Below, piece after piece: positions 1-64,000 of a stretch of 64,000 nucleotides of DNA. This DNA comes from Curvularia clavata. Lineage: Eukaryota. The stretch is from contig CP089274.1 of NCBI GenBank assembly GCA_023920165.1, forward strand, positions 310,001-374,000, given 5' to 3'. How positions within the stretch are numbered: the stretch's first letter is position 1; each line of letters starts with the position of its first letter. The position numbers and the translations under genes are program-made. The notes under the pieces are model-generated. The model made no database searches and was not told the origin of the DNA. It worked only from the letters and a program-made list of their open reading frames with translations.

Positions 1-1
1 T

Positions 2-834
2 GTTGAGGTGCGCATGGTGGGTGCAGTCGGAGATGATGAATTCCATCAAGGTTTCCTAAAGGCACTACGTGGAGATGGCTTGAACACTGATAAAGTAGAG
101 ATTCTGCCCGGGAAGAAGACTGGTGTTGCAGTCATCGTAGTTGAGACTGGAACGGGTGAGAATCGCATCATGTTCAACGCCGGTGCGAATGGCGAAGTAG
201 CTGTCAAGGACTTGGTGGATGAGGATGCGAGTGTTGCGCTGTTCCAACTCGAGTTACCGCTGCAGGTTGTACTGCATAACATGGCGATTGCGCGGAAGAA
301 GGGCGTGGAGACTATCATCAACCCTGCGCCGGCAATCCCGTTGCCAGCGGAGGCATACCAAGGGCTAGATCATCTCATTGTCAATGAGACAGAAGCAGCC
401 ATTTTGAGCGGTATTGAGAACCCAACGAACTGGGATGAAGTCGCGGCGATTTTCATCGCGAGGGGAGTAAAGAATGTCATCATTACGCTTGGAGGAGAGG
501 TAAGTTTATATTCACGTCTCTTGGACACACGGGACAACTTGCTTACTAGTGACTTCAGGGCGTTTACTATAAAACTGCAAAGCAGCAAGCTTCATCTCAA
601 TCGGGAGTCATAGTGCCAGCGCGTAAGGTCAAAGTCGTCGATACCACGGCGGCTGGAGATACTTTCGCCGGTGCTTATACCGTCGCGGTAGCAAGATGGA
701 AGGCCATGGCCCAAGGTACTGATTTCAGCCTGGATGCTGCCATTGCACAAGCAAATCGAGCCGCATCGATGACTGTGCAGAGGGAAGGAGCGCAGTCGAG
801 TATTCCTTGGGCTGACGAAGTTCCCGAGTCCTAA
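2..834 (+). CDS. RBK1: Ribokinase (PfkB family), 5'-truncated by window edge; intron 500..558
   Basis: Motifs GAVGDD, TGVAVI, GAN, QLE, NPAPA, LIVNETEA, ITLG and DTTAAGDTF. A GTAAGT...CAG intron joins ITLGGE to GVYYK...VIVPARKVKVVDTTAAGDTF. Confidence 0.92.
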
Positions 835-1482
835 GTAGAGAGAAGTAGATGTTAAAAGAATGCTACTCCATCCATGTCACTTTGAGTATCCATCTGCCAT
901 TTTTCATTTGCAAGTTGGGAAACCGGATCGTTAAAACTGGTGTTATTTTCATGAAACATATGGTTGTCTCGTACCCGAATGAAATTTCGCCAAATGAAAG
1001 CTGTGTTATGATATTAGGTTGCGTCCCACGCACAGCTGCGTTTTCGGGTATCGATATCCTAACCCCACAATCTTGTATCCGGATAGTATTCTCACGGATA
1101 CTGATTGGTAATGAAATATGAAAAATGTCACAATTTAAGCTCACAAAAGCATTCAACATGGGAAAAGTTTCCCATCTAGCATGCATCGGAAGATTGTGGG
1201 CATCAGCTTCGCCGAGCATACCCGTGCACATGTGATATACCTCCGAAGATGTTTAGAACCTACTTGAAGCGTGCGCTTCTGTTTTGATCATTGCTGACCT
1301 AGGTTTTCTACTGCCTGAAACCCCTATTCTTTAAAACAGTCTCCTTAGGCTTCCTATATGCCTACCACTCTTTAGGGTAAACTTACGTCCTCGACACTCA
1401 ATAATCTTGGGCTGAGGCGATTTTACCTTACGCACGATAGAATTGCAACATACCCAAAATTCAGAACGCAATCACACCAACA

Positions 1483-3029
1483 ATGACGCTACAAAAATCA
1501 CCGCTTCGATGTCCTGAGAAAGACCACTGTGAAAAGCTCGATGTTCTTGAAGAAACCACCATCAACGACAAACTCAGCACTCAGCATACCCACCAGGATG
1601 ACATTCCCCTGAGTCAAAAAAAGCTCGAATCGAGAGTCATCCGTAAAGTCGACTACCGCCTGATACCCATTCTTGGCCTCTTGTACTCTGTCGCCGGCCT
1701 CGACCGTGTTAATCTCTCCAACGCCCGCGTCGCAGGGATGAATAAAGATCTGCGCTTCGATATTGGAAATCGGTATTCGATTGCGCTGCTCGTCTTCTTT
1801 ATTACTTATTGCCTCTTTGAAATGCCTAAGACACTCCTGCTCCGCCCCGTCGGACCAAAAGTTCTGCTCAACGGGCTGGCCGTGAGCTGGGGCGTTGTAA
1901 TGCTGGGCATGGGCTTCGTGGACGATTGGCGTCTGATAGTCGTGTGTCGCATGTTGATTGGAGTGCTCGAAGCGGGATTTCTACCTTGCTGTATGTTTCT
2001 GCTAAGCACGTGGTATCAGCGGTATGAGATCCAGCAGCGAGTTTCGTGGTGGTATCTGATCAACCTCTTTGTCTCTGCATTTGGGAATATATTGGCGTGG
2101 GCTATAGTGAAGCTTGACGGCGCCCATGGCGTTGCTGGGTGGAGATGGATTTTCATGTGAGTACTAAGACTCTTTCGTGGAGGAGTTACCGGGGCTGACG
2201 TGTGCAAAGAATAGAAGGCGCTGCCACTATCGGTATTGCGTTACTAGGTTTCTACCTGGTCATTGGCTTCCCGGACACGATGCTGGCAAGTAGCAAAATG
2301 CAAGGCTTTACCCAAGACGAATTGGAGGTTGTACTGAACCGCATCGAGCGAAATCGCCGCGATTCAAAACCTGACAAGCTTTCTTGGGCCAAATTCTATC
2401 AACACATTGCAAACTGGGAACTCTGGGTCTATGGTTTCATGTTTCTCACATGTTCAGCCCCAATATATGCCTTTGCATATTTCATCCAAATTATTCTTGG
2501 GACAATCGTTAACACCACCGCCCTTGTAGTCTTGCTTTGTGCTCCACCATACCTGGTATCCATTTTCTGGACCGTTGGATGTGCTTATCTTGCCGACCGC
2601 ACAAGGCTCCGGATGCCATGGATGCTCATGAACGCTGCAATCACCATTGCCGGCCTGTTGGTCGTTGCTTATGCCTCCAATCCCGGAGCACGCTACTTCG
2701 GTGTTTTCCTAGGCGTCAGCGGCTGTAATGCTAATTTGCCTACAATTATTGCCTTCCAGAGCAACAATGTCAGAAGTGACTCGAGAAGAACTGTTGCAAA
2801 TGGCGTACAGTTTGTTTTTGCTGCTATTGGAGGCATCTATGCCAGCACAACGTTCATGCAGAAGGAGTATCCCTCATATCACACGGGGGTTTGGTGCGCA
2901 GTTGTAACTCAGTTTTTGCTAATCGTCTTATGCGCTGTCACATTCTTTCACTTCAGGAGGATGGACCGCATCGCTGATGAAGGAGGAAGGCTCATACAGG
3001 AAGAAGCTACATTTAGATACACCTATTGA
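1483..3029 (+). CDS. MFS transporter, Dal5/allantoate (anion:cation symporter) family; intron about 2157..2209
   Basis: RKVDYRLIP, LDRVNLSNA, EAGFLP, WY..YE...R, GWRWIF/IEG motifs and about 12 hydrophobic segments; GTGAGT donor and CTGAC branch point. Confidence 0.9.
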
Positions 3030-3196
3030 GGACTGCTCATGCATTTGGAAGAATAGAATCTTGATGAAAAGAATTTATGAAGCTTTCTCTAAATCTAAAT
3101 CTATCTCTAATGAGCAAAAAGTCCAGCAAGGCATCGCTTCTACCTTGCAATCTCCACCTGGTAGATACCCCTACATCTTGCGCCTTATTTTTGCAC

Positions 3197-3698
3197 CTAA
3201 CAGACTCCTTGGAAGCCTAAAATTTGTTAGAAAGTTGCCTGCTCTAGAGGTTGGGAGGGCTGAAGACTCACAGTAGTTGGCAAAGTCAGTAGCAGTGACT
3301 GAAACAAGGCAACCAAGGATAGCAGCTATAATCGATCAGAACATATAGTGAATAGAACAGCAATTCTTAAACTCACCTGGACCCCAGACTGTGATAGCAG
3401 CAAGAAAGGCAGCAGCCTCAGCCGTCAAAAGGAAACCGCATCGCTCAAGACGCTTGCAGCCCGCACACCATCCGAGACTGTGTCCGTTCTTGAACGTGTG
3501 GTGCCATCTCTCACACGTGGAGGTTGAATCCATAAGAGGCAGAGATGAAGATTAATATAGTGGAATGTTTGCCGGCTGTTTGGGTGGGTTGGCAGGTTCA
3601 GGAACAAAATTTTTCGTTTGCGGTACTGTTGCTGGTGCTGGAGTAGCCATAGCAAGGCTGGCAAGGGAAAGAACAGGGAGGATCTGGAAGAACTTCAT
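3197..3698 (-). pseudogene. Small secreted Cys-rich protein gene (3 exons) interrupted by one in-frame TAA at 3554..3552
   Basis: Signal peptide MKFFQILPVLSLASLAMA. The frame continues after TAA into MDSTSTCERW...VWGP. Introns 3326..3376 and 3217..3271 (both GTGAGT...TAG, with CTGAT and CTAAC branch points) give ...AAILGCLVSVTATDFANYCFQGVC*. Spliced length is 396 nt. Confidence 0.7.
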
Positions 3699-6600
3699 TT
3701 TCGAAAAGTTGATTGTTTGGAGGGTAACGATTGACTGGAAAGTTGGATAGTAGAGACTGTTGTGGGAGCGAATGTGTTGATGATGATGGTGATGATGAGA
3801 GAAAAGGAGGACAGTCAGTCGCCTTTTATGCAATGGATTCTCTGAAATCACCCATTGCGATGACATTTTTTTTTAGTTCTGCTTTCACACCATACATTGC
3901 GCCTAGCAGCATTAGTGCCTGTCTCTGTCACGAGGTAGGGAGCTTACCCACGAGAGTCAAGTGATCTTACAAGCATAATACGATTATAGCAATGCGTAGT
4001 AGCTAGAAAGAAAACGTAAGCGCATAGTATAACCTAGGTAGCTAGAAGCTAATGCGCATGGCCTAGCTATGCTATAGCGGTCTATCTTCGATTTGGTTGT
4101 TTCAGTTGGCAGCGTTCTTAGCATCGATCAGTGGTGATACACTTCACCGCCTGTTTTTAAAAATAGATTTAATCGTAGAACGTCAATACAGTGCATGAGA
4201 CTAATTTAGACTTCAGAGGCTCTAATGAATTCTATCCAAACCTACGATTACGCTAGAACGCGCTACGGGTAGCTCTACCGCAAATTCGAAGTTTAAATCG
4301 AAGTAGAAATTAGCGGATTAAGCCAGGCCTTTAGAACAGTCCATTTACCCTCCGCCTTGATGTTGAGACTAAACTTGCAAAGGAACTTTCCGGATGTTTA
4401 CCGTAATCATTTAGCAATTGGACGAGTACTCAACAGAAGTGGAGTTATCATCCCCAAAAAAAAACGACAGAATTTTGGCTTCTCTGTACCACACAATGCG
4501 TTACAACACTAAAAGGGAGATTAATGGCTCGCGTCATGTATTTTCCTTCAATTTAGCATTGGACAGTGCACTTGACAAACTGTCACCAGAGATACTCATT
4601 TGGTAGTAATAAGCGGTGTAAATAACGGAGATCCATGTCACACATGAAACCTGCGACGAGTTTAATCACAACACAGTCATCATTTCGTCATACTAGCAGA
4701 CTACTCAACGATCGCACACTTTCATGGTACTTTTGCGTCTTCATGCAAAGCAATACTGTGATGCTCACTCTTTAGATCAACACTACAGCCTTGTATCTAC
4801 CTTAGTTATTGGGCGGATTTGTTACAGCCAACAGCGCAAGAAGAAAACATGGAAGAATTTGAAAATGTACCGAGATAGTATTATCGCAAGATTTCATTGG
4901 CTAAATAGGTTGAGAAGGCCAGCTAGGGGCTTGATTTCCAGTAAGGTTCTATAATAGACTAGGCTTGGGGGTGTCACAACGTGCCCTACCCGTCTGGGTG
5001 TCTCACCGTCTAGCACGACACCATGATATCCCCATATCAGAAAGCAGTTTTAATCCATGAAAATGATGGACTAGTCAGTCATTGATGAAGTGATTTCCGA
5101 GAAAGGCTCGGTTGAGATCTACGCCAGCCAAGGTACCTGAGTAGACCTGCATAGTTTCTATAAGATATCCAAAGAAATATAAACACTAGCCTTATCTCCC
5201 CCTCTTTTCCGAGACATATTCTCGTCATCTTGAAACATGGAGTTCCAACAGCACAAATGAAGTAAGCTACCGAAGTGCATTTATGAAATGGCTGGGTAGG
5301 GCACCCAGAAATTGTCCACAATAGGCTCGTGGTCGTCGAATATCTCCAAATTGTGCGTCACATGGAATTCTCGAGTTGCTATAGATATCGCGATCACATG
5401 AAATAACATGGCATGCTGTGTGAAGAATGTTGGAGCCACTTGAAACAAATATTATTCGTGCTTTAATACCTCGACTGGACGTCGTTCAATCGCGGGGAAG
5501 TTTATCGCATCTGTTTCTTTATCCTATTGATTTCCGTCCGATGCAATTTCTAGATGAAAGCAAGTTCGCGTGGCGGAGGGTATTCGACGTGAAAGAAGTT
5601 GGATCAGAAATACTTTTAGTAAGAGCGGAGTCGATCATAACTTCTCAGATCATTACCTAGCTTTTGAAGACCAGTTAGCCTTCAACATACTAGAGAACGA
5701 AAGAATGCTTTGAGGACGGACGAGAAAGCGAAAATTTTGTAAGAGGAACGACATGTCATACGAGTGATACGCAGTTGATACGAACCAATACCCCACTCCA
5801 TACGTGGCCCAGATCCTAATTGCAGAGATTTCTCACTAGACAACTCATAGGACATGCTGTTGAGGAACTATCGCCCGTCAAAGAACATATTGATGATGGC
5901 CCTGGCACCTGATGTGTCCGTGACGAACAAACAATAGGAATGTGACCCAAAATACATGCAATGTCAAACGTTTTCGCTTTGCATATAGATTAAAACACCG
6001 ACAGTTGATTTCTTGCATCATAAATGAGCAGGATAGAGGTTACACAGTCTGGAGGCCAGGAGAAAGGATCAGGTCTTATGAGCTGAGTAATGCTACAGGT
6101 TACGCAGAGATTTCTACAAGCCTACTCTCCTTACTTACTAGCTAGCTTGTTATACATTTTCAATGAAAAGATATCTTACGCTTTATCTCCCTATCGTATT
6201 AATCAATTCCAGTAGCAGCTCTTAATCATTGTGCTTCTACCAGTATGGAACTTGCATCTGCTGATTTTGCCATACTCGCTCAATTCAACAGAACGTTAAA
6301 CCTGCGCAGAATGAGTGCACTTTTACGAACACTTTTAAACGTTATTACCAGCTAGATTTTAAAAAGTACATCCTATCGACTGGAGATTTAATGTTTTTGG
6401 TCCTAATGCTTTACTCATCCTATTAGTAGGTGGTGTAAAACCGGGCTCCTACACACCTTTCTACACCCTCCACTATCGTAAGAGTGTCACCATCCTTTAA
6501 TAGCACCATCACATGCGCGGAAAGTCGTCTCATTCCCTGGTCGTTCTAGTGAGCAATATATTCTCTCAAGCTAGTCTGATCCTTGGTGGATCATAATAGC

Positions 6601-6913
6601 GGCGAGCATCCCTGCGAACCGTCTCACGTTGTCGTGTTCTGCATCACCATTGGTTAACCGGTCGCCACAGATCAGCACGCACAACAAGCATCAGCCCCCG
6701 AATAACTGTCTTACCTGCCATTAACGGGGACTTGCCCTGATCGAGCGCTATGGAATGTCTTCAGGCCGCCTCGTACAGTTTAATTGGCTTTACGGGCATG
6801 CCAAGACGAGAACTTGGCTTGAGGATTTGTACACCTAGAAGTATAAGTTAAACTCTGCGGCGGAGGTTGAAACGCAAGGTCGCTTCAATCTACCCTCCCA
6901 GGCTTGGCCCGAT

Positions 6914-9207
6914 ATGAAAACCTTCTCAAGATGCGCAATCTGGGCAGCGAGTGCCATCTCGTTGGTTGCTGCCCGAAACGCCAACATCACACTTGTTCCT
7001 GCGGCTACCGGCTTTGACGGAGACAACACTGGTTTCATCTATGGCAAATCACCGCTCCTCGTTGTGAATGATGGTAGTGCAGCAGATGGAGGTTTACGGA
7101 CGTTTTCCGTCTCCAACGGAACTTCTCTAGTGGAAAAATCTCACGAGAAAACCGGTCGCTCAAAGATTGCGGTGCCAGTTCACGACATTGGCGGCCGTGA
7201 TCTCATTATCAATATACCTGCGCCAAATTCGTTGATCGAGGTCTTCGATGCTCAAACAGGAAAGAAGTTATCTAAGGATAACAAGAGACAGCTCGGTGAT
7301 TGGAGCACGGCATGCACATGGCGAAGCGAGAAAAGTGGAGAAAGCTACATCTTCCTGTTCGGAAAGAAGAAGGTGGTACAGTTCTCGATTCAAGATATTG
7401 ACGACGAAGTAGAAGTTCTGGAAGTATGACTATCGGCACGATTTCCGAAAAGAAAGCAATAGCTGAAGTGACATAGGTCCAAACATTTCCAGTTGCTATC
7501 GAGGGCGAAAGCTGCTCAGTTTTCTCCAACGGCCAGGTCTTTTTCTCGGCTGAGGATCGGCCATTGTATGCTTTTCAAGCTTCAGAGACCACCAAATCCC
7601 CTGAAATACGAACTGTGGTTGAGAACATCAAAGTGGCTGGCCTCGCTACATACCACAGTACCTCCGGCGACTACCTCCTGGTAGCGCATGATGAGACGAT
7701 TGACGTGTACGATGCGATGATGAAATCCAAGGGAAGTATCACCCTAGGTGGTATCTCGGACCTCTCTATCGAGGGAGGATTGTCGGTTTTGCAATCTCCA
7801 GTATCTGGATATTCATTAGGTATCATCGCATTTGCTTTCGAAGGCGAAGACAACAGCGGCGTAGCTATCGGATCTCTCGAGGGTACTCTTACCTCTTTAG
7901 GTATTCAAGCCAACACCCGATACAGCCCTGCGACTAAAGCTTGCAAACGTTGCGAGAGTTCGGTTTCGAAAAAGTGCTCTTACCATGGTTTCCGCAGTGG
8001 CGAGGACTGTTCTTGTTTTGCTGGCTTCACGGGTCGTGACTGCTCGAAGACCATCTGCAAAAATGACTGTTCGGGTAAAGGAAAATGTGTTGGCCCCAAC
8101 GTATGCAATTGTAAAGATGGATGGACGGGTCCAGACTGCTCCTTCGCAGCTGTCAAAGCGAAATACGAGACTGAAGCGAACGGTGGTGACGGCGACGACC
8201 CAGCTATCTGGATACATGCAACAAAGCCGGATCAAAGCAAGATTATTACTACGACCAAATCCGCGGAGGGCGAAGGGTTTGGTGTATTTGATCTACAGGG
8301 AAAACTCTTACAACATCTGACAGCTAACAAACCGAATAATGTCGACATCATTTACAACTTTACAGTTGCCAGCCGCAAAGTAGACCTTGCGTATGCCGCA
8401 TGTCGTGGAGATAATACTCTCTGGTAAGTACCGTAGCCGAGTCAGGAAACATCAGCTAATTTGTCAAGTCTGGTTGAAGTCAACAGCACCGGCTATATCA
8501 GTGATATCTCTGGAGGCATCCAGCCGCTTCCCAAGGATTACGAGCCGTACGGATCATGCAATTACCACTCCGAGGTTTCGGGCAAAGACTACCTCTTCGT
8601 AAACAACAAGGAAGCTCAGTATCTCCAATACGAGCTTACGGCTAGTGCCAATGGCACTTTACAAACGACCCTTGTCCGCGAATTTCAGGGTGGTTCTGGA
8701 GGTCAGGTCGAAGGTTGCGTTGCGGACGAGAGCGCTGGATACGTATTCATCGGCGAAGAAGGACTGGGTATCTGGCGCTACGAGGCTGAACCCAACGGCT
8801 CTAAGACTGGTGTGCAGATTGCCAAGATAGGCGATCAGAGCGGTCTTGAAGCTGATGTCGAGGGAATTACGCTTGTACCTGCGAAATCTGGGCCTGGTGG
8901 CTACATCATGGTCTCGTCCCAAGGAATCTCAGCGTACATCATCTATGAGCGGGCCCCACCGCACAAGTACGTTGGAAAGTTCACCATCGTGGACAACAAG
9001 GAGAAGGGAATTGATCATGTGAGCAACACGGATGGCATTACTGCGGTGGGCAATGCGCTCAACAAGGACTTCCCGAATGGCCTGTTCGTTACGCACGACG
9101 ATGCCAATGAGCTACCTGGAGGTGGTACGGGAAAAGAGGCAAGCTTCAAGCTCGTGAGTCTGGTGGATGTGCTAGGGGAGGAGAGGGCAAAGAAACTAGG
9201 GTACTAG
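6914..9207 (+). CDS. Secreted beta-propeller phytase (3-phytase) with central EGF-like repeats; introns 7424..7476 and 8424..8468
   Basis: Signal peptide; Cys-rich CSCFAGFTGRDC...CNCKDGWTGPDC; phytase motifs DGDDPAIWIH, PNNVDI, QVEGCVAD, ADVEGITL, VSSQG, TDGI, FPNGLFVTHD. Confidence 0.9.
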
Positions 9208-9470
9208 ATTGACTGCAATGGATGGATGTGGTTACGTGAAACTGAAATAACAGATGTCCATCTCAGACTGGTGTGACCACATAACGCGATGGCCGCGCAT
9301 GAGTTGACGCGTGTGCACGTGATGATGAGAATTTGGAAACTCGATTATGGCGGGGCAAGCGTGTGTGTACGCTGCCCCACTGTGAGGCATTGTTCATCGC
9401 AACCCTTACAAGAGGGCTCAAGGAATTAGGGCTGGCTGCTCCACCAAAGGATACAAGCTCCAGTGGGAAG

Positions 9471-11027
9471 ATGTCTGCCGGGGCCTCAGCCCAAAAGCTG
9501 GACCAACTGCCGGCTGAAATGCTCGAGTTCACACTCCTCAAGGCGACAGGCTCGCTGGCACCACGGCTTGGCCGCCTTTCGGTGCCAGGGCGCAATAAGA
9601 TACTAACACCGGGATTCATTGGTAACACGTCCAGAGGCATCATCCCGCATATCTCGCAGGATAATTTCCAGAAGAGCGTCGACCTGAGTGGTGTCTATGT
9701 CCCTCTCGAAGATTGTGGGTAGCGCAATCAACTGCTGCAGCACCACATACACGGCTGACGCATTGCAGTCGTGGAAAAACACCCCCAGAAAACACCGCCA
9801 GTGCTCCAGTATGATGTCCCAGAGCCACTACGCCGCTTCATCGCCCTGCCACCGGAAACACTGCTCGTTCTCGGTGCGCGTCGCAACCCACCCATACCCA
9901 GCCCCCACGCAAACTCCAACACCCAAGTTGGCCTCCTGACTTCCGTTGGCTTCACCTCTGTGTCATCGGAGTTCTACGCAGCCACTACGACGAAGCTGCA
10001 GCCTGACATTGTTGTGGGACTGGCGGATATTCCCTTTGGCCAGGACTCTGTTAGCCTCAAACGCAAGGACAAGATGAGCGACAGGACCGAGACGTGGCTG
10101 CGAGACTTGGTCGTCAAGAAAGGCACACTAGAAGGGAAAGAAAAGAGCTGGGCCATATTTGCACCCATACTGCCTATTGAACGCGATCTTCAGTCGTGGT
10201 ATCTCGAGCATCTGATAGACGATATGGTGGACAAAATCAGTGGTGTTGCCATATATGACGCCTATCTACTTGATGACCTCCCGGACCAGTTGCACCATCT
10301 TCCAAGACTTTCGTTTCATGCTCCCGCCAGCCCTCACGAGCTTCTCCGCCACATCAACCTGGGTATGGACGTCTTTACTGTTCCTTTTGTAAACGATGCA
10401 ACCGATGCCGGCATAGTGCTAGATTTCACCTTCCCACCACCTGCAAACCCAACAGAGGGCAGCACTCGCCGCTCTCTGGGCATCGATATGTGGAGCGGCG
10501 ACCATGCACTATCTGTCACCCCGCTTTCAGAGGGTTGCACTTGCTATACTTGCACCAAGCATCATCGCGCCTTTCTTCAGCACCTCCTCGCCGCCAAAGA
10601 GATGCTAGGCTGGGTACTGATCCAAATCCACAACCACGCCATTCTCTCAGCCTTTTTTGCAGGCGTGCGAGCTTCAATTGAAGATGGCACATTCGACGCC
10701 CAAATGGCTGCTTTTGAGGCCTATTACGAGCCCACTCTACCAGAGAAGACTGGCCAAGGGCCGCGTGTAAGAGGATACCAGTTTAAGAGCGAGTCACACG
10801 CGAAGAAAGACAAGAAGAACCCAAAGGCGTTTAAAAAATTTAGCGAAGAAGAAATCTTGAAGCTCAAGGCTGCACATGGGCAGCAGCCAGGTAAAAATCC
10901 TGAGATCAGAGACTATATCGATGATGAGGCTCTGGTGGGACTAGTGGGGTTGGAACGCTCTACGGTTGATCCGGATCCTATTAAGCAAATAGACGGTGTA
11001 GTTATAGAAGACGACAAGCGGGCCTGA
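9471..11027 (+). CDS. QTRT2: Queuine tRNA-ribosyltransferase accessory subunit (QTRT2/QTRTD1-like); intron 9715..9768
   Basis: N-terminal PRLGRL...TPGF...TSRG.IPH; zinc site CTCYTC...HN; overall similarity to the non-catalytic accessory subunit of eukaryotic TGT. Confidence 0.85.
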
Positions 11028-12124
11028 GCTTCCAGAAAACACGTTTAATGTTAAGCCATGGCGTAACCAGTCGTCCAATACAACAGTCAGGCAATGGCCC
11101 TGGACTTTCCGTCCGTCTCCTATCAAATACGCACCTGTCTGACCGGTGGATTTATATGGTCGCTTTACAAGGCGGATACCATAGAACAGAGCACCTCCTA
11201 ATGTGTGTCACGTATTGTGCAGTATCCCTAGCCGATATACGCGCTTCAGATGATCTGGTCCATGTTCCTTATTCAGCGCCCGCATTTTGTATCGTCAGCA
11301 GGCCTTGTGACATTTTTTTCACCATCACTCTCGAATAGGAAGAATTCCAAATAACAAATACTAATACTTCTCGACGGGTGATAATAAGCGTAACAAGGGT
11401 GCGGCTGGTGACAAAGTACAAAGGACTGCATCTGGATTAGTGTGGTGGGGTTGTGCGGTAGCTGCCTTCCTTTCCGCGCCGGTATCCCAACCTTCCATAC
11501 GAACGTGGATTTCTTCCATCAGCTTTATCCGCGGCCCAGATTATTTCCATCCTATCGGAGGATAACACACAAGCATCGTGCAGTGATTCGATCTCACTGG
11601 AAGAAAGAATGCAACAGCATCGTTCTTTGACTAGGTGGCGAGAAGGCGCCACAATCGTCTGGCCGGCTCGACTGGAGCGAACCATCCCAAGCCGCGTCTT
11701 TCCCAATCCCCATGTCCCCCACTTAGTGTTAAGTGCTAGTGCTGCCACTCTCCTCGACCCTGCGCCATGCAAGCATGGCGCGAATCAAGCCCTGACAGTG
11801 CTGACGATGGCTTGAAGCACATGCCGCTCAGGGCGGTAGATAATGATGATTTCCTCGCTTCCACCGTCAGCTTTTGACCATACGCTTCATCTAGACTGCG
11901 CTTGGCTGATAGTCATATGTCTTTGATCCAGCTAGCTCACCAATGAGCAAGGGGCTGATCCTATCTCGACCTGAGACAAGGGGCTTCCTAGTCCTCACAG
12001 TCAGCTCTGGCGAACTCTAATCAAGCGACGACCCACTAGCTTAAAGAGACATATAGTCTACTATGCCCTCCTGCCAGCTTGACTGCAAAGCAGTGTTGGC
12101 TGGCTCACATGTGTATTGGTCGCA

Positions 12125-13910
12125 ATGGCTGATATCGAGACATTTGATCTGGTCGTTGTTGGCGCAGGCATACATGGCCTGGCGGTGACCAAAACCTATC
12201 GCGATGTCCACCCTCAGGCATCAATCTTGGTGCTAGACAAGTCGAGATATATCGGAGGGGTATGGGCAGAAGACAGATTGTACCCAGGGCTTCGCACGAA
12301 CAACCACTTTCGCACCTTTGAGGTATATGCGTCACCCATACGCGCTGGGTGCGCGACTGACTCGCGCACAGTTCAGCGACCTGCCCATGGATACAGAAGG
12401 CTTCAACCTTGCAGACGACCACATACCCGGAGAACACGTTAACAAGTACATTCACAAATATGTTGATACTTTTGATTTGGAGAAACACATACGTCTCAAC
12501 ACCGCTGTCAAGTCAGCCGTGGATCAAGGGCCGACGGGCTGGATGTTGACTGTCTCACAGCATGCGGACTCAACGGAGACAGAATACAAGATTGCCGCTT
12601 CGAGATTGGTGGTTGCGACGGGACTGACGTCTGAGCCCTGGATGCCCAAGCTACCTGGAGACGAGACTTTTGGTGCTCCAATATATCATTCAAGCGAATT
12701 CGCCAGGGCCGAAGGTGGACTTGGACCTTACAAGAAGATTACCCTGCTCAGCGGCGCGAAATTCTCTTGGGACATTGCACATGCATATGCCTCTGCGGGC
12801 GTCCAGGTTGACTGGATTATTCGAGAATCTGGCCATGGTCCCTGCTGGATGATGCCGAACCGGTTGACACCTCTCAAGATCATACCAGAGATGCTTATCC
12901 AGACGAGGCTGCTGACATGGCTTACTCCGTGCATCTTCGATGATGGTTTCGCTTACATTCGCAGCTTTTTCTATCAACATTGGCTTGGAAAGAAGATTGC
13001 TGACGCTTTTTTCGCAAAAGTGCAGCACAAGATTGAAGAGGATAACGGCTACGACACTCACCCTGAAACAGCGAAGCTCAGACCCTGGGATGACGTCTTC
13101 TTCATCGGTACAAATCGCGGTTTGTTAAATTACAAAAGCGACTTCTTCGAGCTCGTACGCAGTGGCAAAATCAGGGTTCATGTCGCAGACATTTCGCATC
13201 TTTCTCCTCACGCTGTCCACCTCTCCACCGGCGACATCATTCAATCCGACGTCCTGATCTGCGGAACAGGATGGAAAGACACGCCTCAGCTGAACTTTGA
13301 AACAAACAAGGACCTCGGTCTCCCCGGTCACCACCCAAATCGCAACACACAAGACCACGTCCGCCAGGCAGACGCGCAAATCTTCACTGCCTTTCCCAAA
13401 CTGCAAGACCAGCCCGTTCCCCGTAACCCGACTGTAGAGAAGACCAAAGATGTTCCCGCTGAACCGTACCGCCTCTACCGCTTCATGGTCCCGCCCGCTT
13501 TCCTAGACACCCGCACCCTGGCTTTTGCCGGCACATACCGCAGCCCCGCTACAACTATCATATCGCAAGCGCAAGCCCTATGGATCACGGCATTCCTAGA
13601 CAACCGTATTTCCGCACTCCAAGATCACAAGAATAACAACACGCCTTCCGAGCGCGCCATGTACGAAACCGTCTTGCACACGCAATTCGTCAAGTGGCGC
13701 TACAGCCGGGGCTTCGGCGCACGCTTCCCTGAAATGTTCTTCGATTGCCTGCCGTATGTGGATATGTTGCTGAAGGATGTCGGGGTGAAGAACCAGCGCA
13801 AGGGGAATTGGTTTGCTGAGAGGTTCACGGCATACATGCCTGGGGACTATAGGGGGATTGTGGACGAGTATATGGCGCTTGAGGGGACGGCTAGAAAGGC
13901 GGTGTTATGA
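12125..13910 (+). CDS. Flavin-containing monooxygenase (class B FMO-like); intron 12323..12371
   Basis: VVVGAGIHG FAD motif, GGVW...YPGL, FSDLPM, VVATG, FGAPIYHSSEF fingerprint, DVLICGTGW. Confidence 0.88.
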
Positions 13911-14228
13911 GGGTACATGCGTGCGGGCGTTCAAGCGGGACTGGGTATCCTCTAAGATTACATTTTTAGAAAGCAGCACTTTGGGTGTGCTTCAAGAACA
14001 CCTGTCTAGATAGGTTTGTCATTACTTATGTGCAGGCTGTGCCTGAACTGAACTCGTATGCTAGACACATGAAGCAATTTGCGTATGACAGCCGTATGCA
14101 ATGGCTCGTGTGCTCAAAGCACGTGTGAACCAGCTCTCGTCGCATCGCTCTGAACAGTTTCAATTTTCGTCGCCATAAAGAAGCAGCGTAGTGTTGCCGT
14201 AACGTCGTCCAATATGCCATCAGAGAGG

Positions 14229-15638
14229 TTATCCACAATCTGTCTTGTTAGCATTTTGCTTTTCTCAAATGTTTTGCGATCTGTAAGTATTCTCTTTTTC
14301 ACCACTCATACCGTTATAGACAGGTGCTTTGCCCTTTCCCTTGTATGTCGCGCCCTGTTCTTCAGTCATAGAGCCGCCAAAACGACGGTCTATCTCTTTG
14401 ACGAGGCTCCTTCTGACCTCCTCCTCCGGCCATCCTTCACGCGGGAGCCTGACATGCTTTTCTCCTCTCAGCTTTGTAGGGACCGGTAGATTCTTTCCAG
14501 TCACGTTGTCGATCCAGCCATAGAGCAGGAAGTCGACATAGTACCTCTGTACATGTAGCTTTCTTTTGATGCCCTCAGTGATGACCATGTAGAAGGCGTA
14601 TGGCATCCTGGGCGAGTTGTTGTCCCAGTGATCAAACGACAAAAGGCCATTGATTGGGGGATCAGTTGCGTTATTGACGGGGTCCAAGAGCCAGGGAAGA
14701 CCGTCGGTATCGAGATCGTCCTCGTGGAAGGTGCCTCGAATCATCTTGTAAACATCGTCGTATTCGAATCGAAGCTTGCCGCTCAGCACCTCCCACAGCG
14801 TGCTCAAACTCTTCTGGCTGAGGAGCAACTGGGACAGCCCACCGGCGCCATTTCCCAGAACAGGGTCAGTGAAGCGCATATCGAGCTTGATGAGGAACAG
14901 ATGGAAGTGTATGATGTCAGAGTCCGACCAGATTTCTTTGTTGCGGATGTACGCGAGGCGCTGCCTCTTATTGTTGGTCTCCATGAGGCACCAGAACTTC
15001 ATCAGCACGGTCTCGCAGGCAGCGGGTACACGGTGGCCTTCGATGGCGAGTATGGTGAGGATCGAACGGATAACGCTTTGGCGCCACAGTACCATGCCGA
15101 GCCAGCGGAAGCCGGGAACGTCGCGTGCTAGCCAGTTGCGCGTGTCCATGGGTTTGAGCATGGGGTCTGAGATGCACAGCCACGGATACAGTGCCCAGCC
15201 GAAGATACGGCAGGCGACGGGGGCGTGATAGCAAGCATACTTCTTGATGTTTGAGACGTAGTATTTGTTGAAGTACCAGTGGAACTCCTTGTCGATGGCG
15301 TAGAGACTCATCAAAGAAGCAAATGGGAGGCGAAGAACAAACAAGGGAAAGAGGTTGGGGTGCCGGATGATGGACCTGTAGACGCCGAATGGCTGCTCTT
15401 TGGGTTCCTCTTCAGGGAGATTGTTTCTCAGGGAGGTCATGAATTCAGGTCCCCATGTGTCAATGGCAACGTTCCGACGCCGATGTTGACGGCGGTCAAG
15501 AACGCGAGGTGCTGCGTCAGTAGTGCCATATGTAGGGAATTGGGGGATATGATCATGGGTGTTATAATCGAGAGTCTGATCACTCTCCTCCATCTCGCGC
15601 TTCTTACTTGCCTTTATGTAATACGGACCGAAGTCCAT
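14229..15638 (-). CDS. Uncharacterised fungal protein (about 445 aa), possibly with a degenerate F-box-like segment; probable terminal intron 14240..14311
   Basis: 457-codon ORF with protein-like composition. A GTATGA...CTAAC...CAG intron near the 3' end gives ...VYNDCG*. Confidence 0.7.
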
Positions 15639-16477
15639 CTTGTTGTTTGCGTTGGTATGCGTCTTCTGGACTCTGTGTTGGATGCTGGGACAAACAGGAC
15701 CAACCTACATTGAAATATAGTAGTAGTGAGAGGGGGCTAGCGCGTGGCAGCGGAGCCCGTGCGCTGCGCAGGTATATGTAAAGGCACGTGCGCAGCAGAG
15801 GTGAAGGTGAGAGAGCGTGGCAGCGGAGGTGAAGGCGGGGCCAAAGCACATGGCAACTCAGCAGTATAACTACAGGCTGAAAGAGATCTAATCAACGAAA
15901 CGATCGAAACTCAGGATCACTGTGCAGTAGTAATGGAGTGTACTGCTCAATATTTTTGTATTCAATCTTTCAACTTGCCTAACCTATATCATAAACTTCG
16001 AGAGTAAATTCCTGCTTGTTCTCCAAAATTCATTATATCGTACCAGATTTCACAATTTGCAGAGCAAGAGAGTCAAATTTCCCTAAGCGCTTGGTCAGAT
16101 TTAGCCCAGTGCTGAATCCCAATCATGCTGTCAACCGGATGAAGGTGAAAGAGTATCCGCACGTGGGGCCCGCCGACGTCATTGGTCGGCGGCTGCGACC
16201 CCGCAGGCGGCGGTCGCTCGTCCCTGCATAATTTACTTTGGCCAAATTCGCGTCCCCAACCGCGTTGTTCCGTTACGGAGTTCGCTCCAACCCATATCAT
16301 AGACACCAAGAAGGCGTCGCCAGGCCAATACAAGTGTAATGGTTCCCATAGTTTGCTTGCAGGTGCTCTCTGGGCTCATTCACTGACGTATCCCAGCAAT
16401 ATAGCGTACGCCTAGGCATCAGGCAATCTTCACAGGTCATATAAATACGCATCGAGATTCTCACCACATCGCGCATC

Positions 16478-18436
16478 ATGGCTTCGGATTCGCTGAGCAG
16501 CGCGACGTCGACGCTCCCCAACGAGCTTGCCCTTCTCGTCATCGACCATCTCGAGGGTAACAACAAGGCCCTCTGTTCGCTTGCACAGACATGCCGTAGC
16601 ATGCAGCACCTGGCTGAGGAGCGCATATACAAGACGGTCGAGCTGCTTTCGGTCAAGAACCTCCATGCCATTATCGAGGCCTTCACACAACGTCGCCAGC
16701 GCGTCCGTGCCGTTCAAACCCTCAAAATATTATACCAATACCAGCCAGGAGACTTGAAAGATAGCAACGATCTAAGGGCAACATTTAATGATTGCGTTGC
16801 CGATATGGTCAACTTGCGCGAGTGGCACATCGAAAGCCCATATGATAATTTCAATTGGGAAGGCGCCGGTAGCGAGGCCTGGGTCGAAGCCGATATGCAG
16901 CGCTTTCGACTTGCACTTGACACTGCGTGTGCAGACGGTCCCAAGGAGGCAGACAACATTCTGGCAGAGCAGCGCCTCGGAAAACATGTCGAGCGGACTG
17001 TAGGGCTGGCTCTGCTGGAACGGTTGACTATTCACTCGCATGGCTCTGATACGGATTTTTGGAACCTGGGTGGCTTTCACTGTCTTTTTCAGCACCCTAC
17101 ACTCCGTTACCTTCATGTTTCCTGCATTGCATTCCCGGATGCAGAAATTCCGCAACTTGATTCGCACTTCGGCAAGACGCCCTTGTCGACGCTGTGTTTT
17201 GACGAGTGCGAGCTTCAACCCAAGAGCCTGCTCAGCATCCTGCGCACACCAGCGCGACTCAAATCATTGACTCTTGGCGAAAACGTCTTTAATATCAATC
17301 GGTCGCGTCGTGCTAAGCCCATTCTGTCGGGAGATCCAAACGCGTCCTTGAAAGCACTGTCATACGTCGCCCATTCGTTGGAAAGCCTAACCCATTTGAA
17401 TCCTGGATGGCGCCTGGATTCAAATCCACATATTCTCCAGAGCATTCGACCCGCTGGTGAAGGTATGCGCAATTTCCATGCCCTAAAGTACCTAGAATGC
17501 GACACTACTTCGTTTCTGCACCGGGGCATCATCATGAATCGCGACCTGGCTCCTCCCGAACTTGATACACTCCGGATCCGACGACATTGGGATGTCCCTG
17601 TGGACTTTTGGGATCACCCGCCTGACTTTGGTCATTATGCTGCACTTCCGTCTCTGAAATCACTTGAGCTGATGCAGTCATCCTATGTCTGGTAAGTGCT
17701 GATCACCCTTCTCTGGCTGAGAGTGCGACGCATTCATTAGAGCGCATTTACTGACTTGCACTGTAGGCTTGACCTCTCCGAACCAACCTACATCTGTGCC
17801 GCTGAAGCTCTTCGCAATCGACACGCGAAGGCGTATCAGCTTTCCAAAGCCGGGATCAATCTCAAAATGTTTATAGAGCTACACCAAAGCCCCAATTTCA
17901 TACCCCCGTATCTACACAACGAGCGAGTTCCACTCACTCACTGTGTGTACGATGCGAAGGCAGTGAGCTTCCACCGACACATACGCGACGGGGGAGAGGG
18001 GGATTCTAGCACGGAGGTCGCGAGCACGGACGAAGAACCCCCTGAGACCGATCAGCTGGGTGACGAAGATATCAGCAGACTAACGAACGAGACCCGGCGT
18101 AGCCTTCATTTCCTGCGACATAGTCTTGTGCGATCCGGTCGGCGGCATCCCTTTTTGGATATATTTGATGTGGACGAAGACGAGGATGAGTCAGTTGACA
18201 GTGATGTTGACTTTGAAGTGGACGACCTCGACGAAGAAGACGATATGGAACTCGATCTGGAGCTGGACGAAGACGACGGGTTCATGGATGACGATGGGAT
18301 GCAGATGTTTGAGCATAATGGCCAGCTTTACGTTGCTGTGTACGAATCGGCGAGCGAGGACGAAGATGAAGACGAAGATGAGGAAGAAATGCACGATGCG
18401 GTGGAACACCAGACGCAAAATGAGGATGTTGATTAA
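16478..18436 (+). CDS. F-box domain protein with LRR-like region and very acidic C-terminal tail; intron 17692..17766
   Basis: LPNELALLVIDHL...LCSLAQTCRSMQHLAEERIY F-box pattern; LxxLxL repeats (LRYLHV, LKSLTL, LKYLEC); D/E-rich tail. Confidence 0.8.
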
Positions 18437-18777
18437 GATCTTTATCGATACAAATATGTAGCGATGACCGTGAAGAAGTCACATATCATAATTTCTGATT
18501 CCGAAAATGTAAATCATGTGGACAAGATGAATCATGAGTTGCTCAAATTTGCTTAGAGCACTATCAGACTCTATCTATCGGCACATGTATCCGCAGAGCC
18601 TCTGTAAAATTTAATACAGCGGTAGTATATATCAAAAGAAACCAGAAAAACGCCGGGTATGTTCATGCCAATGTAACCTCAATGCAGTGAGAATAGGAAA
18701 AAATCCTACATTTTGTTAACTCGTACACTCTCACCACAGTCCAGAACCAAAAACTCACCAATACGTCCTCAGCCCCT

Positions 18778-19060
18778 TCACCGCGGGCATCCCAGATACT
18801 GCGACGAACAATACGCACTCTCCCTGTACCACCATTAGCATTCGTGTTCTGATAGAGGATCATAGCAATACATACCTCGTCATATAACTGCCATCTGCTT
18901 TGGCCCTCCTTGTTTCCAGCAGTGGAGGCACAAACGGCAGCGCAAAGGCAGACACAACGTAGCTGGTTGCGAGGGTGGCTTTGAGACGGTAGTGGGGATC
19001 GCGTGGCATGCGCGTCGAGTAGCGTCGGATGTGGGATATAGCGTGTGTGGAGAGTGCCAT
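18778..19060 (-). CDS. Small (76 aa) hypothetical protein, possible mitochondrial single-pass microprotein; intron 18824..18875
   Basis: ATG in CAAAATGG context; presequence-like MALSTHAISHIRRYSTR; hydrophobic LATSYVVSAFALPFVPPLL. A GTATGT...CTAAT...CAG intron gives ...TRESAYCSSQYLGCPR*. Confidence 0.55.
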
Positions 19061-20774
19061 TTTGGTGATTTTTGTTAGTTTTAGGTGTGTGGATTTGGGT
19101 AACGTTGTGTGCGTAGGAAATGAGGGAATGGTTCAGGTCCAAAGTGGTTTGCGAGTTAATAGTGGCCGCCGTCGTAGTTCAACTATGTATGTTCAAGTAG
19201 CACCTTGGATGGGTTCGCGATGTGGGGCTGGGTAAACTTTCGGATCGGAATATGTGGGGTACTTGGAGGACTGTCGTGGGTGGCGCTTTGCTTGTGTCTT
19301 GCTTTTTGCGCTTGGTATGCAAGATTGAGGGGGTGTTTAGGTGAGATATAGGAAGACAAGTGGCTGCCTGGTAGAGGCTGTTTGTGGTCTTTTAAGGCTT
19401 GCTCGCAAGAGTGGTGGAGACACGCAAACACAGACCACAGGCGTGGCTAGAGCAATGGGAAGTATTCGGCACTCGTTGATGGGTTTGTTGGTTACGGGGT
19501 TTGCTGTAATTTTTGAATAATGGAAAGGTGCCTTTCAAAGCCCCAGACTTTAAGCGTATCTGATATGTCAGTGGTTGGATGCTGATTACCAACCCGTTTC
19601 CGCAAAGAATGCTGAGGGATTAACACGGTAATCAATAGCCTGGGTTTGGCCTAGCGGTGCTACTTTGCTCGTGCTCTGGTTGATCGCCCTTTTACATGGA
19701 CCGCATCACACCACTGTCGGGCGAGCGCGCGTCAGTCGGTAAAGGATTTTGCCGCTCACAAATCAGCGAGAGGATTCGGCGGGGAATAGCGTGTTGGTCA
19801 CGACATCCTCCCTCTCGGTCACGTCTTGCGGCTTGTGTGAGGTGGTTCAGCCGGTCAGCAGAATTAGAGCTACTCTGATTGGTCAAACGCCCGAGAAATG
19901 TGTGTCTCTTCTTACTTACTCCTTTGATTTGCATCGCATTTGTAAACATGAGTCATTTCTAATCCTCATTCTTGTGGGTCTTGCGACGCTGTAGCGGTCA
20001 TCGTAGTATCGCAGCCGTCAACGCCCATGAAAGTGGATCTTCCATCTCTGAGATACACACGCAACGTGCGATGTCGTCATTTGGTTCAAGCAGAACGTGT
20101 ATCTCTCTTCTTGCTTCACCACTGCACCTTCACAAATCCTGCCTTCAACTGTAGAAGCACTTACCAATTAAATTTGCATTGAGCACGACGCTCTAATACC
20201 CAATCCAGTGCCATGAGCCAGTAAAGGTGGTTTTGTAGGTTGGACAACTTTTCTTTGCAATCTCCATGGGAAGAGCTCGCGCCTATCAAAATTTCATTCA
20301 CTCGCATGCAAATAACGATATCAACTCCCTGTCGCTACTGACTACAAGGTTATAGAATATGCTAACATGCAGCCTGTGCTATCATCTTGTTCGCTCCTTT
20401 ACTGCGCCTGATAAAGAGAGCCCCCAACATCACAACGCCCTTCCACAGTTCACCACCACAGCCTCAACTACAGCCTGTGTACCTTTCACACCCTGATCTT
20501 CACAGCCCAGCATCGGCAGGAAATATCCCTGGCCCTACTTCTCCGCCTCAAAAAAAATCTCGACCCGTCCATCAACCCACAAAGTGGAGTCCACCCCACT
20601 CCACACTGCCCTTAGCGAGCCACCGTCTCTCCCCAATCTCCATTCTCCCACCCACTACCTCTCCACCCGCCTTCTCCATCCTCTCCATATATCTTTCTCC
20701 CCTAGCCTTGATTCCTCGGTCCAAATATCCGGCGATGTAAAGCCACCAATTTTAGTCGAGTCCATCCAACCACC

Positions 20775-20863
20775 GTCTCCTTAGCTCAATTGGGAGAGCG
20801 CCAGACTGAAGTCTTGTCAGTCACTAAATCTGGAGGTATCGTGTTCGATCCACGAAGGGGACA
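20775..20863 (+). tRNA. tRNA-Phe (GAA) with 16-nt intron 20812..20827
   Basis: Acceptor stem GTCTCCT/AGGGGAC, D arm GCTCAATTGGGAGAGC, anticodon stem CCAGA/TCTGG with CT-GAA-G loop, T loop GTTCGATC. Mature length is 73 nt. Confidence 0.96.
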
Positions 20864-20908
20864 ACAGTGAACGTGCTCGAGCTGATGCTCGGGGTCTTTC
20901 GAACAATC

Positions 20909-20918
20909 TTTTTTTTTT
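20909..20918 (+). terminator. RNA polymerase III oligo-T terminator of tRNA-Phe
   Basis: T10 run 45 nt downstream of the tRNA 3' end. Confidence 0.7.
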
Positions 20919-21352
20919 CCGTTCGTGATAGGGTTGGTGGTGTGCTGGAGAATGGAGAGAGGGAGTGGATGGAGATACGGGATATAGTATTTTTGTGGGA
21001 CAAGAGAGTATAGAGAGGGATATGAGACATCTTGTTAGCTATCATTGAAGTGGAGTATTAATCTCAATGAGCAGTACCCGATCTCAAAACACTAGACCTG
21101 GCCAATTCCCTTTCTTCACATATTCATCACGCAGCAAACCATCAAAACTCAAAAAGGCACCAAACATTGAAAGAGGTAAACATATACATTTAGTCCTCTT
21201 CCGACCTCCCTCTTTCTCTCTCTCTAACTAAAAAGTATATACATTTATAGTCGAATAATTGTTGGACCAGCCATGTTTTTTCCCATGCGCTATATTGCGC
21301 CAACTTTCATCATCCCATGTAGCTGCTTTGTCACAACAGTGATATGTTTGAC

Positions 21353-22629
21353 TTAGATTGCAGGTGCGGTCAGGAACTTGGTGCTGAAGCGCCTGAGGCG
21401 GGCGGTGACGCGGTTTTGGCCACGACCCTGCTGGGCTTGACCTTGACCTTGCTGGGCTTGGTTCTGGCCTTGCTGGCCCTGACCTTGCTGTGCCTGGCCT
21501 TGACCTTGGTTGGCGTTTCCGTTTCCGTTGCCCTTGTTGGCATTGTTGTTGCCGTTGCCCTTGTTGGCGTTGTTGTTACCGTTACCGTTACCATTTCCAT
21601 TACCCTTGTTGCCGTTACCGTTGCCCTTGTTTCCATTGTTGTTGTTGTTGTTGTTGTTGCCGGGAGCTTGGGTGGCGGCGGGAAGCAGAGCTATCACACG
21701 TTAGTTACTCGTCTAATCCATCATTGTAAAACAAACGCACCGGAAATGGCACTGGCACCCTCGTTGCCCTTAGCAGCACCAGCAGCCTGGTTTGCTGCAA
21801 TGGCAGCAGGAAGGTCTTTCTGGTTCTGAAGGATTTGTGCAGAGATACCCTCAAGTGTCTGAGCAGTATCGACAGCTAGTGGCAGTGAGTATACATACAT
21901 GGGTGTGCTGGCGCTAGGGGATGAGAAAATGAAAATAAAACCTACAAGCAGCGCTCTTGTTGGTACGGCCAGTGCCGTCAGTCTGTTGTACGGCGAAGCA
22001 GCCGCCAAAGGGTCCAGCTACCGCATTATTGCGGCATCTGATGGTGCAAATGTTTCCAGTGGATGCGCCGATGCAGTTGAACTTGTCAGGCATCTGAACG
22101 TTGATAACGAAATCCTTCTCCTTGGCTTGGGAAAGACCAAAGGCACCAGGGACGTTGTTGGAAACCTTCAATGGCGTGAAAGTAGTAACAGCATTGCTGG
22201 TCTCGTCCATGTCGCACTCGAAAGGACCAGCACCATCAGCGTTGACTTGGTGGATGGTGACAGCAATAGTGGAACCAGAAGAGACCTTTGTCATACGACC
22301 AGCTGCAAGCTCGTTCTCAGTCTGCTCTCCAATGTCGATGTTGCCATTGATCTCTGTCCTTCCGCAAGCATTGACAATGTTTTGGGTAATCTCCGCATCA
22401 CGAATAATGGTTGCATCTTGCTGGCAAGGAGAAATGGTGGTGCAGTTGCGGGCGATCTCAGGATCGACTGGATCAATGTAAGAACATGTTCAACGTTGGA
22501 GACTCAGAAAAGCATACCCAAGAATCCCTGGCTGTTACCAGAGTCGCCAACAGCCTGCAAGATGGCAGCGTGCGAATGCACAGTGGTAAGTAGAGCGGCA
22601 AGCGCAACGGCAGTAACAGAGCGATACAT
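21353..22629 (-). CDS. Egh16/GAS1-like (DUF3129) secreted protein with G/N/Q low-complexity tail; 3 introns
   Basis: Signal peptide followed by HAAI; RNCTTISPCQQDATIIR, CGRT, TIHQVNADGAGPFEC and CTIRCRNNAVAGPFGGCFAVQQ are characteristic of this family. Confidence 0.88.
21425..21660 (-). repeat. Coding low-complexity repeats (poly-Asn (AAC)n, NKGNGN and QQGQG units)
   Basis: (GTT)n and repeated GCCCTTGTTGGC / CCGTTA units on the + strand, inside the last exon of the Egh16-like gene. Confidence 0.85.
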
Positions 22630-23630
22630 GGTGATGATGGGAGATTGAAATAAGTTGGCGCTCAGCGCTGGGAACAGAATAGAAAGTAAAAAAGAAAGAG
22701 AGATTAGCGTCGAGCTACTGAGAAGTGAATGTTGACCGGAGATGATGATTAGACTGTGAAGTCACAAGCAACATATATACTGCCCAAGCATGACCGAGTT
22801 AGCCGTTGTATCGCCAGTTTGCTCTTTCAAGACCCATAGTAGTCCCCACGTCCATGAGACGTGCTTCGGTATAGGTCAAGGGATGATTGTATGCGTGGGC
22901 GCCCTTCGGCGCCTCAGTCAATACTTGGCAAAAAACAATGGAGTAGGGGAGGCTGCCAAGATGGGAACAAGCAGGGCTTAGCCCAGCTTCACGAGTGCTT
23001 GTACAGGATCCGCAGCGGGACTACTCAGCCTGTCATAGGCGTTTAGGTACCGTGGTGAGGCGGCTCCACTGGCTTCAAACTTCGAGAACGGGTAGCGCAT
23101 CATGCCACCAGTCGTTTGGCGCCTGTTGGGTCGGTATGGCTTTCTCTTTTCCACCAGAGGATGGCAATCATGAGGCGTGAGAGGTTTCGATGCCCGAAAA
23201 GTCAAGTTTCGAATCAAAGTGCAGCACGCCACTACGAAACAAGACGGCTGGCTATAGCCGATCTTGACCGTCCCAAGCGAAAACGATGCACGGGCGTTTC
23301 CTGAAAAGCCAGGGCAAGAATCGCATTGGGAGAGGTGCAATGGCTTCGGAGGGGTGGTGTTTTGAGAACAGGCGCCGTGAAAAGCGGGTCTTTCCCGTTA
23401 CATCGTCGTGGGGCGACCCGTTGGAGGAGCAGCGGCGCCTCCTCGTGTAGTGGGTCTCGGCAAATACGCATTGAAAGTAACATGCCTTCCTCTCAACCGT
23501 CGAACGACCCAGCTACTCACGATTCTCGTACCTGTGTGACAAGTGGGTCGGTTCTGAGGCGAGACGGAGCTGAGGGATTCAGTAAGATGAAGAAGGGCAA
23601 AAGGAATCGCTTGCGCAGGATGCTCGGGCA

Positions 23631-23662
23631 AGCGAGGCAGCGAGGCAGCGAGGCAGCGAGGC
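23631..23662. repeat. Tandem 8-mer (AGCGAGGC)x4
   Basis: Four perfect copies read directly from the sequence, about 1 kb upstream of the Egh16-like gene. Confidence 0.9.
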
Positions 23663-25018
23663 AACGAAGTAGTAAGATACAACGAGCTTGACTTAGTGAC
23701 TGTTGTTGGGCCATTCTCGAAGTCCACTGCGCAGAGCAAATTGCACTTGTGGAATGACGAGGTATATCGAATATGCATTGAAAACTTCATGATGGCTTCA
23801 GGGAATATGGTACTGGCGATTCCCAACAATGTCGCACTCGGTATAGTCAAGACCATCTGCCGGGAATAACCCGTCATGTCGCAGCATAGCTCGAGATCTA
23901 TTCCTTTGACAGGCATTCACAGCGGCACGTTGCCATTGTGACGGATTCGGATATGCGAGCCCCATAATATCTCACATTCGGTTGGTCTTGCCCTAGCACT
24001 GTGGAAAGGGATGGTGGTACCTGCATGGGATGTGGATTATCAATCTCGCGAATCCAGACCGGGTCAGAAGTCCGTTGGCGGGTGCGGTCACACTCCTATT
24101 CTCTGTGGAGGTGAGTGTCCGGGGATTGAGTATTTGAAGTCGCCGTCTCCCAGTTAAACGTGCCGTCGAGCCGTGATTATTCACGCTCTTGCTTCAGGGA
24201 CGGTTTCAATGAAGGTCGGTCGCTTGATCCTCGGCATTTCTATGGTGACGTGATGTTTTCCGTTGCTCCTCAGGCACAACTGCCGCAGTTTCATGCTGGT
24301 GTGGCTATCGCATGACGAAGGATGAGCTGAGCCTGTCCCAGGAAGAGATGTGGTAAGCCAAAGCCGATACTGGATATGCCGTTATTTTCCCAGATACTTA
24401 ATCTTCTTGTCGCTATCAAGCAGATAGATATAGTTGTGAGTTGCCGTATGCGCAGGTCGGCATGTATTGTGTAGTAGTTCTATTGCTCTAGTATATGCGG
24501 AGTACTCGTTCATGATCAGAAGAACAGCAAAGAAAGATGAACGCCCCATGGGCATGGAGAATAGAAAGTGCCAACTCACAGATGATTGCTTCAAAATGCG
24601 TTCCGGGGTTAGTGTATAGAGCTGCAAATACAACAAAAGATGACAGTGTACTTGGTAGATACGACGCGCTTTTGGAAATGTGTTGGCGTTCTATTTGTAC
24701 TAGCCACGGAGTAGTAGTCATTGGAAAGCCAGATGCGAGATTTTCAAGTAAATTCCAATATACATGTCATTGCATTCAAATCGCGTACGTAACTGTCGTG
24801 AAGATACAAGTACTTATATATTCGCATGTTATACATGAGCAGCGCCACCCGAGTCCCCGCAACAGGGTCCTAATCGCCGAGTAATCGCCGCCAGCCTTAC
24901 AACAATCAGACCACTTTCATCATCCAGCCATCAAGAAAACTCGCGAACCGTCGCAAACCCACAACCAAGCTCCTCCTTACCCCAATTGACCCCTCAAACC
25001 ACTGACGGAGGCCCCAAA

Positions 25019-25609
25019 ATGAACACTGTAAGCTCCATTCAATCTGCACTTGTACCAACGAGTAATTAATTTGATAATATAGGTCAAATCAGTCTAGTAC
25101 GTCACAGCCGCTGCCCCCACAAAACGCACAACACCTCCCTCTACCACAGTATGCAGAGCTAACCTACGCTCTCCCACAGCTACGGCTGGGCGACTCTGAT
25201 CGTCGCAGGCGGCGGCGCCTACTTCTTCGCCAAACGCAGCATCAACGCAGACCGGGCGCACAAAGCAGAGCTGGACCGCCAAAAGCGCGCTCGCATCTAC
25301 GCCCTCGAGCACGGCATCGAGACATCGGCGCCAACAACAACGCCTTTGAACCCCACAGCTAGACCGGGATCCACACAAGCGGCGCCGCAGAGCGTGACGA
25401 GCGAGCTAGGCAGGTTACGGAGTGAAGGAGGAAGTAGTAATGGTGGAGCGGGAAACGGACAGGCAGAGGGAAACCCCAGTATGCAGGCGAGTCAGGATCC
25501 CGCGCCGACAAGGCATGCGCCGTCAGATGAGGCGCAGAGGGTCGTGGAGAAGAGCAAGTACGAGGCGAGCGATGTGTATCGGAGTCGGAAGGGGGATAGG
25601 TTTTCATAA
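25019..25609 (+). CDS. DUF4748-like small membrane protein with two micro-exons (25019..25027, 25083..25096) and main exon 25180..25609
   Basis: Spliced product MNTVKSVYYGWATLIVAGGGAYFFAKRSINADR...DPAPTRHAP...EKSKYEASDVYRSRKGDRFS; canonical GTAAGC...TAG and GTACGT...CTAAC...CAG introns. Confidence 0.8.
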
Positions 25610-25949
25610 ACATAAAATGGAGATAGGAATATGAGGCTGTTGGGGTGTACATATACGAAACTGCAAGCGGGGGGACTACAAGACATCTGTCTATCAAGGC
25701 GTTTATATTACCAAGGAATTTCCCACTCTTTGTTCAAAATCATACATGAGCCGGGAGGGCCCGAAAAAAAAAGAAGGTTACGGAGATTAACCAAACCGCT
25801 AGCTAGCTCAAAGGTTATACTGCCTGAGATAAGGTAGTTTCAAAACGCCAGCGCGATATATCTGGGTATAAAGCGTTCATGTTTCATCCCACACATGACT
25901 AATTATTCTTATTGCTTGCATTCCAAGCTATTACTCTCGCACTCGCTCC

Positions 25950-26811
25950 TCACATGAACAGGTTGCTCTTGGGGCTGTCCCTTCGCTTCTCGTACAGCCA
26001 CTTGTTGTTCAATCCTACGCTGGCCTTGCCGGTTGACGGAGTAGGTGTGCCAGGTGTTGCACTGCTCGAGCTATCGCCGAACAAGCTGCTGCTCATCGAA
26101 CTACCATAGCTCATGCGCTTAGCCGCCGACCCACTCAGACTGAAAGGAGAGTTGGAGGTGGACGTTCCGAAATTTGGACGAGGGCTGCCGCTGAGAGGCG
26201 AGTGTGAGCCAAAATCTTGGTTGCTGAAGCTGTTGCTGCGCGGTGTGGAACGCTGGTAGCGCGGGGGAGTGACAAAGTTTGGAGAGGCATAGCCCGACCC
26301 TGGAGTTGGCGGCGCACGCACGTCGGCCTTGAGGCCCATGGAGGCGCGCTGCGAGGGTGTAAGAGGTATGTCTGCGATGTCATCGGGGTAGTAGCGGCGG
26401 ATAAGGGGGAGGAAGGCGACGACGATGTTGGCGGCGAAGACGAGTCGGATGAGCAGTATGGCCCATGCACTGAAGGGCACAGCTTTTACGACGGCATTAA
26501 TCGGGGTCCTGGCGTCGTGTCAGGGTTTGGGGCGCGTGAGGGTTCAAAGGCAGTACTTACGCTGCGTATTCTAGCAGTTTCACCTTTTCGCTCACATTCT
26601 GGCCATATACGGAGAGGAACAAGAGACCCGAGTTCAGGACAATGGCGCGGACATTGCGCTCGTCAAAGGTGGTAGCGTACTGGCGACGCGCAATTTCCTC
26701 AAACTGTGGATGTCGCCATGAGCCGCTGGGCGTAGAAGATTGCTGTGTCTGCGCAGATGGAGTTGAGGGCATGGGAGGCAGCGGCGACTGCGCGTTCCTT
26801 GCGAGCGACAT
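25950..26811 (-). CDS. POM34: Nuclear pore membrane protein Pom34-like (NPCC domain); intron 26509..26560
   Basis: GSWRHPQFEEIARRQ...F...N...IVLN, two TM segments, DIPLTPSQR.SMGL, Ser/Pro-rich tail ending VGLNNKWLYEKRR. Confidence 0.8.
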
Positions 26812-27056
26812 GATGGGCGGGCGGTTGAGCTATGGGCTGGGTGGTTGTTTGTTTGGCTTGAGAGGGTTGGTGAAAGTTGTGAGCCAATGTCACGTGCCTG
26901 TGTCTTTGATTGCTGCTGGTTAGTAAAGGGTGCCTGGCGGTGGTCGAGTTTGGCGGGGCTACAGCGACATGGTGGCAGGAGCGATGGCGGTGGCAGCTGC
27001 TGTAAGTATCGGACGTGTTGGTTGTATGGCAACCGCAACCATGTTTTGCCAAGGGC

Positions 27057-27062
27057 CCTCGG
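27057..27062. promoter_or_regulatory. CCTCGG (FarA/FarB/CTF1-type site) upstream of the AMP-binding-like gene
   Basis: Exact hexamer about 165 bp upstream of ATG 27224; a hexamer can occur by chance. Confidence 0.3.
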
Positions 27063-27223
27063 AGGACGGAGCGGACGTTGGAGGTGCGACAGGGGTTCCC
27101 TGCCTAGCGCCGCTTGCTGCTTCCCCGCCGTCATCCCGCTGCTTCCACTGCGCTTTCCTCTGAAGCTTGCTTGCTCTACTCACTCACATACCCTCTCTGG
27201 CCTCTCTGTATGTGACCCCAACC

Positions 27224-29021
27224 ATGGCCGGACTCCTCGAACAGATCGACGGGGCCATCTCCGACGCCTTCAATGACTGGAACATCTACACCACGCTCAT
27301 CTCCTTCGCCATCGTTGGCTTCCTCGCCTGGATCATCTACGACAATGCCGACGCCGACACACACCCGCTGCTGCTCGCACGACAGGCACAGGCTTCGTAT
27401 GTGAGGCAGCCGGGCGAGTCGGCCATCTTCAGGTCCCCAGAGACTCCCCATGGCTGTATGTTTGTTCCATGTCTGCTGCACATGTGCTTGGGCTAACCCC
27501 CACCAGACCCTCTCCGTACTGGACTTGCTGTAAAACCTCCGGGTACTCCCATGTATTCTGCTGGCAAAGACGGCGACCTTCGAGACATTTGGCGACGGGT
27601 GACGGGCGAGATTCCTCTCGAAAAGGGTGCTCAGTCCAGCGGAACCGCACATATCATGACCGTCTTCGGCAAGGACGGTGTCAGCGAGCACGCGATTGAG
27701 GACGTCACAAAGGAGATTGCTGTTATTGGAAAGCATCTGCAGGGCCGCGGGGCAAAGCGTGTGGCCGTCTACCTCCCCAACAGTCTCGAGTTTCTTTGTG
27801 CTCTCTTCGCTGGCGCCTTTTACGGCTTTACACCCATCTTAATCCCATACAATCAGCCGCACCCCACCCTCATCGAGCTCCTTGCCCAGACGGGTGCCGA
27901 CACTTTGATCGCCGAGGCAGGCTCCGTCCCTCTCGCAGATGTCAGCCAAGCTGTGTCCGGCCTTCGTTCTGTTGTCTGGACGGTGGAGAAGACAAGCAGG
28001 CACATGGACTGGAGCGAAGTGCCCGAAGGCATTGGCGGCAAGGTCGATGTGGCAGTGTGGCATGAATTGGTACTTGAACATAAGAACGGCGCTGTTGCCC
28101 TCCCTCCCACTTCTGAAAAGGCTCCTGCTGTTGTCTTCCTCTGGCAAGAGGCTCCAGGAAAGCCTGCCGACATTGTCGAATTTACACAACAGGTACGTAC
28201 TGCAGGAAATATCCATTTCTCTCTTCTAACGAGTGCAGAACCTTGCTGCCGCTGTTGGCGCGCTCGTCACTTCTCTTCCGACATTGCAACGTCTCAATGC
28301 CTCGGATACGTTCCTTCCGGCTGATGCCTTTACGCACTCGTATTGCTTGTGCTGGACGCTTGCCGCCCTGTTCTCGCACTGCACTGTCATTATTCAGTCT
28401 GTGGCTGGCCCAGGTGTCGACCTGACATTGGCTACTCGGTCCATCGCCCCGACGGTTACGGTCATATCCGCGGAAACCGCCGCAAAGCTTCACAGCACTA
28501 CCAAGGGATCTGTAATAAGTGGCGCACAGAAGCTAGCCCACTACCTGGAGACACGCATGCTGACTGCTGGCCGCCTACCTACCGACAACCTTTTGACCAA
28601 GCTGAATGCCCCGACTAGGGCGGATATTGGCACCACGCCTGGCAAGCTGCGCCTGGTGTTTGTTTCTGAGCGACAAGGCTTGAACACTCCGCCCCTGAGC
28701 TCGGAAGATCTATCCGATCTTCGAATCTATACCAAGGCTCGTGTTGTGTACGCATTGACTACTGGCAGGGTAGCGGGAGCGGTGGCACAGACCAACATGT
28801 ACGACTACCGTAGGGAGACGGCGTCAAACAAGCACAACCACTTTGGCGTGCCGCTAAGTTGCGTAGAGATCAAGGTCAAGGACACGCCACAGCACAAGAC
28901 GACCGACGAGCAGATCATTGGCGAGCTTATAGTTAATGGTTCGTCAGTAGCGGGTGGCGAGGTTTCGCTGGGAGTTACTGCCACGATCCGAGACGACCAC
29001 ACACTGGCGTACTATGTGTAG
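27224..29021 (+). CDS. AMP-dependent synthetase/ligase-like (ANL fold) protein with N-terminal TM and degenerate P-loop; introns about 27457..27507 and 28193..28238
   Basis: DTHPLLLARQA...RQPGESAIFRS; RVAVYLPNSLEFLCALFAGAFYG; VEFTQQNL; HFGVPLSCVEIKV; GELIVNG. Confidence 0.78.
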
Positions 29022-29228
29022 ATAGTCAAACAGTCGGTCATGACTAATAAACTCGTAGACATGCAGCACCGTGGAACCTTGTGCAGTACTCTGTATAATC
29101 ATACATTTGTACAAATATGTAGACCAATGTACTTTGGGACTTCAGCTCGCGTGGGTAGGACCCGTCCGGGGCATTACAACCGATGCGCCACCGAGCCGCG
29201 CCCTGCTAGCGTCCTGTCGACTGGGGTT

Positions 29229-29445
29229 CTTATCTGCACCTAGACGACTGTCGAATAACAGGCTGCGCTCTGGCCAGCGACTCGGCGCCAGTTGCTTCAT
29301 GTTATGCCGTGACTGGCTCTGTACGAAGGTTACTTGTACCAAAATGTTCGGAGGCGTCTTCGGACCCTTCGCCCAGGCCACTGTTGAACCCGGTACCGCT
29401 ACCTGTCATGGATATTAGACGCTCCCCAGGCGCACTTATCTTATC
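29229..29445 (-). promoter_or_regulatory. Cluster of GATAAG (AreA/NIT2-type) sites upstream of the NCS1 permease
   Basis: CTTATC at 29229..29234 and overlapping tandem CTTATCTTATC at 29435..29445. Confidence 0.5.
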
Positions 29446-29627
29446 ACTGGCTGCGTATTGATATCGCCCGTAACGGTACCACATGCGGAGATCTGCACCA
29501 GGCGCTCTTCTGCGCTTCCAGCATTAAAGAAGCGCGCCCTGCCACTCTCCGCGCGTTTACAGCTCCACAGGTTGCCAACCTCCATCTACTGTACCATTGA
29601 CCGGCGGGCAAGCACCACGTGCTCACC

Positions 29628-31502
29628 ATGCCCTTCATCGAGAAGCCCCACTGGACGCTCAAGGTCGAGCAGCCGAGCAGTGCTTTTGCCCAGGGAAATG
29701 CCCGATGGTGAGTAGTCCCTGGCCCCCAAGATCGACAAACGACAAAAACAATTCATGCTGATGCTGGGTTGCTACAGGACGAACAGAGACTTGGACCCTG
29801 TCCCGAGACATGCCCGCAAGTGGGGTGTAACGAGCTTCGTCTCGTACTGGATCTCCGACGCCTTCAAGTATGACCTCAAAACTACCACGATCATTACGAT
29901 TCTAACGACAATGGCAGTGCTGCAACATGGCAATTCGCATCCAGCATCATCGCAATTGGTATTTTTGCCCACTTCTCACACAAGATTTACCCCTCGCTAA
30001 CCACCACCACCACCACCAGGTCTAACCTGGCGTGAATCCCTCGGCATCGTAGCCCTCGCCTTCTTCATCATATCCTTTGTAATCGCACTAAACGGCGCAA
30101 TTGGCGTGCTCCACCACGTCCCCTTTCCCGTCATTGCACGCGCGTCATGGGGCTTCTGGGGCTCGTACCTGGCCATCATTTCGCGTGCCATTCTCGCCAT
30201 CTTCTGGTTTGCCATCCAGAACATGAACGGCGCAAATTCCGTGCGCGTCATGATCGGTGCCATCTGGCCCTCGTTCTTGACTCTCAAGAACGATATCCCT
30301 GAGAGCCAGGGTATCGATACGGCGACCATGGTCAGTTTCTTCATCTTCTGGCTCGGAAGTTTGCCGTTCTTGGTCATGCATCCAAATCAGCTGAGGTGGT
30401 TGTTCATGGCGAAGAGTATCATTGTGCCAATTGCGTGGATCGCTATCTTGATCTGGGCGTTTGTTTCGACTGGTGGAGGAGGCGAGATGTGGAATCAGAC
30501 GGCTACGCTCAAGGGAAGTGCGTATTCGTGGGGCTTTCTGTCGTCTTTGACTGCTGTTATTGGAAATTATGCTACACTTTCGGTCAATCAGGTAAGCCAC
30601 TTCTCTTCTTCCGCAATTATTAGATTTCAAGAGCTAACATGCTAAAACAGTCCGACTTCTCACGCTACTCCCGCGTTTCCGTAAAATGGCAGTGCATCTA
30701 CGTGCCCTTCCTCCCTATTGTTTTCACCTTCATCGCCTTCATCGGTGTGGCTGCCACCTCCGCCGGCGCCGTCAAGTACGGCGAGATTAACTGGGACCCC
30801 ATGGCCCTCATCGCCCACTGGGACAACCGAGCCTGTCGTTTCTTCGCGGCTTTCAGCTTTGCCCTCGCCGCCCTCGGTGTCAATATCTCCGCCAACTCTC
30901 TCTCCGCTGCAAACGACCTCATGGCCCTTTTCCCCCAGTACATCAACATCCGCCGCGGCCAGGTTCTCTGCGCTATTCTCTGCTGGGCCCTCGTCCCCTG
31001 GAAGATTCTCGCCAGCGCAGGAAGCTTTCTGAATTTCATGTCGGCGTATGCGATTTTCCTAGGCCCCATTGCGGCAATCATGGTCATCGACTTTTGGGTC
31101 GTGCATCGTGCCAAGTACGACACGCTCGCGCTGTATCAGTACGATGGCATTTACAGATACACGTCTGGCTGCAATTGGCGTGCTATTACTGCGTTCCTGG
31201 TCGGCGTGGCACCAAACATGCCGGGCTTCATTCACTCTATCAATACTAAGATACACGTTGGTGTCGGCGGAAGACCATATAGTTTCGGGTGGCTGCTCGG
31301 TTTCGTAGCTACAGCGCTTGTGTATATGTTGCTATCGATGGTAATTGCGCCGCCAACGGAGACTTTTATTGAAAGGAGCGTGTACCCGGATGAGATTTAC
31401 GATGAGAGTGGGCTTACAGATGAGGGTGGTAGTCAGGAGAGTGGAGTGGATGCGACGAATGAGAAGACGGGGTGGAGGGCGAAGATGAACCGGATTTTGT
31501 AG
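29628..31502 (+). CDS. NCS1 nucleobase:cation symporter (Fur-type uracil/allantoin/uridine permease); 4 introns
   Basis: WTNRDLDPVP...KWG...YWISDAFN, FPVIARASWG, NQSDFSRY, NISAN, YINIRRG, PWKIL, FLGPIAAIMVIDFW, NWRA motifs. Confidence 0.92.
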
Positions 31503-31695
31503 ACTGGAGTTTTGACACAACAGTAGCTGCATAAACGTTCTTCTTGGATAGATTTTGTTGTTAAACACAGATATTGAAATGAGGGTATTTAAACACAAAA
31601 TGCCTTTACATCGTCAGATAAAAAAAGAGAACGCAATACCACCTCTTCCCTCTCCTTTACTCCCTGTTTCATTCTACCACACTCCACCCTTCATT

Positions 31696-32484
31696 TTACA
31701 ACCCCACAGCAACTCCCGCCACCACCGCTGCAACAACAACTCCCATTCCCACGGTAACTCTCTCGCCAGCACCCTCCTGCCTCTGCACCTCACTCGCCTG
31801 GGCAACCTGCAGTCCGTACGCCGTCGATGTGGCGACAACACCGCTCACAGTATTCGTAACCACGCTCGTCGCCGTCGTGCTTGCCGTACATGCGCTCCAG
31901 CTAGTCCACGGCGCAGACGTACTCCAGGGTCCTGCAGTCCAGCCAGGCCAGTCAGACGGAGGGCACTTATCGCCATCCCACCAGGCGGTCCAGGGACCAG
32001 AGCGCCAGTCTGAGCGCGTAGACCAGTCGCTGTAGGGTCCGTAGTTGGAGCTACCCCAGGGGCCGGGGCCGTCGGGTCCTGTTGGGGGAGTTAGTTTACA
32101 AGGATTGTTGGGTCAATGGAGGTTTTGGGGGAGGAAAAGAGGAGGAGGGTTGGAGGGATATCAGAAATAGAGAAACTTACCACCCCAGTGCCTTCCCGGT
32201 CCACCAGGTCCACCACCACCGTGGAAGCCTCCTGGACCCCAAGGACCTTGACCAGGTCCGTAGCTACCAGTTGGCCAGGGTGCAGCCGTCAGCGTGGAAG
32301 GAATCTTGCCGTCAGATACCAGCGAGCTGTAGATGGAGGACCATTTAGCTGGGTCGTCAGAGGCCCATGGCGGTCCGTTTTCGTACCACGCGCCGGAAGA
32401 GGTGGCAGTAGGCGCGGGAGTTATGCTTTGTGCGACCACCAAGGGCGCAGCGAGCGCGGTGAGAAAGGCGAGTGTGACGTGCAT
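31696..32484 (-). CDS. Secreted, probably GPI-anchored Gly/Pro/Trp-rich cell-surface protein (228 aa); intron 32079..32180
   Basis: Signal peptide MHVTLAFLTALAAPLVVA; exon 2 GPDGPGPWG...WTAWWDGDKCPPSDWPGWTAGPW..., a Thr-rich stretch and a hydrophobic tail VGMGVVVAAVVAGVAVGL*. Confidence 0.8.
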
Positions 32485-33917
32485 TTCGAATGTTTTTTGT
32501 CCAAGGCGAAAGTGGTAAGTGTCGGACAGTGTTTATTATGTGCGGTCGTCCCGAGTCCGAGTATATATACCGTATGTGGATATATGCGGTATGAATGCCA
32601 ACACCACAAGAATCCTACACCAACACTTATACAGAAAATCCTACCCACCCCGCCCCTCAAATATAGCTTTCCCACACACCAGACATACGCGGCCTGCCTA
32701 AGCCATGGTGGCTGACCGTGCATTCTGCGTCATAGTAGACAGAAGGCTGGCGACCCGGAGAGAGGGGTCCCGCGGATGTGAGGCTCAGCGCTCAGCTTAG
32801 AAGTTGGGTTAGTCCGTTCCGCGTAATACGTGATATGGAAAAGGTTAAACGGTAGTGATAGTCACTCAGAGACAAAGGGACGACTACAGTGTGATTGAAC
32901 AACACGTTTGCTTACATTGGCTTACGCGTTCCAAAAGAAAAGTAGAAACCTGCGTCGACAAGTGCCGGGTCTGGAGCTCATGTAGGTGCAGAGGAAAGCG
33001 ACATTAGGCAAGGCCTCGTGGTGCAGGGTGTGCGGCATCAGCCCTACGATGCAGAATGATGGCCTGGCTGGATTCTCGATTGGATCAATTCCATGCCAAG
33101 GGAGAACAAAATCGCTGTAAGAGGAAAAGATGGGGCTCGTCAAAGCCGTGCCGTGCTGCATTGCATGCTTTTCGGAGAATGCAAGTGGGGAGAAACCGCG
33201 GAGGACAAGAAACGGGCTGTACCACCATGATTGCGTATGCCTATTATGGCCGTTTTACGCTAGGCATACCCATTCCAGTCGAATAAGGTGTCAAATGGTC
33301 AGCTGCCCCCTTCTGCACTCGCGATACTGGAATTGCGGCTGGTATACGGGAGTAGTGAACCGAAAGATGGTAGTCAAGGACTGTCAATCGGTCGGAATGT
33401 CGGAGGCTGGACCACCGATGTGTTGCTGACACGCGACTAAGATCATCACAAAGAACAGCACTTCTTACACCATGTGACTTTGCATTTGTCTTCACATCGG
33501 GGGCCTTACAGTCCTTGGGCGACTCAGCTGTCGCTCTTCCATTACGTGGCATGCATAGCATCAGGACGATTAGCAGCGTCAATGGCGTGTTTTGCAGAAT
33601 CGGGCACAAGTAAGATTGGATGAAACAAAGTCCGGCAGTTGCAAACTCATAGTCGAGACTGGTAGCTGTGTCTTATTTGAAAAGGTGTGTCCCACATATG
33701 GTACGCTTCCAATCTAGAAAAGCTTGGTACGTGTGCATGGATTGCTTGCATCAAAGTGCCGTCGTGGACACACCAAGAGCCGAACAAATTACTTCTTTGA
33801 AAGGCATGAACCATGTGGGATGCTTCAGACTGCGTCATAGTGCATAGAAAAAGCAGGGCACGAAGAGCCCGTACCTCGTTGTCTTGAGAACGTTCATTGT
33901 CGCAAAGCTGACCAGCC

Positions 33918-35461
33918 TTAATTCACATCCGGTAACCGCACAGCGATATCGCCAGACTGTGTAATGTAGCGCACCCATGGCAGTGACGGGTATTGCAGCT
34001 GAATCAATGTTAGCAATCCACTCACAAACCCAACCACCAAGAACACTGACCTTTGGCTCGATGATCTTCAGGTACCGTACTTGAATACCCGAGGTGGTGA
34101 AGTACGGGATTTCAAACTTGACGTTGATCGGCCTCTTCGCTTTTCCAGTACCAACTCCGCCCATGCTACCGCCAAAGCCTCCCATCATACCACCACCCTT
34201 CTCGTCGTCACCGCGCACAGACGGCAAGCCTAGTTCGGCGCGCATCAGGAACTCCTTGCCTCCACCAAACTGCTTGATCTTCCATACGATGGAGGATGTC
34301 TCTGGCGCATAATGCACTGTGCCAATGTTTGTTCGGAAACGTGGCGTGTCCGCGTCTTCTGGTACGGGTATCGAGATTTGGACATTGTTCGCTGTGCTTC
34401 GTCGCTTAAACTGTGCCCGCGCCTACATGGTGTCAGCAATGTCGTGTTGGGATCGAAGCGGAGCGCCTACCTTCAGCATGTACTCTATTCTGCTGCCGGA
34501 GTGGCTCTCCACTATGCACTCGACCCAAATGAGTGGTTTGACCTGTGTGTTCAATCGGTAGCTCATGAGCTCAAACTCGCCGTCGGGTGGAATGAAACTA
34601 ATGGTTCGGTCGTTTTCGAATCTTGATAAGCGCACACACTGGTGGAATTTGACATCCTCCATCTCAACAGCTTTTCCTCGTGTGGCTCTTCCCGTAGTTT
34701 CAAACATGGCCTTATCGTTCAGCCCCAATCGCAGTTCAGGCATACCAGAGAGATAGCACTTCATCTTGACTGCACCAAGAATCTCAGACCGCAGGACACT
34801 GCCAGTCGCAGACACAAGGAGGTTGAGTGATTCGATGACATCGAGGAAAACTTCGTTCTTGCGGTATCGGATGCCTTCGCTTCGCCAGCTGACGGCGTTT
34901 GTGACTGCAATCGGCGGCCGTGCTTGGACTTCGAGCTTGTGGGATTCTTGAGTAATGTATCTGCACAAGGAAGGTGTGAGAAATTATTTGTAAAATCAGA
35001 TTGTCAGGGCCATACTCTTGCAGAATCTTGGTTTCGGTGGTTTGTGGGTATCCAAAGTCCATCATTTCATCCAGCAATTCGTAGATGACGACAAAGTTGT
35101 CCCTTATACTCTCCTCCTCGAGCTCTTTGAAGTACTCTGTAAATACCTCGACCACCTTGTGCAGGAAAAGAAGAATTTCGGCCGCATTTGTGTTTCGTTT
35201 TGTAAGCGCAAGGAGGTAGAGGTTATTGTGGCGGATGTAGAGGTAGTTGATGCCTTCGCTGGAAAAGCATGGTGGGACGGCGGAGCTCTCGTCTTCGGCT
35301 TCACTGAGAAGGACAGGAAACTTTTCCACCGCTGACATGGGAATGTCTCCCCGATAGTTGCGTGCCAAAAGGGTCTATCCACTCGTCAGTATGCAGCGTC
35401 CCACTGGCCTTGACCGCCCTACCTTGCCCTTGAGGTCGAGAAAGAAGACGGCCGACGCCAT
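33918..35461 (-). CDS. APM1: AP-1 adaptor complex subunit mu; several short introns
   Basis: MASAVFFLDLKGK, ARNYRGDIPM, EESIRDNFVVIYELLDEMMDFGYPQ, VSWRSEGIRYRKNEVFLDV, ISFIPPDGEFELMSYR, FEIPYFTTSGIQVRYLKI. Confidence 0.97.
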
Positions 35462-36176
35462 TGTGAGAGATTTTGGATGCTATAGAGTCGGAAACAAAAA
35501 TAAGCAGCTATCGGATCATCATGCGCGGCGGAAGTGCAATTGAGGGGTATCGTTGTTCTGTCGCGTCTCGGTGATGCCAGAGTACATGCGGCTCTTCCCG
35601 TCTGCCAAGCCCATCCAGGCGCTAGCCTCTTTCGTTATCACTACCGGATTGGTGCATCAACTTTCTATCTAATCCTTGACGGTGCATATCTAATAGTTGC
35701 ATTTGTGATATGTTCTCGCAACTGGTATTGCTTGAATGCCTGTTTTATTAATGGTTTGACCATATTTACTGAGAGCCATGAGAACAACTTCAACCATGGT
35801 TTGCAAGCGCTAGTTGCCTAAAACATCGAGTACTCAATGCGTTGGGGTTTGCTTGATAGGTGTGGGAAACAGAGAAATTACATGATATAGTAGAAGAAGC
35901 GTTTGCTCGAACTGGAAATGGCGGTAAAATGCATCAGCGGAATCGGGCTTCGTTATAACGTTTCAGTTAGCACTGCGCCTACCTTTACTTTCACACCTCA
36001 CCCACGGCAGGTGGACTGCCAAGCATTGGAAGCAAACGCTCCGCCCCGCCTGCCTTTACACCTATGAAGGCTGCCAAAAACTCTATCCCGCAACACAAAC
36101 TTTAGTTTCCAATTATCTAGCCCAACCACGCGTGCTTGATATACCGACGTCTTCCAAGACACTACGGTTGCCAGCG

Positions 36177-37471
36177 ATGTCTGATCATCCAAGTGAACCC
36201 GACCTGCGGGCCAGTCCTACACTTAAACAAGAATGTACGTGTGTAGATTGACGATGCCGACCCAAAACTTTCTTTCTGTTTCAACTGCAGCCTTTTTCTA
36301 ACACATGGCAGTGAAAGGACTAGTATGCATGCGTATGCACAACCTTCGAGACATGCACAAATACAGGAAAAGCGAGAACAAGCTCGATGATTTGTTCAGT
36401 CTGGAACCGGAAAGCCTGCGTAAACTGGAGAAGCAGCGCTTTCATCACGATTGGCGTCTCGAGAACATGACTGATGCAGAAGTTGTCCAAGAGGCGGTTG
36501 CTGCACGCCAGTGGCTACTCGTCGTGCTCGAGTGCCAGGGTATGATCATGGCACAGGACCAGGAGATAAGAGTGATCACGCTCGCTATCAAGAAGCAGCT
36601 GAAAGGTCTGCAAACAGAATGGACCGACAAAGAAAGGCTATATATCGCGCTCACAGAAATTAGCCTCTCGTCGCCCAGGGAGCGCTTACAAGCCGCACAT
36701 GTGCTAGCGCTGCATCGCAACCTCATGGAGCGTCTGCAAGACATCAGCAAAGCTGCAGCAATCCACAACGAGCGCATGCAACGTAAGCCGCACGATACCG
36801 ATGGATTCCTTGAGGTACTACAGGGCATCATGGACAGGGCACATGCTTCCGTAGTTGATCATTTTGCATGCGCTATACCCTTGTCACAACTCAGCGATGC
36901 TAGCGATCCAACAGTCATGGATGACAATGCCATGTGTTGCCCGATCTGCCAGCATTCCTATTCCAACCTCTCCGAGTTCTCAGTCGAGGAGCTTCTGGAC
37001 GACTATCCTGTACGTATTAAGCACTGCGGCCATGTTGTCGGCAAAGCCTGCCTGGAGCGGTGGATGGACACGCCTAAGATTGACGAAGCCAAGTATCCTT
37101 ACCGGACATGTCCGTTGTGCCGCGTCAAGGTCGAAGGGGTAAAGGATCCAGCGGCACCTCGTGGCTTGAAGGAGCACTTGAAGAAGGACCGACGAGCCAT
37201 GGAAGCTCTCTTTGAACTGACTTTCGGCTTCGGTATGGACCGTGAAGACAGTGTCGTTGCACTTCTGTCGTGCATGAGCGAGGAGATTGCGTGCACTGAA
37301 CTCCTGCACGAGGTCGAACACAATGGCGGGGACAAGGAATCAGTAATGGTGCTGACAGAGAAACTGGAAGAGCTGCAACAAGAGAAGCGGGTATGGGGCT
37401 TCCGGGGTGATGGTGCATGGATTCCATTGAGAAAGGAGTGGGTGGACAGCGGTGTGGCGCGCCGAGTATGA
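36177..37471 (+). CDS. RING-finger domain protein (variant RING); first exon 36177..36234, intron 36235..36311
   Basis: CPIC...CGHVVGKACL..W...CPLCR; upstream exon MSDHPSEPDLRASPTLKQE joined in frame by a GTACGT...CTAAC...CAG intron. Confidence 0.8.
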
Positions 37472-38312
37472 GGCATTTACTTTGGCGTCTTTTCAGTATA
37501 CGGGGCGCAATCTTTTTCATTGTCAGATCAGGTTGAGGCGAGGGGTAAAGATGGGTCCGGACAAGTGCTGGGATATACCTCGGTGGGGAGAGGAGTGTCT
37601 CTGCATGTTTTCGGTGTTTGAGGCTGTGTAAACTAGTTGAGCCATTTTCCACCCAAACGCCCATCTCATTTTGTACACATGTCCAGCGTCCCAAGCCAGT
37701 CTGACCCATAGCCAAGACACCAATGGATCGACGGCGGAGGTGAAAAGAACGCATCAGGCGATGCACATCTCCACCTGTTTGATAAGCGGAGTGGTGCCTG
37801 GTTGGCAGGCACCGTTACATCGTTGGTCCTATGAGGAGCGCCAGTTGATGCGATTGAGGTTGCATGCGTATAGGAATCCTCACCATGGACAATTGGGGCG
37901 CGTATGGAAATGAACGCATCACGTGGCCCACCTGGACCCTTTTTCGTCCACCCACCCCACACTGCAGGCCGCCGAGCTCCCCGCCATTCTCTATTCAGGG
38001 CACGCTTGTGCTGCGAGATAAGCTAATTGTTCGAGGCTCAGCATATCATGCAATAGCTCTCCTCTATACGCGGGCAGCCCCGTGCATAGGCTCCACTCCG
38101 CTATGGGCGAGCTTGTTGTTGGGCGGATGCATGACGTCTTCACCATTGTGTCGCGTGTGTGCCGCTGCGCATCGCCACAGATGCAGGTGCTGGGCAAGTC
38201 TTGGCTTATGACGATTTATGATTGCTGTTCAAAATAAACGTGACCCCCTGAAATCACTATTTCATCCCACGCTCGCATCCCTCGCAGAAAAAGCATTGCA
38301 CTGCATTCCACA

Positions 38313-39515
38313 ATGAGCGTTAACATCATAGACGTTGGTGCCAGCAGGGTGCGTGCCCTGCCCCTTGCATTTCCCCAGAAGGCCTTCGCTAATGCAAACT
38401 TCCCCGCAGATTTCCGGCGCGAGACAACACCAAGAAGACCGCTATGTCACACTGCTGCCCGGTTCGCTGAAATCCCGGAAGGACCTCGCTCTCTTCGCGG
38501 TCTACGATGGCCAGTAAGCTGCTTCTCCAGCAATGAGCCACGGTGGCGTTGATGCTGACAATTGGCCAATAGCGGAGGAACCCAAGTCGTGAACCATGTG
38601 GCGCAGCACCTCCACACCTATCTCGAACAGTACCTTTCAAATCCAAAAGCGTCCAATGCCGCAGAATACAAACATGCAATCCAATGCGCCCTAAAAGCCG
38701 TAGACCAAGACCTCGATCGCGCCGACCTGCAGGGCGGCTCAACAGTCACGCTAGTCGTCGTCGATACCAAGCAAAACCTTCTTGTACAAGCGAACCTAGG
38801 AGACAGCCATTGTTGCTTTGCCGACCACGAGCCGCAAACCCCACAGTCACTCTCCCCACAATCTCCTTCACGCGCAGACTCAATCGTCGGTCAGACAGGC
38901 TGGAATATAGAAACTCTGAGCGTAGAACACACACCAGATAGCCCACTAGAAAAGCGAAGAATAGAAGAAGCAGGCGGCAAGATCAACTATTCTTCTGGAA
39001 TTGCGCGCATCGGTGGAGTCAGCATGTCGCGAGCCCTCGGCGATCTTGATTTGAAGAAGCCGCGTGTAAACCGCCTAGCTGGTCATGACCTCTCGGACCT
39101 GGCCGGAATCGGAGTCGAAACCGGTCTCGCCCCTGGAAAGTCTGCAAAGCAAGACCTCATATCTAACAAGGCGCACTTTTCGGTACGAAATCTCAACGGC
39201 CAATCTCTGATTCTCCTCGCATCAGATGGCGTTGGTGGAGCGCACCAGGCAGAAGAAGCAACACGGTTGGCTGTAGACAGGTGGCAGCAAGGCAAAGAGG
39301 CAAAAGAGATTGCTGAAGAGCTGACTCAGAAACACGGAGAGATGAAGGGCGCAGACAACTGCACCGTTGTAGTCATCGTACTGGACACCGAGTCCAAGGG
39401 ACGCAGGAGCGTCGACAGCGGCAGAAGGAGTTTCGATGTTTCTCTGGATGGAGGTTCGAGGAGAAGACGTCGATCTAGCATTGCTAGCTTGAAGGACTGG
39501 ATCCGTGATCTTTAG
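38313..39515 (+). CDS. Protein phosphatase 2C (PPM family); introns 38350..38409 and 38514..38572
   Basis: RQHQEDRY, VYDGHGG (across the intron), GST, ANLGDS, SRALGD, LASDG and DNCT motifs. Confidence 0.92.
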
Positions 39516-40307
39516 CTATGCTACGGTGGGTGGTCTTTTGTTGTCAGGGAAAAGGCGTATTCCTATATCGGGAAGTTCGAGCATATCCGATTGAGACATG
39601 CCGGCTATGAGAGCATGAGGCGTTATTGTTTGGCATAGTGTATACTACTACGATGCATGATGGTTATGATATCAAGATACCAATACAACGTTCAAAGCGC
39701 AAATGATCCAAGATGGTATGTCTGATTGTCACATGTGACTTTTGAACGCAAACGGGCATGGACTTGAATCAGAAATGATACGTTTCTGTCCTTTACCTTG
39801 CCATAGAAAGTGTAGATACGGGTATTGTGTCTCACTGAGACTACAATGAGTAAGTGCTCATTGTCCACGCCGCTGTGCACAATATCAAAATAGAGGCTGC
39901 CTGTTTGCAGACAAAGCAGAAAAGTGTCAATACATTCTATTCTAATCCGATCAATCATTATGGTAGTCAATCTTGCTATTGTGTCTTTTCGAGGTGAATC
40001 AAATGCCACCTCAAGTCTTCGTTTGCATTCTCCAGGCAACAATAATGTTATCAAGAATATTACTAGGTAAAACAATATCCTCGAGGTGAATAAGATTGCC
40101 AACAAACGACTCCCTTTGTGACATGTGATTCCAAACGCCCATTCACCGACAGTCTATACAGGTGAGATAGGCTCCTCCTCAAGACTATAAAATCATACCT
40201 ATCCACCATCTCTCTGACACCACATCGAACCTCTCGCCCAACCGAACCTGCACGGCTTGACCCGGAGCCGTGCAGTAAAACTAACGGGGTGGCAGACATA
40301 CAAAGTC

Positions 40308-41249
40308 ATGGACTTCAACACGAACCTGGTCAAAGGCCGTGCCTTACTCGAACTTCTCTATGCCGACGACTCGACTGCAGGAAACATGCTTGATCCCCCA
40401 TCGTCCACCGCCGAAAGCACTTTCCTCGACTTCACTGCCCTTGAGGAACGGGGCTACATACCAAACTGGTAGTGCTACTCTCCCACCCAAGACCTTTTCC
40501 ACCTACAAGAGACTCTCGACGTTGACCCTAGTCACAATCAGGGCATCGGCCACTCGCACACCGAACCCACCATGCACAACGGCACCTACATCCCCGCTAG
40601 TTTCGCGAAGTTTAACAGCATCGTCAACGGCCCCGGTGGCATGTTTGTCGCCGTCGATAACGAGAGCCCAACTGCGCTTGCCCGTCTTTACCGCAACAAG
40701 ATCCCTGGTGTGGAAGTTATACCTGACATCAAGTATTGGTCTGACGTTGCGTATCTACAGTGGGCGGAAGTGACCAAGGGAGCAGCAGAGCTGAGATACG
40801 TGGTAAGGCATGGTATTACGAATATCCGGACTATGAGCGTGATCAGGCATTTGCTAGCGAGAGAAGGAGAGCCAGAGACGCGGTTTGGTCGCATGGTTTG
40901 GCCCAATGTGCTCTGGAAAGATGAAGAGGCCATTGCAGCGCTCTTGGGTACCCCGAATGGAAGCGGCGTGGCGAGGCTGTTGATTCATCATAAGAAGCTG
41001 CTGGGTCATAAGACTGTCGAGGAGGTGATGATGTTTGGGTTCAGTGAGGTCTCTGGTTTCTTTGGTGAGCCGAGTCTAGTGTTCAAGATTGTGGATGTAG
41101 TTGCGAGTGAGGGAAATGGGACTGAGGTTGGCATCGAGTTGGGTAAAGAAGAGGACCAGGATGAGAACCAGGACGGTGTTCTGGGTGAGGGAGAAGCGGA
41201 TGATTCCGATGACGAGGATTTCGGCTTCTGGATTTTTGACTTGGAGTAG
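40308..41249 (+). pseudogene. Uncharacterised fungal protein gene with one in-frame TAG at 40470..40472 (or a shorter gene from ATG 40572)
   Basis: ORFs 40257..40472 and 40572..41249 share a frame with 33 sense codons between them. C-terminal WSDVAYLQW and ALLGTPNGSGVARLLIHHKKLLGHKTV look like a conserved domain. Confidence 0.55.
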
Positions 41250-41998
41250 CTGCTTTAAGTTCCGGCATTGCTCTGAACATGCTGCTGCACGTGAGATGTG
41301 TATAGGTTGGGAATCTGGGAGTGGGAATCAGCACACATTGTTTCGTGGCGCCTTGGGTTTACCGCCGAAAGAGACGAGAAATGGCGTTGCGGGATGATGG
41401 GATCAATATCAGCACGACAGCGACATGTGCAAGCGAGGTATGTGAATTAGTCCTTCTGAGGCAATGACAATTCACGTCAGGTTTAGCTTGTCACTAATGC
41501 AGGTGCCCAGTCCCGTAGCGAGATGCACCCCGCAACTTCCTCTTCCGTGTGGTACCATTCCTACTGATCTACTTCCAATCTTCCTTGATGGGATCACCTG
41601 TGCACTGAGCATCTAGCAATCGCTATTCCACATATACTATTGACAAATCACTGACCGCACAAAGTAGTTGATCCCAATGAACGCTGAGTGACAGCACGGG
41701 AAGCCGGGGTAGGGCGGCACGCTTAACCATGCAGCGATGCACATACGGAACGGCTGGATAGCCCTTGTAAACCTTGAATGCGGAGATGCGAAAAGTGCCT
41801 CGGCTGCACCAACTCTCTACTGACCATTCTTAGATGTATACGGGGTCACACTACAGCGGGATGTATATCATATTCCGAAGCGAGGTATGACGTGCAAGGT
41901 AGTCTTCCGCCTACCTATTTTGTATTATCGCCGGCCAGTCATTACTTAAAGGACGTACCACGTACAGGATATGATTCAGTCTATGCATCACCGCCGAG

Positions 41999-43860
41999 AT
42001 GCTTTCGTCCGCTATGACAGGCGTTTTTCAATTGTTCGTCCTGCTCCTTGGTACGACTCCAATTCTAGCAGACTATGACACCCAGTCGAGTGCCCCTACC
42101 GTAAGCATTGAATCCGGGCAATTGATTGGAAAGACCATCTCATTGCCCAATGCACTTGGACCAGTCAATCAGTTCCTTGGTGTTCCATTCGCCGCGCCGC
42201 CGCAGAGGTTTTCACCACCACAACGAGCGAATGCGTTTACTGGACCGCTCAATGCCACAGCATTCAAGCCAGCATGCATTCAGCAGTTCCAATGTCAGTA
42301 CTTAGTTATCTGTGATGTATGGGAGTACGTGGGCTGACCTCAACCAGACCCACTAGCAAATGCACAGCTGACCCAATTCCTGTTCAACAATCCACCACCC
42401 AAAGAATCTGAAGATTGCCTCTTTCTCAATGTCTACGCCCCAGCGACCCCAGCAGCTGGCTCAGGCAGACCTGTTCTGTTTTGGATCTATGGTGGCTCTC
42501 TTCAGTTTGGTAATGCCGGGCAAGATGTCTATGTTGGCAACAGTTTCGCTGCTTACGAAGATGTGATTGTGGTGACTGCTAACTACAGAATGAATGGTGA
42601 GTGTTTCGCAATTGAATCATGCATGCTAGCATTCTCTATTCGTCATCACTTCAACACCACCTCTAACAAAGCTCAGTTTTTGGCTTTCCTGCCTCCCCTG
42701 ACCTCCCGCTGACGGGACGCAACCTCGGCTTCCTGGATCAGCGCTTCGCCCTCGAATGGGTGCAGCGAAACATTCATGCTTTTGGCGGCGACCCGTCAAA
42801 AGTCACTTTGTTCGGAGAAAGCGCCGGTGGCTTCTCCATCGACGCCATATTAACGAGCTTTCCCGCAGACAGCAAGCCGCCATTCCGGGCAGCCATCTTG
42901 CAGAGCGGCCAAATAAGCTATCGCTCGGCTCCTCGATTCTCAAGTCTCCCAGCCTGGAACAATTTGACCGCTACGCTTGGCTGTCCAGGCGCTTACAGTG
43001 ACACTCTTACATGCGTTCGAGCCGCCAACGCAACCACCATCCAGACCATCATCAACCAAAACTCTCTTGACTTCAACCCTGTCGCCGATGACCTCACTCT
43101 AGTATCCAACCCAGCAGCACGTCGCCTCAGTGGCAACATCGCACGCATTCCCGTCCTTGGCGGCACAAACGCTCAAGAATCCCGCCTCTTCTCACTCGGC
43201 CAGACCAACCTATCCGCCTTCCTCCAAGCCACCTTCGGCACCTCGGCCCCTGCTCTCATTCCCAAACTCAAAGCCGCCTACGCCCCCACCAGCAGTAACG
43301 GCCTCTCAACCGACTACGACATCATTTCCCAAATTGCCACTGAACTGAGCTTCCAATGCTCACAGGCTCTCTGGGCCAATGCCACAGCCTCCATCGGCAT
43401 ACCCACATGGCGCTACTACTTCAACGCTTCGTTTAGCAACACGCAGGTATATCCGGGTCTAGGCGTCTTCCACGCATCTGAGATACCGCTTGTTTTCCGT
43501 ACGTTCCCCGGCACGAACACGACGACGCAGCAGAACGCATTGGCGCAGTTCATGCAGGGTGCGTGGGCAAGATTTGCGCGGAATCCGTATGCGGGGCCGG
43601 GCTGGAATGCAGTGGGTACAGGGGCTGAGGGCGCTGTGTTACTTGGAGCGAGCAATGTCACAGTAGGTGGTGTGTACCTTGATGGAAACGGTACCGCCAG
43701 ACAGGGAGATTGGAACTTGGGCGTTCTGGGGGATGTAGGGAATGTGAAAGGAGGCGGCGTCACTGTGCTGCGGCAAGAGGAGATGGATAGTAGATGTGCG
43801 TTGTTTCGGCCGTTGTTTGAGGCGGTGGTGGGGAAAGAGGGCATGCCGCCTGTTTTTTGA
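41999..43860 (+). CDS. Secreted carboxylesterase type B; introns about 42294..42348 and 42597..42676
   Basis: Signal peptide; FLGVPFA.PP.RF; SEDCLFLNVY; WIYGG; NYR; FGGDPSKVTLFGESAG (Ser), NAQE (Glu), FHASEI (His). Confidence 0.93.
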
Positions 43861-43910
43861 AGTGTTGGAGTATATTGGTAGGAAATAGCTATGCCTTCGC
43901 TCGACAATCT

Positions 43911-44374
43911 TCACTTCCGTCCCGCAGTTACCTGTCCCACATCAACACTCGATCTATCCTCCTCAACTCCCTCATGCACACTCCGCTCCACACTATCAAT
44001 CAAGCTCTCGCTCCCTGTCTTCACACCTACGTCACCCTTGCCTTCATACTCTTGCCGCGTATTCTGCGTCACGTCTTCTCCGCGACGCTGCTCAGATGTG
44101 TCTGAGGCATTCTGCTGGCCATATGCGGACTACATGCGTCATTAGATTCAGTCTTCAAATTTGTAGTTCGAAAATGGAGAGAAGTGTGGATTGGAGCAGG
44201 GGAAGACCGTCGTACCTTGTCCACAGAAGTACTCAGACCAGCCGGATCACTCGAACCTCCCGTTTTGAACGGGACGCTTCCGTCGCCTTCAAAGGTACCG
44301 GCTGTGTCTTGACCTGGATTGACGGGGTTCTTGGGCTGGGTGTTGGAAGACTCTTGGCTGGTGAGAGAGGACAT
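43911..44374 (-). CDS. Small hydrophilic disordered protein (125 aa); intron 44130..44215
   Basis: A GTACGA...CTAAT...TAG intron joins ...STSVDK to SAYGQQNASDTSEQRRGEDV...GQVTAGRK*. The product is rich in G/S/E/D/T with no Cys or Trp. Confidence 0.65.
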
Positions 44375-44726
44375 ATCGGTTTCAGTTTATTGTTAAAGAA
44401 CTTTTCGGGGTTTGGCTGTAAGATTTATTCAAGACTGGATGAGAAGAGAATTAAGATATCAATTGTGACTAGTATCCTAGAAGGTAGGTTTTGACATGTT
44501 GTGATGGTGCTGCGGGTCAAACGTCATAGTGACTAACAATGTGTGGAGAGACCCTGAGGCGAAAGTATCCTTGTATGACACCATATCGACGCGTGGATAC
44601 GACTGCTTAATTCCAACATTTGTTCTGAAAGTAACCAAATTTGTTCTAAAATAAATCTCCATGAGCGATATGATACCGCAAGCTACGACTTATAAATTCT
44701 ATATCAGATGCAAATTCATTACTCAT

Positions 44727-45961
<1,235 letters not shown>

Positions 45962-46125
45962 GTTGGGCGTATGATTTAGTCGCGGCAAAAACTGGCGATG
46001 AAAGAAAGAAACGAAGCGACAGCTGAGGACCAAGATGCAAGGAGAAAGACATCCAAAACGTGGACGCGCGACCTGAAAGACATCGCGCCAGCCGGGGCAT
46101 GACAGTCGTGTGGGGAAGCCATGTG

Positions 46126-46131
46126 CCTCGG
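46126..46131. promoter_or_regulatory. CCTCGG (FarA/FarB/CTF1-type fatty-acid response site)
   Basis: Exact hexamer about 165 bp upstream of the ATG of the SKL-bearing NMO-family gene. Confidence 0.45.
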
Positions 46132-46759
46132 CATCTCGGGTAGCGCGACACCAAATACAGGCACACGCCCGTCAGATGGCTACGATTGTACCGACCGGCT
46201 TGCTTCGACTCGGCACCGCTGAGTCGTCACCGCTGAGTCGTCGCCATGGCTTTCGGCGGAAATAAAATAACACACTTGCGCGTCGTATTGCTGCTGGTGA
46301 ATAGGCTGTCACATGCTTCTTGGCGCTCGTCTGGTGACCTGCTACATTTACTACATCTACTACACTCCAACACACAGTACCCTCATCATCTCTATCCCAT
46401 CTAAGTTCTCATATACAGGAAAACTCTGCAGAATTACTCCTCCTAGCCATGTTCATTGACAACCTTCACCTCGAGAGACATGAGTTTTGCTCCTATTCCT
46501 GGTCCCAAAATGGTGTCTCCGGATGACGACCTGAGTGAAGATGGCTACGGCTAGCTTTGCTGCATGCTCTATTGAGTACGCTGTGTGACGGGTTGACAGT
46601 TAGGCCACCTGGTCTTGCTTCTGGATAATGACGCAACCAACCAATAGCCGGCAGGAGGCATCCATCTCGGACGTGTTGGGACGCCTCACTCCTAATGAGT
46701 TAAAACTGGCGCATACTGGTGCATCTACCAGACTGTACCCATCATCGTAGTTCTTCATC

Positions 46760-48538
46760 ATGCTTTGGACTCTTCTTTTACCCAGCCTCGCTCAGGCTGT
46801 GCCCCAGTCGTTCGACTACGTCATTGTCGGAGGAGGACCAGGAGGGCTTCTAGTGGCGAATCGCTTAGTATCAGGCGTCGTACCCAGTACCGTTGCCGTT
46901 ATTGAAGCTGGAGATTCCGTGTATGACAATCCAAATGTGACGCATGTTCCCAAGTCTATTCTCGAGTATGGATCTTTCATCGGCACGCCGACGGACTGGG
47001 GTTACATGACAGTGCCTCAAAAATACGCAGGCAACAACACGCTCAACTACTGGGCTGGGAGAGCCTTGGGCGGAAGCACGACCATCAACGGAATGACGTA
47101 TCTGCGAGCGGAAAAGGCTCAGATTGATGCTTGGGAAGATCTAGGCAACTACGAGTGGAACTGGGATAGTTTGTGGGACTACTACATTGGACAAGAGCAG
47201 TTTCAACCGCCTAGCAACCAACTCAAGCAGCAGGGTGCAGTATACGACGAGCATGCGCATGGAAAAGAGGGTGAGCTCGCAGTGGGATTCACTCCATACT
47301 TTGCTAGCCAGGACTTCTTTGAGTTGGTGAAAGAAACATCAGAAGCGGCTGGATTTCCTTACAACGAAGATCCTAACAAGGGCACCATGCGTGGCTTCAG
47401 CGCCTGGCCCATGACGTTGAATGAGACTGGGCCAACACGCGAGGACGGCGCGAGAGCCTTTTACTATCCCATCGCCTCTCACCCGAATCTACACGTGTTT
47501 CTCAACTCTACCGCGACGCGTATCGTCTGGAAGCATGAAAGGGATCCAATAGACCCGCTGGCTGCATCTGGCGTTGAATTCGTCACTGCAGGAAATGTAA
47601 CCCAGAGCATTCACGCTAGACTAGGGGTCGTTGTCGCAGCTGGAGCAATTAGGTCACCAGCACTCCTCGAACATTCTGGCGTAGGCAATCCTAGTGTCCT
47701 CGAACCCCTTGGAATCGAAACAGTTCTCCCGCTACATTCAGTGGGCTCGAATCTTCCTGACCAACCGGCAAACGGGATCATGTATTCCTCGTCTACTAAC
47801 TGGACTGGGTACCCGACATTTGTCTCTTATTGGACAGCGTCCGACCTCTTTGGGGATGAGCTGCCCGCAATTACTGAGGAAATCAGGGGCAATCTGACCG
47901 CATACGCAACAACCATCATTGCGGATTACGCACCAAACACAATATCGGTTGAGACGCAGGAGAAGCTGCTGAACCATCAGGTGGATCTGATCTTCAATCC
48001 CAATAGTACGGTCCCACTAGTTGAAGTTTTGTGGTTTTCAGCAGACAACCTTATTGCTGCCCAGTTCTGGAACCTGTTGCCCCTCTCCAGAGGCTCTATT
48101 CACATCAACTCTACCAACGCAACATCACCGCCCCGAATCGATCCTGCATTCCTCCAGCTACCTATCGATGCGTATGTCCAGGCAGCAGCCGCAGTCCTCA
48201 TCCGCAAACACTTTGCTACCTCGCCGCTAGCCGATCGTGTCACAGGCGAGGTTGCACCAGGCTTTGAAACTGTCCCCAAAGAGTCAGGGTGGAGAGACAG
48301 CCACTGGGATGCATGGATCAGGCAAACGGTAAATGGTAACTCGCATCCTGTGAGCACCTGTGCAATGATGAGTGAGGATCTGGGCGGTGTAGTGGATTCG
48401 CGGGGGACAGTATGGGGTACGCAAAATGTATGGGTTGCAGACGCGAGCGTCTTCCCTACGCAGATATCTGGCCATCTTAGTGCGAGTGTGTATGCCGTCG
48501 CTGGGAAGATTGTCGATATCCTGACAGAGATTTGGTAG
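46760..48538 (+). CDS. Secreted GMC oxidoreductase (AA3_2, glucose oxidase/dehydrogenase-like), intronless
   Basis: Signal peptide; DYVIVGGGPGG; GRALGGSTTINGMTY; GAIRSPALLEHSGVG; SRGSIHI; His/His catalytic pair NSHPVSTC and SGHLSASVY. Confidence 0.93.
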   Translation: MLWTLLLPSLAQAVPQSFDYVIVGGGPGGLLVANRLVSGVVPSTVAVIEAGDSVYDNPNVTHVPKSILEYGSFIGTPTDWGYMTVPQKYAGNNTLNYWAGRALGGSTTINGMTYLRAEKAQIDAWEDLGNYEWNWDSLWDYYIGQEQFQPPSNQLKQQGAVYDEHAHGKEGELAVGFTPYFASQDFFELVKETSEAAGFPYNEDPNKGTMRGFSAWPMTLNETGPTREDGARAFYYPIASHPNLHVFLNSTATRIVWKHERDPIDPLAASGVEFVTAGNVTQSIHARLGVVVAAGAIRSPALLEHSGVGNPSVLEPLGIETVLPLHSVGSNLPDQPANGIMYSSSTNWTGYPTFVSYWTASDLFGDELPAITEEIRGNLTAYATTIIADYAPNTISVETQEKLLNHQVDLIFNPNSTVPLVEVLWFSADNLIAAQFWNLLPLSRGSIHINSTNATSPPRIDPAFLQLPIDAYVQAAAAVLIRKHFATSPLADRVTGEVAPGFETVPKESGWRDSHWDAWIRQTVNGNSHPVSTCAMMSEDLGGVVDSRGTVWGTQNVWVADASVFPTQISGHLSASVYAVAGKIVDILTEIW

Positions 48539-48759
48539 AGGACAACAGTCGTTGCTGTTGAGTCTAATGACAATCTAAGTGCCTTTGCAAATTCTTTTAG
48601 ACAATTGTGTCATGGAAAGGGCTTCCCAGAAACATTTTCAAAAATGGTATCTTTTTATTATTATATAGGGAACTGCACACTCTGCTCACTACTGTGGCCC
48701 AGCCTAGGTCAAATACCCATCTAGTGGCTTTTCCTGAGTTGCTTTCGGTCACCTGGATA

Positions 48760-49991
48760 CTAAGGCTTCAAATCTTCAAGTCCAAATTTCCTCGAAAAAT
48801 ACCAGTCCTGAAACAGAGTCAGAAAACAATGGTTTCGAGAAGATAGCTCACTTACCCAAAAGCCACGAGGAAGAATCCACGAAAGCCATCTGACAACACT
48901 CGACTGATGTCCCCGCCACAACCAAGCTCCAGTTGTTGGCTTGAGCAAATCACCCACAACCTTGCGGGCATACGTTTCTGTCGGCATAGCCGTACCTGTT
49001 CCAACATCAGCATTTCTTTCCCCTCATACCAGCCTCTTCAACATACGCTGTGAATTCCCCTGACGGAACAAATACTTCTCTTCTATCGGCATATAGCGCG
49101 AGTCTGATGGAAGCCTTTTCTTAACATCGGAAATCCTACTCTTCACGCCGCCTGTGGCTACCAGAACAACCTGTACCCTACTCTCATCAGTCCCTTGACC
49201 ACATGAACAAAACTCAACATGCACCTACCCAAATGGCGCCATCTCGATTCTCAACGCATCCGTGAACGAATGCAGCGCCGCTTTGGACGCATTGTAACAC
49301 CCTTCGCTTTATTAGCCAATCTACAATGCAGTCAAAATAGGGTGGAGGGAGGAAGGAAGCTCATACCACCGAATACATACGGGACCACGCCAGCCACGGA
49401 CCCTATATTTGCGATTTTGCCCTTTGCAGCAATGAGGAGGGGAGAGAGTTTCTGTACCAGGCGGATGCAACTGAAGACGTTGATTTCAAATACGCGCCGC
49501 ATGTCTTCGATTTTTAGGTCGAGCACAGGAACCGTGTAGCTTATGCCGCTGGTAGAGTACCAAATGAGCTAATTGTCCAACACTCACATCACATAGTCGT
49601 AGCGACTTGAGTATGCGAACAGGGGAAGGGGACAAACGTACACATTGTTAACTAAGATGTCGAGTTTTCCATCCACAGATGCGGATATCTCATCGTAGAG
49701 TTCTTGGATGCTCTCGTCGGATGTGACTTCTAGACACAGAGCTGTTACGCCCTCCGCAAGAAGCGTCTTTTTGGCTTCATCTGAGCGGACTGTGCCAAAG
49801 ACGCGGAAGTTGTGGCGGAGGAACTCGAGGGCGAGTTCGTGACCGATACCGCCGGGGGTGCAGCTGTGGTTGTGATTGTGTCAATGGTGTTTTTTTGTTT
49901 CTCTTTAAGGTTTTGGGTAAGAGGGATTCTATGGGGATGAATAGGACTGTTCTTACCCTGTGATTAAGACAGTTTTTTGTCGAGTAGCCAT
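48760..49991 (-). CDS. Short-chain dehydrogenase/reductase, Ayr1-like (1-acyl-DHAP reductase); about 6 introns
   Basis: VLITG|CTPGGIG Rossmann motif, GKLDILVNN, NIGSVAG, YNASKAALHSFTDALRIEMAPFG, VATGGVKS. Confidence 0.88.
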
Positions 49992-50722
49992 GATGTTATT
50001 GCTCTTGCGATGTCTAATGGTTCAAGTGTTGATACTAGGGAGAAATGGCGCAACGTTTTTGCGTTACAGCGATTTAATGTATCTAAATTATATATGTCGC
50101 TACACAGCCGAAGATAGCATAGAAATGGCCTTTATTTGGAAAGGGAACTGCACTGCTAAATACTAGAGTACATCTTACACATTAAGACGGCGAAGTTGCG
50201 CAACAATTTGCGAGGTCCGAATGGACGCTCGGCACTCGGGAATCTGGGCGGCCGCCACTGTTTACACGCAGACCTACCAGAATAAGACCAACTACTAGTA
50301 ATCCTTATCTCACATCATATTGTTCGTTTGGCAGACCATGCTACCAGGGTCTGTTTTCATACCACGGTTTATCCCAGTACAGGAATGTAGATGCATGTCA
50401 CGTATCGATTGCGCTGCCAGGGTTTCTTCAATCTTCTGACGATATCTCACAAAAGTTGGACATGTCAAAGAGAGGGTGAGTGCACACTGCGATTTCTTAC
50501 GACATCCTTAAAATACGTGATACAAAACGGAAACTAGGCAAAGCGCAGGTGATTGGTGTGTTATTTCTAAACGAATGTGATTGAGCAAAAAACCACAATA
50601 CAGGTGCGATACTGTAAAGACTGTGCAGAAAGGCAAACATCCAACAAGTCAAGCAAGACGCAGAAGGTAAAGAAAGTACGTGCAACCTAGCAAATATCAA
50701 TCTTCTCCACCAACGACAACAC

Positions 50723-52321
50723 TTAGTACTCTTCACCAAGCCTGGGCTTGCCTCCCTTCCAGTCGTCCCTCTCGTAGTACCTAAAAACAAGATCATATCC
50801 ATCCAAGTCGTGCACAATGCGATCAACACGACGGTAGCCAGGAATGACCTCCATCCTGTCAGCCTTGTGCGAGTTCTTCAATGGCAGCTCATCAGCGGTA
50901 GGCTTGGCTTCGAAGAGAGTGACGCTGAACCTGCCAGGCTTGAAAATTCCCACCACATGCTGCACAATATCGGCAGTCTCGCGGCCGGTCTGGCGGGCAG
51001 GCACGTTGGTCTCGAAAGAAGCGTAGGAGCACTGTGGTTCGGGGGTGACGTGAACGGTAAAGTAGTGCGTGGCGTCAGAGCCCTTCTTGGATCCATTGGG
51101 AGCACCACCTGGAGCAGGAATGACGCCGTTGGCAGAAAATCCGCATGGGGTGAAGAGATAAGCGTCGATACGGGCATCAGGATACTTGGTGGTGGGATAG
51201 ACGTCGGCCAGACCGCAGTGCTCAGAAACGACGGTACCAAGTGTGTGACCTTCGGTGGTCAGCTCCTCGGGGAAGGTGAGCTCCTCGTCAGAGTTGAAGC
51301 CGGAGTGGTCAGAAGAGGTCTGCTCGAAAACGTCGAAGCTGTCATCGGAGGTGTGTGTGTTGGCGGCCGAGTTGAGAACGGTGGAGCCACCAAGACTCTC
51401 CGTGTGGCCATTCTCCTCGGAAATGGTACCCAGAGATTGAATGGCGCTCTTACGAGCTTCACGAACCCTCTGGAGGTAGCGACCTTCCGCAACCGCACTT
51501 GCGTCCTCTAGATAGAACTGACGGGCGTTCTTCTCATCGAGGTCGGTCATCAGAACCTCCAAAGTCTCGTCTTCCTCCTCGTCGGTGGGCTGCTCACGCA
51601 ACAGGCGCTGGGGGTGGCTGATAAACTTGGTCTCGGTGTCAGGCTCCAGCCTCTCCTCGCCTGGGCTGGGAGGTGGTGTGAGGCTGGTATCAGGACCAGT
51701 GATATAGAGGTACCAGTGCTCGCCATTCATCTTGCCAATCATGTAGGCGCTGCCACCCTTGAAGCGGTCGTCGAGGTAGCGGACTTCCTCTCGCCAGCTG
51801 CGGTGGGGACCGCGCTGCTGTTCGGGGTGGAGGAAGTTCTTCCTGCTATAGAAAACGCGGTATGGCGTGGCAGCTGGGGCGACGCCGGATGCCTTTGGCG
51901 CGACATATGGGAAACCGGCTCCAGCAGCAATTTCCAACATGCGAGTCAGACCCCAAAGCAAAGTTGTGGTACCACAAGTCTTGAGGACAACCTTGTGGGG
52001 GAAGACGAACATGCTCGACTCGGACAGGAGGTAGGCATCGACATGCTCGGACTCAATGACGGAGAGAACCTTGCAGTTGACCAGATCAAGCATGTCCTTC
52101 CATATTTCAGCCGACACCTTCTTCAAGCCGAGCGGACCGGCCTGGCCAGGTAGTTCAGTAGCAGAGGGGCTGAACCATACTTCCAAGAGCTTCTCGGGAC
52201 CCTCGAATGAGTTTGTGGAATCGAGATCGATAGTAGCCTCCTTGTTGATGGTCAAGTGAGGGGTGCCAATGTGCGACGAAGGCGAGGCAGTGTAGTGCTG
52301 AGGAATCTCGGTAGCGACCAT
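50723..52321 (-). CDS. SPE2: S-adenosylmethionine decarboxylase proenzyme
   Basis: FEGPEKLLEVWF, YLLSESSMFV (autocleavage/pyruvoyl site), KTCGTT, FTPCGFSANG, TVHVTPE..SYASFE. Confidence 0.97.
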   Translation of the reverse strand: MVATEIPQHYTASPSSHIGTPHLTINKEATIDLDSTNSFEGPEKLLEVWFSPSATELPGQAGPLGLKKVSAEIWKDMLDLVNCKVLSVIESEHVDAYLLSESSMFVFPHKVVLKTCGTTTLLWGLTRMLEIAAGAGFPYVAPKASGVAPAATPYRVFYSRKNFLHPEQQRGPHRSWREEVRYLDDRFKGGSAYMIGKMNGEHWYLYITGPDTSLTPPPSPGEERLEPDTETKFISHPQRLLREQPTDEEEDETLEVLMTDLDEKNARQFYLEDASAVAEGRYLQRVREARKSAIQSLGTISEENGHTESLGGSTVLNSAANTHTSDDSFDVFEQTSSDHSGFNSDEELTFPEELTTEGHTLGTVVSEHCGLADVYPTTKYPDARIDAYLFTPCGFSANGVIPAPGGAPNGSKKGSDATHYFTVHVTPEPQCSYASFETNVPARQTGRETADIVQHVVGIFKPGRFSVTLFEAKPTADELPLKNSHKADRMEVIPGYRRVDRIVHDLDGYDLVFRYYERDDWKGGKPRLGEEY

Positions 52322-53100
52322 CTCTTGACGGTATAGCTGGCGTGCGCAGCGAATTTATCTGGTTGGAAGCGGTTTGCTGGATTGGATAGGAGCAAGCTTG
52401 AAGTTTGGGCTAGCTAGGAAGCTGTGTGCAGCACAACCTCGCTCAGACAAGCAATGCGGTGCTCGCCTGAGAAGAATTGGCCCACGGGTCGCGAAGAGTA
52501 GGCGAGGCTGGCGTGTGCCAGCAGCAGAGGACGTGGGAATGTAGAACCGACCGTAGTCGATGTTAGGGAGGTCGCGCGTTGAGGGGGATAAACGAGGCCT
52601 TTTGCCGGGAAATGGTGGCAGCCGATGTGGTCCTCGCAATACCAGATTCCGATACCCTGGGCAAGTATCGGGTCCAGCAGACGAGGAGATCTGCTTCAAA
52701 GACTAAGGAGAAATGGGTGGTGGAGTGGGAGAGGGGGCGTGGCTGGTGTTATCGAGGCCTGGAGGGGGGACAAGGTCAGCGTTGTGCTCTGGGGTGTCTT
52801 GTTGATAGCAGACAGCTTTTAAATGAGACAAGACTGACTTTGCAGGCTTGGACAGAAAGCGTACGAGGTCCTCGCGACGCATAGAAGAGCCGAAGCAGGC
52901 GACGGCGACGGCGTTGGGCACTGACTGTGTATGTGTGGTCAGTCGCCAATCTCTTTTTTTCTACCCAAGCTGCGGGGGTGACGAGACGGAGCGTGGCGGG
53001 ATTGTGGTAGACGACGGAGAATAGGAGAGGAGCTGGCAAGAGATACGTACTGTGAGCAGTGGAGCAAGCAGACGAGCAAGCAAAATTGATTGTGGGGGTT
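52322..53100 (-). promoter_or_regulatory. Long spliced 5' leader of SPE2 with two introns (52925..53050, 52759..52864) and overlapping uORFs
   Basis: Donors GTACGT and GTACGC, CTGAC branch points and CAG acceptors; pyrimidine-rich leader with only one AUG (52882). Confidence 0.7.
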
Positions 53101-53749
53101 GTTGTTGTTGGGGGCGATGTCGTGGAAGCTTCACGCGACAGGCATTTTTGACGAGTGCGGTGTTTTTCCTTGCAAACGTCACCGCCCAACGCAAAAGTGG
53201 CTGGAGCGTCCCGCCAACGGCCGACGGGCTTGGGGCCCGACGCAGCCTTTCTCGATTCGATTCCGACATGTGCCCATTCTATACTTAGCCCACAAGACGT
53301 CATGCAACAGGTACCAATTCCTTTCCCGCCGCCTCCATTCGTGCATCGCTTCATCTAATCGCGCCGTGCATCTGCCAGCCCATCTCGCGTCCGTCTTCAC
53401 ACCCTTGGCACCGCTGTCGATGCTGCCCCCGTTTCCGAGACTTTGACGGTCACAGAGTCTGCTGAGAGTCATGTGATGTTCCATGAGGGCGGAGAAATGC
53501 CTCAGACAGAACCACGACCCAAACGCGCTCCCGACAGGACCACCTCTGTATCACGCCTGGCGGGGGTATGCCAGCCTCTCTGCTGCAATGCCACCGCCCC
53601 AAATGACTCCAAAGGACCGGCATACTCCCGGCGACCAGGACCACGCATCTCCACATGTACATGCTAGCCCTATTCCAGCCTCCTGCGCCTCCATCTTAGT
53701 CTCTTCCCAGCTATAGCAAACATACTGCAGCCCACATATACCTATAGCC

Positions 53750-55575
53750 TCAATCAACACCTCTTACTACCTCACTTGCCCCATCTGGTGCTTTGAACAC
53801 GATCCCACCGCTCTCCACCATGCCCCCGAAACACTCCCGCAGATCTATGACTAGCGTATCGGGCGCCTCGAAGCCTGGCAGCATCGCGGGGCGCCCGCTG
53901 TGGCGTCGGACCCAGCACATGTCCCAGAAACTGCTCCCCCACTCCAGAGGCGCTGCTGTCTTGCTGTTGTGAGCCAGGAACGTCGACACTCCAAGTCGTG
54001 TTGGTGTATAGTCGGAATATGAAGGAACAAGCGTGTCCATATACGCACGACGAAGCCACCGAAGCGCCTAGCACTGCCTGTCAGCAAACCACCATACTGA
54101 ATCGAGTAGTAGTATAAGCCTCCATACCGCTTCAGGCCCCGGCAGCCACTGCAACATGGTAAAGTTGAGTACCTCTGTCGGGCTCCATGTATAACTTTTG
54201 CCATCGCCTTCTTGCTTTGTTGCCGAGGAATAGTCCTGGGTCTGAACCATGGACGTCGATGTTACGTCACCTTGCTCCTCGTCACTCTGCTCCATTTCTA
54301 GCTCGACCGGCGAGAGAAACGGACTTCTTGGTCTGCCCGACAGTGGACGTGGAGCTACGTCTCTCGTATGTATGACATCTAAGAGTGTTGCAAGCAGGCC
54401 AACGGGCGAGTCGCACAGAGAAAACGCCAGTGTTTGTGGCCGGACAGAGTAGAGACGATGCAGTGCTTGTGGACTGCCATATACCTCGTTCGGTGTTGTC
54501 GAATGCTCTCCTGTCTGCCCAGGTCGCGATTGCACATCGCTTTGAACGTATCCAAAGCTCAATAGTGGGACCTTTGCTTGCGTCAACTTGGCAACACGCC
54601 ACTTCAAGTACTGCAGTGGATTGCGTCTGTACGTTGGCTCTTTGAACGACGGATTCACCGTGTGTACAGCAAGGCAGCTCTTTGGGTATCGTAGCGCCAG
54701 CACACGACATATACTAAAACCCCTGGTAAAGTGTCAACACTTGCATGGCTTGGTTTCAAAAGAAGAGCAACCGACTCACCATCCTGTCCCATGAGCAACA
54801 AACTCGTCATAGCCCAGTCTAGCCATCAATTTCTGGAACACCTCTGCCGTCCCATCTAGGCCGAACCCTTCCTCCATACTCGCGTCGCTAAATCCAAAAC
54901 CAGGTATGCTAGGCGCCACAACGTGGAAGGCTTGTGGTGCGGCTCCAGCAAGTCCTGGTACGGACTGCGGCTCTGTCAATGCATTAATGATACGTTGGAC
55001 CTCGATGAACGATGAGGGCCACGTGTGTGCTAACAGCATCGGTATAGCATTGGCCTGTTTCGACCGCCTGTGCACGAAATGAACACGAAGCGTCTGCGTT
55101 CCTGAAGCGTCATCCGTAGACGATGTGGTAATACTGGTCCGAAACTGCGGTAATGTCGAGTTGAATCGGGCTTCAGCGGCGCGCCAGTCGTACTTTTCGA
55201 GCCTGGAAACGATGACTCTCATTAACACGTCTTATCTTGAAATATTGACTTCGATCCATTCTTTGAAAAGTCAAATCATACCACCTAAGACCACATGTAT
55301 CGAGAATACTGTAGAGTATCACTTACCAAAAATCCAGCAACGGCTCCAGTACCCGTTTCGGCGTACCCTGCTCCCATAACCTTTCATCCGGCAGCGCCAA
55401 CTCGCGCGGCATGCGCGTCAGCTCGAGTTTCTTGCGTGTAAGCTCAAGGTACTTGGACGAGACCTAGCAAATACACTTGTTAGCGATCAGGCTATATAGC
55501 TCCAAAGAGAAGGTATAATCCTACATGCATGCTATACGTCGTAATCGCCTCTTCGCCGTGACCCGCCGACTCCAT
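53750..55575 (-). CDS. Epoxide hydrolase-like alpha/beta-hydrolase (EHN domain) with degenerate catalytic residues; 4 introns
   Basis: LTRKKLELTRMP, YDWRAAEARFN..PQF, VHFVHRRS..NAIPMLLAHTWPSSFIEV, FHVVAPSIPGFGFSD, LMARLGY..FVAHG, RPQTLAFSLCDSPVGLLA. Confidence 0.85.
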
Positions 55576-56323
55576 ATCTCATGAATATCACGGCACGTGA
55601 CAGGAAAAGTATGGAAACAAGAAGGGCGCTATTTGAGTAATAACCTTTGTTTTACCAGCAAAGTGTCATTTGTGCTACAATTTGTCATTTGCATAGGTAC
55701 CCAAAAAAAACAAAGAAAGGAAGGAAAGTAAGATAACTAGACTATGTACCGTAGCCTTTTTCCTCCGCAAACCCCACTGTATAAACACATCTTCCCCCTT
55801 GCATGTACCCCATCTTTTCAGGACAAGATCTGCCACCTCCCTTCATGCAGCAGGGGGATACGTGAGTCTTACGGAGGCGAAAACAAAGGGGACGCGCAAG
55901 CCGCGATGCCGCGAGTAGTAGGTGTATGTTCCAAACGGCTGGACAACAAGGCTACAGGACGGGATCTAAACAAGGGGGCTGTTCGTTCCAGTTCGTTCGT
56001 TCGCTTCACTTCACTTCGCTTAGGCTTGGGATGCACGAACGGACGAACAAACACACAGAAAGGATTGATTCGCAGGGTAGTTGGGACTAATACTGTGGCA
56101 AGTAACTCGGTTGATACTATGTATGTTGTGGCTTGTGGCTGTGCAAAGACGATCGGCATAAGGATTACGACCAATCAGATCATGGATAGGCCTAGTACCC
56201 CAGCACCACCTCACACTATGATTCGCCCGTAAAAAAAAAAGATGTAGTGATAATGTTACTACGTATTCTCCGAAACTAAAAACACTCTCTGAGTGGCGAG
56301 GTATTTGCCTCCAGCATGCTAGA

Positions 56324-59300
56324 CTAGACGTCTCGAACGGTCGCTGTGCCGCCGCCGGCACTACCGGTGGTGGTGTTGGTGCTAGACGGAGAGCGTTGGG
56401 CGGCTTGAGCAGCGACACCACGTAGATTGAGGGAGCCAATTCGCTGCACGAGATTACTTCCCACGGCATCTACAGCGCCGCGTGGTTGGAGGAGTGACGG
56501 CGCTGCAGCAGCGGCTTCCTGTACTTTGAACAGCCGAATGCTAGTGTTGTTCCAGACCCCAGCCGTACCCTTGGCTACCAGCATCTCGGCGGCGAAGATG
56601 AAGCCCCAGAGGAGCGACTCGTACCAACCAAGCGACAGCGGAGACCACTCAAACAGGTGCACTCTGATTGGTGAGGGCTCGATGCCGCGCACCTCCGTCT
56701 CGCGGATGATCTTCAGCGCTTCTGCTGTGTCTGTTGAGTTCCCGGCTGAAGGTAGTTTTGGTCCGAGCTCAGATATCAGCATAAGGATGGTATGCAATGG
56801 TAACTCGGAGAGCCAGCCTTCCAACTAGACGCCAGGTTAGCGAAATCGCAGCTTCCAATCAGGACGACTTACCCATGGGACAGATGGTGTGAAGAACTCG
56901 TTGGAAGCCATGGCTGGGCCCGCGACGCTATGCAAGCTCGTCATGCTGTTCTGCCGAGAGAAAGCTGGTTGGCCTACGGGCCGCTTGCCTCGTGCCTTTT
57001 CTGACATGCCCCTTAGCTGGAGAGGTACCGAATCATCTATCGACGAGGCAATCGATGCGCTCCTCGAAGCACCTGATGGCGATTGTATAGGTGATCGAGT
57101 GACATCAGATGTGCGCGAAGGGTTCGCGTCGTCGTCGTCGGAATCATCATCACCACCAATGGCGAAAGCGCTGTCCTCTTCTGGCACATTGCCCAATGTG
57201 GGCGTCCGCGCAATCGTCGAGCTCCTTAGACTGTCTATGGAGTTGGTACGTGTGAGGTCTTCTCCGCCCTCCTTGCGCTGTTGATTCTGCCGCTCAATCT
57301 CCTCTTGGCCACTTTCTAACGTGAAGTCCCGGAGTGCTTGGAACCGCTTGCGCGAACGCACAATGGCGTATACCAGGTTTGGGTTGTCTATGGCAGCTCA
57401 GTATTTGCAAATAGAGACAGTTCTGGTCATACTTACGTGGACACTGATGTTCTATTATCGCATTCAGTACCTCCAAGAGTGAGTGCAGGAGTGTGTGGTT
57501 GTTCTCATTTGCAAGCAGGAAGCTGGGTGAGGACATGGAAGCAAAGAGCTGTAACAGCTTCGAGCTTGTCGCGCGACCAAGATTCTGGACATAAGCCGCT
57601 ATGTTGTTGAGGATCGCGAGTAGCGCAGGGTATATCGCATCCAGCTTGCCTTTGCCAGTGGTAAGCAATGTGTAAATGGACTATCAGAATTAGCAAAGAT
57701 ATCTCAACTTTTAGTTTAGCTGCGTACTGTGATGACATAGTCGGCATATGTGCCGTGGAAGTTTGGAATGCGAATGCTAGCTGGAAGCGACTCCTGGCCC
57801 TCGAATGTCTTGTTGAGACTCTTGCCAAACTGTGGCTCGACGCTCAGAGTCTGGAGTACAAATATGCACATACGCACAAGACCCTGCTTGGAGGGATCAT
57901 TGCGCTGGTCAATGGCATAATATAGCACCAAGACGACAAAATCGTGGGCTCTGTCCGTGTCGATGATGAAGGAGCGGAAGCGCTTGTTGCACTGCAGAGC
58001 CTCCCAGAAGAGCATGATCATCTCTGGCGCCCAGGTCAAGGACTTGTGGCTTCCAGGGAGATATGATGTGTTTGCTTGGAGCTAGTACGTGTTAGCAAGG
58101 AGAGTGGTGGCAGACTTTGGTATTACATACTGGCTGATTGAGTATCCTTGTCATGCCATCGACTAGGAACTGGAAGTCTTGGGGGCGGTGTAGCCGGCCC
58201 AGGAAATGGCGAAAGAAGTTCTTGGGTGCTGGGCCATTGCCAGGCTCGGGTATGGGGTACAGGACGAGTACTAGAAGCAGCTGCAGACAGTACGTAACCA
58301 AAATCTGTCGCTGGTCTTTGAAAACGACGTGGTCGTAGGGCACGCGCCATGTTGCGGGGTTGTACTTGAGCGTCTGTAGGGGGTCAGCGGGCGTGTATGG
58401 TAGCAAAGAGGGACACGCACAGTATTCAGAAGGGAGCATAGCACAGACAACACGACTTGCTTGTCTGGACATGTTGCAATATACGTGATGGCCTTTACAC
58501 CCTTGACTGGTAGCACGCCTGTAGGGGGTTAGGATCGACATGGCACTCGCGCAATGACAGGATGCATACTAGCCGACATGTACATGGACTTGCTCGCCAG
58601 GGTGAGAAGCAGGCGCAAGATCTCAGTTCTGTTGCTCTCAAACTCCTTTGTCGATGCGACGGGCGTGTTGCAGCCAACACCGCTCTGCCAGATGGAATAG
58701 GGAACCTTGCTCTTGCCAGCGGCGACCTTGGGCAGAGTGAACTCCGAGAAGAAGAGCAGGTCGATGAGGGTGTCGATAATCTCCTCGGCCAGCGGCTTTG
58801 CCTTTTCAAACTCGGGCTCCTTCTCCATGGGCGTCTGGTCTGGGTCGGCCTCGTCGAAGATGACCTCGCTTCGCACCAGCTGGCCTCTGCGACTGCGCTT
58901 GCGGCGCTCGGCCCAGAAGAACTGGTCCTCCCATGCCTCTAGGTGGTCGGCCTCGTACAGAAAGGGAAGCAGGCGGGTGAGGACGCGGATGCAGTTGAGC
59001 GCATCACGCTCTGGTGCGAGCTCCGGGTCCGGGAACGAGGGGTGGTTGCGCAGGACGACGAGGCGCGAGGTGACGGCGAGTATGAGCGTCTCGAGGTTGG
59101 CTAGGTTATTGTCACGGGTGCGGCGAATGTCTGCGGGCGAGAAGAGGGAGAAGACATCTTCGGTCGACTCGGGGAGTTCCCAGAACTGGGGGTGTGGTTA
59201 GCAGAGCGGCAGCAGTAACAGACGGAATGCATACGCCTGTCCAGTAGACGTCGTCGGCTGGAATTTGCTTGGGCTCAGACAGGCGGAAGATGCCCTGCTT

Positions 59301-59330
59301 GAAGGAGAGTTTTGAGTCGGATGCACCCAT
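56324..59330 (-). CDS. HID1: HID1/Ecm30 family Golgi protein (high-temperature-induced dauer-formation protein); multiple introns
   Basis: MGASDSKLSFKQGIFRL (myristoylation-type N-terminus), YSIWQSGVGC, ESNRTEILRLLLTL, RLHRPQDFQFLVDGM, FEWSPLSLGWYESLLWG, GVWNNTSIRLFKV. Confidence 0.9.
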
Positions 59331-59819
59331 TGGCAAGCATGTCACGGCTTCACGCGCGCATTTCTGTGGACTGTATGTACTTTGTGTGTGTATTCTGGCC
59401 AGAGGGCAGCCTCGCCGGCGATGTGACGTCGGCCCCGGGCGAATCCACCACGACGGACCATTCACATGCTTTCGCGTCTCGGCGCGTCTTTCTCTCTCCC
59501 TCACTTGTCTCTCGCCCTCTCCGCTGGCGCCCGTCATACCCATTCGGGAATCTCAATTGATTACTAAAAGCCTGTTAGTCTTTGACGCAGCACCGCAGCA
59601 CCACTGGTGCGCTCGCCTTACATAATCCCGGCCGTACTCACGGCACTATTTCATCCCATCGTCGCCTGCTGCCTAAACATCTCATCTCTTCCTTCAGTCT
59701 GCCACCCCGTCTGTCCGCTCCCAGCCCGTCCGCTCGCTGTCCTTTCCGTATAGTCGTCGCCCGCCGCCCGCGCGGCCGTCCAGCTTCACGTCCTTGACCT
59801 AAGGGAGCACTTCGCCACC

Positions 59820-62231
59820 ATGCCGCCAAAACGCAAGCTTGCGCAGACAGCCGCTGACGCCGAGGCTGAGGATGGTTGGGACGACAACGATGAGGGACCC
59901 ATGAGCGATCAGGAAACGTTCGACCAGCTCAAAGAAGAGTTCGACGTGAAAGCCATGACAAAGCGCGCCCGAGCTGGCCGTGTAAGGGACGCCGCTGCAG
60001 ACCTCTTCAGAAAGTCGGACCAGTGGAGCGCGCCCCTCAAGGCAGACCACTATAACCGGCCACTATGGGTCAATGATGCGGGTGGCATTATCCTCGAGTC
60101 CTTCCATCCCCTCTTCGATGAGGCTCAGGACTTTTTGATTAACATCGCCGAGCCGCAGTCGCGTGTCTCAAAGATGCATGAATACCAGCTCACCACCCAC
60201 AGTCTTTTCGCAGCCGTTAGTGTTGGTCACTCCAAGCAGGAGATTATCGAGAAGCTTGACCGCTACTCTAAGACTGCCCTTTCTGAAGCCATTATCCAGT
60301 TTGTTGAAAAGTCTACGTCCGCTTTCGGTAAGGCCAAGATTGTGCTCAAGAAGACATTGTCCTACATAGAAAGCGAGGATCCATCAATCCTCCAGAAACT
60401 CCTCCGCGATCCTATCATTGCCGAGTGCAGGGCCGATTCGACCGACGGTCTTATCAAGGAGGCCGCCCCCAAGATTGGCCAGATGGCGATTCCAGGTACC
60501 AAGCTAGCAGCTGGCGCGAACAATATGGCACAACAGCAACAACCAGAAGCTGCCCAAAATCCAGCCCCGAGCGAAATGATCGCTACTCTTCGTGAGGACG
60601 ATGACGACGATGAGGTCGCCCAAGTCCACTCGTTCCAAATCAAAAGCGAGGAACGTGAAAGGGTTGTCAAACGCTGCCGAGCAATTGGTCTACCTCTGAC
60701 TGAGGAGTACGACTTCAACAACGACGACACAAATCCAAACTTGGAAATTGACCTCAAGCCTCATGCGCAGATTCGCTACTACCAGGAAAAGGCTCTTAGT
60801 AAGATGTTTTCAAATTCGCGTGCGCGTTCAGGTATCATAGTGTTGCCTTGTGGCGCAGGTAAGACTCTAGTGGGTATCACAGCTGCCTGCGGTGTGAAGA
60901 AATCCGTAATCGTGCTGTGTACAAGTGCCATGTCCGTCGTCCAGTGGCGCGCCGAGTTCATCAAATGGTCCAACATCAACCCAGAGGACGTGGCTGTCTT
61001 CACTGCAGACAACAAGACACGCTTCCCTCGCCAGGCGGGTATCATCATCAGCACCTACTCTATGATTAGTAATGCTAGAAAGCGGTCTCATGACGCTGAA
61101 AAGGTCATGCAATTCATTCGTGGACAAGAATGGGGGCTGCTGATAGCTGATGAAGTGCACGTTGTGCCTGCCAACATCTTCAAAAAGGTTACGTACGAGA
61201 TTGCATCCCACGCAAAACTCGGTTTGACAGCCACTCTCCTACGAGAGGATGACAAGATTGACGATCTCAACTTCCTTATCGGCCCCAAGCTCTACGAAGC
61301 CAATTGGCAAGAGTTGTCGGAACAAGGACACATTGCCAAAGTACAGTGTGCCGAAGTCTGGTGCCAAATGACGCCCGAATTCTACACGGAGTGGCTTAAG
61401 CCCTCGTCACTGCAGAAGCGTGCTCTGCTCTCCATTATGAACCCAAAGAAATTCCAAGCTTGCCAGTTCCTCATCAACTACCATGAATCACGAGGTGACA
61501 AGATTATTGTCTTCTCCGACAATGTCTATGCCCTGGAGAAGTATTCGCGAAAGCTTGGCAAGGCATACATTTACGGCGCAACTCCACAGCAAGAACGTCT
61601 TCGTATTTTGGAGAACTTTCAGCACAACGAGCTTGTCAACACCATCTTCCTGTCCAAGATCGGCGACACCAGTTTGGATCTACCAGAGGCCACATGTTTG
61701 ATCCAAATCTCTTCACATTACGGCTCTCGCCGTCAGGAGGCGCAGCGCTTGGGCAGAATTCTACGAGCCAAGAGGAGGAACGATGAAGGTTTCAATGCCT
61801 TCTTCTACTCTCTGGTATCGAAAGATACGGACGAAATGTACTATTCGTCCAAGCGCCAGGCCTTCCTTGTTGACCAAGGGTACGCCTTCAAGGTCATCAC
61901 CCGTCTTGAGGGCTTGGAGAACTTTTCTCAGCTGGCGTTTGCGACACCACAGGAGCGGCGAGAGCTTCTCATGGATGTCTTGCTTGCCCGTGAAGAAGAT
62001 GCCAAGGAGGAGAGAATTGAGGGCGATGCCTTTGGCACAAAATACGCCTCCAACAAGGGTAAGAAGAAGACCGGAGTGCGGAGAGCGGCTGGCACTCTGT
62101 CAGAACTATCTGGTGGCCAGACGATGGCGTACATGGAGGTGAACAAGAGCAGGAACAAAGAGTTGAAGGGAACAAAGGGCGTCCAAAATGCATTTATGAG
62201 GAAGCTTGCCCGATCTGGAGCTAAGAAGTGA
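59820..62231 (+). CDS. SSL2: TFIIH 3'-5' DNA helicase/translocase XPB, intronless
   Basis: HEYQLTTHSLFAAVSVG, IRYYQEKAL, SGIIVLPCGAGKT, DEVH, TATLLREDDKI, GSRRQEAQRLGRILRAK. Confidence 0.98.
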   Translation: MPPKRKLAQTAADAEAEDGWDDNDEGPMSDQETFDQLKEEFDVKAMTKRARAGRVRDAAADLFRKSDQWSAPLKADHYNRPLWVNDAGGIILESFHPLFDEAQDFLINIAEPQSRVSKMHEYQLTTHSLFAAVSVGHSKQEIIEKLDRYSKTALSEAIIQFVEKSTSAFGKAKIVLKKTLSYIESEDPSILQKLLRDPIIAECRADSTDGLIKEAAPKIGQMAIPGTKLAAGANNMAQQQQPEAAQNPAPSEMIATLREDDDDDEVAQVHSFQIKSEERERVVKRCRAIGLPLTEEYDFNNDDTNPNLEIDLKPHAQIRYYQEKALSKMFSNSRARSGIIVLPCGAGKTLVGITAACGVKKSVIVLCTSAMSVVQWRAEFIKWSNINPEDVAVFTADNKTRFPRQAGIIISTYSMISNARKRSHDAEKVMQFIRGQEWGLLIADEVHVVPANIFKKVTYEIASHAKLGLTATLLREDDKIDDLNFLIGPKLYEANWQELSEQGHIAKVQCAEVWCQMTPEFYTEWLKPSSLQKRALLSIMNPKKFQACQFLINYHESRGDKIIVFSDNVYALEKYSRKLGKAYIYGATPQQERLRILENFQHNELVNTIFLSKIGDTSLDLPEATCLIQISSHYGSRRQEAQRLGRILRAKRRNDEGFNAFFYSLVSKDTDEMYYSSKRQAFLVDQGYAFKVITRLEGLENFSQLAFATPQERRELLMDVLLAREEDAKEERIEGDAFGTKYASNKGKKKTGVRRAAGTLSELSGGQTMAYMEVNKSRNKELKGTKGVQNAFMRKLARSGAKK

Positions 62232-63478
62232 GATTGAATATTTCTGGCTTATTGCTCATCGAGTTTGGTCGTCGCATAGTCTATTCTAGAAGAAAATAAT
62301 AGAAAAACAGAACCTGATGTATTTCAGGGTATATATCTAGTGGTTCAGTGCTCTTCAAGTTGTCTTGGATTGTGACCTAGTATCCTTTTGCGAATATGAC
62401 TGTTTGAGCAGTGTGAAATCTTTGTGCACATGACTTGAGACTCCATCCATACAGGATTAGTCCTCGCCGTCTAGACACCATTCCACACAACCGTCCATCA
62501 AGCTACCTCCGCCTTCCGCCAAGCCGGTCCTACTTCTTTATCCGAACTACCGTATCACGCTCGGGTAAGGTGCATTACCTGCGTGAACGTCAACCAGAAT
62601 CACACGAACCTGCAATAACAGTATCTCAAAAACCCAACACGTGCTTGCTCGGCCAAGCCATCGGCAGTTCTCAAGCGGCTCTCTATTCGCCCGGAGCTCG
62701 CAACATGTCTCTCCCGAGCTGCGTTTGGGACAAGAACTTGCCAAGAACCCCCTCCCACGTCACATCCCCGCCTTACCTTAGGCTTGGCTCTCCATATTGT
62801 CTGGGGGTGTTGTGTGTTTTAGAGAAAATGTGGGATTTAGCGTGACTGTATGGGGAAGGTGAGTGGCGTCGGGTACTGTTACCCCAGGTGTTTGGTGCGT
62901 GTGGCTAACGGGTGCTGAGTATGGGCAGGGCTAAGGCGTAGTAGTGTGGTGGGAGGTTGGTGAAGGCGTTCTGGGCCTTGTTTTGCGGGAGGTCTGCTGT
63001 GGTTGTTGAGCGTGTTTACTTGAAATAATTTGAAAATGGCTATTGGCATTCTCAAGATATTCATTAGAGTAGTTATTTTTCTTCTAAATTTGGAGAGAGA
63101 AGCTATGCTAATGGTATTAAAAGGAATGTCCAGCGGGCATAGTACTCGTTGACTCGATTTCGCCGTGGTCTTCATGTCAGGCTGTAGGACGCGTTTAAAC
63201 GCTTCAACATGAGTAAATAGCTGCCAGCTTTATTCAAGCCTCTTGAGTCTTGTTTTGGATCAACTCTTGGCCGTCAGCACCGAGTTACACACAGCAAGTT
63301 CATTACGAACATGCGGGAGGGGTTGGCAGTGGGGACATACCAAGAGTCTCCACTGGCCTGTGGCACAACTACGGATAAGGATTCGCGGTCATGTATAAGG
63401 CTCTGATCACCTATAATGGACATCTCTTGGTGAACCCATCAATCCCCACCAGCATACCTTTCGCAAACAGACACCAAG

Positions 63479-64000
63479 ATGGCGCGTGATGTTGCGGTTG
63501 ACTCTACGGAGAAAGACCACACCTACGCCATGGAAGAAATTCCCATGGAAAAGACATCATTGGCCAACTCACCAGAGCATCTCCACGAGGCCATGAAAGC
63601 TGGTCTCAGTCGCGAAGATGCCGAGTTCCTCCATAGCATCGACAAAGCCACGCAAAAGAAGATCTTCCACAAAGTCGACTGGCGCTTGTGTCCTATGCTC
63701 GCCGTCTTATACCTCATCTCTCATCTCGACAGAGCAAACATCGGGTAGGCAGTCTCACATTTGTACCCAAGAAACGTACAAACATCCGCTAACTCACCCC
63801 TTCAAGCAACGCGAAGATCGAAGGGCTCGAAAAGACCCTCGGTATGAAAGGCACAGATTACAATGTCGCCCTCATGGTTTTCTTCGTGCCCTACGTCCTC
63901 TTTGAAATCCCATCCAACATGCTTCTTGCAAAGTTCAAGCGTCCGTCGTATTACATGGGCACACTGACCTTGTGCTGGGGCACCGTCATGACTGTCATGG
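63479..64000 (+). CDS. MFS transporter (Dal5/Tna1-like), 3'-truncated by window edge; intron about 63746..63806
   Basis: KVDWRLCPMLAVLYLISHLDRANIG|NAKIEGL...YNVALMVFFVPYVLFEIPSN. Confidence 0.9.

Follow-up and report, generated by a model that had tools for sequence, protein, structure and literature searches.

S-adenosylmethionine decarboxylase (AdoMetDC) commits S-adenosylmethionine to polyamine synthesis, and mammals and plants offer textbook examples of its control by upstream open reading frames (uORFs). Among polyamine-related genes, the homologues of AZIN1 and ODC carry another type of upstream element, the uCC, which starts at a non-AUG codon and has Pro-Pro near its end. For filamentous fungi, Ivanov, Atkins and Michael described uORFs in the AdoMetDC leaders of Pezizomycotina (2010, NAR 38:353, PMC2811004), and according to the text of their article the last residue but one of AdoMetDC uORFs is proline, vertebrates and the sea squirt being the exceptions. 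Later, Li and Breaker (2017, BMC Genomics 18:785, PMC5640933) reported that alternative splicing removes uORFs from the leader of the Neurospora crassa gene SDC (NCU01083), and that the SDC motif, a small hairpin located upstream of the SDC ORF and having a stem of 11 bp, represses a reporter in Neurospora. As that article presents it, only the hairpin was mutated, and uORF-mediated regulation is said to remain to be shown (PMC5640933).

The window analysed here is a stretch of 64,000 nucleotides of Curvularia clavata (contig CP089274.1), and all positions given below are counted within it. The protein encoded by the main ORF (Table 1) matches the Pfam family SAM_decarbox (PF01536) over residues 37-517 with an E-value of 3e-117, so that the name SPE2/AdoMetDC given to this gene is correct. 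Its mRNA leader is at least 620 nt long and consists of three exons. The main ATG stands in a strong context (GAG ATG G), and between it and position 53145 the leader holds a single ATG, at 52882. The only other leader ATG is that at 53145, which opens the short reading MPVA-stop 245 nt upstream on the spliced mRNA; it is not conserved in the five closest relatives in the alignment, whose AdoMetDC N-termini are 93-97% identical to that of the window.

The splicing of this leader was followed in contigs of four runs (X1, X5, X9 and X11) from four studies, aligned to 52200..53500. The runs were typed as RNA by guess, none of them being on record as RNA, and their contigs were taken as spliced RNA because they lack the canonical GT..AG intervals. 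Positions 52772..52815 are without cover in all four runs and 52948..53035 in three, so that the evidence consists only of joints across these gaps; contigs of this kind show the presence of a form and not the ratio between isoforms, and neither rare splice forms nor the 5′ end can be read from them. Two leader introns had been proposed in the initial annotation, and both GT..AG intervals are indeed in the DNA. The first was found as proposed, its joint being present in three of the four runs (the fourth, X11, has no cover there), and its 5′ site is kept in the five closest relatives in the alignment. The second was only half right: its 3′ site at 52759 is the one used in 4/4 runs, but all four join 52839 to 52758 (joint 52757/8>52838/9) and thereby use the 5′ site GTCAGT at 52838 instead of GTACGC at 52864, for which no joint is listed in any of the four runs, although contigs can drop rare variants. 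This intron 2 holds a CTGAC branch-like site.

A single contig, from X5 only, bears the joint 52757/8>53050/1, which removes 292 nt: the 5′ site of intron 1 is joined to the 3′ site of intron 2, and the exon of 86 nt between them is lost. A form retaining intron 2 is shown by none of the contigs aligned from the four runs; such retention would place the uORF AUG in frame with the tail SHAPSPTPPPISP-stop, giving a product of 59 aa. As for other contigs of the region, one of 167 nt from X1 passes unspliced through intron 1, an X1 contig continues from leader exon 1 into the upstream gene, and a second, separate X5 contig covers 53255 upward. The start of transcription is to be expected between 53255 and 53150.

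Read along the mRNA thus spliced, the ATG at 52882 opens a frame of 17 codons, MRREDLVRFLSKPAKPR, terminated by TAA at 52751..52749, with 427 nt between this stop and the main ATG. The part in exon 2 encodes MRREDLVRFLSKPA and the first two bases of a Lys codon, and exon 3 supplies the rest. The uAUG is preceded by TCT, that is, by a pyrimidine at -3. The peptide fits the pattern M-x-x-x-D-L-[LV]-R-[FY]-L-S-K-P-A-K-P-R and ends in K-P-R-stop, proline being therefore penultimate. It is identical to the rows printed for Pyrenophora, Phaeosphaeria and Cochliobolus in Supplementary Figure 1A of PMC2811004, and a comparison by eye of the uORF RNA with these three rows gave two synonymous differences (CUG/CUC and GCG/GCA). 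The three rows belong to Pleosporales, and the match by itself would probably assign the window to a Dothideomycete of that kind.

Judging from its sequence, the element is almost certainly an ordinary member of the conserved AdoMetDC uORF family of Pezizomycotina published in 2010. It shares with the entries of that article the host gene, the AUG start, the 17 codons, the peptide and the penultimate proline, and its distance to the main ORF is similar to the two printed there, 405 and 441 b (PMC2811004). The article displays mRNA sequences, and the words "intron" or "splic-" are absent from its main text and supplement 1, whereas the genomic copy is seen here to be split by an intron, the element being otherwise the same. 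The initial annotation had surmised that comparative surveys might already have detected the element, and so they had. The Neurospora SDC leader is likewise similar, as described in PMC5640933: it has uORFs and a 3′ splice site that the forms share and that falls within the conserved uORF, the uORFs being kept in one spliced form and deprived of their start in another, and upstream of the main ORF it has a hairpin whose stem measures about 11 bp. The uORF-less form is reached differently, by a second, upstream 5′ site in Neurospora and by the skipping of an exon between two introns in the window.

Table 1. Features of the SPE2 leader and main ORF in the window of 64,000 nucleotides
Feature	Position	Strand	Description
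Leader exon 1	53051..53150	minus	cover to 53150 in X5, to 53080 in X9
Leader intron 1	53050..52925	minus	126 nt, GTACGT..CAG, joint 52924>53051
Leader exon 2	52924..52839	minus	86 nt, cassette exon, bears the uORF AUG
uORF part 1	52882..52839	minus	ATG CGT CGC GAG GAC CTC GTA CGC TTT CTG TCC AAG CCT GCA AA
GTACGC, 5′ splice site supposed in the initial annotation	52864..52859	minus	codons Val7-Arg8 of the uORF
Intron 2	52838..52759	minus	80 nt, GTCAGT..CAG, phase 2 in uORF codon 15
uORF part 2	52758..52749	minus	G CCT CGA TAA; completes Lys15, adds Pro16, Arg17 and stop
C-rich spacer past the uORF stop	52748..52703	minus	contains the tail SHAPSPTPPPISP-stop of the initially proposed frame; poorly conserved
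Block A	52697..52625	minus	AAGCAGAT..CCTCGTCTGCTGGA-CCCGATAC..GTATCGG..GCGAGGAC; conserved
Block B	52527..52504	minus	small hairpin GCTGGC-N4-GCCAGC; conserved
Block C, extended hairpin	52485..52426	minus	inner stem 52471..52442, loop CCGCA; outer stem starts GTGGGCC
Main ORF, S-adenosylmethionine decarboxylase proenzyme	52321..50723	minus	532 aa, single exon

A wider comparison was made with a degenerate pattern over codons 5-15, which retrieved 110 loci on metagenome contigs, 80 with flanks of 1500 nt and 30 with flanks of 300 nt. The conservation of codons 5-15 is forced by the pattern in these 110 loci, and for these codons only the published, independent alignment counts. An ATG is found exactly 12 nt 5′ of the pattern in 110/110 loci, and a GT follows straight after codon 14 2/3 in 107 of them; the remaining three (L023, L041 and L066) continue with G-CCN-MGN-TAA, as spliced cDNA-type contigs would. 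The position of the intron is the same in 107/107 genomic-type loci. At the other end, a 3′ AG followed by [AG]-CCN/TAT-Arg-stop is present in 105/107 of the loci with GT, the other two ending 32 and 35 nt past the 5′ site. A tail of the type Pro-Arg-stop or Tyr-Arg-stop occurs in 105/105 loci having at least 100 nt of sequence there, while the same motif was met in 0/105 reverse complements and 19/2100 shuffles. Among the 108 readable loci the tail reads PAKPR-stop in 106 and PAKYR-stop in two, its Arg codon being CGA, AGA or AGG and its stop TAA or TAG. In the 87 loci of the first pass the intron that splits the uORF measures 48-265 nt (median 100), and in 68 of these 87 the 5′ splice site is of the type GTGAGT or GTAAGT and brings a stop directly behind Lys15, which would make a product of 15 codons if the intron were retained.

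Furthermore, a tblastn search with the protein of the window as query placed an AdoMetDC N-terminus downstream of the uORF in 72 loci. There, the gap from the uORF stop to the main ATG is 315-531 nt long (median 408) and is free of any ATG in 63 of the 72. The base at -3 of the uAUG is a pyrimidine in all 82 distinct loci (T in 72, C in 10), and around the main AUG the -3 base is a purine in 56/56 and the +4 base G in 53/56. The peptides of the loci fall into types (MSRK.., MSPK.., MSTK.., MTAI.., MRRE..) that match entries printed in PMC2811004 for Eurotiomycetes, Leotiomycetes, Sordariomycetes and Dothideomycetes. Since four printed classes are matched in this way, the position of the intron is probably common to the subphylum, as judged from peptide types and not from the names of the organisms.

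Across 61 distinct leaders exon 3 contains strongly conserved blocks, the first of which comprises the end of the uORF and CACC.GCYAC, and the middle one of which ends in CCTCCCTAAC. Past the uORF this exon is not coding, stops being present in all frames in nearly all of the 61 leaders; a conserved long non-AUG ORF was considered here and discarded, a stop-free frame occurring in 0, 1 and 1 of the 61 leaders for the three frames. In block A, 40 sequences aligned on anchors (of 60 loci, 18 were left out for want of these, and duplicate segments were then removed) show a nearly invariant inner hairpin of 7 bp, with one pair changed on both sides; its outer stems are predicted in single-sequence folds only. 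When RNAalifold was applied to the global alignment of exon 3, the small hairpin of block B alone was recovered.

The inner stem of block C has 11 bp and a variable twelfth, with GCA invariant in the loop. The GTGGGCC anchor is present in 52 of the 61 leaders, nine being left out, and 43 non-redundant sequences were compared over a structure of 25 pairs: 91.9% of the cells are paired, vs 39-51% when partners are slid by 1-3 columns, and six pairs, amounting to 21 cells, are changed on both sides. Among 500 shuffles none reached the observed pairing and one reached the covariation score. This hairpin is probably the published SDC motif, to go by the verbal description of the latter; a scan of 52000..53600 against Rfam, with E up to 10, returned no SDC motif match and only a chance match of 16 bits to a viral pseudoknot. 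A hairpin of some kind is found in most lineages at 35-60 nt upstream of the uAUG as well, and the window is without one because of the difference of about 120 nt that sets it apart from its relatives.

We propose, with a probability of roughly 0.8, that the leader is explained by the 17-codon uORF together with leaky scanning, polyamine-enhanced stalling and further layers of splicing and hairpins. Most scanning ribosomes would leak past the weak uAUG and initiate at the strong main AUG; those that translate the uORF would be held by the nascent peptide at Lys-Pro-Arg-stop, and more so at high polyamines, and the held ribosomes would block or queue their followers, so that less AdoMetDC would be made. 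Two more layers bear on this leader: exon 2 can be skipped, giving an mRNA devoid of the uORF, and conserved RNA hairpins stand in the stretch that separates the uORF from the main AUG, one of them being probably the SDC motif, which others showed to repress translation. Leaky scanning and polyamine-enhanced arrest are carried over from what PMC2811004 summarises on mammals and plants. By this analogy, stalling where the uORF terminates seems somewhat probable, and we hold it with less assurance than the scheme as a whole. In work on AZIN1, polyamines have reportedly been proposed to hinder the elongation or termination that eIF5A assists at ends containing proline, and queued ribosomes are said to have been proposed to raise initiation at a weak upstream start. 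Our literature searches found no experiment on a fungal AdoMetDC uORF peptide.

The two systems from which the analogy is drawn resemble the fungal one only in part. The MAGDIS element of mammalian AMD1 is, according to PMC2811004, a peptide-dependent uORF of an AdoMetDC leader at which termination stalls in a polyamine-sensitive manner; it differs in having 6 codons, in lacking a penultimate proline and any sequence similarity, and in lying 14 nt from the cap, whereas over 140 nt separate the fungal uORF from the 5′ end. Plant AdoMetDC, as summarised in the same article, has a conserved uORF peptide with a penultimate proline (..PS-stop), and its main ORF is repressed at high polyamines. In plants, however, an overlapping pair of tiny and small uORFs is found, the small one having 48-55 codons, while the window has a single uORF of 17 codons and no overlapping partner.

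A quite different upstream frame had been put forward in the initial annotation: an AUG-less one, begun at a near-cognate codon in exon 1, Arg-rich in exon 2, about 55 codons long and ending in PPPISP-stop, which was thought to be a polyamine-sensing stalling peptide. It was modelled on the uCC of AZIN1 and ODC, where a polyamine gene has an upstream frame that is rich in Pro and has no AUG. In outline the proposal was right, since the SPE2 leader is spliced and does carry a conserved peptide-coding upstream frame of the polyamine-linked kind; it is the particular frame that was wrong. Under the splicing then assumed, this frame is open in the DNA and reads as written down to TAG at 52705..52703, and it does lack an AUG, as was claimed, but the AUG at 52882, in another frame, was overlooked. 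With the observed junction the frame passes instead into another frame of exon 3, ...ASITPATPPLPLHHPFLLSL-stop, and ends ...HHPFLLSL-stop. Its exon-1 part reaches ...SLDNTSHAPSPTPPPISP-stop in the exon-skipped isoform of X5, where the two are in frame. Openness is in itself no more than chance would give: in 5000 shuffles of this stretch of 43% C, a given frame stayed free of stops in 36% and at least one of the frames in 76%. The supposed 5′ splice site falls on codons of the real uORF, and a GT is present at its position in only 33/110 loci, those having Val for Leu. Moreover, the Arg-rich and Pro-rich stretches lack conservation even among the five closest relatives in the alignment. The SHAPSPTPPPISP-stop stretch, which provides the PPPISP-stop end, shows the lowest conservation within exon 3 across the 61 distinct leaders, and against those five relatives most of its codons are substituted and indels of 6, 2 and 1 bases occur, not all of them multiples of three; in the Arg-rich stretch all five carry about 120 extra bases that are absent from the window, and around the uORF this frame stays open for as few as 2 or as many as 115 codons, depending on the locus. 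The hallmarks of a uCC, namely a non-AUG start that is conserved and a peptide that is conserved in its frame, were looked for in the window and its relatives and were not found. The element that is present starts with AUG, has 17 codons, is not Arg-rich, lies in another frame and ends in Pro-Arg-stop, whereas the mRNA, spliced as observed, does not contain the proposed frame. We consider that frame as good as discounted.

Two other readings were weighed. According to one of them, the uORF would be a barrier or isoform marker whose sequence is indifferent, control being exerted mainly by RNA structures of the leader and by the choice between uORF-containing and exon-skipped mRNAs. The Neurospora data speak in its favour, as mutations of the hairpin raise the reporter and compensatory changes restore repression (PMC5640933), and so do the conserved blocks of exon 3, with the pairing and two-sided changes of block C, and the exon skipping in run X5. 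Yet a mere barrier would need neither the exact length nor the Pro-Arg-stop end nor the uniformly weak AUG context, and from class to class 13 of the 17 residues stay the same although third positions and the codon family used for Arg differ, which makes this reading unlikely as a full account; it is not mutually exclusive with peptide stalling. The other reading, that the bases around 52882..52839 are conserved for splicing, as part of the definition of a cassette exon, and encode no functional peptide, draws on the fact that the conserved stretch adjoins a conserved 5′ splice site and belongs to an exon that is alternatively skipped. It is very improbable: the bases that vary are synonymous ones, there is conservation of the ATG, of the reading frame, of the stop and of the tail carried by the following exon, and splice signals have no need of an in-frame Pro-Arg-stop two codons into that exon.

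Beyond the preferred scheme of a leaky, stalling 17-codon uORF with splicing and hairpin layers, a bolder idea may be considered, namely that the phase-2 intron between the body of the uORF and its Pro-Arg-stop is a conserved regulatory device across Pezizomycotina, and that the choice of splice form sets the output of AdoMetDC. We regard this as doubtful. The complete stalling peptide would then be encoded by the fully spliced mRNA only, skipping of the cassette exon would yield a derepressed mRNA without the uORF, and retention of the intron would leave, in most species, a harmless uORF of 15 codons. Such a choice might respond to polyamines, and an exon-junction complex deposited inside the uORF might take part.

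With regard to what was already established, the uORF, its host gene, the peptide and the penultimate proline have been known since 2010, and the alternative splicing that removes the uORF start and the repressing hairpin have been known for Neurospora since 2017. Literature searches for later work on fungal uORFs brought nothing beyond PMC2811004 and PMC5640933, and AdoMetDC is not treated in the accessible text of the non-AUG paper published in mBio in 2017. These searches likewise returned no paper reporting that across the whole group an intron divides the uORF in phase 2 at the same place, none reporting that an in-frame stop is usually provided by the 5′ site, and none reporting that the context of the uAUG is uniformly weak. 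The additions made here to a known element are therefore modest ones: the intron that splits the uORF in every genomic locus examined, and further conserved RNA blocks in the leader.

An intron inside a uORF can hide it from tracks of open reading frames and mislead readers of raw DNA. The fungal AdoMetDC uORF has been catalogued, yet it is undissected, and the window brings no new entry to the catalogue. What the comparison does is to sharpen the targets for tests in fungi: an AUG whose context is weak in 82/82 loci, a Pro-Arg-stop placed on a separate exon, an exon with the uORF start that can be skipped, and an AUG-free, highly conserved spacer of 300-500 nt with at least one covarying hairpin.

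Upstream of the SPE2 leader lies another gene on the minus strand, whose contigs extend down to about 53255 in X5, one of four sequencing runs available as contigs and labelled RNA by guess. In another of these runs, X1, this gene and the leader are merged into a single 3574-nt contig; therefore, the two transcripts overlap or lie at most about 100 nt apart. Directly upstream of the covered mRNA, a conserved block (GGCGGTGACGT .. AAAACACCGCACTCGT.AAAAAT) that includes a TGACGT core may constitute an SPE2 promoter element. Among the closest related metagenome loci, it is kept in L067, L015, L014 and L068 (in L068 only from 53176 down), while the aligned stretch of L040 begins further downstream. 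Near the probable mRNA 5′ end there is also a tiny ORF, ATG-CCT-GTC-GCG-TGA (MPVA-stop). The position of its ATG is occupied by ATC in four of the five closest relatives, i.e., those with aligned sequence there, which L040 does not reach, and this argues that the ORF is probably of no consequence, or located upstream of the transcription start.

Features of the SPE2 leader and its upstream region (window coordinates)
Feature	Position
Upstream gene, contigs	53255..53500 and beyond
Conserved upstream block	53186..53140
Tiny ORF	53145..53131
Unspliced X1 contig	52899..53063
Exon 2 upstream of the uORF	52924..52883
Spacer, uORF stop to main AUG	52322..52748
Leader block, first	52697..52625
Leader block, second	52617..52560

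A 167-nt contig of run X1 is unspliced across intron 1. Relative to the window, this contig has one substitution and two extra bases (TG) behind 52925; it may derive from a transcript of a slightly divergent allele or strain that kept the intron, or from DNA carry-over.

About 120 bases that all five closest relatives carry in the part of exon 2 preceding the uORF are missing from the window, as seen in alignment A1 (columns 331-453) of the window with L040, L067, L015, L068 and L014. Within them lies a hairpin, CTGC-nTA-GGCnnn..nnnGCC-n-GCAG, and most lineages carry hairpins in this interval, of unrelated sequence. Regarding the uORF itself, its tail reads Lys-Tyr-Arg-stop in place of Lys-Pro-Arg-stop in two loci, L055 and L085, which are exceptions to the penultimate-proline rule provided that the predicted 3′ splice site is correct. 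The 5′ site of the uORF intron is GTGAGT or GTAAGT in 68 of the 87 related loci, so that unspliced RNA would stop the uORF directly after Lys15 (AAG TGA/TAA). The corresponding site in the window is GTCAGT, and retention would yield a 59-aa product ending at the TAG (52705..52703) of the frame proposed in the initial annotation.

Further downstream, two leader blocks are very highly conserved, being nearly invariant between fungal classes. In single-sequence folds, these blocks are predicted to form nested stems, with CCTCG/CGAGG enclosing CCGATAC/GTATCGG; covariation is not demonstrable in them because the inner hairpin is nearly without variation and the outer arms are poorly aligned. From the uORF stop to the main AUG, a spacer of 315-531 nt in 72 related loci, ATG is absent in 63 of these loci and in the window, and this strong depletion points to scanning or reinitiation over the entire spacer.
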